64,000 nucleotides of DNA from a virus. How positions within the stretch are numbered: position 1 is the stretch's first letter; each line of letters begins with the position of its first letter. The position numbers and the translations under genes were made by a program. The stretch lies in the IMG/VR virus record IMGVR_UViG_2551306393_000012; one strand, given 5' to 3'. The notes beneath the pieces are model-generated. The model saw nothing but the letters and a program-made list of their open reading frames with translations. It was not told where the DNA came from and ran no database searches. Shown here piece by piece: positions 1 to 64,000 of this stretch.

Positions 1-950
1 ACTTCTTTTGCTTTGGAATTTTCATTAAAGTTGATAAAACAATGAGCTTGCTCCTGCAAATCCATAATTGACTCAGATTCAAAATTAATCCACTTATTTT
101 CTTTGCGCCATACATTATTTAAGAAGCACAAAGCCTGTTGGAAAATCATGTTGTAATTTTCATTTTGAACAGAAACGCTTAGCCCTTTTAAAAAGTTTTC
201 TTGAGCCAATTCATAATTCGAAAATAATAGAGAGTTGCCAATAGTTAAGTAGCTGAAAACCTGAAATCTCAGGATATTTGTACTTTCCAATGCCTTTTTA
301 GAGTACTCTCTGCACTCCTCTAATGAATTTTCATTTAGCTTTATATTAGACATTAGAACATGAGCTCTTGTTTGATATGTATTTCTAATGTACATGTTCT
401 CAGAAATCTCACTTAGGTCAATTTGTTTTATAAGTTGGGCCATCGGAGAAAAGTTACCAGTGCTTAAATAATGATAAAGCAGCAAAAGTCTTGAGAAAGA
501 ATTCATTTCAGGTGTTTTTATATTTAATTTACCGAGTCTTTTCACTGCCTCAAATTCAGTAATAACACTGTTAGACAGTTCTCTATGTATTTTATACACT
601 TTTCCATATTCTTTACTTTTCATATTGCTGCAAGAAATCATTGAATCTATTAAAACATCTTCTATTTCAAAAAACATATTTGCATCAGCATACTCCAATG
701 CACTTCTTGCTGCCTTTGTCTTAACATCTAGGTTTAAACAGTAATCTTTCATTAATTCATATTCACGGTCTGGATACTGACTCTTAACAATGTTGACTAT
801 TGAAGAAAATTCATTAAAAGTTTTCCCATCATGGTTTAAGAAGTCATAAAGAGGATTGGGGTTTTTAAGGCCAGCTACTGTTGCCCATTTATTCATTAAA
901 GAGTTGTCATTTTCCAAGTCTTTCTTCATAGCTATCTTTATTAACTCCAT
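1..950 (-). CDS. aimR: Arbitrium peptide receptor AimR, SPbeta type (C-terminus beyond the window edge)
   Basis: Not in the ORF track. ATG at 950 after SD GAGGGG; manual translation MELIKIAMKKDLENDNSLMNKWATVAGLKNPNPLYDF...NSKAKEV, open to base 1; matches recalled SPbeta AimR (YopK). Confidence 0.95.
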   Translation of the reverse strand, partial: MELIKIAMKKDLENDNSLMNKWATVAGLKNPNPLYDFLNHDGKTFNEFSSIVNIVKSQYPDREYELMKDYCLNLDVKTKAARSALEYADANMFFEIEDVLIDSMISCSNMKSKEYGKVYKIHRELSNSVITEFEAVKRLGKLNIKTPEMNSFSRLLLLYHYLSTGNFSPMAQLIKQIDLSEISENMYIRNTYQTRAHVLMSNIKLNENSLEECREYSKKALESTNILRFQVFSYLTIGNSLLFSNYELAQENFLKGLSVSVQNENYNMIFQQALCFLNNVWRKENKWINFESESIMDLQEQAHCFINFNENSKAKE

Positions 951-993
951 TATTTCCCCTCATTTCTTTTTGTTGTCTTTATTGGTTAACTTA

Positions 994-1022
994 ATAATAC
1001 TATAGATCACATTTCGAGTCAA
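994..1022 (-). promoter_or_regulatory. SigA-type promoter of aimR
   Basis: TTGACT (1022-1017), 17-nt spacer, TATTAT (999-994) on the minus strand. Confidence 0.7.
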
Positions 1023-1121
1023 TTATTTTTATACATATTTTTTGTATTTGTATTCTCTTTAAAATTCCTATTTTAACTAGACAAGGGCTTCAGCTTGTAA
1101 AGGGCCCTTGTCTCAGGTGTT

Positions 1122-1685
1122 CTAACTGTACTCATAATAGACATCTTTTTGCTTCAGTCTTTCAATCACTAAGTCTTTGAAAGGGATATCTCCCAAAATA
1201 GCAAATCTAATATGATCAATTTTTGTTCTGCTACTTTTCTGTTGGAACATTATTCTGTCAATGTTTTGTTCAAAAATAGACCTTTGAAGTTTCTTTCTGT
1301 ACCGCTTATATTCCTCAATTGAACAATCGTTCACTTTAATAAAATGGATTATCAGTCTATCCAACTGCTCTGCTGATAAAACTAATTGCGACCTTTTAAA
1401 ATGCTGGAATGCATGACAGTTTGCACAAATTAAATCCAGGCCAATTAACTTTACAACACCATTATCAAAATCGTATTCTTCTATTTCATGCACATGTAAT
1501 TCTTTATAATTTTCTTCATTTGGATGGTGTTTGCATATAACACATGAATAGTTATTTTCTATAAGGATCTGCGTTCTTATCTTCTTTAGCCACAGAGATT
1601 GAGTTAAATTGCTTCTTACTGTCTTTCCATGAAACATAGTTGGTTTAGCATCAATTTTCAACTTAAAATGAGAGAACTCATTCAT
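1122..1685 (-). CDS. HNH-like zinc-binding nuclease
   Basis: CVICKH ... LHVHE ... LICANCHAFQH: CxxC / H / CxxCH pattern of HNH endonucleases. Confidence 0.7.
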   Translation of the reverse strand: MNEFSHFKLKIDAKPTMFHGKTVRSNLTQSLWLKKIRTQILIENNYSCVICKHHPNEENYKELHVHEIEEYDFDNGVVKLIGLDLICANCHAFQHFKRSQLVLSAEQLDRLIIHFIKVNDCSIEEYKRYRKKLQRSIFEQNIDRIMFQQKSSRTKIDHIRFAILGDIPFKDLVIERLKQKDVYYEYS

Positions 1686-1710
1686 TCGAGACCCTTCCTT
1701 TTAAAACAAT

Positions 1711-2106
1711 TTACTTTAATAGTTTAACCTCATTAAAGTGAAACTCTGCAAATGACATTTCATTCATTTTGAAATTATGATTCATATTATAAAAATGCAA
1801 ATCATTAATGAAGTACTTTCTGTTTCCGTTATAGCCTATTATTGAATAGTATTCTGGGGCATCCGGATCAAAATCTAACATATGAAAAAGATTGTTAAGA
1901 TTAAATATCATGTACCCTTTACTGACATTAGGCAGAGGAATTAAATCTTCATTATAATTACTCCCAATCTTATTGACTTTAGCAAATCTTGTCTGTTCAA
2001 AAAAACCTGCCTCTTCAATGGATGAGTGCATTAGGTTGTTGAAAAAAGTGCAATCATGAAGAATTATTGGCTTATTAACCTTGTTTTTTAAAATTTCATT
2101 AATCAT
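1711..2106 (-). CDS. Hypothetical protein (131 aa)
   Basis: ORF track; start overlaps the stop of the upstream gene (ATGA coupling). Confidence 0.6.
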   Translation of the reverse strand: MINEILKNKVNKPIILHDCTFFNNLMHSSIEEAGFFEQTRFAKVNKIGSNYNEDLIPLPNVSKGYMIFNLNNLFHMLDFDPDAPEYYSIIGYNGNRKYFINDLHFYNMNHNFKMNEMSFAEFHFNEVKLLK

Positions 2107-2774
2107 TTTTTATTCCTCATCGCATTAAGAATCAGAGCTTGTTTTAATTCTTCAATTTCTTTAACTAAATCATTCATATCTTTTTTTCCTAAATATAACA
2201 AACCCAATCGTTCTTCAAAATCAATGTCAAAGTCTCTGGTTATTTTTCTCGCCCCCTTTGATTCCTTAGGAGCAGTAAAATATGTGATATATGCTTTAAC
2301 CAATTTGGGGTTATCAGATTCTAAATAATTAACAACGGAATTATAAAAAAAGGATATTTCTTCACCCTTTTCTAAAATTGGTAGCCTATTAAAAATGTTT
2401 AATTTGTTTATAGTTGTTCCCTTATACTCTATATCAGGTATAATTTTTATATTTATATCATATGCTGGACTATTGCCAGTGTTTTTAATAACCCAATAAT
2501 AAAAATTAATATTTTTATGATGTGGAATTAATCTAACTGAAACTGCGGGTTCTTCCTGAGCTAACCTCTGTAATCTTGATTCATTATATCCAAGGTATGT
2601 TACCAACAGCAGTAAAAGCCCCCCAATTGCAGCAATGCTAGTGGAGATCGCACTTATTCCCGAGTACTGTGGAGATGAAAGTCCTAATCCAAGACTACTA
2701 ATAAAATAAAATAGCAAACCCAATAATATTAAAAATGTAATAAAAATAACTATAAATGTTCTTTTCTGTTTCAT
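2103..2774 (-). CDS. Membrane-anchored hypothetical protein (2 N-terminal TM segments)
   Basis: Two hydrophobic helices, then a soluble domain (IKNTGNSPAYDI); SD AGAGGTG upstream. Confidence 0.7.
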   Translation of the reverse strand: MKQKRTFIVIFITFLILLGLLFYFISSLGLGLSSPQYSGISAISTSIAAIGGLLLLLVTYLGYNESRLQRLAQEEPAVSVRLIPHHKNINFYYWVIKNTGNSPAYDINIKIIPDIEYKGTTINKLNIFNRLPILEKGEEISFFYNSVVNYLESDNPKLVKAYITYFTAPKESKGARKITRDFDIDFEERLGLLYLGKKDMNDLVKEIEELKQALILNAMRNKK

Positions 2775-2967
2775 CTATCTTTGCACCTCTAACTACAACA
2801 TATATTTTCATATTAAATACTGAATTAAAGAAAAACATCAAAATTATGATGGCTAGTACAACAGCAATCTCAAAAGTATGTGAACTTCCATCTTCATTTT
2901 CTCGTTCTTCCTTCTCACTCATCTGTTCCCTATATTTTCTTTGTATTCCATCCCTTTTCTTATCCAA
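2698..2967 (-). CDS. Possible small membrane protein
   Basis: Hydrophobic segment IAVVLAIIILMFFF; overlaps the next gene by 77 nt, so uncertain. Confidence 0.35.
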   Translation of the reverse strand: MDKKRDGIQRKYREQMSEKEERENEDGSSHTFEIAVVLAIIILMFFFNSVFNMKIYVVVRGAKIDETEKNIYSYFYYIFNIIGFAILFY

Positions 2968-3036
2968 CTTACTCGATCTCTTTCAAGGTAAAGCCAAGTA
3001 ACTGTAGTTTTGATTATTTGTGACTAATTCAATTAA

Positions 3037-3594
3037 TTATTTTATGGCGCCGTTATTTTTTAAATTACTCATGAGCTCGGGATTATCATTTTCAACGTTA
3101 TAAAAGAACACTTCATCAACGTTATTTTCAATATCCCAATTTTGTATGCTCCATTCATTTGTAGTAATCAAAATAATTTTTCTTGAATAAGTTTTTTTAA
3201 TTTCATTCAACAAATTTTTATATCTCTTCGAATCATCCAAAGCTCTTTGAACAGGATAATATAATGTGAAGGTGGTTTCATTTCCGCTTGGGTTTGATTT
3301 TGTGCGTCCTTCATAACTATTGATTTTGACAGTCATTCTGCCCATCCTATAAGCAGTTGTCGATTTTATAGAACTGGGTAATATCTCCTCTCCAAAAGCA
3401 TTATTGATCGATCCTGCCACACTGTTCATTTTATTGCTAGTTCTTATAATTCCTTTATTAAAAACTTCATTTAAACAAGAAAGGGCTACCTTTACCTTAG
3501 CGTCATTATCATACCCTCTTAAAAGAAGTACTTTTTGCGTATCATCTTCTAAAAATTTCATCACATTATCAATTGCCATATCTCTATCATTCAA
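3037..3594 (-). CDS. Hypothetical protein, possibly a degenerate P-loop NTPase fold
   Basis: SD GGAGG; KVLLLRG strand-loop and KIILIT strand resemble a Rossmann/P-loop core, but there is no GKT. Confidence 0.65.
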   Translation of the reverse strand: MNDRDMAIDNVMKFLEDDTQKVLLLRGYDNDAKVKVALSCLNEVFNKGIIRTSNKMNSVAGSINNAFGEEILPSSIKSTTAYRMGRMTVKINSYEGRTKSNPSGNETTFTLYYPVQRALDDSKRYKNLLNEIKKTYSRKIILITTNEWSIQNWDIENNVDEVFFYNVENDNPELMSNLKNNGAIK

Positions 3595-3677
3595 AATAAT
3601 TCCTCCATATAAAATGATTATTTTATTACTATTATACTACAATTTTCCATGGTCACACTAAACAAAAAGCAGTCTAT

Positions 3678-4022
3678 TCAGATATGCTCCTTAGTGTTTT
3701 CTTCTTTTAACTTTTTGTTTAGTTTGAAGCCAATTAAGACATTGACAATAGCTGCTGGAAGATATAAAATCCCTGCACCTATTATTCCTAGTGCAGTACT
3801 TAAGCTCACAATAAATGTCTGCATTTCTGTGTTTCTTGACTTAAAGCAAAGTAATATTAGGAGTCCAGCTAAAACCCCCATAAGCCGGGCGATACCTGAA
3901 ATAAAGAAATCTGTTAGGACTCCAAATAATTGCCCTATAATTGATAGCATAATCCCTAAAAAACTGGACAATAAAACTAAATTTTTAATGGCATTTTTCC
4001 CCCTCTTCAAAGCCGCTTCCAT
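3678..4022 (-). CDS. Three-TM membrane protein (DUF4064-like)
   Basis: Three hydrophobic helices; the start may instead be ATT at 3989 (see findings). Confidence 0.65.
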   Translation of the reverse strand: MEAALKRGKNAIKNLVLLSSFLGIMLSIIGQLFGVLTDFFISGIARLMGVLAGLLILLCFKSRNTEMQTFIVSLSTALGIIGAGILYLPAAIVNVLIGFKLNKKLKEENTKEHI

Positions 4023-4138
4023 TCCACATACTCAAATCGCTTTTGATACAAGTCTTCAAGTATAGCAGCCCATTCAATCCATCCTTCAGCAACAATGCTT
4101 TTCATTTCTCCATCCTCAATCCACTCTATCCAATACAC
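4007..4138 (-). CDS. yopG: Small phage protein, 43 aa (MYWIEWIEDGEMKSIVAEGW...)
   Basis: Below the track cutoff; GTG start with SD AGGAG, TGA at 4009-4007; size and position fit SPbeta yopG. Confidence 0.65.
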   Translation of the reverse strand: MYWIEWIEDGEMKSIVAEGWIEWAAILEDLYQKRFEYVEWKRL

Positions 4139-4148
4139 TTGAACACTC

Positions 4149-4364
4149 CTAACGCTTTACGACTTGAATTTCTCTTACCTCACATTGGACATTACACTTC
4201 GTTTTAAGCTCACTTGCTACCTCGATGACTTCTAACATATTATGCATTTTAGAAGCTTCATGGAGGTCGCTAGATGTCAAATAACCGTCCTCATCTAACT
4301 TAAATGATTTGAAGTATTCCTTGTTTTCAAACTGCAGTACATAAAAATAATCAAGCAAAGGCAT
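4149..4364 (-). CDS. yopF: Small phage protein, 71 aa
   Basis: SD AGAGGT; size and position next to the yopG-like gene. Confidence 0.55.
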   Translation of the reverse strand: MPLLDYFYVLQFENKEYFKSFKLDEDGYLTSSDLHEASKMHNMLEVIEVASELKTKCNVQCEVREIQVVKR

Positions 4365-4424
4365 AGATCAACCTCTTTTAAATAATTTTGTAATCCTCAT
4401 TGCTAATGGCAGCAAACCAATTAA

Positions 4425-4691
4425 CATGAAAAAAGCAATCGTATTAAGCTTATTTTTGAAAAACAAGCTGGAGAGTACCGAAATGTCACTAAGGGGAAGG
4501 TTACAGACACAGACCAGCTGCTTCTTGATGAGGATGCGGAGAGGTACATCTTACACAAATGTCAGGAAGACTTGGATGCAGCCCGAGAGGAGTTTAAAGA
4601 CCACTGGATGTCTTGGACTTCCTTAGACGGTACCACCTATGAAGGGGTTTTCACGATTAACTTGTCACACTCACTGTCTTGCATTATCTGA
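4425..4691 (+). pseudogene. Start-less or frameshifted ORF at the left edge of the island
   Basis: Frame 4425-4691 reads HEKSNRIKLIFEKQAGEYRNVTKGKVTDTDQLLLDEDAERYILHK...SCII*; the ATG at 4426 is one base out of frame, before an A6 run. Confidence 0.5.
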
Positions 4692-4754
4692 TAGGACATG
4701 CAGTTTAGAATCCTACCAAAGATATCAAGTCGATAAGGGAAGCTAATCCCATGC

Positions 4755-7004
4755 CTACGGCGCCACTCTTCGTTCTCTCCACTCTGATAAGATTGACTCG
4801 GGACAGACTAGCTCATAACCTTTAGATCGCTCCTTGTGCTTAACAAGCCAGCCCTCTTCCACTAATTTACCCATGAGTTCCTTCATCTTTGCAGTCTTCA
4901 CACCTAATGCTTTCCTAAGCGGCTCTACTCTGGTTTCCTCTGTAGTAGCTATCACTTGCTTTAGTCGGTATAGGTGGTCATCCTCAATTTCAGGTTCTTG
5001 TTCCGGCTGTTCCGGTACCTCTTCTGCCTCTGGAGAGACTTCAGCTCCCCCATAGTAGTCAATAAGAGCTTTGTATACTTTCTCCTCCTCCGCCTCATTC
5101 GGGGCAATTATAGCACTCTGGAAGCGTTGGAACTCTTTAGGGTATCCCTCAATCTTCATTACTCCATCTCCTTTACCTAGCAACCCAGTATAAGGGATAG
5201 TCGTACCAAAAACAGTTCTGTAATTGACGCTGGTGTTTAAGTTGAAGCTAATGGCGTTCGGGATGTTTGCTTTGATCCTACCGCTAAGAATATTCGAACT
5301 CGGTCTCTGAGTGGCGATGACTAGGTGAATACCTGCTGCCCGTGCCTTCTGCCCTAAGCGAGCAATATATTCTTCGACTTCCTTATTCGTGTCCACAAGG
5401 TCTGCATACTCATCTATAACACAGACGGTGTAAGGCATAGGTGTACTTGACTTCTGATTGTACAAAGTAATGTTCTTCACATCGTTATCTTTAAATGTTT
5501 TGTATCGCTTCTCCATTTCCATAACAAGGTCTTCTAATACTTGTGCAGCGCCTCCCATGTCTGTAACCACATCGTCTACATGAGGGAATCCCTTGTACTG
5601 CTGTAGCTCCACTTGCTTAGGGTCAATCAGAGTCATCCGTAACCTATCAGGAGGGTAACTGACCAGCAGCGTAGTGATCATCGAATTTAGGAACACGGAC
5701 TTACCACTTCCGGTAGTTCCCGCTACCATGAGATGAACAAGCTTAGCCAGTGATAAATAAATTGGGTTGTTCACTTCGTCCACACCTACAGCAAAGGCTA
5801 GTTCATTGTTCTTACTGTACTCTTGGAAGTTGGCTGTGCCAATCAGTTCTCTAAGGCTGATGATAGCTGGTTGGTTATTCGGAATGACAAACTTAACTGT
5901 GTCAGCAGTATCTCCTTGCTCAACTCCTAATGAAGGGACACCTAGTGCTGCCTGTATGTCCTTACCCTTCTGTACAATATGGCTCAGGTTCTTTCCTTTA
6001 GGGATGTCGCATTGAACTACAGTTAACCTAATACCTGCTGTTACAGATTCATTGTAGACTCGTGCTGCTTTAATCAACCCTACCCGTTTCAGTGCCTCAG
6101 CAATATTCATAACGAGGCTCTCATCTGCATGGACTTCCTCTCTGTGATGCTCTGGCAGCAGCTTAATAATTTCTTTCGTAACTCCTGGTGTGGATAGGGA
6201 AACAGGCGCCGTCTGGGGTGCTACTACGTTTTGGCTGCCTAGTAAGGAGAAGAGTTCTTTTGTACTTATTATCCGGTCTCCTGTCTCTGATGTCATAATG
6301 CAAGTTTCATACTGAGTCTCGGTTTGTTTATGCTTTTGTTTATACAACCGGATAGAGTTATGGGAGTCGTAAGTCCGCAGTACCTGAGTGACCCTGCTCT
6401 TTAAGTAGTCTTCTCGCTCGGATTGCATCGCTACCCGCATCTGGAACTGAAAGCCATCACTGAGCAGCTTTTCCTCCACTTCTGGCACGTACTCATTTAC
6501 CGATTCAAAAGAAGCTATCCTGTTCAGTACAGATAATGTCTTCTCCTGAATAAACCTACCGATTCTAAATGATGCCGGGTAGTCGTTCCCTTCTAAGTAA
6601 CTTGCATACATGTCTAAGGCTTTCTCTTTCCAATGGAACTTCTTCTTAAAGAGCAGTTGTATACACAACCGCTCTCCATTGTATAAAGCAATGTCCTCCA
6701 GATCACTTAAAAATTGCCCCTTATTAGCTCCATACAGCGGTAGAAAGTGTGGACGAGATAAATACCCTTCATAGAACGTAAAACCGCTCACAGAGGATTC
6801 TCGAAAGCTTGAGGCATCTTCTCCTAGTCGAACATGAGGAGGAGTGACGAGAAACTTAGTGGTCACCCCTGAAGACATTACGATCTCTACCCCAAACAGA
6901 GAATCTGTTACTTCCTTTATGATCCGGGAAAGCCCTGTACTTACATCCTGCGTCTCCACAAAGTAATTGGAAATGTTCTGATAACTTGGATTAACTTTTA
7001 ACAT
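4755..7004 (-). CDS. FtsK/SpoIIIE-family DNA translocase with an extra N-terminal domain
   Basis: Walker A AGTTGSGKS, LIDPK, Walker B VIDEYAD, ATQRP, C-terminal winged-helix gamma-like domain; ~260-aa N-terminal extension with no clear TM segments. Confidence 0.95.
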   Translation of the reverse strand: MLKVNPSYQNISNYFVETQDVSTGLSRIIKEVTDSLFGVEIVMSSGVTTKFLVTPPHVRLGEDASSFRESSVSGFTFYEGYLSRPHFLPLYGANKGQFLSDLEDIALYNGERLCIQLLFKKKFHWKEKALDMYASYLEGNDYPASFRIGRFIQEKTLSVLNRIASFESVNEYVPEVEEKLLSDGFQFQMRVAMQSEREDYLKSRVTQVLRTYDSHNSIRLYKQKHKQTETQYETCIMTSETGDRIISTKELFSLLGSQNVVAPQTAPVSLSTPGVTKEIIKLLPEHHREEVHADESLVMNIAEALKRVGLIKAARVYNESVTAGIRLTVVQCDIPKGKNLSHIVQKGKDIQAALGVPSLGVEQGDTADTVKFVIPNNQPAIISLRELIGTANFQEYSKNNELAFAVGVDEVNNPIYLSLAKLVHLMVAGTTGSGKSVFLNSMITTLLVSYPPDRLRMTLIDPKQVELQQYKGFPHVDDVVTDMGGAAQVLEDLVMEMEKRYKTFKDNDVKNITLYNQKSSTPMPYTVCVIDEYADLVDTNKEVEEYIARLGQKARAAGIHLVIATQRPSSNILSGRIKANIPNAISFNLNTSVNYRTVFGTTIPYTGLLGKGDGVMKIEGYPKEFQRFQSAIIAPNEAEEEKVYKALIDYYGGAEVSPEAEEVPEQPEQEPEIEDDHLYRLKQVIATTEETRVEPLRKALGVKTAKMKELMGKLVEEGWLVKHKERSKGYELVCPESILSEWRERRVAP

Positions 7005-7110
7005 CGTCTCTCACAGCTTTCATAATTAGACTACTTTGGACTGAGGTGACCAATGCATTCGTCAGCAGCATCGTTGTATTCAGAATCAGAATAAGCATGC
7101 CTGCACTCAT
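6991..7110 (-). CDS. Small hydrophobic protein, 39 aa (MSAGMLILILNTTMLLTNALVTSVQSSLIMKAVRDDVKS)
   Basis: Below the track cutoff; strong SD AGGAGGT; overlaps the ftsK start. Confidence 0.65.
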   Translation of the reverse strand: MSAGMLILILNTTMLLTNALVTSVQSSLIMKAVRDDVKS

Positions 7111-7123
7111 GTGACTTTACCTC

Positions 7124-8485
7124 CTATTTTTTCTTCATGTCTTTAACGCGCTTGTAAACTGTCTGTGCCGCTGAAGACGGCTTCATGAGAATCTTGGCTG
7201 TATCCTTAAAGTTCCGTTGAACTTTTTTAATGGTATCATTTTTATCTCCGCCGTACACTTCATCCAGCCCGCCACCGTTATCCAGATGTCTAGCAATAAG
7301 TCTTGGTGGAGAAGTCATTCTGGTGAACCCGCCGATTACTACAAGCATCTTCACTACGATCCCTACAACGTCCTTAGGTGTCGGTACGCCGAATATAAAC
7401 CAGCCAAGGATCAGTAGGAAGAGCGCATAGTAAACCTGCACCATAGATAAGTGTTTCAAGTTACTCCACCACTGCTGAAACAGATGTCTGTACGGATCGA
7501 ATATCCAAGCTGTCAGTGCCAGCGGGGCTGTTACTCCCAAAACCATGACATCAAAAAATCTTCTGCCATTCTGCCACAGCACCGGAACAATTGTAGAAAT
7601 AAGAACTACATCGAATAACACCAGCGAGCACACATCCCATACAGAGATATGAGTAGGGAGAGCGATAGCGTCCATCGTACTTGCTCCCATTGAGATGAGT
7701 ATATCTGATATCTTGTTCAGTCCTTGGAAGGCTTTCTGAAAACAGAAAGGTATTCCAGTCATTGCCGTTGCTACAATCCCCCACCGTTGCATGATCAGTT
7801 TAAAATCCATTGGACCTGATCTCTTTTTCTTTCCTCTGCTGAGCATGAGCTTTACCGATTCAATGACGGTCAGAACGGAAACGATACCGATAGCCAGCAA
7901 ACTAAACAGATAAGTGGTATTCTCAAACCACTCGTTATTAAAAAGCCATAGGGGAGTCTTCAAAATCAGGGTAGCGCAGAGTTCATACAACCAGCTCATT
8001 AAATGGACAGACATTTCAGCGATGTTGTGCGGGAGGTCTGAAAGGAACTCATTTACTTTTGCTACAGCTGTATTGAACATCTGCACTGCTTCAGGTAGAG
8101 CTGTCAGGACATTTTGATCTTTGTTACGCCCCAGCAGAAGAAGGTCGATGGGTGCTTTTACATCTGTAGCTTGTGCGTAGGCTTTTGCCGACATAGAAGA
8201 GACAACAGCGGACGAGAGAACCGCTACGGGTGCCAGTGTAGCTGCTTTTAAAAGAGTCCGCTTAAAATCGGCAAGCTTTTGAATACCGTTTGCGCCAGAT
8301 AAAAGAGCAGATATACGACCGGGACTGCAACTAAAACCTGCACGAGACCCTTGATTACATCTGTCGTCCACTCCTCCGCTTCCTTCCGCTTCCTCATCAT
8401 TCTGTAAATCCCGGCTAATGTCAGGAGAGTCATCGACAATGCTACGCCCACCGATACAGAGATTAAAGCTAAATTCAGACCCCAA
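7124..8485 (-). CDS. Polytopic membrane protein, VirB6/TrbL-like (start uncertain)
   Basis: 5-7 TM helices; RRFFDVMVLGVTAPLALTAWIFD...FQQWW...VQVYYALFL resembles Gram-positive VirB6-like proteins; export-signal-like segment KRTLLKAATLAPVAVL...AYAQA. Confidence 0.6.
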   Translation of the reverse strand: MGSEFSFNLCIGGRSIVDDSPDISRDLQNDEEAEGSGGVDDRCNQGSRAGFSCSPGRISALLSGANGIQKLADFKRTLLKAATLAPVAVLSSAVVSSMSAKAYAQATDVKAPIDLLLLGRNKDQNVLTALPEAVQMFNTAVAKVNEFLSDLPHNIAEMSVHLMSWLYELCATLILKTPLWLFNNEWFENTTYLFSLLAIGIVSVLTVIESVKLMLSRGKKKRSGPMDFKLIMQRWGIVATAMTGIPFCFQKAFQGLNKISDILISMGASTMDAIALPTHISVWDVCSLVLFDVVLISTIVPVLWQNGRRFFDVMVLGVTAPLALTAWIFDPYRHLFQQWWSNLKHLSMVQVYYALFLLILGWFIFGVPTPKDVVGIVVKMLVVIGGFTRMTSPPRLIARHLDNGGGLDEVYGGDKNDTIKKVQRNFKDTAKILMKPSSAAQTVYKRVKDMKKK

Positions 8486-8799
8486 CTCATCACCATTGCT
8501 GGTGTTATCTGATTGGCTGCTGCTGTCGTGGTTGCTCCGGTTAGAGGTGCTGCGGCAAAGGCTTTGGGTGTTGCTTGTATTCCCGCCCCCATAACCACAA
8601 CGAATCCTTTCAGCAATTTCTTCAGCTGCTTGATCTTTTTTCTCTGCTGTCCGGTCGTTCCCTTGATCACCTCCTTTTGCAGGGTGCTTGCAATAAAAAG
8701 CACATCGTCTTCAACTTTCTCCTTAAGGTTAAACTGCTGTACCGGGCTTTTGTAACTGACAGCTGGATTGGGGTCTCTAGATGACATCGTAATGATCAT
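8248..8799 (-). CDS. VirB2/TrbC pilin-like membrane protein
   Basis: Likely start ATG 8799 (SD AAGGAGGT); processing-like AFAA, then two TM helices separated by a basic loop (RMMRKRKEAEEW). Confidence 0.55.
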   Translation of the reverse strand: MIITMSSRDPNPAVSYKSPVQQFNLKEKVEDDVLFIASTLQKEVIKGTTGQQRKKIKQLKKLLKGFVVVMGAGIQATPKAFAAAPLTGATTTAAANQITPAMVMSWGLNLALISVSVGVALSMTLLTLAGIYRMMRKRKEAEEWTTDVIKGLVQVLVAVPVVYLLFYLAQTVFKSLPILSGLF

Positions 8800-8812
8800 T
8801 TCAGTTACCTCC

Positions 8813-9013
8813 TTATAGGTGATTATCTGTACGTACTTTTTTACCCAGATCATCCAGTCTGCTTCTGTTCGGGTTACGTGTTTCTCTAACGGTCTTTTTC
8901 TTTTTATCCACATCCGGCTCATAGTTATGGAACCATTTCAAAGCTGCTGCTAAACCAGTGCCTGCGGAACAAACAACTGCAACTCCGCCTACTGCCAAAA
9001 AGATACTCGTCAT
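8813..9013 (-). CDS. Small single-TM protein, 66 aa
   Basis: ATG 9013 with SD AGGGGG; N-terminal hydrophobic helix, basic tail. Confidence 0.65.
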   Translation of the reverse strand: MTSIFLAVGGVAVVCSAGTGLAAALKWFHNYEPDVDKKKKTVRETRNPNRSRLDDLGKKVRTDNHL

Positions 9014-9173
9014 TTTTAATTCCCCCTGTATAATTGAAATTCGGTCGGACATACTAACTCTTGAAAGGAGGTAGCGACCGTGCTCTTTGACTCTAAACCG
9101 CTGACCAGATACGAGAAGCAAATGCAGAATGTTGATCATCTGGTTCTTCACACAATTAAGGATAAGCAGAATG

Positions 9174-9734
9174 TCAACATAACCATGAGAGAACTATATC
9201 GGATATTAGAGACACTGTACGATTTTCGAGTAATAGACTGATGCAGTTCAATGTCATCTCCGATAACGTCTGAGTAAACTGGTTCAGCGCTTGGTTTAGT
9301 ATTTCCAGAGCATCCAAGCCAGAGTTAACGGTTGCGTGAGCTGCCCCTTTTAATTGATCCATACGCTGAATGAGTGAAGTGTACGGTGTCGGGTCTATAA
9401 ATTCTCCGTGCTCCTTTATACCGAAGTGGAGATGAGGACCCGTGCTATGCCCCGTATTACCTGAATGACCTAAAATATCACCCACATGTGCCGACTGACC
9501 ATCGCTCACTGAAAAATCCTTCAGGTGTCCATAGATATATGTTCTTCCATCAGCCGCATCTATGAACACCGTTTTTCCTGTGGAAGAACTACCGTAGTCT
9601 GCTGTTCTGATTACTCCCTCGACTATGGCTTTCAGAGCAGTTCCTTCAGGCATCGCCAGATCGACACCTGTATGCGGATGGTCCCTAAATGCTTCTGTAG
9701 CCTGAAATCGTGAAGTGATTGTGTATTTGACCAC
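9174..9734 (-). CDS. M23-family metallopeptidase (peptidoglycan hydrolase)
   Basis: HTGVD (HxxxD), YIYGHL, STGPHLHF (HxH); GTG start with SD AGAGGTG. Confidence 0.93.
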   Translation of the reverse strand: MVKYTITSRFQATEAFRDHPHTGVDLAMPEGTALKAIVEGVIRTADYGSSSTGKTVFIDAADGRTYIYGHLKDFSVSDGQSAHVGDILGHSGNTGHSTGPHLHFGIKEHGEFIDPTPYTSLIQRMDQLKGAAHATVNSGLDALEILNQALNQFTQTLSEMTLNCISLLLENRTVSLISDIVLSWLC

Positions 9735-9862
9735 CTTTTCTCACCTCTTTCTTCCCTTATTTCCTTAATTCCTACACTCTAAAAACACACTATTTTCGGG
9801 CTTTTTACTGCAAATTTCCTTGTTTCCCTCGGAAATTAGGCTTTTTGGAAAAAAGCGGGAAA

Positions 9863-10171
9863 TTAGAATCTATCTAGCCTTTCCTCGATGTCTTCATCGG
9901 ACAACTCTTTCTTCTTCAAAACGATATTGGACAGCTCAGGAGGATTACTTTGTATGCCATTTTCCTGTGGTACAACTTGAGCAGGCGGTGCGGGAGCTGC
10001 GGTCGGGCAGGTTCTATACTTAATCCCATCTCTAATCAACTCCCGGATCACAAAGGAAAAGTCGTAGCGTTCATCCATAAGCGGCTCAATATACTCTAGA
10101 ATGTCCTTATCCTTCCTGTCACTAAGGTAAAGTGTTCGTCTGTTGTTTTTCTTACTTCGGTCTGTACTCAT
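9863..10171 (-). CDS. ParR-like ribbon-helix-helix DNA-binding adaptor
   Basis: Start ATG 10171 overlaps the parM end; RTLYLSDRKDKDILEYI...FSFVIRELIRDGI fits RHH strand-helix-helix; acidic flexible tail; position downstream of parM. Confidence 0.65.
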   Translation of the reverse strand: MSTDRSKKNNRRTLYLSDRKDKDILEYIEPLMDERYDFSFVIRELIRDGIKYRTCPTAAPAPPAQVVPQENGIQSNPPELSNIVLKKKELSDEDIEERLDRF

Positions 10172-11231
10172 GATTACCCACCTGAATCTTGATGTTATTT
10201 GCCTTCTTAGGGTTCTTTTTCGATTGTCGGATTCCATACTTGCGGAGACCCCTGACATTTGAATAACGGTCTAAGAAAACAGAAGGTACTCTGTTGAAGC
10301 GCTTTTCAATATACGGTCTCAGCAGCTCTTTCCCGGCTCCTCCGCCTGTGAAGATGACAGAAGTAACAAAACCCCAGGAGTTGACTAGCACCTTGTCTAG
10401 TACAGCTAGTATTGTGTTGGCATGATTCTCGTATGTGCTATTAATAAGCGGTGTGATATCCATGTTCTTGATTTCCTTTTGGCTAATGATCTGCGGTAGC
10501 TTACCGTCCGGGATGATCACGTCAAGCTCCTTCTCTAGATAGGAACCTACCTGACTGAATGCTGTGTACATCCCATCGTTCGTTTGTAGTGAAAGCTCTG
10601 TCTGTTCCTCTAAGGCGTCTACAGTGAGGATGTTTAGTGTCCGGGCACCTACATCTACAATGACGTTGAACCCTTTGGCTGTGTCCTTATCAATGATGTC
10701 TCCGTTACCATCCAGTATCACATCACACAGACTACCGAACGGCTGCTTCTTAATCTCCACGTTATTTACTGTGATCATTCTTTTAATGAAGTTTACTCCA
10801 TCGCTGCTTAAAGCTACGGTGTGAGTACCTTGAGCTACTTCTGTAAGCTGCTGCCGTCTCTCTGCTGTGTCGTATCTGATAGGAAGGTTCATCATGAGTG
10901 TGTCGATTACTTCATGTCTTCCCGAGCTCATTAGTCCAAGGGTAGTTTTTAATAAGACCGGGAACCTCTTGTCAGCATGTTTGTTTTCCCCTCCAGCCCA
11001 GATGATGTTTGGGTCCAGCTTCATTGCGTAGTCTCCGACTACATATCTTTCTCCGTCAATCTCACTGGCTACATACCGCAGCTTGCTGTCTTGCCCAAAG
11101 TCCTTTTTAGGCTTCTCCTTAAAACTTGTGACGAATGATGGGATAAGATTAGGAGAGCCTGTGCTGTCGAATTTTACATCCCCGTACCCATCGTCCAACG
11201 CTTTTACATTAAAACCCGCATACTTTGTCAT
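10152..11231 (-). CDS. ParM/StbA-family actin-like ATPase
   Basis: Phosphate-1 ALDDGYGDVK, connect-1 KQPFG, phosphate-2 IVDVGARTLN, adenosine FTGGG; start ATG 11231 with SD AAGGAGG. Confidence 0.92.
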   Translation of the reverse strand: MTKYAGFNVKALDDGYGDVKFDSTGSPNLIPSFVTSFKEKPKKDFGQDSKLRYVASEIDGERYVVGDYAMKLDPNIIWAGGENKHADKRFPVLLKTTLGLMSSGRHEVIDTLMMNLPIRYDTAERRQQLTEVAQGTHTVALSSDGVNFIKRMITVNNVEIKKQPFGSLCDVILDGNGDIIDKDTAKGFNVIVDVGARTLNILTVDALEEQTELSLQTNDGMYTAFSQVGSYLEKELDVIIPDGKLPQIISQKEIKNMDITPLINSTYENHANTILAVLDKVLVNSWGFVTSVIFTGGGAGKELLRPYIEKRFNRVPSVFLDRYSNVRGLRKYGIRQSKKNPKKANNIKIQVGNHEYRPK

Positions 11232-11285
11232 ACTTAACTCCTCCTTTGTCATTCCTTCGCATACTTTGTAATACCTTTGTGATTC
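11218..11285. repeat. Phased CTTTGT direct repeats over the parM start (parC-like)
   Basis: CTTTGT at 11223, 11244, 11264, 11275; GCATACTTTGT at 11218 and 11259. Confidence 0.6.
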
Positions 11286-11329
11286 TACTTTATGGGCATA
11301 TGCGGAATCCTATGTCTGTACATAATAAA

Positions 11330-11356
11330 AAAAACAAGGGTTATCCCCTTGTTTTT
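11330..11356. terminator. Bidirectional rho-independent terminator
   Basis: AAAAACAAGGG-TTATC-CCCTTGTTTTT. Confidence 0.75.
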
Positions 11357-11420
11357 AGTGGTATGAGCCTCTATATCTAGTCCTACGTTTAGGTCGCCTT
11401 CTTAATAGACAGACTTTCAA

Positions 11421-11840
11421 TTAGCGTTGAATCATCCGTCCATATACGGAATCCTGTCGAGTCCTCTTCCGTTTATTCTCGGCAGCTTCCGGAAACATGC
11501 GAAAAAACTCGGCTTCGTCTTCGATCGGCTTTCGGAAATAATAGACGAGGTTCTTCGCGCCGCCTCCGTTCTCTACCGTCTGTATAAGTTGCGCCTGGAC
11601 AAGCGTTTTGACCGCGTTACGATACGTTGAGTCGCTTATAGCCAGCGCCCTAGCCGCCTGTTCTTGCGTCGGAAAGGCGTAACCGTAGTCCGCGTTATAA
11701 AACTTCAGCAGAAACGCGTATACCAACACGGCGTTACCGTTCAGTTTCGGAAAGTATTGATAATGCGTAAGAATAACGTTAGGTATGCCCGTATAGCCCG
11801 CCGCAGTATCAAACGGTAGGGCCTTCGCTTTATCGCTCAT
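11421..11840 (-). CDS. Winged-HTH replication-initiator-like protein, probably C-terminally truncated
   Basis: YTGIPNVIL...AVLVYAFLL...YAFPTQEQAARALAISDSTYRNAVKTLVQAQLI is typical of HTH_36/replisome-organiser N-termini; sequence style changes near 11460. Confidence 0.7.
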   Translation of the reverse strand: MSDKAKALPFDTAAGYTGIPNVILTHYQYFPKLNGNAVLVYAFLLKFYNADYGYAFPTQEQAARALAISDSTYRNAVKTLVQAQLIQTVENGGGAKNLVYYFRKPIEDEAEFFRMFPEAAENKRKRTRQDSVYGRMIQR

Positions 11841-11871
11841 ATAATCGTCCTCTACTTAAATAATATTCGAC

Positions 11872-12050
11872 TTAAGCCGGCTTGCGGCGCTGCCACTCCG
11901 TCAATAAACGATCGAGTTCGGGCGTTCGCGCATATTGCAAAACTTCCGTAAAGTATTTTCGTTTAAGCCTACGCTGATATAGCGTTGGTCATGGTCGCGC
12001 AGGAATTCGTATAGATTCGCAGAATAGCAGTAATAAAAGCCGTTTTGCAT
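11872..12050 (-). pseudogene. Frameshifted small phage gene (DUF5659-like)
   Basis: SD GGAGGTG; MQNGFYYCYSANLYEFL...TLRKF, then one missing base near 11938; restoring it gives FWQYARTPELDRLLTEWQRRKPA*. Confidence 0.6.
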
Positions 12051-12117
12051 TCGGTCGCACCTCCGTAATTAGATAAATAAAAAGGCGCCTATGCGCCCGT
12101 ATGCGTAATTCCCGCAA

Positions 12118-12582
12118 CTACATGAAATTATATCTAGTTATCTTATTTTTTAAACTTTTATCGAATTTATTTGTAATATAGTCAAATAAATCCACTGTAT
12201 CTTCATCAAAATAACACCAATCCCGTTCATTTTTAGGATCTTCCCTATTCCAGTAATTTCTCGACCACTCATTTAACGATTCTTTTTCAGTTACTTTATA
12301 TTGGTTTTCTTTAGTAGGAACCAGTAAGTAGACATACTCATGATTTCCGCAAACAAAATAATTATCAACAAACAGAAGTAAGTCTGAGTACATTTGCTTT
12401 CGGTAATCTCTGTACCTCATGTCTGCGTAGTCGTCTTTTTCTAGTCCTGCATAATTATTTAGTTTTTTCAGTTCATTAGTATTAATCAATTGATTCTTTT
12501 CGAAAACCTCGGTCTGTGAGAACCCGACAATAGGACTGTTCTTAACCAATTTATCTACGTGTTTTCTATATCTACTCTTCAT
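12118..12582 (-). CDS. Hypothetical protein (154 aa)
   Basis: SD AAGGGGAG; AT-rich, phage-like codon usage. Confidence 0.7.
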   Translation of the reverse strand: MKSRYRKHVDKLVKNSPIVGFSQTEVFEKNQLINTNELKKLNNYAGLEKDDYADMRYRDYRKQMYSDLLLFVDNYFVCGNHEYVYLLVPTKENQYKVTEKESLNEWSRNYWNREDPKNERDWCYFDEDTVDLFDYITNKFDKSLKNKITRYNFM

Positions 12583-12615
12583 AGGATCTCCCCTTACTTT
12601 TTAGGTTTTAAACCG

Positions 12616-12780
12616 TCACCACGCAAGTGAGTTAGGATGCTCTACCCTTTCGCCTGTTGCGATATTGACCGTAAACCCTGCCCTCTGTTTTGTTTTTAAG
12701 ACTCTGCTATTGGTATACTTTAAATACCATTTTCTAAATAAATCATATTCTTCTATTGATACTTCTTTCATTACTGCCAT
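12616..12780 (-). CDS. Small hypothetical protein, 54 aa (MAVMKEVSIEEYDLFRKWY...)
   Basis: Below the track cutoff; SD AGGAG; fills the gap in a co-directional run. Confidence 0.6.
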   Translation of the reverse strand: MAVMKEVSIEEYDLFRKWYLKYTNSRVLKTKQRAGFTVNIATGERVEHPNSLAW

Positions 12781-12812
12781 TACTTCATCATCTCCTGTAT
12801 AAAATTGTTGTT

Positions 12813-13103
12813 TTATTCAGAACTCACAAGTTCACCATATGATTTTAAATCGCTCATTTTTTCTCTTGTTTTTATAAACAGTTGAATTTCACTTTCTGAT
12901 GCTTCACGCTTAATTGAATCTTTAACCCAGTCAGTTGTATACATATCACACACTTGACCGTCTTTGACATACAATGTCTCTGTACGTGCAAAATCATCCA
13001 GTGTGTGAGGTTTGTTTGGAATTACTTTAATTATATTTACTTCTGTACTTCCGTCTGAATCAGTGTATTCATGAGTATAATATTGCCCTACCTTAATCTC
13101 CAT
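12813..13103 (-). CDS. Hypothetical protein (96 aa)
   Basis: SD GGAG; co-directional early run. Confidence 0.7.
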   Translation of the reverse strand: MEIKVGQYYTHEYTDSDGSTEVNIIKVIPNKPHTLDDFARTETLYVKDGQVCDMYTTDWVKDSIKREASESEIQLFIKTREKMSDLKSYGELVSSE

Positions 13104-13122
13104 TGGTTTTTCTCCATTCTAT

Positions 13123-13323
13123 TTAATATATATAATATAATTGACCATTGTTATCGCTAATAGCAAATCTCTTTAACTCTGGATAATTAGACTTTGGAGT
13201 ACCCTTTTTTGTGTATTTTGATTTAAAAAATTCTGGATGGTTTGCAATTCCTTGTTGTGCTTCCTTTAATGATCCAAATACCCCAATGCGTTTAAAGTTG
13301 TAAGTTGCAAAATACTTTATCAA
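13123..13323 (-). CDS. Hypothetical protein (66 aa)
   Basis: Start coupled to the upstream stop; SD GGAGG. Confidence 0.65.
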   Translation of the reverse strand: MIKYFATYNFKRIGVFGSLKEAQQGIANHPEFFKSKYTKKGTPKSNYPELKRFAISDNNGQLYYIY

Positions 13324-13577
13324 GCCGTTACCTCCTTATAAGATCCAATTTCATATTGCGTCTTCCCGAAACTCACAAAAACCTTTCCTTCTTGCAATTT
13401 CATTATCTTAGGTACTGTAATCATTCCCAAACCATTTTTAATTGCAGTGTAATACAGTCGCTTGCCGCTGGTTTCTTTTAATTTCAATTCATTGTATTTA
13501 TAACCCTCATAAACCCCATTGTGCTCTAAGGTGTTCGTATGTATCATAACCATTATTTTAGTTTTCACGTTGTACAC
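13320..13577 (-). CDS. Hypothetical protein (85 aa)
   Basis: GTG start with SD GGAG. Confidence 0.65.
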   Translation of the reverse strand: MYNVKTKIMVMIHTNTLEHNGVYEGYKYNELKLKETSGKRLYYTAIKNGLGMITVPKIMKLQEGKVFVSFGKTQYEIGSYKEVTA

Positions 13578-13613
13578 TCCATTCTGTTTAAAATATGCAT
13601 TTTATTTAGATTC

Positions 13614-15410
13614 TTAGCAAACAAGTTCATGTTGCCTATACTCATCAAAAAACATATTACAGTGACCAATTTGACTAAGATACAGGCTCTCCTTAGGTCT
13701 TGTTACGCCGACATAAAATAATCTTGCTTCGTCTAAAAGATCGCTTTTTCTATGAGGAAACTTACCATCTTCAACCCCAATTAAAAACACATGTTTAAAT
13801 TCTAGACCCTTGCTTGCGTGAATACTCATTAATCGCACGGCATTTTCATTTTTCTTTTTACTTGGCTTGCTGCCGTATACAAAATTAATGAACTGCTCTA
13901 AGTTATTATTCTTAACAAATTTCTTCATGGTATTGAGAGATTCTTTTCTGTCAGTTATCTCATCTTCATCGAGGTATTTCTCTTCTATGTAATCATTCAT
14001 TCTGAAAGTTTTAACTACATTGTCGATCAATTCTTCCACGGCAATCCCTTTAAGCACTTGCATTTGGAGTTTATTAATCATACTTTGGAATTTCAAGACA
14101 TTATCGTTTTGAGTCGGACGATCAAATCTCAAATTTAACATGGCCTCATATAGGGACATATTTGTTTGTCCGGCAAATGACTCAACATCTTTTAAATTCT
14201 TATTGCTAAAATAACGAAATGGATCATTCCTTAGTGTGAAAATATCTCGAAAGGCTGCATCATCATGTGGATCACGAATTAATCTTAAATAAGCTACAAT
14301 CCCTTTTACCTCTTTTCTCTTGAAAAAGCTCCCATTATTAGTAATATCATATTCAATTTCACGCCTTTTTAATTCATTCTCAACATAGCTAGAATGAGAG
14401 TTTAATCTATAAAGGACACAAATTTCTGATGGTTTTTCACCGGCTTTAAGCAATGTTTCAATTTTATCAGCTGTATTCAGACCTTCTGCTTCTCTGTCCT
14501 GATACGTTAGTGTTTGAATTTCGCCATTGTTATGAATATTAGGGACGGAGTCTGCGTAATGTTCATAGTCACCATAGTATTCCTTGATAAAGCTGTTTGC
14601 GTTATCAACTATGTTTTTATTTGATCTATAATTTGTATCCAGGTTAATCACAGTGGCGTTTTCCCAATCCTTTTCAAACTCCATACAATACTCAGTATTG
14701 CCGCCTCTAAATGTGTAAATAGCTTGTCTATAATCGAATAAGCAGAATATGTTACCAGAGGCGCAAAGTTCTTTTAAAATGAGATTTTGTACTAAGTTAG
14801 AATCTTGATGCTCGTCTACAAGAATAAATTCATACGTATACTTATGTTTATTGTTTTTTAGCACCTTGTAACACTCCAATAAATAATCATCATAATCGTA
14901 CAGTCCGTTTTTGGATTTAAAAGCCTCATACTCCTTATAGAAGAGACGTAATTGCTCCTCGGTATATTTACTCTCTTTAATTAAAAACTCGTCTGTGTAG
15001 CCCCTTAAAAAGTTCTTTTGGTAGCTGATGAAACCCGTAATGTCTTTAATGTCTGGTTTCTCTTCAAGTGATTTAAAACAGTTTTCTCGCTGCCATTCTT
15101 TAATCGTATTTTTCTCGTTAATTTCAATTCCCTCTTTGAGAAGAATGTTGCGGCATACTGAATGAAATGTACCTACATTCACACTAGTTAATTTCTGCTT
15201 ATGTAATTTCTTCTTAAGCTCATTTGCAGTATTACGCGTAAAACTGATGGCTAAAATATCCTCTTGATCTTCACCGTAATCCCTCACCAATGTTTTAACA
15301 CGGTTAAGGAGAACGGTGCTTTTACCGCTCCCTGCCCCTGCAATGACTGCGCAAGCTCCTTTATAAAAATTAATCGCTTCTAATTGTTGTTTGTTAAATT
15401 TTACAGTCAT
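13614..15410 (-). CDS. UvrD/PcrA-like SF1 DNA helicase
   Basis: Q motif, AGAGSGKS, ISFTRNTA, VDEHQDSN, QAIYTFRG, NYRS, LMSIHASKGLEF, EARLFYVGVTR. Confidence 0.95.
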   Translation of the reverse strand: MTVKFNKQQLEAINFYKGACAVIAGAGSGKSTVLLNRVKTLVRDYGEDQEDILAISFTRNTANELKKKLHKQKLTSVNVGTFHSVCRNILLKEGIEINEKNTIKEWQRENCFKSLEEKPDIKDITGFISYQKNFLRGYTDEFLIKESKYTEEQLRLFYKEYEAFKSKNGLYDYDDYLLECYKVLKNNKHKYTYEFILVDEHQDSNLVQNLILKELCASGNIFCLFDYRQAIYTFRGGNTEYCMEFEKDWENATVINLDTNYRSNKNIVDNANSFIKEYYGDYEHYADSVPNIHNNGEIQTLTYQDREAEGLNTADKIETLLKAGEKPSEICVLYRLNSHSSYVENELKRREIEYDITNNGSFFKRKEVKGIVAYLRLIRDPHDDAAFRDIFTLRNDPFRYFSNKNLKDVESFAGQTNMSLYEAMLNLRFDRPTQNDNVLKFQSMINKLQMQVLKGIAVEELIDNVVKTFRMNDYIEEKYLDEDEITDRKESLNTMKKFVKNNNLEQFINFVYGSKPSKKKNENAVRLMSIHASKGLEFKHVFLIGVEDGKFPHRKSDLLDEARLFYVGVTRPKESLYLSQIGHCNMFFDEYRQHELVC

Positions 15411-15411
15411 T

Positions 15412-16014
15412 CTAAATAATTCCCCCTTTTGTTCCCTCTTCTGTTTTTTCTAAATATGTAAATAAAGCATTGACTTTCTCTTGTTGAAGTGAATTATTTT
15501 CATGCATAGCTATGTATTCGTTAATTTTCTTGTCAATATATTTTCTGCTCGGTGTCCATCTTTTAACAATTTTCAAAGCAGCTTCAAAGTCATTAATGTT
15601 AATGCTCGAAGTATTAGGTACATTTAGAGCTTCAGATACTTTTCCATAGCATTGCATCAACAACCCTCTATAAAATAAAAGGTGTTCTGGACTGCCAATT
15701 GGTTTTACATAATCAAACACTCTGCTTTTAGCAGCATTTTTAAACTCTAGAAATTTTCCTGATTTATCATGTTGGAAGGTAAAGAATGTTTCATCGTATT
15801 CTTTAAACTTGCCTTCCATCTTTAAAATTTCTTCTGCATTTTCACTTTCTTTTAAAGACAACTGCTCAACTTGTAGCTCCAGCTCTTTTTGTTTATCAGC
15901 CATTTTTATAAAATCTTCACTTAATCTATTCACTTTTAAACTTAATACCTTATCCATGAGCATATCAATTTCTCCGTTTGACATTTTGTTCAATTCCAGT
16001 TCATTAATCGCCAT
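15412..16014 (-). CDS. Coiled-coil protein with an ORF6C-like (antirepressor-associated) C-terminal domain
   Basis: Start ATG 16014 (SD GAGGTG); ...KVSEALNVPNTSSININDFEAALKIVKRWTP fits the ORF6C pattern. Confidence 0.6.
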   Translation of the reverse strand: MAINELELNKMSNGEIDMLMDKVLSLKVNRLSEDFIKMADKQKELELQVEQLSLKESENAEEILKMEGKFKEYDETFFTFQHDKSGKFLEFKNAAKSRVFDYVKPIGSPEHLLFYRGLLMQCYGKVSEALNVPNTSSININDFEAALKIVKRWTPSRKYIDKKINEYIAMHENNSLQQEKVNALFTYLEKTEEGTKGGII

Positions 16015-16015
16015 A

Positions 16016-16942
16016 TTAAACCACCTCAATAATATTATTTTTATTCGTAATTTTTCTCATTTCTTTGCACCAGGATTCCACATGCCCGATTACAGAATCA
16101 AGATTGTTCATTATAATTTGATTGTCACTCATATTCCTAATGGCCTTTGCATATTTTACAGGCGCTAAGCTATCTTTTAGTACTTTTTCAATCTGCCAAA
16201 CCATTTCAGAAAGCTCTGAAGTGGCCTCAACTTGTCTCCCTAGATCATCCTGTTCTCTTGTTACGGCCTTTAATTTGTTTGTTAGCTCCTCGTATTCTTT
16301 TACTTTCACATCACTCCTTTCAAGTTGTTGCTCTAAGATCATTTTTTGTTTTGATAAGTTTTCATATTTTTTATTTTTATACTCTAATTCTTTTTTTAAT
16401 GCGTCTATTTGTTTGTAGTCAGTGTTATCAATGACTTTTTCAACAACTGTCTTCTTCTCCTTTTCTCGTTTTAATTTAGTTTCCAACAAACAATTATCCT
16501 CTTCAGCTTTCCTCAATTTAGCTTCAAGTTCTTTGTATTCCTTTAATGTCTTGACTTCACCATTTAGGACTGCTTCCTTAGCTTGTTTCTTTGATTCGGT
16601 TGACTCTGCGGATGGTCGTGCAATTTCGTACGTTAAGGAGACGGGAAGATCTTCGAGAAGGTCGGCTTGTTCGTCGTCACAATTTGTGACGAGATCAAAC
16701 CTTCGTATCAATCGGTTCGCTTGTTCCCGATTCATACCAATATGATGGAGCCATTTTTCAAACTCCCCTTTATATTTATTATGGCTGGACAATCTATCTT
16801 GAGCTTCCTTTAACTCCCGACCTAGATCGGTGTATGCTTTACCTACAATCTCACGCATATTGAATTCTTTTTGCCTGAGGAACTCAGCTGTTGATTGATC
16901 GACTAAATCATATTTGAACTCTGTTGATAATTCGTTTGTCAT
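16016..16942 (-). CDS. DUF3102-like protein with coiled coil
   Basis: N-terminal LGRELKEAQ...GEFEKWL...REQANRLIR; long coiled coil. Confidence 0.6.
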   Translation of the reverse strand: MTNELSTEFKYDLVDQSTAEFLRQKEFNMREIVGKAYTDLGRELKEAQDRLSSHNKYKGEFEKWLHHIGMNREQANRLIRRFDLVTNCDDEQADLLEDLPVSLTYEIARPSAESTESKKQAKEAVLNGEVKTLKEYKELEAKLRKAEEDNCLLETKLKREKEKKTVVEKVIDNTDYKQIDALKKELEYKNKKYENLSKQKMILEQQLERSDVKVKEYEELTNKLKAVTREQDDLGRQVEATSELSEMVWQIEKVLKDSLAPVKYAKAIRNMSDNQIIMNNLDSVIGHVESWCKEMRKITNKNNIIEVV

Positions 16943-16947
16943 TGTTT

Positions 16948-17802
16948 TTACATCCTTTCCAAGTTGCCGTTCCGATCCATTTTTAACTTTATGTTTTTCA
17001 AAGGGTTGTCCTCTTTTTTCGCTTTTGTTGATTTGGAACCATCTTCATCATGATCAATCAACTCACTTGCTATAAGCTCTTGAAGCTTGTCTATTCTTTT
17101 CTTCTGGCTTTTAACTTTGTTGCTAAGTTTATTGATCTTGTCGTCTTTATCAGCTAATAGTTTGTTTGTTCCAGTCTTTTCATGTTTCAAAGACAAAATT
17201 TCGTTTTTAAGATCAAAGATTTCTTTTGTTGAGGTTTCTGTCATGTTTTGCACAGATTGCTGCATATTAAAAATCGGCGTTAACATGTTCTTCACTTCAT
17301 GTAGAATTTGCATATTGTTCGACTTCATCATTTCCTTAATCACATTTGTATTTGAAGGAGGCGCAACAACTTCTTTTCTTCCATGAAAAACTGCTGGAAC
17401 AATTTCTTGTTGATCACCTTCCTCCTGGTCTGTGAGTTCTTTTCTTACCTTAATGGCTGTATCTGAATTTTTAAGGATCATTGCCAATCTTAAAGCTGCT
17501 CTTTTAGGAACGATATATAGCTTAATGAATTTCCCAGGCATATTATATTTATGCTTAAATCCTTCAAGCTCTAATCCTTCTAGTTTCTTTAGTCCATCTT
17601 CAACCAAAACCTCATTATTTCTGTGAATGTATGTAGTCAATGTAGGTACTTTCATTCCGAAATACTCTGACAAGAATTTTATTGAGGTATGTTTTTTGTC
17701 ACCTAGCATCTTTAACTTTTTCACTTTGTCCAAGACGTCAATTCGATCCATGTACTGCTCTCTTTCACTTTCCCTGATTAAATATAGATTGGTATTCTTC
17801 AT
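16948..17802 (-). CDS. Phage antirepressor-like DNA-binding protein with coiled coil
   Basis: SIKFLSEYFGM...IVPKRAALRLAMILKNSDTAIKVR resembles phage antirepressor N-terminal domains; SD AGGAGGAG. Confidence 0.55.
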   Translation of the reverse strand: MKNTNLYLIRESEREQYMDRIDVLDKVKKLKMLGDKKHTSIKFLSEYFGMKVPTLTTYIHRNNEVLVEDGLKKLEGLELEGFKHKYNMPGKFIKLYIVPKRAALRLAMILKNSDTAIKVRKELTDQEEGDQQEIVPAVFHGRKEVVAPPSNTNVIKEMMKSNNMQILHEVKNMLTPIFNMQQSVQNMTETSTKEIFDLKNEILSLKHEKTGTNKLLADKDDKINKLSNKVKSQKKRIDKLQELIASELIDHDEDGSKSTKAKKEDNPLKNIKLKMDRNGNLERM

Positions 17803-17849
17803 GTTATGTATTCTCCTCCTAATTCATATTTTTTATATTTGTTAATTAC

Positions 17850-17878
17850 ATTATATACGGGTCACTTTAATAATTCAA
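17850..17878 (-). promoter_or_regulatory. SigA-type promoter of the 17802-13614 operon
   Basis: TTGAAT (17878-17873), 17 nt, TATAAT (17855-17850). Confidence 0.75.
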
Positions 17879-17938
17879 CAATTTATATACATATTTTTTA
17901 TTTTTATATGATTAAATATGATTGCTCATGAGGGGGTT

Positions 17939-18007
17939 TGGGGGTGGTGTGAGCAAAAATTGTTCAGGTGAGGAACGAACCGTTTTGAACAATTAGCAGC
18001 ACCCCCA
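17939..18007. repeat. GC-rich interrupted inverted repeat downstream of yonV
   Basis: TGGGGGTG/CACCCCCA and AATTGTTCA/TGAACAATT arms. Confidence 0.7.
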
Positions 18008-18117
18008 TTCTCTTATTTTATTATTTAATTTATTTTTGTCTCTCTTAAAGACTTAGACGGGAAAACCCTTGGTATTATTGAGTTTTTTTTAGAGTTTAAG
18101 AGGTTTATTCTCTTTAA

Positions 18118-19335
18118 CTACCCATTTAACCATCCAATTAGCAGCTCCCTCATCCTTAATGAGGGTATGTATAATGTTATTTCTTCCCCATCTCTTATTG
18201 CAGATCTCCAAATCCATTGTACTAATTCGGATAATGCAAATGCATCTTGATCAATTGATATTTGATATTTCTCTTTAAAATAATTATATAGAACAGTGTT
18301 AACGTATCTGTTTATTGTATACACCAAGTGTTTTTTGTGCTTAAAATCATTGGTAGCTCTAGCATTACATGATACAAACCCTTTTGTATATCCATTCCCC
18401 TTTATTTTGTTTTTATGTTCTGAGTAAGTCGTCCACATAGCTTCATCACTTGATGACTTAACAATGTTGTTAAAGTAATTGAATACATTGTTCTTTACTT
18501 TCTTGATCGTATACGGTGATTTATTTTTATACCAATTAGATGATAATGAATAATCCAATTGGCCAACTGTATTCAAGTTACCTTCATATATTTTTATTTT
18601 ATTTCTTAATTGAGCCTTTAGAATACTCTCATATTCAGTATTATGTTTTGTAAACCTGTATTGCCCATCTATAAATTCAGAAACGTATTTTTGATACTTG
18701 ATATTGTTTATATCATAATAATATCTTTGTATTTGAGCATCAAACATGTAAGTGAGTATGTAAACTTCTTTAAACAACTTGAATATATCTGCAGGAAAAT
18801 TCCAAATCAATATATTGTCTTTAAAGTACATCAGATTATTGTTTAAAGCCATATCACGGATATCATCATAGCGTGTTTCATAGTCCTTTTTTTCTTCGTT
18901 CCATTTGACAAATCCGTCTTCAACGTATATTAACTTTGATTCAAATAGTGTAGTAAGATCATGTTTCTTAACGCGTAACTGTTCAACTACTTCCATAACT
19001 TCATCTAATATCAACGTATAGTTGCCTGAAAGGATCAGCTCCTTTGTTTCGTCATTAGCATTTTTGAATAGATTATGTGTAGCAACAATATTTTTGTTCT
19101 GAGATAAAAGTTCATGAAATGACTCAAACTTATATTGTGTTTTGTCACCTTTCTTCTTTACTTTAGGTTCATAAATTTGTTTACTGCTTATGCTCTTCTT
19201 AATGCGATCTACTTCATCCAAGTATGGTGTAATGAAAATAAAATTTTCGTCTTTCCCCGAATTATTCATCATGTCAATTGCTGCAGATGTTTTACCGCTA
19301 CCCATAATAGAGTCCACTATTTTTATCCTTGTCAT
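18118..19335 (-). CDS. yonV: YonV-like helicase-fold ATPase
   Basis: Walker A MGSGKT, FITPYLDE, Walker B LILDEV; size and position before yonU. Confidence 0.75.
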   Translation of the reverse strand: MTRIKIVDSIMGSGKTSAAIDMMNNSGKDENFIFITPYLDEVDRIKKSISSKQIYEPKVKKKGDKTQYKFESFHELLSQNKNIVATHNLFKNANDETKELILSGNYTLILDEVMEVVEQLRVKKHDLTTLFESKLIYVEDGFVKWNEEKKDYETRYDDIRDMALNNNLMYFKDNILIWNFPADIFKLFKEVYILTYMFDAQIQRYYYDINNIKYQKYVSEFIDGQYRFTKHNTEYESILKAQLRNKIKIYEGNLNTVGQLDYSLSSNWYKNKSPYTIKKVKNNVFNYFNNIVKSSSDEAMWTTYSEHKNKIKGNGYTKGFVSCNARATNDFKHKKHLVYTINRYVNTVLYNYFKEKYQISIDQDAFALSELVQWIWRSAIRDGEEITLYIPSLRMRELLIGWLNG

Positions 19336-19353
19336 AAATCTTATCCTTTCCTT

Positions 19354-20199
19354 TTAACCATTTTTCAACCATTCTGAAAGTAGTTCTTCCATTCGTAGTG
19401 AAGGAATGAAAATTATTAAAGGTTTATTGATATTTCCACAGTTTACTATCCATTTTAAGATCAATGATAAAGCATATGTATCTTCATCCAACGATGATAA
19501 CTCTTTGTATTTTGCAAGTAAAAATGAATTTGGAAAACAATTAGCTGCAAAGCAAAGATAACTTTTCTTTTCCTTTAGAACTTGCCCATTGAGTGGTACA
19601 AATCTTTTCTTGTTCCCTTTAAATTCTAATTGCCTTGCATATTGCGTGAATGTTGTCCAGCAACGCTCTTTACTCATTGAACTTGTTTGATTATAAAAAT
19701 AATTGTTCATATTCAATTTTAGTTGTTGCACATCTTTAGTATTCTTACTGAACCAGGTTTTACTGTAATCATATTTAAATTTTCCGCTATGAAGTAACTT
19801 ACCTCTTTTCTTATGAATCATTAAATTCTTCCTTAACAGCTGTTGTGTTTCCTCTGAAAGTTTTTTGCAATAGAACACATCTTCCACAAAATCAGATGGT
19901 GCGGAAATATTGTGCATTGTAGTAGAGCTAGATACATTATAAAGGCCGTTTATGTCTTCCCCATCTAACCACATTTGTTCAATTGTAAGTAAATCATTTT
20001 TGTTCTCAACATACTCCAATATTTCAAATGTGAAATCATTTAAACTATATTTATCCCTATCCTTTTGAAGAAGATGTGAATGGTGTAAACCATAATGTAG
20101 ATCAGTTACATGCTGCTTCCATCGTTTAAATACGTTAATACTGCTACCTATATATTTCTTCCCGTTAATTTTATTTGTTATTTGGTAAATCCCCCTCAT
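19354..20199 (-). CDS. GIY-YIG nuclease fused to a YonV-like C-terminal domain
   Basis: RGIYQITNKINGKKYIGSS...RWKQH...E...YN; C-terminal half aligns by eye with the YonV C-terminus. Confidence 0.85.
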   Translation of the reverse strand: MRGIYQITNKINGKKYIGSSINVFKRWKQHVTDLHYGLHHSHLLQKDRDKYSLNDFTFEILEYVENKNDLLTIEQMWLDGEDINGLYNVSSSTTMHNISAPSDFVEDVFYCKKLSEETQQLLRKNLMIHKKRGKLLHSGKFKYDYSKTWFSKNTKDVQQLKLNMNNYFYNQTSSMSKERCWTTFTQYARQLEFKGNKKRFVPLNGQVLKEKKSYLCFAANCFPNSFLLAKYKELSSLDEDTYALSLILKWIVNCGNINKPLIIFIPSLRMEELLSEWLKNG

Positions 20200-20315
20200 T
20201 CATTGACTCCTTTTAACATCTTTATTCTCTCCATATATCCTCCTTATATTTTAAATTTGAATCGAAAAATAAGGAACGATAATTGCCTTACCGCTCCCTT
20301 ATTTATAACGCATAT

Positions 20316-20504
20316 TTAATTATCCTTATGTTGCTGCATGATTAATACTGAATCATCTTGTTTTACTTTGCTTATCTCTTCTCTGTACTCTAAAAGGTCT
20401 TTATCAATTCTGACAGTTGCTTCTTTGATGGAGTCAATATCTTTCTTGAGCATTTCCAATTCCTTTGTTAGCTGCTGAATAGCATCCAGGAATTTTTTCT
20501 CCAC
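20316..20504 (-). CDS. yonU: YonU coiled-coil protein
   Basis: 62 aa, synteny with yoyJ/yonT. Confidence 0.75.
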   Translation of the reverse strand: MEKKFLDAIQQLTKELEMLKKDIDSIKEATVRIDKDLLEYREEISKVKQDDSVLIMQQHKDN

Positions 20505-20548
20505 TCATCTCACCTCAATGATTTAATTATACCATGAGGCCTATAAGA

Positions 20549-20764
20549 TTAGTGAGACTTGTTTCTTAGTTTAAGGAATACAAAATAGATGATCCACAAC
20601 AATATGGCAATGATACATGTGACTATGAATATCATATTGATTAGTGTTTGTGCTTCGCTGCTGAAGTAATCCTTAATGAGTTGAAACATTAAGAATAAGC
20701 CAATGAATGTGACATGGGTAAACCATAATGAGAATCGTTTCATGTTTACAATGTGCTTGATCAT
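20549..20764 (-). CDS. yoyJ: YoyJ small membrane toxin
   Basis: Two TM helices; lies between yonT and yonU as in SPbeta. Confidence 0.75.
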   Translation of the reverse strand: MIKHIVNMKRFSLWFTHVTFIGLFLMFQLIKDYFSSEAQTLINMIFIVTCIIAILLWIIYFVFLKLRNKSH

Positions 20765-20778
20765 GTTATAATATGGGT

Positions 20779-20880
20779 AGAACTAAAGGAGAAGTTCATT
20801 CCCCTTTAGCTTAGCTCTCATCGGCGTATACGTTGGCGTTGTCTCTTTGGTCGGAGCCGCTTGCGTATACGCTTTTTCTT
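20779..20880 (+). ncRNA. SR6-like antisense antitoxin RNA (ends approximate)
   Basis: TTTACA (20745) and extended -10 TG-n-TATAAT (20764-20772) point into the yonT 3' end; GCGTATACG inverted repeat followed by a T-run near 20875; SR6 is known from SPbeta. Confidence 0.65.
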
Positions 20881-20994
20881 TTTGCTTGTCCCATTCTTTA
20901 GGTTTCTTATCTTCTCAACTATTGTTAGACTGTTGATTGTAAGAACCGTTAAAGATATGAGGAAAGCAACTATGATACCCACTTTCTCAAGCAC
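20818..20994 (-). CDS. yonT: Type I toxin YonT (58 aa)
   Basis: GTG start with SD AAAGGAGGTG; TM helix plus Arg/Lys-rich tail KKKKRIRKRLRPKRQRQRIRR. Confidence 0.9.
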   Translation of the reverse strand: MLEKVGIIVAFLISLTVLTINSLTIVEKIRNLKNGTSKKKKRIRKRLRPKRQRQRIRR

Positions 20995-21910
20995 TATGTA
21001 CACCTCCTTTCCTATGACTCTATTATAACATAATCCATGATTTTTATATACATATTTTTTATATTTGGAGTGAGATATTTGTGTGTTGATGGATGGTATT
21101 AAGATGCCTTGTGTGCTGTTTGATTGGGAAGAAATACAATTGGATTGGGAATTGATTAAGGATGCTTAGAGACGTGTTATATTGGTTCTGAGAGCGTGTG
21201 AGTGTGATGCGTGGTTAGTGTAGGATATATGATTGGGTAAGATATGATATGGTGATGTATAGTGATGAGGATAAAATAAATATGTCTTCGATCCCCTCGG
21301 ATTCGTTATAAATACGATTATTTTTAATGAATGGTTATTCATTTTCAAATTACTAATCAATTTATTTTTTTAAAATTAATTCTTGTGTTTGGCCTGGAAT
21401 TATGTTAGCACTGTTGTAGACCTACCCAAGTCATAAAATGCACGTATAATGTTCCTTATACACGTATTACAATACCAATATATGGGGGTATATTTACATC
21501 TAATGGTAAAATAAAGGGAACGGATGTACCCATAGCACTTCCATTTCCACACCCTATCCAAATTTTCATTTTTCCTAATTCCACCTCAAAATCACCCTTT
21601 TTCACATCGTAATCGCTATCGTAAAAGCCTTAAATATCAACATTTTCCCCTCTTCAAATTTACTCGATTTCTTCGATATTTAGATAAAGCAACCACTTTC
21701 CCCTACTCTCACTTATGTTTTACGATCGTTTATCCCCTAATCACCATTCGATACAGCAAATCCCCTTATGTTTACTGGCTTTTTAAACTCTTTAATATTT
21801 TTTACGATAAGCATGTTTTTAGATTACGATAATCCCCCCCCCCCCTTCTCTAAATGCTTCAGAATTCACCTCTATAACCTGGAGCTATTAACACACTAGC
21901 GAAAAAACAA

Positions 21911-21939
21911 TAGACAAATACAAATAATATGTATATAAT
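21911..21939 (+). promoter_or_regulatory. SigA-type promoter of yonP-yonO
   Basis: TAGACA (21911), 17 nt, TATAAT (21934). Confidence 0.75.
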
Positions 21940-21965
21940 GAATCCATAAGTGAGGAGGTGAGATA

Positions 21966-22160
21966 ATGCAAAAGGATTCAGAGAAAGTAACGTACATGTT
22001 TAGTAATTTAATTGGATTTTTAGAGACTGCTATTATTGAAGGAACTGCTTCACAAGAAGAAAACACTCTTTATGAGGACTATAAACTATTTGGAACAATC
22101 AATAAAAAGAGCTATACATACAAAAATCTTGTACATAAGTATCTAAAAAGCGACTATTAA
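21966..22160 (+). CDS. yonP: YonP-like small protein
   Basis: SD GAGGAGGTG; directly upstream of yonO. Confidence 0.65.
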   Translation: MQKDSEKVTYMFSNLIGFLETAIIEGTASQEENTLYEDYKLFGTINKKSYTYKNLVHKYLKSDY

Positions 22161-22199
22161 ATTAAAAAATATACATAACTGTAATAAGGGGAGAATTTA

Positions 22200-24074
22200 T
22201 TGAAAGGAAAAAAAGATGGCCTAAATAAGCAAGTACATATTTACAGTATTGATACTTCTGCTTTTTATAATGATCAAGAAAACAAATTACATAACAAGAT
22301 TTTAAAATCATATAGGTACAGAGATCATCTCAAAAAACTTGAACATGTTGATAAAAAACATAAGAAGTACATAACGCAAAGGATTATTTCCTTAAAAGAA
22401 AAGCTTTATAACGCCTTTAACGATCATATTCAAATAAGAACACTTAGAACAGATTCCCTGAAAGATAATAATGTGATTTCATTATTTGATTCAGTCTTAA
22501 CTCGAACGTTGGGAATCAAAGAAAACTCTCTCTCTGAAGAGATCATGGTTGTCCAAACTTATCACTTTCAAATTTTAAGGGACATTATTGATAAAGGATT
22601 CATACATAACAATGAGAAATACGTTTATTTCACTAGCAGTGCCGGTCAAATACGAACCAAAAAGTCTTGTTTTATCAAACAAAGCACCTTAGATAAGTAT
22701 CAAAATGCTTTAACTTGTGGTCTTAGTGTGGAGCATATCAATGCTCAAGGTGGAAGCAGCATAAACAAATGGAATAGCTACATGGCCTTATCGAATAGCG
22801 CCAGCAGTCCATGGGAAATTGATATTGATAAAGCAATTGTCGTAAATGACTTAGAAACAAATGTTTCCAGCCTAGTTGATTATATTGACCGGGATACATA
22901 TGAAATCACACGTAAGATTATGGATATTCCTATAGAACATACAGATGGTTGTGGAATGATGCTCCCTAGTTTGAGTCAGAAAAGCTTTATGGTCAGATTA
23001 CCTTGGGTTAAGGGTCTACTTGTTCCATTTGACTTTAGAAAGTTTGCTGAAAAACACAGTTCATTTATAGTTAAAGACGTCTACGGTAAAGAATGGGACA
23101 TTATTAAAGATGATATCCAAATAATTTTTACGAAAAGCCAGTTTAAGATGTGGAAGTACTATGATTCTTGGGATGATTATCGCTATAAATTTAAAAAGTA
23201 TGGATGTTTAGGAGCTAAATTAAATGAAGAAGATCCATCTGTTGAGGGAAAACTGACTTACCAGATGCTACAAACACTCACTGATATCACAGATGAGGAA
23301 TTGAAACAAATCAGCTCAAAGACTGTTAGTGAGATTACTCAATTAGGCACTGATAAAGAAACAATGATGAAAGTTTTGGGGGCTACCGAGAAAAATAAAC
23401 ATAAAACAAGCCTTCAAGAAGCTCTTCTAATATATCCTGAGCTGCTAAATGATGATCACACCAAAGAAATCATTAAGAATAAGAAGAAGAGTATGATTAA
23501 AGACGCTAAATCAGGAAAATTAATTGTCAGTGACGCCCGGTATACATATTTATGTCCAGATCTATATGCTTTTTGTGAAAGAATGTTTCTTGGAATTGAG
23601 AATCCAAAAGGACTTCTCACCGACAGCAATGTTTATTGTTCTTTATATGATGAAGGGCATATTGATATCCTCCGCTCCCCTCACCTATACAGAGAACATG
23701 GAGTTAGATGGAACAAGAAAGACGAGGAATATGATAAGTGGTTCATTACCCCAGGTGTTTATACCAGCATTCATGATCCGATATCCAAGCTGCTGCAGTT
23801 TGACAATGACGGGGATAAGGCCTTAATTATTTCTGATGAGCTAATCGTCAATATTGCCAAACGTAATATGGAGAACATCGTTCCTTTGTATTATGAAATG
23901 TCTGTAGCCCAGAAACAAGAGATTAATAGCAGAAACATCTATGAAGCACTAACTCTTGCTTATGGAATCAATATCGGGGAGTACAGTAACAATATCACTA
24001 AGATATGGAACAGTGACAATATAAACCTGGACGTGATCAAATGGTTATGCATGGAGAATAACTTTACTATCGAT
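22200..24074 (+). CDS. yonO: YonO single-subunit double-psi-barrel RNA polymerase, exon 1
   Basis: TTG start with SD GGGGAG; TDGCG, RLPWVKG, RSPH, catalytic FDNDGD; frame ends ...ENNFTID at the intron. Confidence 0.93.
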
Positions 24075-24474
24075 TAAATTTATAGTCGCATCGCATAGCG
24101 ATATGCGGATGAAAAGTCAGTGAACCTAGAAAACTAGGGTGTGCATTCAGCGAAAAGTAGCGATAGGAAATGATCGTCAATGAGTGTGCTAACAGGGGAA
24201 TTCTAATTAATACATTTTACATTTTTAAACAATGGAATTAAACAAGGAAGAACCTATAAAAATGTGAAATGAATGTAGAATGTATTATATGAAAACCCTG
24301 TGCCAAGCGTTTACATCATGCTGAGAAGTACTTGTAAATGAAGGTGCAACGACCATCCTTTATGGAGTAATAATAAGGTGAAATTCCTTATTATGAAGCG
24401 CTGACCATCTGTCTAGTACAGATGATGATATGGTCTATTCCCTAATAAATATCGGGAAACCGAGGGTATCAAAG
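24075..24474 (+). ncRNA. Group I intron (400 nt, no internal ORF) in yonO
   Basis: Exon ends in U and intron ends in G; P1 CGAU/GUCG with U.G at the splice site; P/Q-like gtgctaacaggggaa and aaccctgtgccaagc; P7 ACGACCA (~24349) pairs with TGGTC (24431); removal restores ...TID^FAKT in frame. Confidence 0.9.
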
Positions 24475-25107
24475 TTCGCAAAAACCTTATTCATGCCCAC
24501 CCGCCCTGATCATGTTGATGAGCAAATCAAAGATTACATAAAAAATAAAGTGCCCCACTTCTTCATCAATGCAAAGGATAAAGAAGAACATAGCGTAGAA
24601 TCGATTAATGAAAGTACAGTAAATAAGTTAGACTCAATTATTCCTAATGAACGAATCAACTTTAACGCAGTTGCAGGAAAATTTGATTACCGTTTCTTAC
24701 TTCGAAATAAAAAAGTGAAACTTGATGAAACGGTTATCAATGAGTACAAACGTCTTGACCGAAACAAAAAGTGGCTCATGAATAATGAAGAAATTAAACC
24801 AGGAGAAAAGCTATACGTCTATAAGATTATCAAACAAAGATTAATGGAAATACATAACGATGAGCAACTTATTACAGATGTTTTAGTTAAGTACCTATAT
24901 AAAAAGAAGAGTAAATTCAAATCGACTTTGTGGGAGTGCTTTGGCGAACATATATTGGAAAATTTAAAGATTAACTTAAGGAATTTTAAGGCTTGTGGGA
25001 ATTGCGGAAAAATGTTCAGTCCCTCTTCTAATAAATCTAAATACTGTAACAATTGCTCAAAAAAAATGATCTTAGATAAACATAAACGCTACAATAAAAA
25101 AAGATAA
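24475..25107 (+). CDS. yonO: YonO RNA polymerase, exon 2 (spliced product 835 aa)
   Basis: [11 protein letters not shown]... in frame after splicing; C-terminal CxxC...CxxC zinc finger. Confidence 0.9.
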
Positions 25108-25369
25108 CGACCAATAGAAAGTGCCTTGAGCCTTACTCCCCCAAGGGATACAGCATTTCTCGGCAAAAAAAGATCAACAAAAAAGCACCTTGAACCCTTG
25201 GTACGACTGGGCTGAAAGCCCCTTTTGAGATAATCGCCATAAGGGAGAAAGAAAGCTAATTTCCACATAAAAGGGCGAGTAATTCTCCCATTTTTTCAAA
25301 AAACCACAAACTTTACCGTAATTATACTTTAACACAAAAATAAACGAAATCACTAGGAGGATTTAAAAC

Positions 25370-25645
25370 ATGAACAAAACAGAATTTGTTGGAGCAGTTG
25401 CAGAAAAATTAGGTGTTACTAAGAAAGAAGCTACTCCTAAAGTTGAAGCAGTATTTAATGTCATCGTTGAAACACTAGCAAAAGGTGAATCAATCAAGAT
25501 TCCTGGAGTTGGTACATTTGAAGTTCGTGAACGTGCAGCTCGTAAAGGGAGAAATATCCAAACTGGCGAGGAAATCGAAATCCCTGCTTCAAAAGCAGTG
25601 AAATTTAAACCTGCAAAAGCTTTAAAAGATTCAGTCAAACAATAA
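25370..25645 (+). CDS. yonN: HU-family histone-like protein
   Basis: MNKTEF...IPGVGTFEVRERAARKGRNIQTGEEIEIPASKAVKFKP; SD AGGAGG. Confidence 0.95.
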   Translation: MNKTEFVGAVAEKLGVTKKEATPKVEAVFNVIVETLAKGESIKIPGVGTFEVRERAARKGRNIQTGEEIEIPASKAVKFKPAKALKDSVKQ

Positions 25646-25710
25646 TAAAATAATGTGGTGAGTCAAGGAAGGGTAAGCTCCTTCCCCCACTCCATTCAAG
25701 GAGTGAGCGA

Positions 25711-26676
25711 ATGCTACTAATGCCATACGAAGAATACATTAAAGTCAACTTGTATTCCCATAGGAAAATTCCGTTTTCTTGTGACTATTGCAACAAGCGA
25801 TTCTTTAGGAGAAAAATCAACCACACAAAAATCTCAAACAAAAATGACTGTCTCATTGAAAAAGACTGTTGTAAAGAATGTATCAAGTATAAAAATACTG
25901 AGGCATTGTTTAAAAGTTTAAACTGCCAAAATACTGACTTGATGATTAAACATATGGTAAATAAAAAAATAAAGACTTTATCTGGTGTGTATTCAATTAG
26001 AGATAAACAAAACAATAAGAAATATATAGGTTCTTCTAAAGACCTTGTTCAAAGGTTTAAAGCTCATCTTTTAGATATGAAAAATAAAGATCATCATATA
26101 AGTGAATTTAATTCCTTAGATCCAAAGCATCTTGAATTTAATATTATTGAATATGACACAGCTTTACCAGATTTAATAATCCGAGAATATCATTTTATTA
26201 ACCTGTATAATTCTCATGATCCTCTTCATGGCTACAATACAATGCATACCAAAAGAAACACAGTAAGAAGTACTTTAAAACCTTCTAAAAAAAGTATTGA
26301 AGCCAGACTCAATTCCTCAAAGTTTACACTTCAACAGATCAAATATATCAAAAAGGCACTTTATAATGGAGAACGAATTAAAGATCTTGCACTTGAATTT
26401 AATTGTAAAGAAGCCACAATACATAGTATAAAAAGTTGCTCTACTTGGGAAAATGTTTTACCTGAATTGAATGAAAAACTAAGGAAATTAACATACGTTG
26501 GCATTCACAAAGGAGAAAATAATGCGTGTTCAAAACTAAATGAAACAATGGTTAAAGAAATAAAAACACTGATTATTTCAGGACTCCCTCTGGTGACCAT
26601 CGCTAAAAAATTCAACGTAAGCTCTACAACTATTGGACATATAAAAAGAGGTAAGCTATGGTCTCATGTAAGTTAA
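25711..26676 (+). CDS. Free-standing GIY-YIG homing endonuclease
   Basis: N-terminal Cys cluster, GVYSIRD...KYIGSS..R...H..E..YN, two C-terminal HTH repeats (...EFNCKEATIHSIK..TWENV / ...KFNVSSTTIGHIKRGKLWSHV). Confidence 0.88.
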   Translation: MLLMPYEEYIKVNLYSHRKIPFSCDYCNKRFFRRKINHTKISNKNDCLIEKDCCKECIKYKNTEALFKSLNCQNTDLMIKHMVNKKIKTLSGVYSIRDKQNNKKYIGSSKDLVQRFKAHLLDMKNKDHHISEFNSLDPKHLEFNIIEYDTALPDLIIREYHFINLYNSHDPLHGYNTMHTKRNTVRSTLKPSKKSIEARLNSSKFTLQQIKYIKKALYNGERIKDLALEFNCKEATIHSIKSCSTWENVLPELNEKLRKLTYVGIHKGENNACSKLNETMVKEIKTLIISGLPLVTIAKKFNVSSTTIGHIKRGKLWSHVS

Positions 26677-26719
26677 AGCAGTGAAAGCTTAATGTAGTAT
26701 CCTTACTCCCTTTTCCCTA

Positions 26720-26859
26720 GAATGCGGTGGCGAAAAAGGTAAACGCGTAGATCGAGGTGGTATGACTGACCTTCGGGAATCTCGAGGCCAACCTTCAAGT
26801 GAAGACTAATAGCTGGCGAATTGTCATCCATGAGAGGTGCAAATCCTCTCCCGCATTCA
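26720..26859 (+). ncRNA. tRNA-like RNA with a long insert in place of the anticodon arm
   Basis: Acceptor GAATGCGG/CCGCATTC, D arm TG-GCG-AAAAAGGTAAA-CGC, T arm GAGAGG-TGCAAAT-CCTCTC; ~85 nt between the D and T arms; no encoded CCA. Confidence 0.65.
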
Positions 26860-27460
26860 TCTCCTGGTTAATGAGGACGACAGGAAAGGCTGCCTGCACG
26901 CTTTGTCACAAAGAGCTTATGCTCCTAAAAGTGGCAGAGTTGGAAGTTATGGAGGAAATTGTCGACCTCCCCTCTTTTCGCTTTTCATCTTCAACTCCGG
27001 GTTAATTAATTATAGTTATTTATTTATTTATGGCATGGGGGTGTCGTCAATAATTAGTTGATTACTGATATTTGGGATATCAGTTCTCGACTAATGTTCA
27101 TTTATGAAGATACAGAGACTAATTTGAATGAACATTAGTGGAGATTTGATTAACAAATTCTACTCCCCTGTTTTCTGTATCATTCTGACACAAAACTGCG
27201 GCTGGTCATTGCAGTTAGTCGGATAATAGTCATTTATGAGGGTGCGAGGTTAACTCGGATGCTGTATCTAAAGGAGACAGGTAAATGACTATTATCGGGC
27301 TAAACATGTTGGTAAGACCTATGCTACTCAAGCTGAAAAATTGCTGTTTTGTAGGGTGAATCCCATCACAGTCTTACTATGGGTGACATGTAGCCCTGAA
27401 TATTAATTGCGGTGTACTGCTTCGGCTTACACTTAGGGAAGGTAGATGCGTCTCCCTTCC
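26860..27460 (+). ncRNA. Structured noncoding region with long-range stems
   Basis: ACTAATGTTCATT/AATGAACATTAGT (13 bp), GATAATAGTCATTTA/TAAATGACTATTATC (15 bp), GGGCTA..ACATG/CATGTAGCCC, GTAAGAC/GTCTTAC, GGGAAGG/CCTTCCC; no credible ORF. Confidence 0.6.
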
Positions 27461-27866
27461 CTTTAAATAATGCCCTTGTAAGCTTCGATGCTTATTATGC
27501 GGTCAACAAAATTTTTCCGGGTAAACGAGGCTTTGAAATTCATACCCTCGTAAAATAAGTGATATGGTTTTGGGCGCTTGATCACCGCTCTCATTTCACA
27601 GAAAAGGATTATTTTCGGTCTTGCCTTTTCATTTTCACTTAGGAACATATTCACTATTTATTCGCTACTTCTCCTTCAATGTTCTGAATGGAGACTTACC
27701 TTTCCCATGCACATACCTCCTTACACGGGTCAGGGAAAACTGTGCAAAATAAATGGCGAGCGTTTGAGACGCTTTGTTTCTCAATAAGGCGTGTAACCTG
27801 ACAAGAGAGACTGAAAATGCCATTGAGAAGGCTTATAATGGGTCTTTCCTTCTCAACCATATAAAA

Positions 27867-27891
27867 TAAGCCGCCCATGAAAGGCGGCTTA
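27867..27891. terminator. Hairpin between the ncRNA region and the convergent 415-aa gene
   Basis: TAAGCCGCC-CATGAAA-GGCGGCTTA. Confidence 0.7.
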
Positions 27892-27912
27892 ATCTTACAA
27901 GTTCAGTTAATA

Positions 27913-29160
27913 TTATTTTAAAAACTTATTTACAAACTCTACTACTTCATCATACTTATGATCCGTTGGTTGCCTCTCCAGTTCATTATCTGGATGAGAA
28001 GATCTCTGCATTAATCTAATATTTATAGTATTTAAAGAAGCTGTCAAATTGAATATTACAAATCCAGCATTAAACAATTTCCCTATTTTCAAAAACTCTA
28101 TCTCTTGCTGATTTAGAAGGACTGATAAATTTATCCAATAAAGTTCATCTGTTGAGATACATTTATAATCTTTTTCAATAATGGATACCTCAGCGTAGTT
28201 CTCTTTTCCTTCACCATGCTTGTTTCTAAATTTAATCCCAACAATATCGCCCTGTTCATTAGTATCAAGACTTTTTGATATTATACATAATACTGATGTA
28301 GAGATGTGTTCTTTAGATGTGATCCCCTCTTCATGAACTGGGCCAAATTCTTTGTGAATTTTACCTACAAACGCATCAATTTCAGGTTGAAAATCAGCTG
28401 ATTTTTGTTGAGCCTTTTCACGTTGACCTTTAAGTAAATTTTCTTCAATTAGAAATAGTGATTTTCTAACATTGTCAATTTCCTTACAGTGTATCTTGGG
28501 CTCAAAACCATATAAAAAGTTTAATGTGTTTTCAATCCGTCCCTTAAAAGTACTAACTTCTTTTGAGTTGCTTTCTATAAGGTCAACATCTTTTATCCTG
28601 ATATGCAGTAAATTCCTTCGAAAATCCACATCAATTATTGTCGGATAAGCTGCATATAAATCATCATCATCTTGCCTATAAATTTTAACTGGATTTTTGT
28701 CAAGTAAGAGCAATCTTATGCAATCAAAATCATATCTTCTATATCCACAAATAACGAAGTCGCTTTCAGCTTCATTATTTACATTCGACAGTATTTTATT
28801 GTCAGATGGGACTCCCCACTTCCTAAGCAACTGATTTAAATCTGTCTCATTGTTGCACATTATATTATCTGGTTGTAGTTTATATAAATATGAATTAAAC
28901 AAGGTGTCTTCTATCAGGAGAAAGAGCAATTCATCTAAATCCATTTCTGTTAAGAAACCTTCCTCAATTCCTTTAACTAAAGTTTTCGCCACCTTTATAG
29001 CTCTATCTTCATCGTCACTTTGAGTTAATACCTGGCTGTAACAGTCGTTAAATTGAGGATATTTTTTGATGAAAGCAAGCTTTTGCATTACGAGACCTTT
29101 TCTAAGGTAAGGATAAAATAATTTTAAGTCTGAAAATATTTCGTTACTACTTTTCTTCAT
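27913..29160 (-). CDS. Hypothetical 415-aa moron-like protein
   Basis: Long clean ORF, SD AAAGGGG, opposite to the surrounding late genes; no motif recognised. Confidence 0.8.
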   Translation of the reverse strand: MKKSSNEIFSDLKLFYPYLRKGLVMQKLAFIKKYPQFNDCYSQVLTQSDDEDRAIKVAKTLVKGIEEGFLTEMDLDELLFLLIEDTLFNSYLYKLQPDNIMCNNETDLNQLLRKWGVPSDNKILSNVNNEAESDFVICGYRRYDFDCIRLLLLDKNPVKIYRQDDDDLYAAYPTIIDVDFRRNLLHIRIKDVDLIESNSKEVSTFKGRIENTLNFLYGFEPKIHCKEIDNVRKSLFLIEENLLKGQREKAQQKSADFQPEIDAFVGKIHKEFGPVHEEGITSKEHISTSVLCIISKSLDTNEQGDIVGIKFRNKHGEGKENYAEVSIIEKDYKCISTDELYWINLSVLLNQQEIEFLKIGKLFNAGFVIFNLTASLNTINIRLMQRSSHPDNELERQPTDHKYDEVVEFVNKFLK

Positions 29161-29195
29161 ACTATAACCCCTTTTTATTTTTTAGGAGGAATGAA

Positions 29196-29372
29196 ATGAA
29201 AATTGAAATTTTCACTAACAGACTATTCCTGGGTTGTTTTGACGCTGAAGATTTTTTTCTAAGCAATGAATCTCTTGCGGTTGGTACAATTATTCAGATT
29301 GCAGATAAAGATTACTGTATAGTAACAATCTCTATAATTGAACCTTCCAAGATGTTTATAGAGGTCTGTTAA
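29196..29372 (+). CDS. Small hypothetical protein, 58 aa (MKIEIFTNRLFLGCFDAEDFF...)
   Basis: Below the track cutoff; SD AGGAGG; divergent from the 415-aa gene. Confidence 0.6.
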   Translation: MKIEIFTNRLFLGCFDAEDFFLSNESLAVGTIIQIADKDYCIVTISIIEPSKMFIEVC

Positions 29373-29579
29373 TCCACTCTCACTTTACATTATTCGACAT
29401 TTTTCCGATTTTCCCTTCAAAAATTTTCAATCATCTTTAAAATACACTCCTTGAGTATCTTTACAGATGAATAGCCAAGACTATTGGGTCAATTATGCAA
29501 TTAGAACTAGGGCATATAAAAACATAGAGCCTTTTTACGCTTACGAGCCTTCCGGTACGCAAGTATGTCAATCAATAAT

Positions 29580-29684
29580 CTCCTTCGGGCGTTTCCCCAA
29601 CGCCTATCCGACTTATCTTTCATCTCCTTTATATCCCCTTCTCGGACGTTACCGATGCTTCGGATCATCGGGCTTCCGAAGGAG
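29580..29684 (+). promoter_or_regulatory. Multi-stem structured leader upstream of yonK
   Basis: Closing stem CTCCTTCGG/CCGAAGGAG encloses GGCGTT/AACGCC, TCCGA/TCGGA and CCGATG/CATCGG. Confidence 0.55.
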
Positions 29685-29723
29685 CTTATTGTACGTAAAT
29701 AGAAAATTATTGGAGGAATTTAA

Positions 29724-29915
29724 ATGGCAAGCAAAAAAGTACATCAAATTAATGTTAAAGGCTTTTTCGATATGGACGTAATGGAAGTTACTGAACAAAC
29801 TAAAGAAGCTGAATACACATATGACTTCAAAGAAATTCTTTCAGAGTTTAATGGAAAGAATGTTTCAATTACTGTAAAAGAAGAAAATGAACTTCCTGTT
29901 AAAGACGTTGAGTAA
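29724..29915 (+). CDS. yonK: YonK-family small protein
   Basis: 63 aa, SD GGAGG, synteny. Confidence 0.8.
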   Translation: MASKKVHQINVKGFFDMDVMEVTEQTKEAEYTYDFKEILSEFNGKNVSITVKEENELPVKDVE

Positions 29916-29927
29916 GGCGGTGACTGA

Positions 29928-31145
29928 ATGATCGATCCTGTTCAAACTAAGCGTCACTCAGATGAAAACCTTAAAGAATGGAAAATAAGAATCTGCTCTA
30001 ATAAAGACATTTATAATCTAAACTGGGAAGAAATCAAAGAGTTAATCAACAAGGAAACCGGCGAATCTAAAGGTGAATCAGCTTATAGAAAATGGTTCAA
30101 CAACTTCATTGAGGGGGTTGAATACCAAAAAGAAAAGTCAGCTGAATCAAATAATTCTCTCCTTGAATTGGAACTGAAAAAGGTTGAAATCATGGAAGAG
30201 AGAAAAAAGCTTCAAGCTGTAAAGCATGAAATACATAAAAATACACGTGTCAAAGGTCGAACAGAGCTTCTATATGAAAATGTAACTGAAGCAATTGAGA
30301 AAGTAGGTACTCTCCCTCCCCCTTCCTTCTATCCATTAAATAAGAGCGAAAGAAAAAGAGCTGCTGTTCTAGGGTTTGGAGATGAACACTTCGGGAAGCA
30401 ATTTAAAAGCAACAACAATGAATACAACGAACAGATTTATTTGCAGCGTATGAATCAGATTCTTTCTGAAACTGTTGAGTACATTCAAAAAGAAAATTTA
30501 GATGAGCTGGTCGTGTTAAATGGTGCTGACAGTGTTGAAGGTATGGCATTGCGCGTATCGCAATTAACTGCCCTTCAGTACGGTTTTATTGACCAAGTGA
30601 TTAAATACTCTAGGTACAAAGCTGAATGGCTTTTAGAGCTTTCTAAGCACGTCAAAATTAAGTACATACATATCCCTTCTGCAAATCATACTGAACTAAG
30701 ATTACATAATACAAATCGCTCGGAAATGCCTAAAGAAGATGTAGAGCGTATTATCGCTACTTATATCCATGACGTACTCAAAGACAATGAGCGAATTGAA
30801 GTTCCTTTATACGACGAAGGAATTGTGGATTTTAAATTACTTGAATTTGAAATTGTTGCTTGTCACGGACACCAGATTAAAAACAAAAAGAATGCCATTC
30901 GTGACATCTCACAGATGAAACGAAAATTCTACGATTACATGTACATCTCCCACTTCCACCACGGAAACATGCTCACTGTAGGTGAAGCAGCCACTCATAA
31001 TATCCAAGTTATACAACTCCCTTCTGTAATGGGTTCCGATGAATACAGTGACAGCTTAATGACAGGTGCCAAAGCTGGAGCAAACTTATCAATTTATGAA
31101 TCTGGTAAAGGTCGGACTATTCAGTACGATTACATATTGAATTAA
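29928..31145 (+). CDS. yonJ: YonJ metallophosphoesterase-like protein with an N-terminal helical domain
   Basis: GDEHFG, NGAD, SANH, HGH, SHFHH motifs; 405 aa. Confidence 0.85.
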   Translation: MIDPVQTKRHSDENLKEWKIRICSNKDIYNLNWEEIKELINKETGESKGESAYRKWFNNFIEGVEYQKEKSAESNNSLLELELKKVEIMEERKKLQAVKHEIHKNTRVKGRTELLYENVTEAIEKVGTLPPPSFYPLNKSERKRAAVLGFGDEHFGKQFKSNNNEYNEQIYLQRMNQILSETVEYIQKENLDELVVLNGADSVEGMALRVSQLTALQYGFIDQVIKYSRYKAEWLLELSKHVKIKYIHIPSANHTELRLHNTNRSEMPKEDVERIIATYIHDVLKDNERIEVPLYDEGIVDFKLLEFEIVACHGHQIKNKKNAIRDISQMKRKFYDYMYISHFHHGNMLTVGEAATHNIQVIQLPSVMGSDEYSDSLMTGAKAGANLSIYESGKGRTIQYDYILN

Positions 31146-31164
31146 TATGAAGGAGTAAAATCAA

Positions 31165-31260
31165 ATGAAGACAAAAAGTTTTTTTAACGAATTAAGTGGT
31201 CATTGGGTTAATTTCTCAGATGAATTTAAAACGGAGCTTTCCTTAATTATTGCTGGTTAA
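31165..31260 (+). CDS. Very small ORF, 31 aa, or gene remnant
   Basis: SD AAGGAG; MKTKSFFNELSGHWVNFSDEFKTELSLIIAG*. Confidence 0.4.
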   Translation: MKTKSFFNELSGHWVNFSDEFKTELSLIIAG

Positions 31261-31381
31261 TTTCTACAACTTAGCCTAACCGAAGTGTTTGGACATTATT
31301 TTTTCAACTAAGGGAGCCTCATGTAGGCTCCTATAAACTTTGTTTAAAACTTTAATTTTATACAGATGAGGATGATGAAGT

Positions 31382-31861
31382 ATGAAAATGACGAATGAAG
31401 ACTTTAAATATTTAAACAAGCATTTTGAACAACTTATTAAATTAAGAGAATCTGGCTATAAATGTGATTTTGAGATTAGAACTGTCTTAGATAAATTGCA
31501 TGAAAAAATGGGTCTTGAGCAAAGAGTAGCTATCGGAACATGTTCAATGCCTGGAATTAGTATAAAAGAACCTTCCGTTGTTGTTTCACAAGGAGCAGTT
31601 AATTATTCACCGGGATTTGGGTCATCTAAAGGTGATACCCCCTTAAACAGTCAGAAAGATAAACCTAAGCTATTGATTCTTGGTGAACCTAGTTTGCTTT
31701 TTGAATTTTTCAAAGCATATATTGTACCTGAATCAACTATAGTAAGATGCAATATAAGTCGAGATCAATCTCAGATAATTACAGAGGAAATTGAGATAAC
31801 TTTTTTGAAGAAGACATCCTCTACTAGGGGGATGCGATTTGATTATAAATTGTCTATGTAA
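31382..31861 (+). CDS. Hypothetical protein at the yonH position
   Basis: SD GAGGATG; directly before the yonG-like gene. Confidence 0.65.
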   Translation: MKMTNEDFKYLNKHFEQLIKLRESGYKCDFEIRTVLDKLHEKMGLEQRVAIGTCSMPGISIKEPSVVVSQGAVNYSPGFGSSKGDTPLNSQKDKPKLLILGEPSLLFEFFKAYIVPESTIVRCNISRDQSQIITEEIEITFLKKTSSTRGMRFDYKLSM

Positions 31862-31971
31862 TTAAAAACACATTTTAAGAGCGCCCAGTGATGAATGAAG
31901 TCTCCACCACTTCTCTATTGCTGGGCGTTTTATAAAACGTGTTTTTGAACCAATTATTTGGAGGTGAACCA

Positions 31972-32964
31972 ATGCCAAGAAAAGCTAAAGAAAAGGAAAA
32001 ATTGATCTGTGCTGCTTGTCAAAAAGAAAAGGACAAAGAGTCGGGGTTCTACAATTCACGAAGTAGCCTTTATGAGAAAACAGGCAAAGTCCCTATTTGC
32101 AAGACTTGCTTGAAGAAAAATATTGATTACAGCAATATTGAGTCAATATATACAGTCTTACAACAGATCGATGTTAAATTTGATCCTTTGTATTGGGAAC
32201 AAGCTGAAAAGAGAAAAACAGATACATTTAGCGCTTATATGACAATGGCTAATTCTTTGAAGCAATTTAACGGTACTGGTTGGAAGGACAGTATTCTAGA
32301 ACAACAACAAGAAAAAGCTATTGCTGCCGAAACTCAGCGTGATTCAGTAGAACAAGTCTCAGATGAAATAATTGATAAATGGGGAATTGGTTATACACCC
32401 GATGAATACCACCAGTTTGAAAGGAAGTACAACAAACTCATTCGAAATTATGGAGAAAAAACCGCTCTCCATACTGAGGGATTACTCTCCTATATTCGCT
32501 TTCGTGTCAAAGAAGAACTAGCTACAGCTAAGGGAGAAGTAAAGGAAGCTAAAGAGTGGGGTCAAATGGCTTCAAAAGCAGCTACTGACGCAAAGATCAA
32601 CGTTTCTCAGTTAAGCAAAAGCGATATTAGTGGCGGTGTGGATGTGCTTTCACAACTATTCGAAGCAGTTGAAACTGAATTAGGCATCATCCCTCTCCTT
32701 CCCCGCCTAACCGCTCAACCTTACGATGATGCTGATTTAATCATTTGGGCCATAATCAATTATTACAGAAGACTAGAGGATAAAGAAAAAGTAGCTTATA
32801 AAGACATATATCATTTTTACGATGAGATGCTCGAAGAAGATTTCAAATCAAAGGGGCTAACTACAGAAGAAATTGAAAACTTGAAAAAAGCACGAAACAA
32901 CGTTTTCCGTGACTTAGAAGATGTGTATAAAGAGCCACTTTACGACACTGGGGATGAAGAATAA
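31972..32964 (+). CDS. yonG: YonG, putative terminase small subunit / packaging protein
   Basis: ATG 31972 (SD GGAGGTG); N-terminal CxxC...CxxC; coupled to the terminase large subunit. Confidence 0.75.
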   Translation: MPRKAKEKEKLICAACQKEKDKESGFYNSRSSLYEKTGKVPICKTCLKKNIDYSNIESIYTVLQQIDVKFDPLYWEQAEKRKTDTFSAYMTMANSLKQFNGTGWKDSILEQQQEKAIAAETQRDSVEQVSDEIIDKWGIGYTPDEYHQFERKYNKLIRNYGEKTALHTEGLLSYIRFRVKEELATAKGEVKEAKEWGQMASKAATDAKINVSQLSKSDISGGVDVLSQLFEAVETELGIIPLLPRLTAQPYDDADLIIWAIINYYRRLEDKEKVAYKDIYHFYDEMLEEDFKSKGLTTEEIENLKKARNNVFRDLEDVYKEPLYDTGDEE

Positions 32965-35900
32965 TGGCAAGCTACAAAAACTTCACCTCTAAGAACAATA
33001 AACATACAAAAAATCGAACAGATATTTATGAATCCTCATTTGAAACTCCAGTAAATCCCAATGATAGCTCTAACTTAATACAGAAAAACATTTCAAAATG
33101 GGCAGAATTCACCTCCTTCATTCGTTTTTATCCTGATATTTTTTATGACATGTTAAAACCCGAAGTTGGTGGAATTGAACTTGATTTATACCAAAGAGTT
33201 ATGATGAGAACTCTAAGTCGCTTCCCTCAAAATTACTTCTGTATTCCTCGCGGTGGATCAAAATGTGTTGCAGGAGACACAGTTTTATTTACTGAAAATG
33301 GATTAGTAGAAATTGGCGCACTATTCAATTACGAAAAAAAAGAGTCTGAAGTTGAAACAATACATAAAATCTCAATGAAAAACAGATATGGTCTAATGGA
33401 AACTTCTATGGCCGGCATATCAAGCGGATTCAAGAAAACGAAGAAAATCAAAACTCAAGATGGCTATGACTTGGAAGCAAGTTTAAATCACCCAGTATTA
33501 GTAATGTGTGAAGATGGAAAACTAAGATACAAAAATTCTAGTGAAATTAAAGTTGGAGATTTATTACCTATTTCAAGAAACAATAATGTATTTGGAAGTG
33601 AAACAAAGCTAAATGTAAGCTTTGATGATTTCTTAAATGGATTTAGCAATCAAGGCAGATGGCAAGTAGAAAGAAACAAATTCAATATTCCAGAATACAT
33701 TGATGAACAATTAGCATTAATTATTGGTTATCTTCTTGGTGATGGTTGCTTGACTAGAAACAATTCAATACTTTTTACAAATGAAGACGAAGATATATTA
33801 AATAATTATATAGATTATTTTAACAACGTATTAGGTATTGCAGTTAAGCAAAAAGATAGAATTAATTTTATCGTATTTGGTAAGCTCATTCGAGAATTCT
33901 TCAGACAGTTAGGACTGGAAGAAAAAGATGCTTTTGGTAAGGAAATACCTAAAATTATACTTAAAGCACCTAAAAATATTGTTGCAAAAACAATACAAGG
34001 TCTATTTGATACCGATGGATGTGTGACAAATAAAAGCGTACAATTTTGCACTGCATCAGAAAAAATGAGTAAACAAGTTCAAATGTTACTTTTAAACTTT
34101 GGTATTATTTCTTTCAGAAAAAAATATCTAAATAAAAAATTTAATACTTATCATTATAAGATCAATATTTCTACAAAGAATATTGATCTTTTTTTACGGG
34201 AAATTGGATTTAGTTGTTCAAGAAAGCAAGAAAAACTTATATCAATATGTAACAAAAATCGCAATCCAAATAAAGATGTCATCCCTTATCAGCAAGATAA
34301 CATTATAGCAATTTATCCTAAAGGTAAAACAAGAGATAAATTTTATCATGTTCTTAAAGGATCTAATGATCTTACTTACGAAAAATTATCACTATTATTA
34401 AGTGAAAATGAGCGTTTTGATAATAAAGATAGCGATGAATTCAACCATTTAGTAGAGCTTTATGATTCTAATTACTATTACACTAAAGTAATTGAAACAG
34501 AAGACTCTGAGAACTACGTTTATGATCTATATATGCCTTTAACCAACTCATTTGTAAGTAATGGATTAGTTAGTCATAATACATTGACCCAGATCATGGT
34601 AGCGTACCATACAGCAATTTGTTTTCCAAATGTCACACTAGCTATAACCGCTTCAACCAAAGAATCTGCGGTTAAAATTTGGAAAGAAAAACATGATGAA
34701 ATCCTAAGATTCTACCCTTCTATTGCAGATGAAATCAAAAACGAAAGTTTTTCCAAAGATACTGGAAGAGTTGAATTTCAAAATGGCGCAATTATCGATA
34801 ACCTAGCCAATGCCCAATCTTCAAAGGGATTACGTAGAAGACGTGGCTCTCTTGAAGAATCTGCATTAATCGATAAAGATCTCTATGATGATGCCATTGA
34901 ACCAATATTCAATATTCCACGAACTACAATGACTGGTGAAATTGATCCTGCAGAATTAAATGGTCAAATAAACCGTTTTTCAACATCAGGATACAAAAAC
35001 TCTGATGAATACGAAAAGATTCTTACTATGGTTAAAGAAACTGGTGACTTGAAAGGCTCCTTTGTGTTTGGATCTGATTGGAGAATTCCTATCCACTTTG
35101 GTCGTCAAAAAATGTCCACGATTAATAAAGCCAGACAAGGAAACGTTACCCGTTTTCGACAAAATTACCTTTGTGATTGGATTGGTGCAAGTGACGGAGC
35201 TTTAATCAACATCAGTAAATTAATTAAAGCCAGAACTATTACACAACCAGAGCTATCTTGTCCTCGGGATAAAAACAAAAACTTTTTGCTTAATGAGTAT
35301 GTTATTGGTGTAGACGTTGCACGTTCTGCAGCTGAGTCAAACAACAAAACTGCTATTATTGTTTTAAAAATTATAAGGAATAGTAATAACCTTATTAGAC
35401 AAGTTCAAGTAGTTAATATCATTGAACCACCTAATGGATTAAGCTTTAAGGAACAATCCATCATGGTGAAAAGAGTATTTAAAAATTATGGCGGAAACCA
35501 AGACCTCTCACTCTCTAGAGTCAAAGCTGTTGTTGTTGATGGTAATGGAGTCGGCGGTGGATTAATCGACCGATTATTAGAAGATGTTACTGATCCTGAA
35601 ACAAATGAAGAGCTTGGATGTTGGGCTACAATTAACACTGATCAAAAACCAGACGTGCCTAATTCACCTGAAGTCGTTTACAATCTAAAATCACAAGGTA
35701 TAAACCAGGATATTATCACCCAGTTTTTAGACTATGTTGAATCGGGGAAGTTAAAGTTACTCAAAGCTTTCGAAGATATCAAAAACCAAAAAGACATTGC
35801 AGACGATGTTATGGTTGAAGCAGCATGTATTCAAACTCAGTTGTTTATTGACGAAGTGGCCAACCTACGGATCAAGAAAAACCAAAATTCTTTTACTGTA

Positions 35901-36029
35901 GAACAGGTTGTAAAACGTATCGATAAAGACAGATACAGTGCGATTGCTTACGCCTTATATTACATTGCTCAATTTTTAGAGAAAGAGGAATCCGATGAAG
36001 AGTATTCATTTGGGTTCTTTTTTAATTGA
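32964..36029 (+). CDS. yonF: Terminase large subunit containing an intein (582-aa mature protein)
   Basis: PRGGSK^TL Walker A split by the intein; SLEESA Walker B; C-terminal nuclease motifs GVDVA, VDGNGVG, DRYSA. Confidence 0.92.
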   Translation: MASYKNFTSKNNKHTKNRTDIYESSFETPVNPNDSSNLIQKNISKWAEFTSFIRFYPDIFYDMLKPEVGGIELDLYQRVMMRTLSRFPQNYFCIPRGGSKCVAGDTVLFTENGLVEIGALFNYEKKESEVETIHKISMKNRYGLMETSMAGISSGFKKTKKIKTQDGYDLEASLNHPVLVMCEDGKLRYKNSSEIKVGDLLPISRNNNVFGSETKLNVSFDDFLNGFSNQGRWQVERNKFNIPEYIDEQLALIIGYLLGDGCLTRNNSILFTNEDEDILNNYIDYFNNVLGIAVKQKDRINFIVFGKLIREFFRQLGLEEKDAFGKEIPKIILKAPKNIVAKTIQGLFDTDGCVTNKSVQFCTASEKMSKQVQMLLLNFGIISFRKKYLNKKFNTYHYKINISTKNIDLFLREIGFSCSRKQEKLISICNKNRNPNKDVIPYQQDNIIAIYPKGKTRDKFYHVLKGSNDLTYEKLSLLLSENERFDNKDSDEFNHLVELYDSNYYYTKVIETEDSENYVYDLYMPLTNSFVSNGLVSHNTLTQIMVAYHTAICFPNVTLAITASTKESAVKIWKEKHDEILRFYPSIADEIKNESFSKDTGRVEFQNGAIIDNLANAQSSKGLRRRRGSLEESALIDKDLYDDAIEPIFNIPRTTMTGEIDPAELNGQINRFSTSGYKNSDEYEKILTMVKETGDLKGSFVFGSDWRIPIHFGRQKMSTINKARQGNVTRFRQNYLCDWIGASDGALINISKLIKARTITQPELSCPRDKNKNFLLNEYVIGVDVARSAAESNNKTAIIVLKIIRNSNNLIRQVQVVNIIEPPNGLSFKEQSIMVKRVFKNYGGNQDLSLSRVKAVVVDGNGVGGGLIDRLLEDVTDPETNEELGCWATINTDQKPDVPNSPEVVYNLKSQGINQDIITQFLDYVESGKLKLLKAFEDIKNQKDIADDVMVEAACIQTQLFIDEVANLRIKKNQNSFTVEQVVKRIDKDRYSAIAYALYYIAQFLEKEESDEEYSFGFFFN
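33264..34580 (+). mobile_element. Intein with a LAGLIDADG homing endonuclease (439 aa)
   Basis: Begins CVAGDT; block B ASLNHPV; LAGLIDADG-like IIGYLLGDG and IQGLFDTDG; ends FVSNGLVSHN followed by Thr. Confidence 0.95.
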
Positions 36030-36052
36030 ATTTTTTAATCAGGAGGTGAAAA

Positions 36053-37591
36053 ATGGATACCCCAAAAGAGCCGTCTTATGAATATAATACTGATTTATCA
36101 AACCTGGATTCGCTATTCTTCAATACCTCAAATACTTCAGTTTCATATGATCGAGTGAAAACTTGGCTTAATAATCACAACCTTTATAACAAACAAATTC
36201 GAAATGCCTCAAAATTTCTTTATAATTCAAATGGTATTTACAGAAATGTAATTGACTACATGGTTTCGCTCCCTACTCTAGATAGAGTTGTCTATGGGAA
36301 CTCAAATGATCATAGTCAATTAAAATTGGACAAACGAACATATGAAATCGCGTTAAGAAAAATAAATGACAAAAATATTGTCCGAGATTCACTTAGAAAA
36401 CTAAGTCTTTACGGCACATCTTTCCACTATTTTGAATCAATTGTAGCCGACAACTTTCCTAAAACACTTAGTGATTATGAAGTTGATTCCATATCTGAAA
36501 TCAACGATGCACAAGAGTTCAATTGTTCTATCCTCTCGCTCCCTATCGATTACTGTAAAATTGTCGGGAGAAAAAACTCTTCTTATTTAGTGGCTTTTGA
36601 TGTCTCCTACTTTGATCAATTCACAAGCAAAGGGAGATCTTTAAAACTTAAAAGGTGGCCAAAGGAATTTAGACAAGGTTATGTTGAGTACAAAAAAGAT
36701 CTCAATAAACGTTGGCTCGTATTAGACAACAATAAGACAATCACCGTTAAAGGCAGTGCTGATATGGAAGATCAATGGGGACGACCGATTGGACTAGCTG
36801 CATTTGTTGATATGGTTTATGACGATTATTTTGTTGATACAAAAAGAAACATCCTTGATGATTTGAACAGTACATTAATTTATCAAACATTGCCCGAAGG
36901 TGAAAAGAAAGGTGTTTCTTCCTTAACGCAAAAGCAACAAGAGCAACAGCACAACAGCATCAAAAATGCCTTAGTTTCTAAAGGCGCTGTCAAAGGGATA
37001 AAATTCTTCTCTTTGGCCTCAGGCACTAAGCTAGACAAACTTGAGACAAACGTTGATTTCCTTAAAGTCAAAGGTGAAGATGAATTAATAAAACGAATAT
37101 CAACTAACTTAGGTTTTGCAGGTTCAGCGTTAAATGGTCAAGACGGAAATTATTCCTCTCAATCTACAAACATTGAAATGGTGTCCTCACAAATTTTCTC
37201 CTGGTTAGAACATATCTCTAGTGAGTTTAACAAAGTCATTAATGCAAATATCATTAAAAATCCCAAGTCTTATGTTGAAGTTTACTATCTCCCCCTTACC
37301 CACGTTAACCGTAAAGAAAAAGTCCAAAATATGAAGGACTTGTACACGAGTGGTCGAGGAAGTTTAACTGCTTGGATAGCAGCTACTGGGTGGAATCCTG
37401 ATGCCTACTTGTCATTAATGGAATATGAAAAAGAAGAAGGATTCGATGAGAAGTTCCCTGTTCATGCAACTTCCTACACTATGAGTAAGAATGATAAGTC
37501 TGCTGGTCGTCCTGAAGACGGTAGTTCTCAAAACGAGAACACCATTAAGTCCAAAACAAATAACAGTAATGGTACGCCCTCTGGCTCATGA
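36053..37591 (+). CDS. yonE: Portal protein
   Basis: 512 aa after the terminase; synteny. Confidence 0.8.
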   Translation: MDTPKEPSYEYNTDLSNLDSLFFNTSNTSVSYDRVKTWLNNHNLYNKQIRNASKFLYNSNGIYRNVIDYMVSLPTLDRVVYGNSNDHSQLKLDKRTYEIALRKINDKNIVRDSLRKLSLYGTSFHYFESIVADNFPKTLSDYEVDSISEINDAQEFNCSILSLPIDYCKIVGRKNSSYLVAFDVSYFDQFTSKGRSLKLKRWPKEFRQGYVEYKKDLNKRWLVLDNNKTITVKGSADMEDQWGRPIGLAAFVDMVYDDYFVDTKRNILDDLNSTLIYQTLPEGEKKGVSSLTQKQQEQQHNSIKNALVSKGAVKGIKFFSLASGTKLDKLETNVDFLKVKGEDELIKRISTNLGFAGSALNGQDGNYSSQSTNIEMVSSQIFSWLEHISSEFNKVINANIIKNPKSYVEVYYLPLTHVNRKEKVQNMKDLYTSGRGSLTAWIAATGWNPDAYLSLMEYEKEEGFDEKFPVHATSYTMSKNDKSAGRPEDGSSQNENTIKSKTNNSNGTPSGS

Positions 37592-37609
37592 AGGGAGGTG
37601 AATTAATAT

Positions 37610-48056: not shown

Positions 48057-49061
48057 ATGACCAAACCAACAATTGAAAAGAATATGCTCAGATCTCGAGC
48101 AATAAAACTCCCCGAGATCACGGAGTCAATGTGGGAGCAAGTAGATGAAGAACACAGAAGCTTGGTTCAAGAGTTTTTAGATGCTCACTCATTTAGAGAT
48201 AAAACACGAAAACAGTATTACTCCTCCCTCCGCCAATTCTTTTGGTGGGTACATACCTCTCTTAACGGCAAAAAACTTTATAAGATCTCAAAGCGTGATT
48301 TCATTAGGTATCAAAGTTTCTTAAAAAATCGTGGAATGTCATCCAGTGGGATTGCATTAAAAAAAGCCGGTGTATCATCATTAAATAATTACATTGAAAA
48401 TGTTGTTGCAGAAGATGATGAGAATTATGAGAAATTCAGAAACTTCACACGTGGACTCCCGGCTATTCCAAAAACCACAACATATGAAAAAGTAAAAGTT
48501 ACATATGATGAATATAAACTAATGATGGACGCCCTAAAAGAGGATGAAAATTATTTGGGGATGGCATGGCTTGCCACTGCCTTTAATGTCGGCGGACGAA
48601 GAGCAGAGCTCATACAGTTAAAAACAGAAATATTAGATTACCCTATTCCAGAGGGGCAGTCATATGTAATGAGTCATAAGGTATTCGGAAAAGGTAAAGG
48701 TGAAGGAAAACCACTTGAGTACATGATTAACACAGAAGCATTGGAGTACCTTCGATTGTGGCATGAAAAACGCGGTTATGATCATGAATACCTCTTCACT
48801 ACTCAGTATGGTGGAGAGCCTAAACAGATGTCAGAGTCTTGGGCTGATTATTTTTGCTCGGACGTTTTAACAGACATTCTTGGCCGGCGTATTAACCCTC
48901 ACCTCTTCAAAGCTTCATGCATCACTTATCTCCTAGAAGTTAAGAAAATCAAAATTGAATTGATAAGCAAATATGTAGCTCATCATGAAGATGTCTCAAC
49001 AACAATCAAACATTATGATTTACGGGATTTTGAAGAAGAAAAGAATCAAATATTTGTTTAG
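48057..49061 (+). CDS. yomM: Tyrosine recombinase-like protein
   Basis: SAM-like N-terminal domain; GGRRAEL, GKGK, PHLFK, HHEDVSTTIKHY. Confidence 0.85.
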   Translation: MTKPTIEKNMLRSRAIKLPEITESMWEQVDEEHRSLVQEFLDAHSFRDKTRKQYYSSLRQFFWWVHTSLNGKKLYKISKRDFIRYQSFLKNRGMSSSGIALKKAGVSSLNNYIENVVAEDDENYEKFRNFTRGLPAIPKTTTYEKVKVTYDEYKLMMDALKEDENYLGMAWLATAFNVGGRRAELIQLKTEILDYPIPEGQSYVMSHKVFGKGKGEGKPLEYMINTEALEYLRLWHEKRGYDHEYLFTTQYGGEPKQMSESWADYFCSDVLTDILGRRINPHLFKASCITYLLEVKKIKIELISKYVAHHEDVSTTIKHYDLRDFEEEKNQIFV

Positions 49062-49214
49062 TTAAAATCCCTCTTTTATTCAAAATCAAGATTCCTCTTT
49101 TGAGGGATTTTGCTTATGTATAAAAATCTCCTCATGTCTATATATGAATTCCTCTGGAAAAATAAGTCGATTCATGGTACACTTTGCTTACAAAGAGAAA
49201 AATGGGGAAATTTG

Positions 49215-49826
49215 ATGACGAAATTAATTAGCAATATCTTTGAAATCCCTGATATAATATACCATGGTACAGATATTTCTTCAGTGCCTTCTATAGAGCG
49301 AGAAATTAACTTGCATCATAACCCTAGAAGACGTCCTGATTTTAGCACAGGGTTCTATACAACCGCTAACTATAAACAGGCTAAAGATTGGGCGGAATTT
49401 AAGGGGGCATTTTCAGATAATAGCATTTGTGGTTCTGTTGTAAGCTTTCAAGTTGATAGAGAGAAATTGAATACTTTAAATTCTTTATTCTTTCTTGAAG
49501 TGGATGAACATTGGGCTAGATTTATTTTGGCTAACAGAAGTAAAAAGTTCCCTAACGAGGAAACGCTACATAACCGTGATGCTAAATTTGACTTAGTTTA
49601 TGGTCCATTAGCTGATGGAAATAAGATTTCCAACTTGATTAGAAATTATGAAAAAGGGTATTATAAATCTATAGAAGCTTTCATTGAGGATGTAAAATGT
49701 GTAAAGTATCCTTTTCCTAAAGACCATCAAATTTCGTTCCATACTGAGATTGCTAAGAGTTGTTTGACTATGAGAGGAGTCGATATCATTGACACAGCCA
49801 ATGATGGGTCAAGGATTGTCAACTAG
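49215..49826 (+). CDS. DUF3990-like protein (ADP-ribosyltransferase-like fold)
   Basis: IIYHGT...PDFSTGFYTT...QAKDWA...WARFILANR...DLVYGPLAD...HQISFHT; start ATG 49215 after SD GGGG. Confidence 0.75.
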   Translation: MTKLISNIFEIPDIIYHGTDISSVPSIEREINLHHNPRRRPDFSTGFYTTANYKQAKDWAEFKGAFSDNSICGSVVSFQVDREKLNTLNSLFFLEVDEHWARFILANRSKKFPNEETLHNRDAKFDLVYGPLADGNKISNLIRNYEKGYYKSIEAFIEDVKCVKYPFPKDHQISFHTEIAKSCLTMRGVDIIDTANDGSRIVN

Positions 49827-50010
49827 TGTAAAAGATTATATTAACTTTTTAAAAGAAGACTTAGAAGAAATGTTTAACCTGTCTGAAATTGAGGCAACTA
49901 AATACATTCAAGAGTCCAAATTTAGAAAGCTTGTTGGTGAGTTTCCTGATCAAGTTCTTCATTATGAAACGGATTATTGGGCAGAAATAATCTATAATGA
50001 AAACAAATAA
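49789..50010 (+). CDS. Small acidic partner (DUF3791-like, putative antitoxin)
   Basis: Overlaps the DUF3990-like stop; SD AGAGGAG; EATKYIQESKF...VLHYETDYWAEII. Confidence 0.6.
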   Translation: MTQPMMGQGLSTSVKDYINFLKEDLEEMFNLSEIEATKYIQESKFRKLVGEFPDQVLHYETDYWAEIIYNENK

Positions 50011-50019
50011 CATAAAATT

Positions 50020-50044
50020 AACCCCACTGTTAGTGGGGTTTTAT
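50020..50044. terminator. Bidirectional rho-independent terminator
   Basis: AACCCCACT-GTT-AGTGGGGTT-TTAT. Confidence 0.8.
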
Positions 50045-50068
50045 TATTACCTTCCTCTAGAATAGCTA

Positions 50069-50466
50069 TTACTGCTTGAAAATAAAATGTAACCCAAAGC
50101 TGTAAATAACAGTAACCCCCCCCCCGATAATTCCTAGAAATTTCCCTAAAAAAAGGTTTAATACTGTTGGAATTATAATTGCTCCAATTAAGACAGCTCC
50201 AAAATAAAAAATGCAGTCTCTCAACTCTCCGTATTGAATCGCTCTAATTCCCTGTTTAAAAAAGTAATAAACGTTAAAGCAAGTAAGTCCAAATGCAACA
50301 CGAATGCTAATAAGGGTGGTAAGAAAAACGATGAATCTTTTGACAGTTGATCCATAAACTCCGGAACTGACCTTACAGAATATGTAGTGTAGTGGATATA
50401 CAAGAAGATTATGAATGCAACTAAATTTGCCAAACCAAGATAAAACGCCTTCTCATTGTTTTCCAT
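50069..50466 (-). pseudogene. Frameshifted multi-TM membrane protein gene
   Basis: The track ORF stops at 50221, but an overlapping frame continues FNVYYFFKQGIRAIQYGELRDCIFYFGAVLIG...FIFKQ* to 50069; one added base would give ~132 aa. Confidence 0.5.
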
Positions 50467-50562
50467 ACATCTATTTCAGAAATAGAAAAGCTCCTTCTCC
50501 CTCCCTTTCATTAATAAATTTCTGTATTTCTGTGCTTGGAAACCATGGTATAATGTAGGAAA

Positions 50563-51210
50563 ATGATACCGGTGGTGGCTATTATGGATCCAATGTATTG
50601 GTTTATCTTATTCTTATTATGTATTGTATTGCCAATCTCAATTATTTGGGCAATTACATCTTCAATAAAGCAGAAAGAAAATAAAACAGCACATCAATAT
50701 TCGAAATATAATTTACAGAAGCATGATATTGAGTTTCAAGCTGATCGTTACTATATTTCACCAGAAAATAATACTAAAATCTCTTTTAATAAAGACAAAC
50801 AACTTTTCAAGCTTTATTCCAAAAATGGCGAAAATATTAGTGAGACATGTATACCATTCTCTAATGTAATTGAATCAACAGTTATTATCGATGATCAAAC
50901 TATAGCTAAGGCTGAACGAGGTAACCAGATAGTCGGAGCTCTAATCGGTGGAGTAGTTGCTGGTGGAATAGGTGCTATAATAGGTGGGTCATCAGCCAAT
51001 ACAGTAAATCATAAGTATATCAAAAAAGTAGTACTTAAAATAATTAATGACGATTTTAATTGTCCAAATTACTATATAAATTTCTTGCCTTTTAATGAAA
51101 AAGGATTTTTAAATTCTGATCCTGTTTGTATAAACGCTATTAAGGAAGTTGAATATTGGCAAAGTGTTTTTGAATTAGCTATTCATAAAGCAAGTAAAGT
51201 CGCTCAATAA
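50563..51210 (+). CDS. Membrane-anchored protein at the yomJ position (possible superinfection-exclusion protein)
   Basis: N-terminal TM helix, glycine zipper GALIGGVVAGGIGAIIGG; own promoter (TGGTATAAT at 50546). Confidence 0.6.
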   Translation: MIPVVAIMDPMYWFILFLLCIVLPISIIWAITSSIKQKENKTAHQYSKYNLQKHDIEFQADRYYISPENNTKISFNKDKQLFKLYSKNGENISETCIPFSNVIESTVIIDDQTIAKAERGNQIVGALIGGVVAGGIGAIIGGSSANTVNHKYIKKVVLKIINDDFNCPNYYINFLPFNEKGFLNSDPVCINAIKEVEYWQSVFELAIHKASKVAQ

Positions 51211-51263
51211 TTGGGTGACTTTTTATTTTGCCCTCTCCCCTACTGAAAGGAAGTGATTCTTAC

Positions 51264-54200
51264 TTGAGTCAAAACCTCAAAATTATACTAACCCCACAAG
51301 CTGATACCTCATCTAAAACTGTCGAACAGTTAAATCAGCAAATTAAATCTCTGGAAAAGAAACTCAACTCCCTCAAGCTCAATACGAATATTGATTCTAC
51401 AACCTTAAAAGCTCTGCAAGAATTCTCCTCAGCTGTCGATGCATATCAGAAAAACCTAAAATCCTATAATCAAACAGTTAGAGAAACCTCAACAGTAATT
51501 AAGAATGCTGACGGATCGGTTGAAAAACTCACCCAGCAATATAAGAAGAATGGTGAAATACTTCAACGCGAAACGAAAATAATCAATAATCGTAATACAG
51601 CATTAAAGCAAGAAACTCAAGAGGTTAACAAGCTTACACAGGCCACTGAGAAACTAGGACAGGTTCAAAAAAAGACTGTGCAGAGAAATCTGCAAGGACA
51701 ACCAACAAAGGTTGTGCAGAAAAATCACCACGGATTCGATGATATTGTTTATACAACTGATCCTAAAACTAATTCGACCTCTTCAAAAACTACAACTAAT
51801 TATGACCAACAAAGGAGAGCAATTGAGCAGCTTAAGCAAGATTTAGAGAAGCTTAGACAGCAAGGTATTGTTACTGATACGACCATCTCATCTCTTGGCC
51901 GAAAAATAAACACAGCTCAATCCGCTCAACAAATTGAAGCACTGCAAAATAGGATAAGGATGTTAGATGATAAATCTGCGGCAGTTGCGAAGAACAATGA
52001 ATTAAAGAAAACCATTGAATTATATCAGCGACAGGCACAAGTAAATGTTCAAAACCTAAATACACGGTATGGCAGTTCTATGGGCTCTAGTAATAGACAA
52101 GCTACTCAAGATTATTTAAATGCAGTAAATAGTCTTAATCTAAGTGCCGGCGGTAGTAATATCAGATCTCAAATGCAAAGCTTGAACATGCAATTCAGGG
52201 AATTAGCTTCAAATGCTCAAACAGCGTCTAGTCAAGCCTCGTCTTTTGGTGCGGAGTTAACTCAAGCTTTCAAAAGTATGTCGACATATTTGATCTCCGG
52301 TTCTTTGTTCTATGGTGCTATATCTGGGCTCAAGGAAATGGTATCTCAGGCGGTTGAAATTGATACTCTAATGACAAACATCAGACGTGTAATGAATGAG
52401 CCTGATTATAAGTACAATGAGCTACTCGAGGAATCAATAAACCTAGGTGACACCCTTTCAAATAAGATCACTGACATACTCCAAATGACTGGCGATTTCG
52501 GACGTATGGGTTTCGATGAAAGTGAACTGTCTACGCTTACCAAAACCGCTCAGGTTCTACAAAACGTCTCAGATTTAACTCCTGATGATACAGTTAACAC
52601 TTTAACTGCCGCAATGTTAAACTTCAATATTGCAGCTAATGATTCTATATCAGTCGCAGATAAGCTAAATGAAGTAGATAACAACTACGCTGTAACCACT
52701 CTTGATCTAGCCAACTCAATTCGAAAAGCAGGAAGTACTGCTTCTACTTTTGGTGTTGAATTAAATGACCTGATTGGTTATACTACAGCAATCGCAAGTA
52801 CTACCCGTGAATCGGGAAACATTGTTGGTAACTCATTAAAGACAATTTTTGCACGTATCGGGAATAATGATAGCTCAATTAAAGCCCTAGAACAGATTGG
52901 CATTTCTGTGAAAACAGCTAGTGGCGAGGCTAAATCTGCTACTGATTTAATTAATGAGTTAGCAGACAAATGGAATACCCTCAGTGATGCTCAAAAACAA
53001 AATACCTCAATAGGTGTAGCGGGCATTTATCAGCTTTCTAGATTTAATGCCTTGATGAATAATTTCTCCATATCACAAAATGCAGCGACCACTGCAGCTA
53101 ATTCCGCAGGAAGCGCTTGGAGTGAACAGCAGAAATACGCTGACAGTTTACAGGCAAGACTAAACAGGCTGTCAAATGCATTTACAGAAATGTCGGTTGC
53201 CTCAAGTGAAGCCTTCATCTCTAATAGCATTGTTGTTTTTGCAGATGCACTTAAAGGATTAATGCAAACAAGTGCTCAAATTACTAAAACAGTCGGGCTC
53301 CTCCCTCAAGTTTTTGGTTCTGCGACAACTGCAATCCTGCTTTTCAACACATCTCTTCGTACAGCTACTATCTCAACTGGAATGTCTGCAATATCAACCC
53401 TAAAAAATCTGGTCTTAAACTTTAATGCTGTTGGGATTGGCGCAACCACAGCTTCAGCTAAAACTGCAATTTGGACTCGAGTGGTTAATGCTTCAAGCGT
53501 TGCGATGAGCAACCTAAAGAAAGTAGCAATCTCTACAAGCGCGTTTTTAGCCGGCAGTTTTCTCCCTATGGCAGCCATGGTTGGACTCGGCGTGGTTATT
53601 GAGAAGTTAATTTCTTCTTACTCTGAGTTGAAACAAGCTAGAGAAGATTTTGAACAAGCGAAAACTACAAGCATTGAAGCAATTACAACCAATAAAGACG
53701 AAACTGATAAACTGATTAGCCAATACAAAGAACTGCAAAAGGCTAAAGATGGCGGGGCTTTATCAGCCAATCAGGAGCAAGAATACCTACAAGTAACACA
53801 ACAATTAGCACAAACATTCCCGAATTTGATCGCTGGCTATGATTCTCAAGGACAAGCAATCTTAAAGAAAAACCAAGCACTTAAGGATGCTATAAAGTAC
53901 ACTGAAGACCTTAGTAATCTAAACAAAAAAGACATTCAAACAGGTGCCAATAGCAACTTTAAGGAAAGCTTAAAAGACATTGATAAACTCAATGATAAGA
54001 TTAAACAGTATAAGCAGATTGCCGATTATTATAAAAACGGCAAGAGCTGGGATATTTTCTCTTCTGAAAATGACAAAAAAAATCAAGGTATTAAAGCTGA
54101 ACAAGATGCACTACGTACTGAACAAGAGCTATCCAGCTCACAAGCTAAAATTAGAGAGCAAGTGCAACAGACAATTGATGCCTTTAACTCAATAAAGATA

Positions 54201-57200
54201 AATCCAAATCTTTCAAGGGGAATATCTAACGCATTCGATAAAATTGACTTCAGCAAAATGAATGCAGATGAACTTGAGTCATTTTCAATAAATGTTTCGA
54301 AATACATGGAAAATATCCAAAAAGCGCTGCAATCGGGCAACAGAAACAATTTTGATTCCGCCTCTAAAAGCTTAGAACTGCTTGTTAATCAATATATGAG
54401 TGGGAAAGATAAAGCTAATGGTTTGGCTTTATCTTATGATGACCTTAAAACTGCCATTGACTCTACAAATGATTCAGCAAAAACTGCAAAAGTAACCTGG
54501 GATGAAAATGGTGAAGGTGTAGATGCACTAGGTGAGCAAGTCGGTAATTTATCTGACAAGCTCAAAGAAGCTAAAGGTGATTTTGAAGCAATAAAAGGGA
54601 TCATTGATGAGCTAATTGATTCAAAACAAAACGATGCTGCGATTTCAGTAATGCAAAATGAAGCATATGACACAATGGCTGATAACATCTCTCCTTTAAA
54701 TGAATTGCTTGAGAAAATGGCAGAAGGTAAGAGTATTTCAGCTTCTGAAGCTATGAAGCTAATTCAGAAGGAAAACGATCTTGCAGACGCTATTTCAATT
54801 GAAAATGGCGTTGTGAAAATAAACAGAGATGCAGTTGTTAAGCTCCGAGATACCAAATTAAAAGCTTATAATGACATGCAACAGTCTGTTAAGCAGGATC
54901 TGATAAATCAAGCTAATGCTTTAAACAAGAAGATTAATATGTATAAATCCGAAGTTAAAGCGATCAAGACTGTGCAAGATGCTTATAATCTGAAATCAGA
55001 TCTTGAAAAACAAAAGCAGAAAATTCTTGAGGAAATGAAAAAAGGTAATGGCGGAGCAATTCAATACCTTCCTAAAACCCAAGAAGATTTAAATCAAGTT
55101 ACTGACATTACTGATCAACTTGATGAACTTGATAAATTAGCTGATTTAGCCTCCTCTTCTCTATCAGAGACTGGTACATCAATGGAAGATATGTCTTCAT
55201 CTGCAGAAAAAGCTTCTGAAGAAGTAAAAACTTCCATGTATGTTGTTGATAAATACAAGGAAGCATTAGAAAAAGTTAATGCTGAGATTGACAAGTACAA
55301 CAAGCAGGTCAATGATTATCCAAAATACTCTCAGAAATATCGAGATGCAATTAAGAAAGAAATTAAAGCACTTCAGCAAAAGAAAAAGCTTATGCAGGAA
55401 CAAGCTAAGCTGCTTAAAGATCAAATTAAATCCGGTAACATTACTCAATACGGTATTGTAACCTCTACAACTTCTTCTGGCGGAACCCCCTCCTCAACTG
55501 GTGGATCATATTCAGGCAAGTATTCAAGCTACATAAATTCAGCAGCTAGTAAATACAATGTTGACCCTGCCCTTATTGCAGCTGTAATTCAGCAAGAATC
55601 AGGGTTTAATGCTAAAGCACGATCTGGTGTAGGTGCCATGGGATTAATGCAACTGATGCCAGCAACAGCGAAAAGCTTAGGAGTAAATAACGCTTACGAT
55701 CCTTATCAAAATGTTATGGGTGGAACAAAGTACCTCGCCCAACAGCTTGAAAAGTTTGGCGGTAATGTTGAAAAAGCATTGGCTGCATATAATGCTGGGC
55801 CTGGTAACGTAATTAAATATGGTGGTATCCCTCCTTTTAAAGAAACACAGAATTACGTCAAGAAGATCATGGCCAACTACAGCAAATCCCTCTCCTCTGC
55901 CACTTCTTCAATCGCCAGCTATTATACAAATAATAGCGCTTTTAGGGTAAGCTCCAAATATGGACAGCAGGAATCCGGTCTCCGCTCCTCCCCACACAAA
56001 GGAACTGATTTTGCTGCAAAAGCAGGTACAGCAATTAAATCTCTTCAAAGTGGTAAAGTCCAAATTGCTGGCTACAGTAAAACTGCAGGTAACTGGGTTG
56101 TTATTAAACAGGATGATGGAACAGTTGCCAAGTACATGCACATGCTTAACACTCCTTCTGTTAAAACAGGTCAATCAGTTAAAGCCGGTCAAACTATTGG
56201 TAAAGTTGGTAGCACAGGGAACTCGACTGGGAACCACCTTCATTTACAGATCGAACAAAATGGAAAAACAATCGATCCTGAAAAGTACATGCAAGGTATT
56301 GGAACATCTATTTCAGATGCGTCACAAGCTGAGGCAGAACGGCAACAAGAGATAGCCCAGGCTAAATCTGATCTTCTCTCCCTTCAAGGAGATATAGATT
56401 CAGTCAATGATCAGATTCAAGAACTTCAGTATGAACTAGTTCAATCCAAACTCGATGAGTTTGATAAAAGAATTGGGGATTTTGATGTTCGGATAGCTAA
56501 AGATGAATCAATGGCTAACCGATACACTTCTGACAGCAAGGAATTCCGCAAATACGCCTCTGATCAGAAAAAAGCTGTTGCAGAACAAGCTAAAATCCAA
56601 CAACAAAAAGTTAATTGGATTCAAAAAGAAATAAAAACAAATAAAGCATTAAACTCCGCTCAACGTGCCCAGCTTCAAGAAGAGCTTAAACAAGCCAAGC
56701 TAGATTTAATTTCTGTTCAAGATCAGGTTCGTGAGCTTCAGAAGCAACTTGTCCAATCTAAAGTTGATGAGACGCTTAAGTCAATTGAAAAGTCATCTTC
56801 TAAAACCCAAGGGAAAATTAAAGATGTTGATAATAAAATTTCAATGACTGAAGAAGATGAGGACAAGGTTAAGTACTATAGCAAGCAGATAAAGCTCATT
56901 CAGCAACAACAAAAGGAAGCCAAAAAATATATCAAACAGCTTGAAGATCAAAAGAAAGCTGCGAAAGGTTTCCCTGACATCCAGGAACAGATCACTGAAG
57001 AAATCGAAAACTGGAAAGATAAACAGAAAGATTTTAATCTTGAGCTTTATAACACCAAGAAGTCGATCAAGGATATCTATAAATCATTGGCTGATGAAGT
57101 TGTATCCATCTACAAAGAGATGTACGAAAAAATGCGGGATATAGAGCTAGAAGCCCATCAGAAAGCGACACAAGATAAGATTGATGAGATCGACAAAGAA

Positions 57201-58154
57201 GACGAAGAAGCTAAGTATCAGAAGGAATTGAAGGAGAAAAACCAAGCAATACAGGAAACAAAGGATAAGATCAATAAGCTTTCAATGGACGACTCCTCTA
57301 AGGCTAAATCGCAAGTCAAAGACCTAGAAAAACAGCTTCAAGAACAACAGGAAGCTTTGGATGATTATCTTAAAGATCGTAGCAACACAAAACGGAAAGA
57401 AGCCCTTCAGGATCAACTTGAAAAAGATGAAGAGTCAATCAACAACAAGTACGATGACCTGGTAAATGATGAACGAGCATTTAAAAAGCTTGAAGATAAG
57501 CTTATGGATGGTAAAATCACTGACATCGCTAAGCAGCTTAATGAATTCACCAAGTTCATAAATGAGAATATGAAGTCGATTGGGAAAAGTATTTCCAATA
57601 ACTTGATTGATAAGCTTAAGGACGCTGCCAGTGCATTAAATACCGTTACAACTGGAAATACAACAGGTAAAAAGGTGTCATCATTTGCTTCTGGCGGGTA
57701 TACAGGCACGGGGCTTGGAGCAGGAAAGCTTGCATTCTTACATGACAAGGAACTTATTTTAAATAAGACAGATACTGAAAACATGCTAGAAGCTGTAAAG
57801 CAAGTTCGTCAAACGTCTACTGATAACTCAGTAAAGACTGCCTCTAAATGGGGTCAACCTGGTAAAATTTCAGATGTTTTAAGTAAGAGTATCGCCCTTG
57901 TCACACCAACAATGAACGCTGCAGTTGCTGGTCAAACAAATTTAAGTAAAGGCTTAATTCCAACTCTTAAGAACTTATCGAAACCTACTGTATCCCCTTC
58001 TTCAAGGGATAGTTCACCTACATACAATATCCAAATAGACAAAATTGTTGAGACCATTAATGAATCGGGAAATCCACAAGAAACTGCAAATTTAATGTAT
58101 AAACAATTTGTAAATGGTCTTAAAAATACTGGACTAAATTTCAACATCACATGA
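51264..58154 (+). CDS. yomI: Tape measure protein with SLT transglycosylase and M23 domains (CwlP)
   Basis: TTG 51264; TP901-type core; [10 protein letters not shown]...GLMQLM...LAAYNAG (SLT); HKGTDF...HLHL (M23). Confidence 0.93.
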
Positions 58155-58197
58155 GTCGGCTAAGATTGCCGGCTCTATTTATATTGGGGGTGAAAAA

Positions 58198-58959
58198 TTG
58201 ATTAGGCAAAGCCAATATTTCATGTTTGATAACGTAAAGTCGATCGACTACGGTGTGGAAAACGTTAATACAGAGTCTGGGTTAGTTGAGGAATCTTTTC
58301 TAGGTTCACGATCAGTTAATGAAACCTATGTAAAAGGAAGATCAGAGCCATACACTGAAGGTGTCAAAAGAGAATCAAAACAATTCCCTTTAAACTTTTA
58401 TGTTGGTGAAAATTATGATGAGAAAAAAATAAGAGCAATTAAGCGCTGGCTAGATGTCGATGATTACAAGCCTTTAGCGTTCAGCGAAAATTTAGACATT
58501 GTGTATTATGCAATGCCCGTGGATACCAGTGATTTAGTCCATAATGCGGCTAGACATGGATATGTTCGTTTGACTATGAAATGCAACTCCCCTTATGCAT
58601 ACAGTCGAAACACAAGTACCCACTCCTTTGATATATCATCAGGAATGAAAATCATTGAACTCCATAACAAAGGCGATGTTGCGATTTACCCTACTGTTGA
58701 AATTCTTAAAATTGGCGACGGCGATGTAAAAATCGAGAACCTGAGTGATTATACTGATCCCTTTATATTCAGCAATCTAAAAGACAGAGAAATTGTTAAA
58801 GTGAATGGCTTCAAAGAAATAATCGAGTCGTCTTTATATGGGAATGAAAGATATGATGATTTCAATGACAATTATATTAGATTGGATTACGGAAAAAATC
58901 GATTAAAAGTGACCGGAAAATGCAAACTGAGATTCACTTTCAGATTTAAGTATCGGTAA
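58198..58959 (+). CDS. yomH: Distal tail protein
   Basis: Follows the tape measure; TMKCNSPYAY, GKNRLKV motifs. Confidence 0.8.
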   Translation: MIRQSQYFMFDNVKSIDYGVENVNTESGLVEESFLGSRSVNETYVKGRSEPYTEGVKRESKQFPLNFYVGENYDEKKIRAIKRWLDVDDYKPLAFSENLDIVYYAMPVDTSDLVHNAARHGYVRLTMKCNSPYAYSRNTSTHSFDISSGMKIIELHNKGDVAIYPTVEILKIGDGDVKIENLSDYTDPFIFSNLKDREIVKVNGFKEIIESSLYGNERYDDFNDNYIRLDYGKNRLKVTGKCKLRFTFRFKYR

Positions 58960-58971
58960 GAAGGTGAAAAA

Positions 58972-61614
58972 TTGATAACTATTCGCAAGGATACAGAGAT
59001 AAAAAACATACGCTTATCCCTTGCTAAGCCAGATAAGACTAAAATAGCCAACATTGATGAAGTTCTGAATCCAACTGTAACTTTAAATCATGGAAGCAGC
59101 GTTCACGAACTCTCCTTCTCTATTCCGCTTAAGGCCACCTATGATGGGGTCACTAAAAGGAATCATGTTGTAGATTTACTAAAACCCTGGTACCTAATTA
59201 AAACTGAGTTCTATGGGCTTGCGATTTGGTTTATTATCACAAAAAGAACCAAGTCTTTCAGCAGTGAAATGGATACTGTACAAATTGAGTGCAGATCTCT
59301 TCAACATGAATTGAGTAGAATAAACGTTCTTAAATATGAGGAGACATCTAAAAATCTCCAGGAAGTAGTTACAGACTGTTTAAAGAATACCAGTTGGACG
59401 GTTGGATACATTGATACTCTCTTTAACATAAAACGGAGACAGTTTGACGTATCATCAACTAACAAGCTTGATTTTTTATATTCAATCTGCGAGAAGTTCG
59501 ATGCAGTCCCAGTCTTTGATACAGTAAATGAAACTGTAAGCTTTTATAAAGAATCAGACATTTCGAAATACAAAGGCCTTAAACTGAACCCTCGGCAATA
59601 TATGATTAGCATGGACGATTCTGATGATGCAGACGAATTGGTAACAAGACTGTATGCTACTGGAAAAGATGGCATAAGTATTAATTCAGTGAACCCGACT
59701 GGCCAATCGTACATTGATGATTTCTCTTATTTCCTCTTCCCCTTTCAACGTGATGAACAACGAAATGTAATTTCCCACAGTGCTTATATGCCCGATGAAC
59801 TTTGTCATGCAATTCTTGATTACAATGACCTTGTTAATAACGAAGGAAATGCGTTTAATAAACTTCTCACACAAAAGAACGCAGTTGAAACTGGTTTAAC
59901 CGAATTGAATAATGAGCTTTACACCCTTGACCTTGAAGTCCAAAAGATATTAGATCGAATTGAAGTTGCGAAGAAAGCTGGAGATGACACAAGTCAACTG
60001 AAAGCTCAACTCGCCATAAAGCAGAAAGCAGTTGTAGAAAAGAAAAACCAAATTGCTACGTTTGAAACAACAATTTCTCAAATATCTGCTTCAATTTCCA
60101 AGCTTAAAGAAAAGCTCTCTTTTGAGAACAATTTTAGTGAAAATCAGCAAAAACTGCTCTCACGTTTCATTTCGACAACTGAATGGTCAAATGACAGCAT
60201 CTATGATGAGAATGAACTTTATGATGATGCCAACGAAGAACTCGAAAGTCGTAATACACCGCCAGTGAATGTAACACTCGATATAGTAAACTTTTTTAAC
60301 TGTCTTAGTGAAAAACATAACTGGGATAGGTTCAGTTTAGGAGACATAGTACGAGTTCAACAAAGTGATTTAAATACCGATATTAAAGCCATACTTTCAG
60401 CAATAACAATTGATTTTGAACAATCAAATATTAGTGTCACAGTTACAAATGGAAAAAGAGTTCAATCTGATTTTGAGAAAATTATAAAGACCGTTTACAG
60501 AACCAACAAAATAAGTACTGAATTAAACAAAAGAAAGATTGAATGGGACAAAGTAACTGAAAACTTCAATATCCGAAATGACAGAATCTCAGTGCAGCCT
60601 GCACCTCCTACCATTGCTTCTGATGGCACTGCAATTACCCATAAAGTAAATGATAACGGGTCAGTTGATATAACCATTCAGTGGAACTATGTTGATTCCG
60701 ATGAGGACAAATACAACATTGATGGATTTGAGGTTTACTTACATGGTAGTGATGACAATGAGGAGTACACATTTGGCTCTGTGCAAGCCAGTGAAAATTT
60801 ACAAAATGTTAAATATGACAGGCGCACAGCTACTTTTACCGGCTTGCCTTCAAATATGTACTATACGATTGGTGTTCAAGCATATCGAAGAGTAGATGCA
60901 GATATTGATAGTAATCAAATTCTTCTTTCGGATATAGTTAAATCAAGTCATCCTTCTGAAAACCCCTACCTCCCTTCTCCTTCTATTGAAGTAAAAGGAA
61001 GCCTTAGTGGAAAAGTTAATGGTCTCTATACAATCTCCACGGAAGCTAAGCCAGAAGATCCAGAAAAAGGGACAATCTGGATTAATCCTCAGAACAATAA
61101 ACAAGAACTGTTTAACGGAGAAGAATGGATTGTCTCATCTGCAGGTTCAGCAGACTCCTTAAATGGTTTTACAGCTTCTACAACCACCTCGCCAAATTCA
61201 ATACCAGTGCGCAATGAATTAGGAATTATTAGTGGTTCAATAGACGGTAATGCAGAGTTGTTAGGTGGACGAGCAGCATCAGATTATGCATTAGCTGAAA
61301 ATATCCCCCTACCTCCTAAATTCGCAAAGGGTGTTTATATAGGAGACGGTACTCCAAGTAAACAAATCCCCCTCTCTTTTACTCCAGATCTAGTCAAAAT
61401 AACTCCAATTTCAACTGAAGACAGTATGCTGGTTATTGAAAGTCCTACAGGTGGTTATGCCTATCAATGTACAGCGTCTGGTTTCTCTCTAATTGGCGGA
61501 GATTTAAGCTACGGAGCTTTAGGCGATAAAATCTTTTTAACTGGCTCAGATGAAAATTTTAGAGGAAACAAATTAAATGTCAAATATATATGGGAAGCTT
61601 ACCAGCAAAATTAA
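58972..61614 (+). CDS. yomG: Tail hub / endopeptidase-like protein with an FN3 domain
   Basis: [12 protein letters not shown], coiled coil, FN3-like [18 protein letters not shown]. Confidence 0.8.
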
Positions 61615-61620
61615 ACGGAG

Positions 61621-62451
61621 GTGATTAATCTGACCGACTTTGCTGAATTGTATAACGATCCAATTTTAAGTAAAAAAAGAAAAGGTTCAGTTGATGATCC
61701 CTATCTGACTTATAATGAGACATTAACTGTCTATAACGGCAGAGTACTTCTGACTGAGATTCCAAACAGAGAGTTTCGTGTCGAAGTTATAGGAAGTAAC
61801 AAGGAATGGCGAGAAATTGAAGATGGTGAGCTTGAAGACAATTATTTTAAGGTTGATTACCTTATGGGTGTTGTCTTTTTTAATGTTTCAAATGAAGGAA
61901 AATCACTTACCTTTAATTACAGTGGTGAAGGTGCCTCCTTCTTCCCTGCCTCTCGAATTTGGATAAAACGACAAGGGAATATGGTTATTGAAACTCTTCA
62001 AGGACTTATCGATGAAGCTGAAGATACAATAATTCGAATGAATGAACGTATAGCTGAATGTGAACGAGTTACAAAACGATGCCAAGAAGTGACAGCCTGG
62101 TGTAGACAGGCTACATCAAATTATGAAGAAGTTGTAGAAAACACAAGAAAAATTTATAAACCATCTGTCTATACCTATTCAGATATTTTCACCTATTACC
62201 CAACCCCACAGATTGGTTGGACGGTGACTGTTAAAGAAACAAAAATTGTTTATCGGTGGGATGGATTTGAGTGGGTAGATATTGGAACTTCCGAAGTATA
62301 TGAAGGTTTTAATATACTGCTAAGCGCAACAGAACCATTTAATGCAAATTATATCTGGTATAAGGATGCCTCTTTTTCACCTGAGAAAAAACGAGTGGTT
62401 GTTTCAGATACAGCACCAGATTCAGGACAAGTATGGTACAAAACTGACTAA
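61621..62451 (+). CDS. yomF: YomF-like baseplate protein
   Basis: Synteny; coiled coil plus CBM-like tail. Confidence 0.7.
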   Translation: MINLTDFAELYNDPILSKKRKGSVDDPYLTYNETLTVYNGRVLLTEIPNREFRVEVIGSNKEWREIEDGELEDNYFKVDYLMGVVFFNVSNEGKSLTFNYSGEGASFFPASRIWIKRQGNMVIETLQGLIDEAEDTIIRMNERIAECERVTKRCQEVTAWCRQATSNYEEVVENTRKIYKPSVYTYSDIFTYYPTPQIGWTVTVKETKIVYRWDGFEWVDIGTSEVYEGFNILLSATEPFNANYIWYKDASFSPEKKRVVVSDTAPDSGQVWYKTD

Positions 62452-62487
62452 GATCCCCTTTGGGATCTTTTTTATTGGAGGAAAGTT

Positions 62488-64000
62488 ATGGCTGGTTTTT
62501 ATAGATATGATCAAAATTTAGATAAATATGTTCCGATGCCTGTTGAACTACTGGCTTCAGAAGGAGAAGAATACACTGCTCCTAAGATTACTCAGAAGTT
62601 TAACGAAGTAGAAACGAAAACAACAGAAATTTTAAACAAGGTATTAACCGATGACAGGTACTTTACAGTAACAAGCTCTTTTAAACAGGATACCACTCTC
62701 GGTATTGAGTACTATGTTACAAAGGTTACTCCTAAAACAACCGAAGCTAAAAAAAGTATGGTTCAAAAAACGTTTGCATATGACTTTGAAAAATCCATTG
62801 ACCCCTCATCTTCTTATTTTGGTACAACAAATCGTGAAACAGTTTTAAGTATGGCCAAACGAAAAAGATCTGTTGTTGCAATAAACGCTAGTGGTTGGCG
62901 ATCAAATGGTGAAGTCATGGGGCTTCAAATTAAAGACGGAGTTCTCTACAAAGATTATGACGCTGCTGGATACACAGGCGCTGAGGCTTGTGTATTTTTT
63001 GATGATGGAACTATGAAGGTTTACGGAAACAGAGAAGTTGATGCCGACATCCTAATTTCTAAAGGCGCACGAAACTCTTTTGCTTTTGGCATTTGGCTAG
63101 TTAAAGATTCTAAGCCAAGAACGGCTCAAATGACTACATGGGCAGATTTAAATGTTAAGCATCCTCGACAAGCCATTGGGCAAAGATCTGATGGTACACT
63201 AGTTATCATTACTGTAGATGGCCGCTCACTTCGATCCAGTGGTATTACAGCTTATGATATGCCATCTTTATTTTTATCTGAAGGCTGTATTAATGCATTT
63301 CTTTTAGATGGTGGTGGAAGCTCTCAAACTGCTGTTGAAGGAAAATATATTAATAACATTAGTGATGGCATTGAACGTGCAGTGGTCGATACCTTAACAA
63401 TTTCATATCCTGATGACGATACAGATAGCAGATTTTTTGAAGTTCAAGAAGGAAGAGGTTTGGCAACAAGTCTAAACAGACGTGTAGAGTTTATTGAATC
63501 CAAGCCCACTTGGAATGTATTAGATTTAGGCTTCTCACCAGATGGCTTAATCGATAATACAGCTAAGTTTAAAAAAGCCCTTAGTGATTTATCTGAAAAA
63601 GGTGGAGGGAAACTACATTTTCCGAAAGGTACATATTTAATCGGTAAGCAGAATACAACTAGCGCTAGTGAAAAAATTGAACTCCCTTCAAATGTCTCAA
63701 TTGTTGGTGAAAGACGATCCTACACTAAACTCCTTCGAAATCCAAATCACTCACTTGATGAATTGTTGCGAATCACAGATCACAATTATATAGAAGGCAT
63801 TGAAATTGATGGCAATAGCAGTGTAAATAAGAGTAGCTGCCGATTGATCGCAGGTGGAAATATAAAATCATTTAAAATGAAAGACTGCAGCTTGGTCAAT
63901 GCTACAGACCGAGGAGTGAGTATTCACGGGATCGGCAAGTCTATAACGATTGAAGGAATGTATATTTCCAATATAGCCAACGAGTGCATCAACGTTGCTG
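62488..64000 (+). CDS. yomE: Tail spike (runs off the window end) with a NAGPA phosphodiester-glycosidase domain and a pectate-lyase-like beta-helix
   Basis: Not in the ORF track. Manual translation from ATG 62488: INASGW, HPRQAIG, ITVDGR, LDGGGSS (NAGPA), then DNTAKFKKAL...GGGKLHFPKGTYL (Pectate_lyase_3 start). Confidence 0.8.
   Translation, partial: MAGFYRYDQNLDKYVPMPVELLASEGEEYTAPKITQKFNEVETKTTEILNKVLTDDRYFTVTSSFKQDTTLGIEYYVTKVTPKTTEAKKSMVQKTFAYDFEKSIDPSSSYFGTTNRETVLSMAKRKRSVVAINASGWRSNGEVMGLQIKDGVLYKDYDAAGYTGAEACVFFDDGTMKVYGNREVDADILISKGARNSFAFGIWLVKDSKPRTAQMTTWADLNVKHPRQAIGQRSDGTLVIITVDGRSLRSSGITAYDMPSLFLSEGCINAFLLDGGGSSQTAVEGKYINNISDGIERAVVDTLTISYPDDDTDSRFFEVQEGRGLATSLNRRVEFIESKPTWNVLDLGFSPDGLIDNTAKFKKALSDLSEKGGGKLHFPKGTYLIGKQNTTSASEKIELPSNVSIVGERRSYTKLLRNPNHSLDELLRITDHNYIEGIEIDGNSSVNKSSCRLIAGGNIKSFKMKDCSLVNATDRGVSIHGIGKSITIEGMYISNIANECINVA

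Follow-up and report, generated by a model that had tools for sequence, protein, structure and literature searches.

A putative segregation and DNA-translocation module of virulent phages has been captured by a temperate SPbeta-like phage of Bacillus. It lies in a 64,000-nucleotide stretch of viral DNA (IMG/VR record IMGVR_UViG_2551306393_000012; the whole stretch analysed is called the window). It is well supported that this ParMRC-plus-translocation module belongs to virulent Bastillevirinae and was taken from a phiNIT1-type phage, that the capture route was illegitimate recombination, and that the captured block is now a self-contained operon expressed in lysogens. As to function, we tentatively favor a machine that would pump double-stranded DNA across a septum, most likely the sporulation septum into the forespore.

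Eight co-directional genes, their ends overlapping or closely spaced, occupy the minus strand from 4755 to 11231. This tight coupling had been described in the first-pass annotation, and Pfam and PHROGs searches upheld its gene inventory. A ninth gene lies antisense within the block at 9080-9241 (+). The features are as follows.

4472..4775, no strand: left end of the insert, three short rearranged Nitunavirus-derived pieces, two of them inverted, the third direct (blastn comparison with phiNIT1, Grass and the empty site of G001)
4755..7004, minus: hybrid translocase, 749 aa (Pfam FtsK_SpoIIIE 2e-47; PDB FtsK 2ius E 2e-54)
6991..7110, minus: single-TM protein, 39 aa (translation; phrog_4802 1.5e-18; conserved in the loci)
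7124..8371, minus: VirB6/TrbL-like polytopic membrane protein, 415 aa (phrog_3750)
8248..8799, minus: pilin-like protein, 183 aa (phrog_3528; alignment of 30 homologues)
8813..9013, minus: DUF7394 small membrane protein, 66 aa (Pfam DUF7394 1.7e-32; TM scan)
9028..9241, plus: antisense unit with a sigma-G-type promoter, an AGGAGG ribosome-binding site and a 53-aa gene
9174..9734, minus: M23 (LytM-type) peptidoglycan endopeptidase, 186 aa (Pfam Peptidase_M23 1.2e-26; phrog_7767)
9863..10171, minus: candidate ParR-like adaptor, 102 aa (phrog_3536 2.4e-33); its start overlaps the end of parM
10152..11231, minus: ParM/Alp actin-like ATPase, 359 aa (Pfam ALP_N 5.6e-20, MreB-like_C 4.6e-18)
11228..11356, minus: control region with the terminator of the upstream gene, a promoter-like pair and iterons
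11456..11471, no strand: right junction, microhomology CGGAAG..AGGAC within the 3' end of the resident HTH_36 gene (window, G001, L019 and phiNIT1 compared)

The block stands out from its surroundings. Its GC content is 0.42-0.47 over 4500-11500 (44-47% for the eight genes) versus 0.28-0.33 in the flanks, bearing out the earlier remark that it is richer in GC than the backbone. On both sides the backbone is SPbeta-like, matching the SPBc2 yopK-yopF region at 94-97% to the left and, from 13577 onward, phi3T/SPbetaL5 to the right. We corrected the limits of the island, previously drawn at 4425-11360, to 4472-11456/11471 and added the antisense gene. The left junction (4471/4472) abuts a truncated yopE-like gene, whose intact homologue in L019 carries the Pfam label YopE-YndK, and the right junction left the resident HTH_36 gene with a chimeric C-terminus. 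The provirus G001 presents the empty site, without the module. A GC-rich patch at 11470-12110 was excluded from the island because a related provirus that lacks the module has the patch too.

Where does the module come from? Nitunavirus genomes are ~95% identical to the window at the nucleotide level across 4653-11469, and the same module is conserved in the virulent Bastillevirinae myoviruses phiNIT1, Grass and SBSphiJ. The eight-gene order recurs in 12 viral loci, down to 40-60% amino-acid identity. In trees of ftsK, parM and the membrane gene, the prophage copies form one clade (support 98-100% for ftsK and parM, 83% for the membrane gene) that sits within the phiNIT1/BSP38/Grass clade. This nesting within a virulent-phage clade shows that the donor was a virulent phage and not a plasmid. 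The island is neither peculiar to the prophage nor a plasmid relic, but a core module of virulent Bastillevirinae captured at ~95% identity. SPbeta-like prophages carry it in at least four junction configurations, in one of which it adjoins a SieB-family gene.

A cluster described in Bastille-like phages as 'FtsK/SpoIIIE plus plasmid segregation protein' (phiNIT1 orf359 to orf724; Grass, SPG24, SBSphiJ; PMC4528723) is the same module: at ~95% nucleotide identity, gene order, promoter, iterons and antisense gene are alike. It differs in that the window copy belongs to a temperate SPbeta-like prophage whose lysogen expresses it, and in that phiNIT1 has an HNH endonuclease between parR and the M23 gene, which the window lacks. 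In the literature on this cluster, annotation is limited to FtsK/SpoIIIE and the segregation protein, with speculation about sporulation or virulence; we found no description there of the VirB6-like or VirB4-N-domain parts.

The first-pass annotation had named lack of transcription as grounds for abandoning its reading, but the module is transcribed. Public RNA-seq contigs, all from one study and without strand, conditions or per-gene levels, cover the module from 4738 to 11276 at a depth of 50-1000 versus 0-6 in the prophage flanks. In DNA runs, module and flanks have equal depth. The RNA contigs end at 11273-11276. A conserved promoter-like pair consists of CAGACA (11318-11313), 18 nt and CATAAA (11294-11289). 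A terminator scan placed the terminator of the upstream gene at 11356-11330. Four ACAAAG iterons begin at 11280, 11269, 11249 and 11228, with spacings of 11, 20 and 21 nt, and the window holds no other such cluster. The promoter-like pair and the iterons are conserved across genera although the spacers diverge. Together, the iterons make up a parC-like site.

The first two genes behind this region resemble a type II partition cassette. ParM matches phrog_691 (partition protein, 3e-101) and, in the PDB, Ta0583 (1e-8) and the pCBH ParM (2e-5). For the 102-aa adaptor, Pfam and PDB searches gave no family match, and the sole named Atlas lead was a plasmid stability/partition protein (0.86). Its gene position and the iterons make it a candidate ParR. 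ParMRC of plasmid R1 and Alp7ARC of pLS20 are type II partition systems, and AlpC operates in the CGP3 prophage. The module shares with them an actin-like ATPase, a small adaptor gene directly 3' and promoter iterons phased by 10-11 bp. Unlike them, it has an adaptor without a detectable family and just four short iterons, and its cassette is joined with a translocation machine in one virulent-phage operon.

The translocase is a hybrid. A VirB4-type N-terminal domain spans residues 1-258; the stretch from ~263 to ~650 is an FtsK alpha/beta motor that contains a Walker A motif, followed by an acidic linker and a C-terminal winged helix. The AF2 model of the N-domain has pLDDT >90 over residues 10-258 and superimposed on TrwK/VirB4 with a VIA Z of 12.1 (rmsd 3.4 over 204 residues; next best Z 8.4). 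Its AFDB matches were N-domains of HerA/DUF87/TraD/FtsK ATPases (E 1e-11). The motor is nearest to chromosomal FtsK (PDB 2ius, E 2e-54), so the FtsK proposed earlier is real. The gamma domain assigned to it is not: a Pfam FtsK_gamma search of the C-terminus gave no match, and the winged helix there is a different one, with weak matches to wHTH families. A TM scan of the protein found no TM segment.

The reported absence of a relaxase held. VirB4, Relaxase, Rep_trans and Mob_Pre families were all absent from four complete donor-type phage genomes, and neither a relaxase nor a canonical VirB4 was found among the ten largest unassigned ORFs of the window. The parallel claim for VirB4 stands for the canonical protein in these searches but not for the fold, given the N-domain of the FtsK protein.

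The membrane proteins also point to type IV secretion. The VirB6-like gene starts at a conserved GTG (8371) and shares 124 nt with its upstream neighbor. In its product, at least five TM helices are accompanied by a long basic leader and a signal-like segment that terminates in AYA; start and leader are conserved among homologues. Foldseek returned TrwI for all of the top five hits. VIA Z scores against TrwI/VirB6 were 11.6, 10.6 and 10.3, for a helical bundle in the range (Z <13) where the tool warns of common arrangements. Atlas features linked the protein to TrbL clusters (0.93), 4 of 69 homologues matched TrbL_4, and a profile link leads transitively through P0362 to Pfam TrbL (2.8e-8). 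Fold and profile link together sustain the original VirB6-like call.

The VirB2-like call fared less well. In the 183-aa protein, a ~70-aa basic leader and a TM segment bearing a conserved AxA site precede a hydrophobic hairpin of two helices whose loop is basic. This topology suggests a pilin; Pfam and PDB searches gave no pilin match, and Atlas leads to TrbC/T4SS_pilin reached only 0.80-0.84. The 39-aa gene overlaps the FtsK start by 14 nt and, by this position, is a candidate VirB3-like partner. The DUF7394 protein carries a single TM segment at its N-terminus, and its tail is charged. In the M23 protein, the catalytic motifs HxxxD and HxH are intact. The TM scan found neither signal peptide nor TM segment in it, which counts against a role in opening the wall.

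How does this assembly compare with known machines? It shares with the type IV secretion core (R388 TrwI/VirB6, TrwK/VirB4) a VirB6-like protein and a VirB4-type N-domain in one operon, together with a wall hydrolase, small membrane proteins and a pilin-like hairpin protein. Unlike that core, it has an FtsK alpha/beta motor in place of the VirB4 ATPase domain, and it lacks a separate VirD4 coupling protein, a relaxase and a detected VirB8-like protein. Among Gram-positive bacteria, ICEBs1 Con and pCW3 Tcp are type IV secretion/conjugation systems. Streptomyces TraB conjugates double-stranded DNA with a single FtsK-like motor that has a C-terminal winged helix, without a relaxase, and works alongside Spd spreading proteins, not a VirB6-like channel. 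The module resembles TraB in its single motor with a winged helix and its lack of a relaxase, so its substrate is presumably double-stranded DNA. It differs in element type, in phylum, in having a VirB6-like channel instead of Spd proteins and in that we identified no clt-like repeat in it. The motor clearly belongs to the SpoIIIE/FtsK/SftA family, of which B. subtilis SftA is soluble, without TM segments. The module ATPase lacks the four-helix membrane anchor and Pfam FtsK_gamma of that family; its N-domain has the VirB4 fold, and separate genes provide the membrane part. A 'plasmid-like' Tyrovirus region (gp11-gp18; PMC9703825) likewise combines, in a phage of Bacillus, ParM and an RHH protein with a type IV secretion protein; no sequence relation to the module is shown. 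Unlike the module, it has no reported FtsK motor, and it has a replication-relaxation protein; it was read as backing a plasmid-prophage lifestyle (PMC9703825).

We suggest that the ParR-like protein would bind the phased ACAAAG iterons at the parM promoter and that ParM filaments would push the iteron-bearing DNA molecule to a pole or septum. There, the VirB6-like, pilin-like and two tiny membrane proteins may form a platform derived from type IV secretion, to which the soluble ATPase would attach through its VirB4-type N-domain. The winged helix would recognize the element's own DNA, the M23 peptidase would cut through the septal wall, and the FtsK motor would drive double-stranded DNA, a substrate that needs no relaxase, through the membrane. 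If the genome of the phage were delivered to the forespore in this way, a 'virospore' would result. In favor of such a machine, the core trio of pilin-like, VirB6-like and FtsK genes recurs in large plasmids of the Bacillus cereus group, and a remote metagenomic relative keeps the VirB6-like and FtsK genes.

The forespore is favored as target because of the conserved antisense gene behind a sigma-G-type promoter. This promoter (GTATA, 17 nt, CATACTA; 9028-9056) is the one occurrence of its pattern in the window, versus 0.01 expected. The 53-aa gene and the M23 gene overlap at the 3' end of the latter, and the 53-aa peptide (phrog_5065, 1.8e-24) is conserved with both promoter hexamers in 14 of 15 loci (GTATA-17/18-CATACTA, spacer sequence variable); in the remaining locus, L026, the peptide alone matches, weakly. 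The gene would act, or silence the operon, after the DNA arrives in the forespore. Spo0A boxes were not enriched, which counts against a forespore target. Genomes of virulent Bacillus phages translocate into forespores by a mechanism left open (PMC12991052). Phages that carry the module may use it to pass DNA over a septum, in a cell or a spore, with no virus particle involved. Since the chromosome already brings an integrated SPbeta prophage into the forespore, what the module adds in the prophage context is not evident.

The kinship of the motor to chromosomal FtsK, the SftA-like solubility of the ATPase and the fact that ParMRC systems segregate DNA inside cells would suit a purely intracellular role, with ParMRC positioning replicating phage DNA and a membrane-tethered FtsK clearing or resolving DNA at closing septa, none of which exits. 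We consider this unlikely, as it leaves the wall hydrolase, the pilin-like and VirB6-like proteins, the VirB4-type docking domain and the forespore-type antisense gene unexplained. It is rather less probable that the module interferes with superinfection. ParR, ATPase or channel proteins made by the lysogen, ~95-98% identical to those of an infecting donor-type phage, might mis-regulate or poison its module or expel its DNA. Expression in an otherwise silent prophage, a location in the variable yop region (beside the SieB-family gene in one configuration), a source in a virulent phage of the same host and spread to those several configurations all fit; however, one or two genes would suffice for interference, whereas the eight genes and the antisense gene are intact in every prophage copy examined. 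A neutral passenger, a recent recombination scar with its own promoter and of no use to prophage or host, would explain the illegitimate-looking junctions (microhomology, truncated neighbor genes, scrambled left-end fragments) and the divergence of only ~1% among prophage copies. We hold it to be very unlikely, since the genes are intact in four different junction contexts and the module turns up in several organisms as well as in metagenomes from food fermentations, plants and soil.

The septal reading must also be set against conjugation-like spread, the main idea of the first-pass annotation, in which the machine would export double-stranded DNA of the phage or excised prophage to a neighbor, a chain sister or an unrelated recipient, independently of virions and in the manner of TraB. 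The parts derived from type IV secretion (VirB6-like protein, VirB4 N-domain, wall hydrolase, pilin-like protein), the single winged-helix FtsK motor without a relaxase and expression in lysogens are what such a machine would need. Yet the home of the module is in strictly virulent phages, whose host cell is dead within one cycle, neither a VirB8-like component nor a surface adhesin was seen, and the conserved forespore-type promoter speaks for sporulation over mating; we regard such spread as distinctly doubtful. The large Bacillus cereus-group plasmids that share the core trio are typed as non-mobilizable, which also argues against it.

The island extends over 4472-11471 and stands out by its composition, with a GC content of 0.42-0.47 versus 0.28-0.33 on either side. 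As the first-pass annotation had described, it holds eight tightly coupled, co-directional genes, all on the minus strand and with ends that overlap or almost touch; a ninth small gene lies antisense to them:

10152-11231, minus strand: ParM/Alp, actin-like (Pfam ALP_N 5.6e-20, MreB-like_C 4.6e-18)
9863-10171, minus strand: ParR-like protein of 102 aa, overlapping the parM stop (from position and conservation)
9174-9734, minus strand: M23 peptidase with both catalytic motifs (1.2e-26)
8813-9013, minus strand: DUF7394 membrane protein of 66 aa (family match)
8248-8799, minus strand: pilin-like protein of 183 aa (from topology)
7124-8371, minus strand: polytopic VirB6-like membrane protein (from family, fold and profile)
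6991-7110, minus strand: membrane protein of 39 aa (translated ORF)
4755-7004, minus strand: FtsK/SpoIIIE protein of 749 aa, the ATPase (2e-47)
9080-9241, plus strand: antisense gene of 53 aa (phrog_5065)

By hydropathy, four of the proteins have no membrane segment: ParM, the ParR-like adaptor, the M23 peptidase, and the ATPase. A Pfam search gave zero matches for the N-terminal domain of the ATPase and for the ParR-like, 39-aa, and 53-aa proteins.

We revised the start of the polytopic protein from 107 homologues. Its gene overlaps the upstream pilin-like gene by 124 nt (8248-8371) throughout the family, and translation begins there at a conserved codon, which is GTG in the window and ATG in many relatives. 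A conserved basic leader comes first, then a signal-like segment with AYA at its end. The DNA for the last membrane helix of the pilin-like protein thus also specifies this leader, in a second frame. Several lines of evidence connect the protein to VirB6, as had been called from the sequence. Language-model features place it among TrbL clusters (0.93, with 211 of 256 features in common), and Pfam TrbL_4 matches were found in 4 of 69 homologues (best 9e-7). An AlphaFold model built from 69 sequences has a mean pLDDT of 69, rising to 75-86 over most of the membrane core. The five best Foldseek matches of this model in the PDB are all TrwI, the VirB6 of R388, and many of its AFDB cluster matches are named TrbL/VirB6. 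VIA-align to TrwI gave Z scores of 11.6, 10.6, and 10.3 over 231-237 of about 261-265 residues, versus 8.2 for the next unrelated row. A search of 1.84 billion representatives with the family profile yielded only 165 clusters. The profile finds P0362 (8.5e-5), which in turn matches Pfam TrbL at 2.8e-8, over the cut-off. Against PDB sequences, a profile of the family found TrwI at E 1.5 only, too weak to count by itself. HlyIII also matched 7 of the 69 homologues, which we put down to noise from polytopic membrane sequence. Thus, the modelled fold and the profile link support classing the polytopic protein as VirB6/TrbL-like.

In the neighboring 183-aa protein, a long leader is conserved, together with an AxA site and a hairpin of two helices around a basic loop. 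In topology, and in topology only, it resembles the pilins of type IV secretion systems (T4SS). No pilin family was matched in Pfam or the PDB, and the Atlas leads reached only 0.80-0.84.

In the ATPase, an FtsK alpha/beta motor with Walker motifs runs from residue ~263 onward (PDB FtsK 2ius/2iuu, 2e-54 over 263-520 and beyond). The C-terminal 60 residues form a conserved winged helix after an acidic linker. The gamma domain ascribed to this protein in the first-pass annotation has to be withdrawn: FtsK_gamma (PF09397) gave no match at the C-terminus at E up to 1, and the winged helix there weakly matches the MarR/TrmB/GntR type. No transmembrane segment was found that could represent an FtsK-type N-terminal membrane anchor. 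The N-terminal 258 residues are predicted to form a confident fold (pLDDT >90), and an unbiased search of 48,161 chains returned the N-terminal domain of TrwK, the VirB4 of R388, as the best match (Z 12.1, rmsd 3.4 A, 204 residues), with EccE second (Z 8.4). Foldseek agreed with the VirB4 match, and the AFDB matches (E 1e-11 to 1e-6) were N-terminal regions of HerA, DUF87, TraD, and FtsK-domain ATPases. The ATPase is a hybrid of the two great DNA-pumping families, a predicted VirB4-fold docking domain on an FtsK-type motor, encoded beside a VirB6-like protein. Such a hybrid bears on how conjugation systems evolved.

We searched for the missing parts of a conjugation machine. In four complete Bastillevirinae phage genomes, a canonical VirB4 was not detected (no CagE_TrbE_VirB match), and the only AAA_10 match was the ftsK gene itself, under the cut-off. 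The three relaxase-related families searched (Relaxase, Rep_trans, and Mob_Pre) were not found in the same four genomes or in G001, a related provirus without the module. Ten large unassigned ORFs of the window outside the island matched neither a relaxase nor a VirB4 family. The earlier statement that neither VirB4 nor relaxase is present thus stands for all ORFs and genomes searched, but has to be amended for the ATPase, whose N-terminal domain carries the VirB4 fold. Compared with a conjugative T4SS, the module shares the VirB6/TrbL polytopic protein; neither a relaxase nor a VirD4-type coupling protein was found in the ORFs and genomes searched, and an FtsK-type ATPase domain takes the place of the VirB4-family ATPase. 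The single FtsK-like motor with a winged helix resembles the motor of TraB-type transfer of double-stranded DNA in actinomycetes, whose winged helix reads repeated clt motifs. Our literature searches found no T4SS-like reading of this gene cluster: papers on Bastille-like phages note no more than a homologue of FtsK/SpoIIIE and a gene for plasmid segregation (PMC4528723, PMC4197329, PMC12651245), and the Tyrovirus phages carry a different ParM-plus-T4SS block (PMC9703825).

The other end of the module resembles a type II (ParMRC) partition system. ParM has the actin-fold ATPase domains (ALP_N, MreB-like_C) and matches ParM and archaeal actin structures. The conserved 102-aa gene overlapping the end of parM has an Atlas lead to a partition protein at only 0.86, and its product has no Pfam or PDB match. 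Upstream of parM we found a terminator, then a promoter-like pair (CAGACA, 18 nt, CATAAA), and then four ACAAAG repeats spaced 11, 20, and 21 nt apart, the sole such cluster in the 64 kb. The promoter-like pair and the repeats are kept across phage genera, whereas the intervening sequence diverges. A generic sigma-70 scan, which returned no more sites than shuffled sequence, missed this conserved promoter. Repeats beside a promoter are the usual arrangement of a parC centromere-operator, and the ACAAAG repeats may represent a parC-like centromere of phased repeats.

The first-pass annotation had named a complete lack of transcription of the island as a result that would refute its reading. In three RNA-seq runs from one study, contigs cover 4738-11276 at a word depth of 50-1000, versus 0-6 for the prophage flanks. 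One end of the contigs falls at 11273-11276, a short way downstream of the conserved promoter, and the other near 4009-4059. In DNA runs from four strains the depth of module and flanks was equal, so that contaminating DNA does not account for the pattern seen in RNA. Thus, the module is transcribed while neighboring prophage genes are silent. A phage-type copy of the module was also found in a food metatranscriptome. Between the ParR-like gene and the M23 gene, a 128-nt gap (9735-9862) contains several GGAAAT/ATTTCC repeats, both direct and inverted, and RNA contig depth rises downstream of it in two of the three RNA runs; this gap is possibly a second control site or an internal promoter.

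The 53-aa antisense gene (9080-9241, plus strand, phrog_5065) has an AGGAGG upstream and overlaps the 3' end of the M23 gene. It is preceded at 9028-9056 by GTATA, 17 nt, CATACTA, which is the established sigma-G consensus. This pattern occurs once in the window versus 0.01 expected. Of the 15 loci examined, 14 retain both hexamers and the 53-aa peptide, with variable spacers; in the fifteenth, from Aquibacillus (L026), just a weak match to the peptide is left. Spo0A boxes were not enriched (7 seen versus 6.8 expected, one of them within parM).

Around the island, synteny and identity with SPbeta/phi3T genomes identify the backbone as SPbeta-like. The left flank is 94-97% identical to the yopK-yopF region of SPBc2, SPR, and Goe12, the right flank aligns with phi3T/SPbetaL5 from 13577, and sister loci encode AimR, AimP, YopN, and YonV families. 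Within the island, 4653-11469 is ~95% identical to virulent myoviruses of ~150-160 kb, namely phiNIT1 (Herelleviridae, Bastillevirinae, Nitunavirus), Grass, SPG24, the BSP series, and SBSphiJ1-7. A synteny survey of 12 viral loci recovered all eight genes in the same order at 10 of them, even where amino-acid identity falls to 40-60%; at the other two, which are the least similar, extra DNA separates the same genes. Of the 159 phage records that encode the polytopic protein, 157 are named Bacillus phages. We built trees for three genes, ftsK, parM, and the membrane gene. In them the window forms a clade with two further prophage copies from B. subtilis (support of 98-100% for two of the genes). 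This prophage clade is nested in that of phiNIT1, BSP38, and Grass, whereas Goe3 and more distant genera branch outside. The module was therefore transferred from a virulent to a temperate phage, documenting recent gene flow from strictly virulent myoviruses to SPbeta-like siphoviruses. A recent plasmid origin was rejected, as megablast against plasmids gave only a 460-bp match in the flank.

We compared the junctions with the empty site of G001, the nearest provirus available, which has ~600 bp where the window has the insert. Microhomology marks the right junction; it falls within the 3' end of the HTH_36 gene resident there, whose C-terminus is now chimeric. The left junction cuts short a yopE-family gene, and beyond it lie three scrambled fragments from ~3 kb downstream of ftsK in phiNIT1. 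The cassette is 98.4-99.1% identical in at least four junction configurations, and is present in runs of several organisms and in food-fermentation, plant, and soil metagenomes. In one prophage configuration, SieB, a 176-aa gene, and the module form a block with a copy of a ~140-bp segment, which contains a 43-aa ORF, on either side (regions 5783-6243 and 14065-14611 of the sister prophage locus L019; 4011-4150 of the window). Two configurations have the joint 4150|4738 in common. Recombination in such flanks may thus carry the cassette from one SPbeta-like phage to another.

Further details of the locus concern its borders and interior. The resident HTH_36 gene lies in a 49% GC patch (11421-12110) as an HTH_36/DnaD_N-like gene of 139 aa, whose last ~15 codons in the window derive from inserted DNA. 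We rejected this patch (here taken as 11470-12110) as a replication relic of the island: G001 carries it without the module, and it is thus a separate acquisition. In phiNIT1 (L001), the levanase gene levP lies directly upstream of parM, and its final ~50 nt are still joined to the captured cassette. An HNH homing endonuclease sits between the ParR-like and M23 genes in phiNIT1 (14596-15147) and several relatives; it is absent from the window and BSP38.

Beyond phages, the pilin-like, VirB6-like, and FtsK genes occur as a trio in large non-mobilizable plasmids of the Bacillus cereus group (pBMB26 and others, 188-364 kb) at 28-33% identity. By similarity to the window's proteins, neither ParM nor M23 was found in the 19-kb pBMB26 locus. 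A remote metagenomic relative combines VirB6-like and FtsK proteins, and among species-representative genomes only Aquibacillus, with the full module, and Virgibacillus were found.

We regard the composition, origin, folds, transcription, and conserved control elements of the module as established, and from them we infer the rest. ParR bound to the iterons and ParM filaments would carry the DNA to a septum. There, the ATPase would use its VirB4-type domain to dock on the VirB6-like platform and would pump double-stranded DNA, which would explain the absence of a relaxase, and M23 would open the wall. That the genomes of virulent Bacillus phages occur inside spores has been known for decades. 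They become entrapped there by a mechanism that is still open (PMC12991052), and the module is a concrete, genetically tractable candidate for how they get there, one that joins a partition system to a putative relaxase-free DNA pump with a forespore-type antisense switch. We tentatively propose, as a scheme with less than even chances, that Bastillevirinae and the SPbeta prophages that captured the module encode a previously unrecognised class of DNA conduit: a T4SS-derived membrane platform, fed by ParMRC, in which an FtsK motor for double-stranded DNA replaces the VirB4 ATPase, and which would move whole phage genomes across a septum without a virion, into the forespore (virospore entrapment) or sister cells.

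Competing explanations are that the module serves cell-to-cell transfer, that its role is purely intracellular, that it interferes with the donor phages in the lysogen, or that it is a neutral passenger. We prefer the sporulation septum as the barrier because the antisense gene is of the forespore type and spore entrapment has been published (PMC12991052). The weakest point of the forespore reading is its value to an integrated prophage, which reaches the forespore with the chromosome anyway. Since lysogens express the captured block, which has retained its own promoter, they may acquire a new trait, be it in the transfer of DNA, in spore biology, or in interference with phages.

Elsewhere in the window, a 1021-aa ORF of the SPbeta structural region (32964-36029, plus strand) is interrupted by an intein that includes a LAGLIDADG endonuclease (Intein_splicing 4e-14, LAGLIDADG_3 5e-19).

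Follow-up and report, generated by a model that had tools for sequence, protein, structure and literature searches.

A 400-nt insertion in the RNA polymerase gene yonO of an SPbeta-family prophage: very probably a self-splicing, SPO1-type group I intron that has lost its endonuclease gene

The yonO gene, coding for a single-chain RNA polymerase, of a phi3T/SPR-like prophage of the SPbeta family is interrupted at positions 24075-24474 of the analysed window (a stretch of 64,000 nt, IMG/VR record IMGVR_UViG_2551306393_000012) by an element that we identify, with high confidence, as a decayed mobile element: an SPO1-type group I intron that is functional and self-splicing. The insertion had exact borders and a structure covarying among its homologues, RNA with joined exons was present in one RNA-seq run, and the element was polymorphic among related phages, part of which carried it together with an endonuclease gene.

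Borders of the insertion and joined exons

The yonO region of the window, which represents an SPbeta-family prophage, was 99.1-99.4% identical to those of phi3T, SPR and SPbetaL3. Its alignment with the intron-less yonO of SPbeta (NC_001884), a single gene of 839 codons without interruption, showed a clean insertion of 400 nt, the junction being GAT|TTT GCA in SPbeta and GAT[400 nt]TTC GCA in the window. Only a single placement gives a U as the final exon base (U24074) together with a G as the final intron base (G24474), and the alignment thus confirmed to the nucleotide the borders with 5' U and 3' G which had been proposed in a first-pass annotation made from the letters of the DNA alone. 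The intron begins with an in-frame TAA directly after the codon of D625. Two ORFs are seen on the plus strand: one of 625 codons (22200-24077 including the stop) and, 350 nt on, another of 225 codons (24430-25107). Joining of the exons (625 + 210 aa) restored a frame of 835 aa (...NNFTID|FAKTLF...) with 93% identity to SPbeta YonO, exactly at the TID^FAKT joint expected previously. An intein was ruled out by stops in the exon frames within the insert and by the frame shift across the insertion. Further copies of this intron family were absent from the window, and Rfam and a blast search with the yonO intron detected neither of the introns known from bnrdE and bnrdF there.

The region was covered by 13 RNA-seq runs, and four runs from four studies were examined as contigs. 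In run X9 (2017, single-end) a 59-nt contig with a depth of 46.5 joined 24074 to 24475 (skipping 400 nt, TA..AG); it came from one study, and its sides of 29 and 30 nt were just under the 31-letter bridging rule, these lengths being as expected from a 31-mer graph. The same run included a 459-nt contig through the intron (depth 21.6), an exon-1 contig ending at 24075 (depth 52) and an exon-2 contig starting at 24475 (depth 59), a pattern typical of an assembly bubble. The junction contig had no mismatch to the window and hence had TTC at codon 626, the codon present in all 22 close intron-bearing alleles, while TTT occupied this position in all 25 close intron-less DNA alleles. Because it carried this marker of the intron allele, the joint represents spliced RNA and not an empty allele: in vivo ligation of the exons had occurred precisely at the predicted borders. 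Judged by contig depth, which is a poor measure, roughly two-thirds of the molecules in X9 were spliced. Runs X1 and X2 yielded the unspliced contig only; since contigs drop minor forms, these two runs say nothing either way on splicing.

Structure of the ribozyme and class assignment

All core helices from P3 to P9 were located in canonical order and with the P3/P7 pseudoknot (Table 1). The minimum-energy fold of the whole element recovered most of the helices, its energy having a z-score of -5.5 against shuffled sequences.

Table 1. Positions of the yonO exons, the probable intron and its predicted structural elements in the window
Feature	Position	Strand	Description
yonO exon 1	22200-24074	+	625 codons; DNDGD triad at residues 535-539; end ...NNFTID
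Group I intron (very probable)	24075-24474	+	400 nt, 36% G+C; SPO1-type, IA-like with P7.1/P7.2; without endonuclease gene
P1	24071-24088	+	exon CGAU + intron UA (24071-24076) / guide UAGUCG (24083-24088); from the minimum-energy fold
P2 hairpin	24091-24108	+	UCGCAUA/UAUGCGG, GNRA loop GCGA
P3, 5' strand	24116-24122	+	GUCAGUG, partner 24399-24405
Two-arm element between P3 and P4	24125-24189	+	compensatory changes in 10 of 19 pairs
Two-arm element, arm 1	24125-24138		hairpin CCUAG/CUAGG
Two-arm element, arm 2	24141-24149 / 24181-24189		stem GUGCAUUCA/UGAGUGUGC
Hairpin within arm 2	24160-24164 / 24173-24177		GCGAU/AUCGU
P4	24192-24301	+	ACAGGG (24192-24197) / CCCUGU (24296-24301); long P5 arm inside
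Remnant of the GIY-YIG endonuclease gene	24234-24272	+	last 12 codons + stop (GIKQGRTYKNVK*)
P6 + P6a hairpin	24302-24345	+	GCC/GGU; 2 of 3 P6 pairs covary
P7, 5' strand	24351-24355	+	GACCA, partner UGGUC 24431-24435; helix with the guanosine-binding site
P7.1 + P7.2	24356-24394	+	UCC/GGA; 9-bp AUAAUAAGG/CCUUAUUAU, loop UGAAAUU
P3, 3' strand	24399-24405	+	CGCUGAC
P8 hairpin	24406-24424	+	CAUCUGU/ACAGAUG; 3 of 7 pairs covary
J8/7 + P7, 3' strand	24425-24435	+	AUGAUA + UGGUC; best-conserved block of the intron
P9 + P9a + terminal G	24440-24474	+	P9 CCC (24440-24442) / GGG (24464-24466)
P9a	24452-24463	+	UCGG/CCGA with GAAA tetraloop; 4 of 4 pairs covary
yonO exon 2	24475-25107	+	210 codons + stop; first residues FAKTLF

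Homologues for a comparative model were collected through a survey of YonO loci: the search with exon 1 gave 73 loci from bacterial genomes together with 80 viral contigs from IMG/VR, and insertions within them were located by tblastn with the spliced protein. The model included 21 distinct homologous introns, one of them a 334-nt intron from an unrelated gene of an Enterocloster phage, aligned segment-wise between conserved anchors. In the 79 base pairs modelled, 99.0% of the cells across the 21 homologues were standard pairs. Compensatory double changes were present in 34 of the 79 pairs, while 500 column shuffles produced 7.1 +/- 2.0 and none of them reached 34; these numbers are to be read with the homologues representing about five truly divergent lineages, and with the anchors fixed and the helices drawn by eye before counting. 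When the 3' partners were slid by 1-3 columns, only 1-6 compensatory pairs remained.

The pairing of P1 and its U24074.G24083 wobble at the 5' splice site were kept in 21 of 21 homologues, and position -4 covaried with the guide (C-G in the window, U-A in locus L159, A-U in L006). In P2, compensatory changes affected four of the seven pairs, the loops of the relatives being GUAA, GCAA or GUGA. P3 likewise had double changes in four of seven pairs, with such versions as GAUGGUG/CGCCAUC in the Enterocloster phage, CCCAGUG/CGCUGGG in SPO1, as well as GUUGGUG/UGCCAAC and UAUGGUG/UGCCAUA. The comparative data ruled out two other pairings, namely P3 as UCAGCG/CGCUGA and P2 as AUCGC/GCGAU, the latter being the version of the minimum-energy fold. 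The base of the P5 arm (UCUAAU...UAUGA) resembled the 11-nt GAAA-tetraloop receptor; the relatives had either UCUAAG/UAUGA or CCUAAAC/GCAUGG at this site and a GAAA loop in P9 in all cases, and the P9 loop would, presumably, dock on the receptor-like site. The P6 region corresponded to the GCCAA...AAGGU block of the Rfam consensus. Three of the five P7 pairs covaried (GACCA/UGGUC, GACUA/UAGUC and GGUCA/UGACC among the homologues), the window differing from the Rfam consensus GACUA/UAGUC by a U-A to C-G double change; both the wobble in P1 and the covaried P7, already pointed out in the first-pass annotation, were therefore upheld by the comparison. P7.1/P7.2 was conserved, with covariation at the base of P7.2, and this insertion between the 5' strand of P7 and the 3' strand of P3 is the feature by which subgroup IA (phage type) is recognised. 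The 3'-terminal G was present in 21 of 21 homologues, whose introns ended with either ...AAAG or ...AAGG. P10 was weak, with 1-2 possible pairs with the 3' exon.

Recognition by the Rfam model RF00028, suggested earlier as a check, was partial: a match of 19.7 bits (E 0.019) was obtained on a 1-kb slice, below the gathering score of 50, while the scan of the whole window gave no RF00028 match either at the gathering score or in permissive mode. The SR6 antitoxin RNA was the sole Rfam match at the gathering threshold in the whole window. In the 1-kb alignment, P6, J6/7, P7, P8, J8/7 and P9 were placed sensibly, and covariation showed the placement of the 5' half (P3, P4, P5) to be wrong. Because the model also misses the annotated introns in the PH15 terminase and BSP10 DNA-polymerase genes, together with the L158 homologue with a canonical P7, the low score carries little weight and reflects a limit of the model rather than of the RNA.

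Relatives, distribution and loss of the endonuclease gene

The J8/7 + P7 block was approximately 90% identical to the introns of many phages of Staphylococcus, Listeria, Enterococcus and Bacillus, while the region spanning P3 to P4, two-arm element included, had 72-73% identity to the DNA-polymerase introns of SPO1 and related phages. Among the homologues recognised in the database records were SPO1 gene 31 ('contains intron', NC_011421), the polymerase intron of BSP10 (an endonuclease-bearing insert in a split DNA-polymerase gene) and the terminase intron of the Staphylococcus phage PH15, recorded with a joined CDS and a homing endonuclease. The SPO1 gene 31 intron, when read directly, had the same layout as the yonO intron: a GNRA-capped P2, P3 (xxxAGUG/CGCUxxx), the two-arm element between P3 and P4, J3/4-P4 UAACAGGGG, P6 GCCAAG, J6/7-P7 and J8/7 AAGAUAUAGUC, as well as CAACGACUA. 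From the shared layout and the sequence homology, the yonO intron is therefore assigned to the SPO1-type family of Firmicute phage introns, and the two-arm element is not new. Both introns are situated at a conserved site of a polymerase gene in a B. subtilis phage, although the gene is that of the DNA polymerase in the virulent SPO1 and of the RNA polymerase in the temperate SPbeta-type phage. The SPO1 intron is reported to self-splice (Goodrich-Blair et al. 1990). Its endonuclease, the HNH-type I-HmuI, is encoded after the 5' strand of P8, whereas the yonO introns have a GIY-YIG endonuclease ORF in the P5 loop, deleted in the window.

In the survey of yonO alleles foreseen in the first-pass annotation, an insertion exactly at residues 625/626 was present in 28 loci (from 153 YonO loci and phage records, L002 and L003 being phage-record loci), and the remaining YonO loci were empty at this position, except that in L153 the start of an insertion was cut off by the contig end. 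The insertion occurred in forms of 400 nt, as in the window (3 loci), 330-331 nt (8 loci), 358 nt (L158, with YonO 53% identical), 495 nt (L018, YonO 65% identical), 1154 nt (L159) and 1275-1296 nt (14 loci). It was present in phi3T, SPR and SPbetaL3, the phi3T copy being 400 nt long and 99.8% identical, and absent from SPbeta, Goe12, Goe13, SPbetaL1, L2 and L8 as well as from numerous close prophages, one of them locus L125 with a 98% identical YonO; presence and absence varied alike within the 98% and the 86% clades. Related introns occupied two further sites in YonO homologues.

An endonuclease ORF was found within the terminal loop of P5 in Goe11, BUCT083, SPbetaL4-L7 and 10 further loci, these introns being 890 nt longer than the window's at this loop, as seen in the alignment with Goe11 and BUCT083. 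The 300-aa product of the Goe11-type ORF matched Pfam GIY-YIG with 30.8 bits (cut-off 22.6) and NUMOD3 with 24.5 bits (cut-off 20.4), followed by a weaker C-terminal helix-turn-helix match below the cut-off. This corresponds to the domain order of I-TevI, which is GIY-YIG, NUMOD3 and a C-terminal helix-turn-helix. As with the T4 td intron and its I-TevI, the ORF of Goe11 and BUCT083 occupies a peripheral loop, with its 3' end overlapping a ribozyme stem, but the loop is that of P6a in td and that of P5 in the yonO introns.

In the window, translation of the remnant given in Table 1 corresponded to the C-terminus of the Goe11 ORF and overlapped the 3' strand of P5; the deletion junction was at approximately 24231-24233, beside a short ATG repeat. 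The window copy is a decayed derivative formed by deletion and not an autonomous mobile intron. The 330/331-, 358- and 495-nt forms had different deletion endpoints, the 495-nt form keeping a similar C-terminal remnant, and the endonuclease gene has therefore been lost on several occasions, as expected for a homing element in its decay phase. Being polymorphic in near-identical phages, with and without the endonuclease, the intron behaves as a selfish mobile element and not as a conserved regulator. Collaborative homing with a GIY-YIG gene that stands free at 25711-26676 was considered and rejected: the protein of this gene was only 25% identical to the Goe11 intron endonuclease, megablast matched its DNA to none of the phage records, the yonO intron occurs without it in phi3T, SPR and others, and no association of the two was seen, although some role in trans is conceivable.

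Introns in phage polymerase genes, including those of RNA polymerases, are well known. Examples are the intron in gp210 of PhiPA3, a jumbo-phage gene for the RNA polymerase beta subunit (Birkholz et al., Science 2024, PMC11620839), and the mobile intron in the RNA polymerase gene of 201phi2-1, gp273/274 (PMC2919709). In common with the yonO element, these are putative group I introns beside conserved residues of a two-barrel phage RNA polymerase, in contrast to it they belong to phages of Pseudomonas with a multi-subunit enzyme, and the homing endonuclease of the PhiPA3 intron is an HNH nickase targeting the empty allele of a related phage, while the yonO relatives have the GIY-YIG type. By analogy, the endonuclease-bearing versions of the Goe11 type may serve as weapons between co-resident SPbeta-like phages, which is more likely than a gating function of the ribozyme (see below). 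Because it is without the endonuclease, the window copy could be at most immune and not aggressive, and would then do nothing but shield its own yonO from cleavage. Within the SPbeta family itself, group I introns have been described in bnrdE and bnrdF (Lazarevic et al. 1998, 2001; summarised in PMC8270828). They likewise interrupt essential genes, include some endonuclease ORFs and are polymorphic among related prophages, but the gene and the insertion sites are different, a distinction made here by description.

Consequences for YonO and the annotation of SPbeta-like phages

In the proposed mechanism, the primary yonO transcript would fold into the ribozyme and splice itself without protein; the U.G wobble in P1 would hold U24074 in place, and a guanosine cofactor would attack after it. 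The freed end of exon 1 would then attack after G24474 and so produce the mRNA for the 835-aa polymerase, while from unspliced RNA only the 625-aa fragment would be made, terminated at the in-frame TAA. In the relatives, it is presumably the I-TevI-like GIY-YIG endonuclease that carries the intron into empty yonO alleles; in the window copy, 890 nt of its gene have been lost and the last 12 codons remain. In SPbeta, YonO is the polymerase that transcribes the late operon (PMC5467207). Since a TAA follows D625, exon 2 has no ribosome-binding site and YonO drives the late operon, we infer that both the full-length enzyme and YonO-dependent late transcription need splicing, in line with the dependence suggested in the first-pass annotation.

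The further suggestion of a checkpoint in the lytic switch found no support, near-identical phages being without the intron. It would imply that the intron is kept because its splicing rate gates YonO and times late transcription; the need of splicing for full-length YonO, the role of YonO in the SPbeta late operon (PMC5467207) and the contig depths of unspliced and spliced RNA in X9 (21.6 and 46.5, a rough measure) are compatible with such a role. However, the intron was lacking not only in a prophage with a 98%-identical YonO but also in SPbeta and the five other intron-less phages named above; where present, it occurred with or without the endonuclease and in deletion forms of 330/331, 358, 400 and 495 nt, while related introns were inserted at two other YonO sites, all of which is the pattern of a selfish homing element, and the intron RNA showed no sensor or regulated element. 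A checkpoint of this kind is, consequently, regarded as very unlikely. If yonO splicing were rate-limiting or condition-dependent, the ribozyme would gate the phage RNA polymerase and the entry into late gene expression, a prospect only marginally better and still improbable.

A permanently split gene, with the insert retained in the RNA and YonO made as two polypeptides, is hardly credible: although two CDSs are called in the database records (yonO_1/yonO_2 in Goe11; phi3T_60/phi3T_59) and ATG 24430, the apparent start of exon 2, opens a 225-aa frame containing the latter, joined RNA was present in X9, the insert forms a covarying ribozyme fold, the ATG is located inside J8/7-P7 and has no Shine-Dalgarno sequence (a ribosome-binding site of its own was looked for at exon 2 and none was seen), the start of the second CDS is annotated differently between the records, and the interruption separates two invariant residues, D625 and K628. 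Equally implausible is a dead intron, whose core would have decayed along with the endonuclease gene, leaving yonO inactive and the prophage defective in late genes: the deleted endonuclease gene and the low Rfam score speak for it, but all core helices are intact and paired, the spliced joint in X9 comes from the 400-nt form, and the same form is present in the phage genome records of phi3T and SPR. Phi3T is a viable phage.

The yonO insert is, hence, best described as an ordinary mobile phage intron that has been left unannotated in the database records. No mention of it was found in the literature searched, including two SPbeta reviews and the YonO paper (PMC5467207), in agreement with the earlier reader, who named described SPbeta group I introns from the ribonucleotide reductase genes and none from yonO. 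In the records of phi3T, Goe11 and BUCT083, yonO is present as two separate CDSs, and those of phi3T and SPR have it split into two 'hypothetical proteins'. Arbitrium signalling, prophage recombination and phage defence are all studied with phi3T and SPR as working models, and the correct gene model, with one 835-aa polymerase produced via RNA splicing, bears on knock-outs, expression constructs, proteomics and the counts of 'conserved proteins'. General knowledge of group I introns is left unchanged by the yonO element. The endonuclease-bearing, ORF-less and empty yonO alleles in plaque-forming B. subtilis phages would make a convenient study system, suited to intron homing, endonuclease loss and possible intron-mediated competition.

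In the protein, the intron site directly follows D625, and residues 616-635 around it had a mean conservation of 0.82, compared to 0.63 overall, and ranked among the top blocks in 104 distinct YonO homologues; I624, D625 and K628 were invariant in a 30-sequence YonO alignment. The resemblance of TID/FAKT to the VDxxKT motif of double-psi-barrel polymerases, noted in the first-pass annotation, was not confirmed. The catalytic triad D535/D537/D539 is essential in YonO (Forrest et al., PMC5467207), and D625 and K628 follow this DNDGD triad (535-539) by about 90 residues, while Qde1 has the invariant basic residues of its other barrel, five residues apart, ahead of the triad (PMC2919709). A search with the YonO profile against solved structures returned nothing usable (best E 0.057, an annexin). 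The two-barrel basic residues probably map to R266/K271 in YonO, and not to K628. Overall, YonO-type polymerases are a recurrent target of related introns: three conserved sites were occupied, including one at the catalytic DNDGD triad.

Exon bases and RNA data at the yonO intron

Comparison of codon 626 (window 24475-24477), the first behind the intron, across 47 related loci showed a perfect correlation between its third base and the presence of the intron: TTC was found in 22/22 close intron-bearing alleles and TTT in 25/25 close empty ones, and this split held in two clades, with YonO protein identities of 98% and 86%. Furthermore, position -4 was C in every intron-bearing allele and T in six of the ten empty alleles of the 86% clade. 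Co-conversion may have left this pattern as its footprint; alternatively, P1 may constrain these bases, or they may determine recognition by the endonuclease.

The endonuclease-bearing intron, its P5 loop (window 24225-24232) enlarged by 895 letters, was detected in the RNA library X14, where the long form and its exons shared one contig; this form is, therefore, present in the RNA library too. Only the unspliced form was represented, and the contig may derive from carry-over DNA.

Nuclease gene and structured RNAs nearby

A free-standing gene of a GIY-YIG nuclease with C-terminal helix-turn-helix repeats was located directly downstream of the HU-like yonN, its product being only 25% identical to the intron endonuclease of phage Goe11. 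The gene had no megablast matches among 50,697 phage records, and phi3T and Goe11 lack any gene at this position.

The SR6 antitoxin RNA was the sole Rfam family passing its cut-off within the window. In Goe11, the gene-poor yonN-yonK interval included matches to DUF3800-VIII RNA (52.5 bits, exceeding its cut-off) and, below the threshold (31.3 against 36.7), to skipping-rope RNA. The window yielded no match to either.

Features near the yonO intron and in loci with YonO homologues (L002, phage Goe11)
Feature	Location	Strand	Remarks
GIY-YIG nuclease gene	window 25711-26676	+	321 aa
HU-like yonN	window 25370-25645		
Bacillus SR6 antitoxin RNA (RF02892)	window 20780-20883	+	full-length match, 128 bits
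DUF3800-VIII RNA	L002:6849-6914		downstream of yonN
Skipping-rope RNA	L002:5543-5652		downstream of yonN
Insertions at two further YonO sites	L018:5585-6414, L062:5474-6449, L072:5105-6093, L080:1706-2724; also L072:2609-4000		

Further insertion sites in YonO homologues

The survey of YonO loci revealed two more insertion sites in yonO of other Firmicutes, one at residue 534-536, which places it directly at the catalytic triad (F|DNDGD), and one at residue 189/190. Insertions there measured 830-1392 nt, changed the reading frame and enclosed ORFs of 151-320 aa. They show the same hallmarks as the yonO intron: GGUGAACC close to the 5' end at both sites and, close to the 3' end, AAGAUAUAGUCU at the DNDGD site and GGGUAUAAAGG at the 189/190 site. 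One locus (L018) had two introns in a single yonO gene.

Two loci were labelled 'Streptomyces sp.' (NZ_JBHVTC010000023.1) and 'Paenibacillus sp.' (NZ_JBHVMZ010000041.1), yet had a Bacillus SPbeta-type yonO (85 and 98% identical, respectively), both with the same 331-nt intron; these labels look like contamination or mislabelling.
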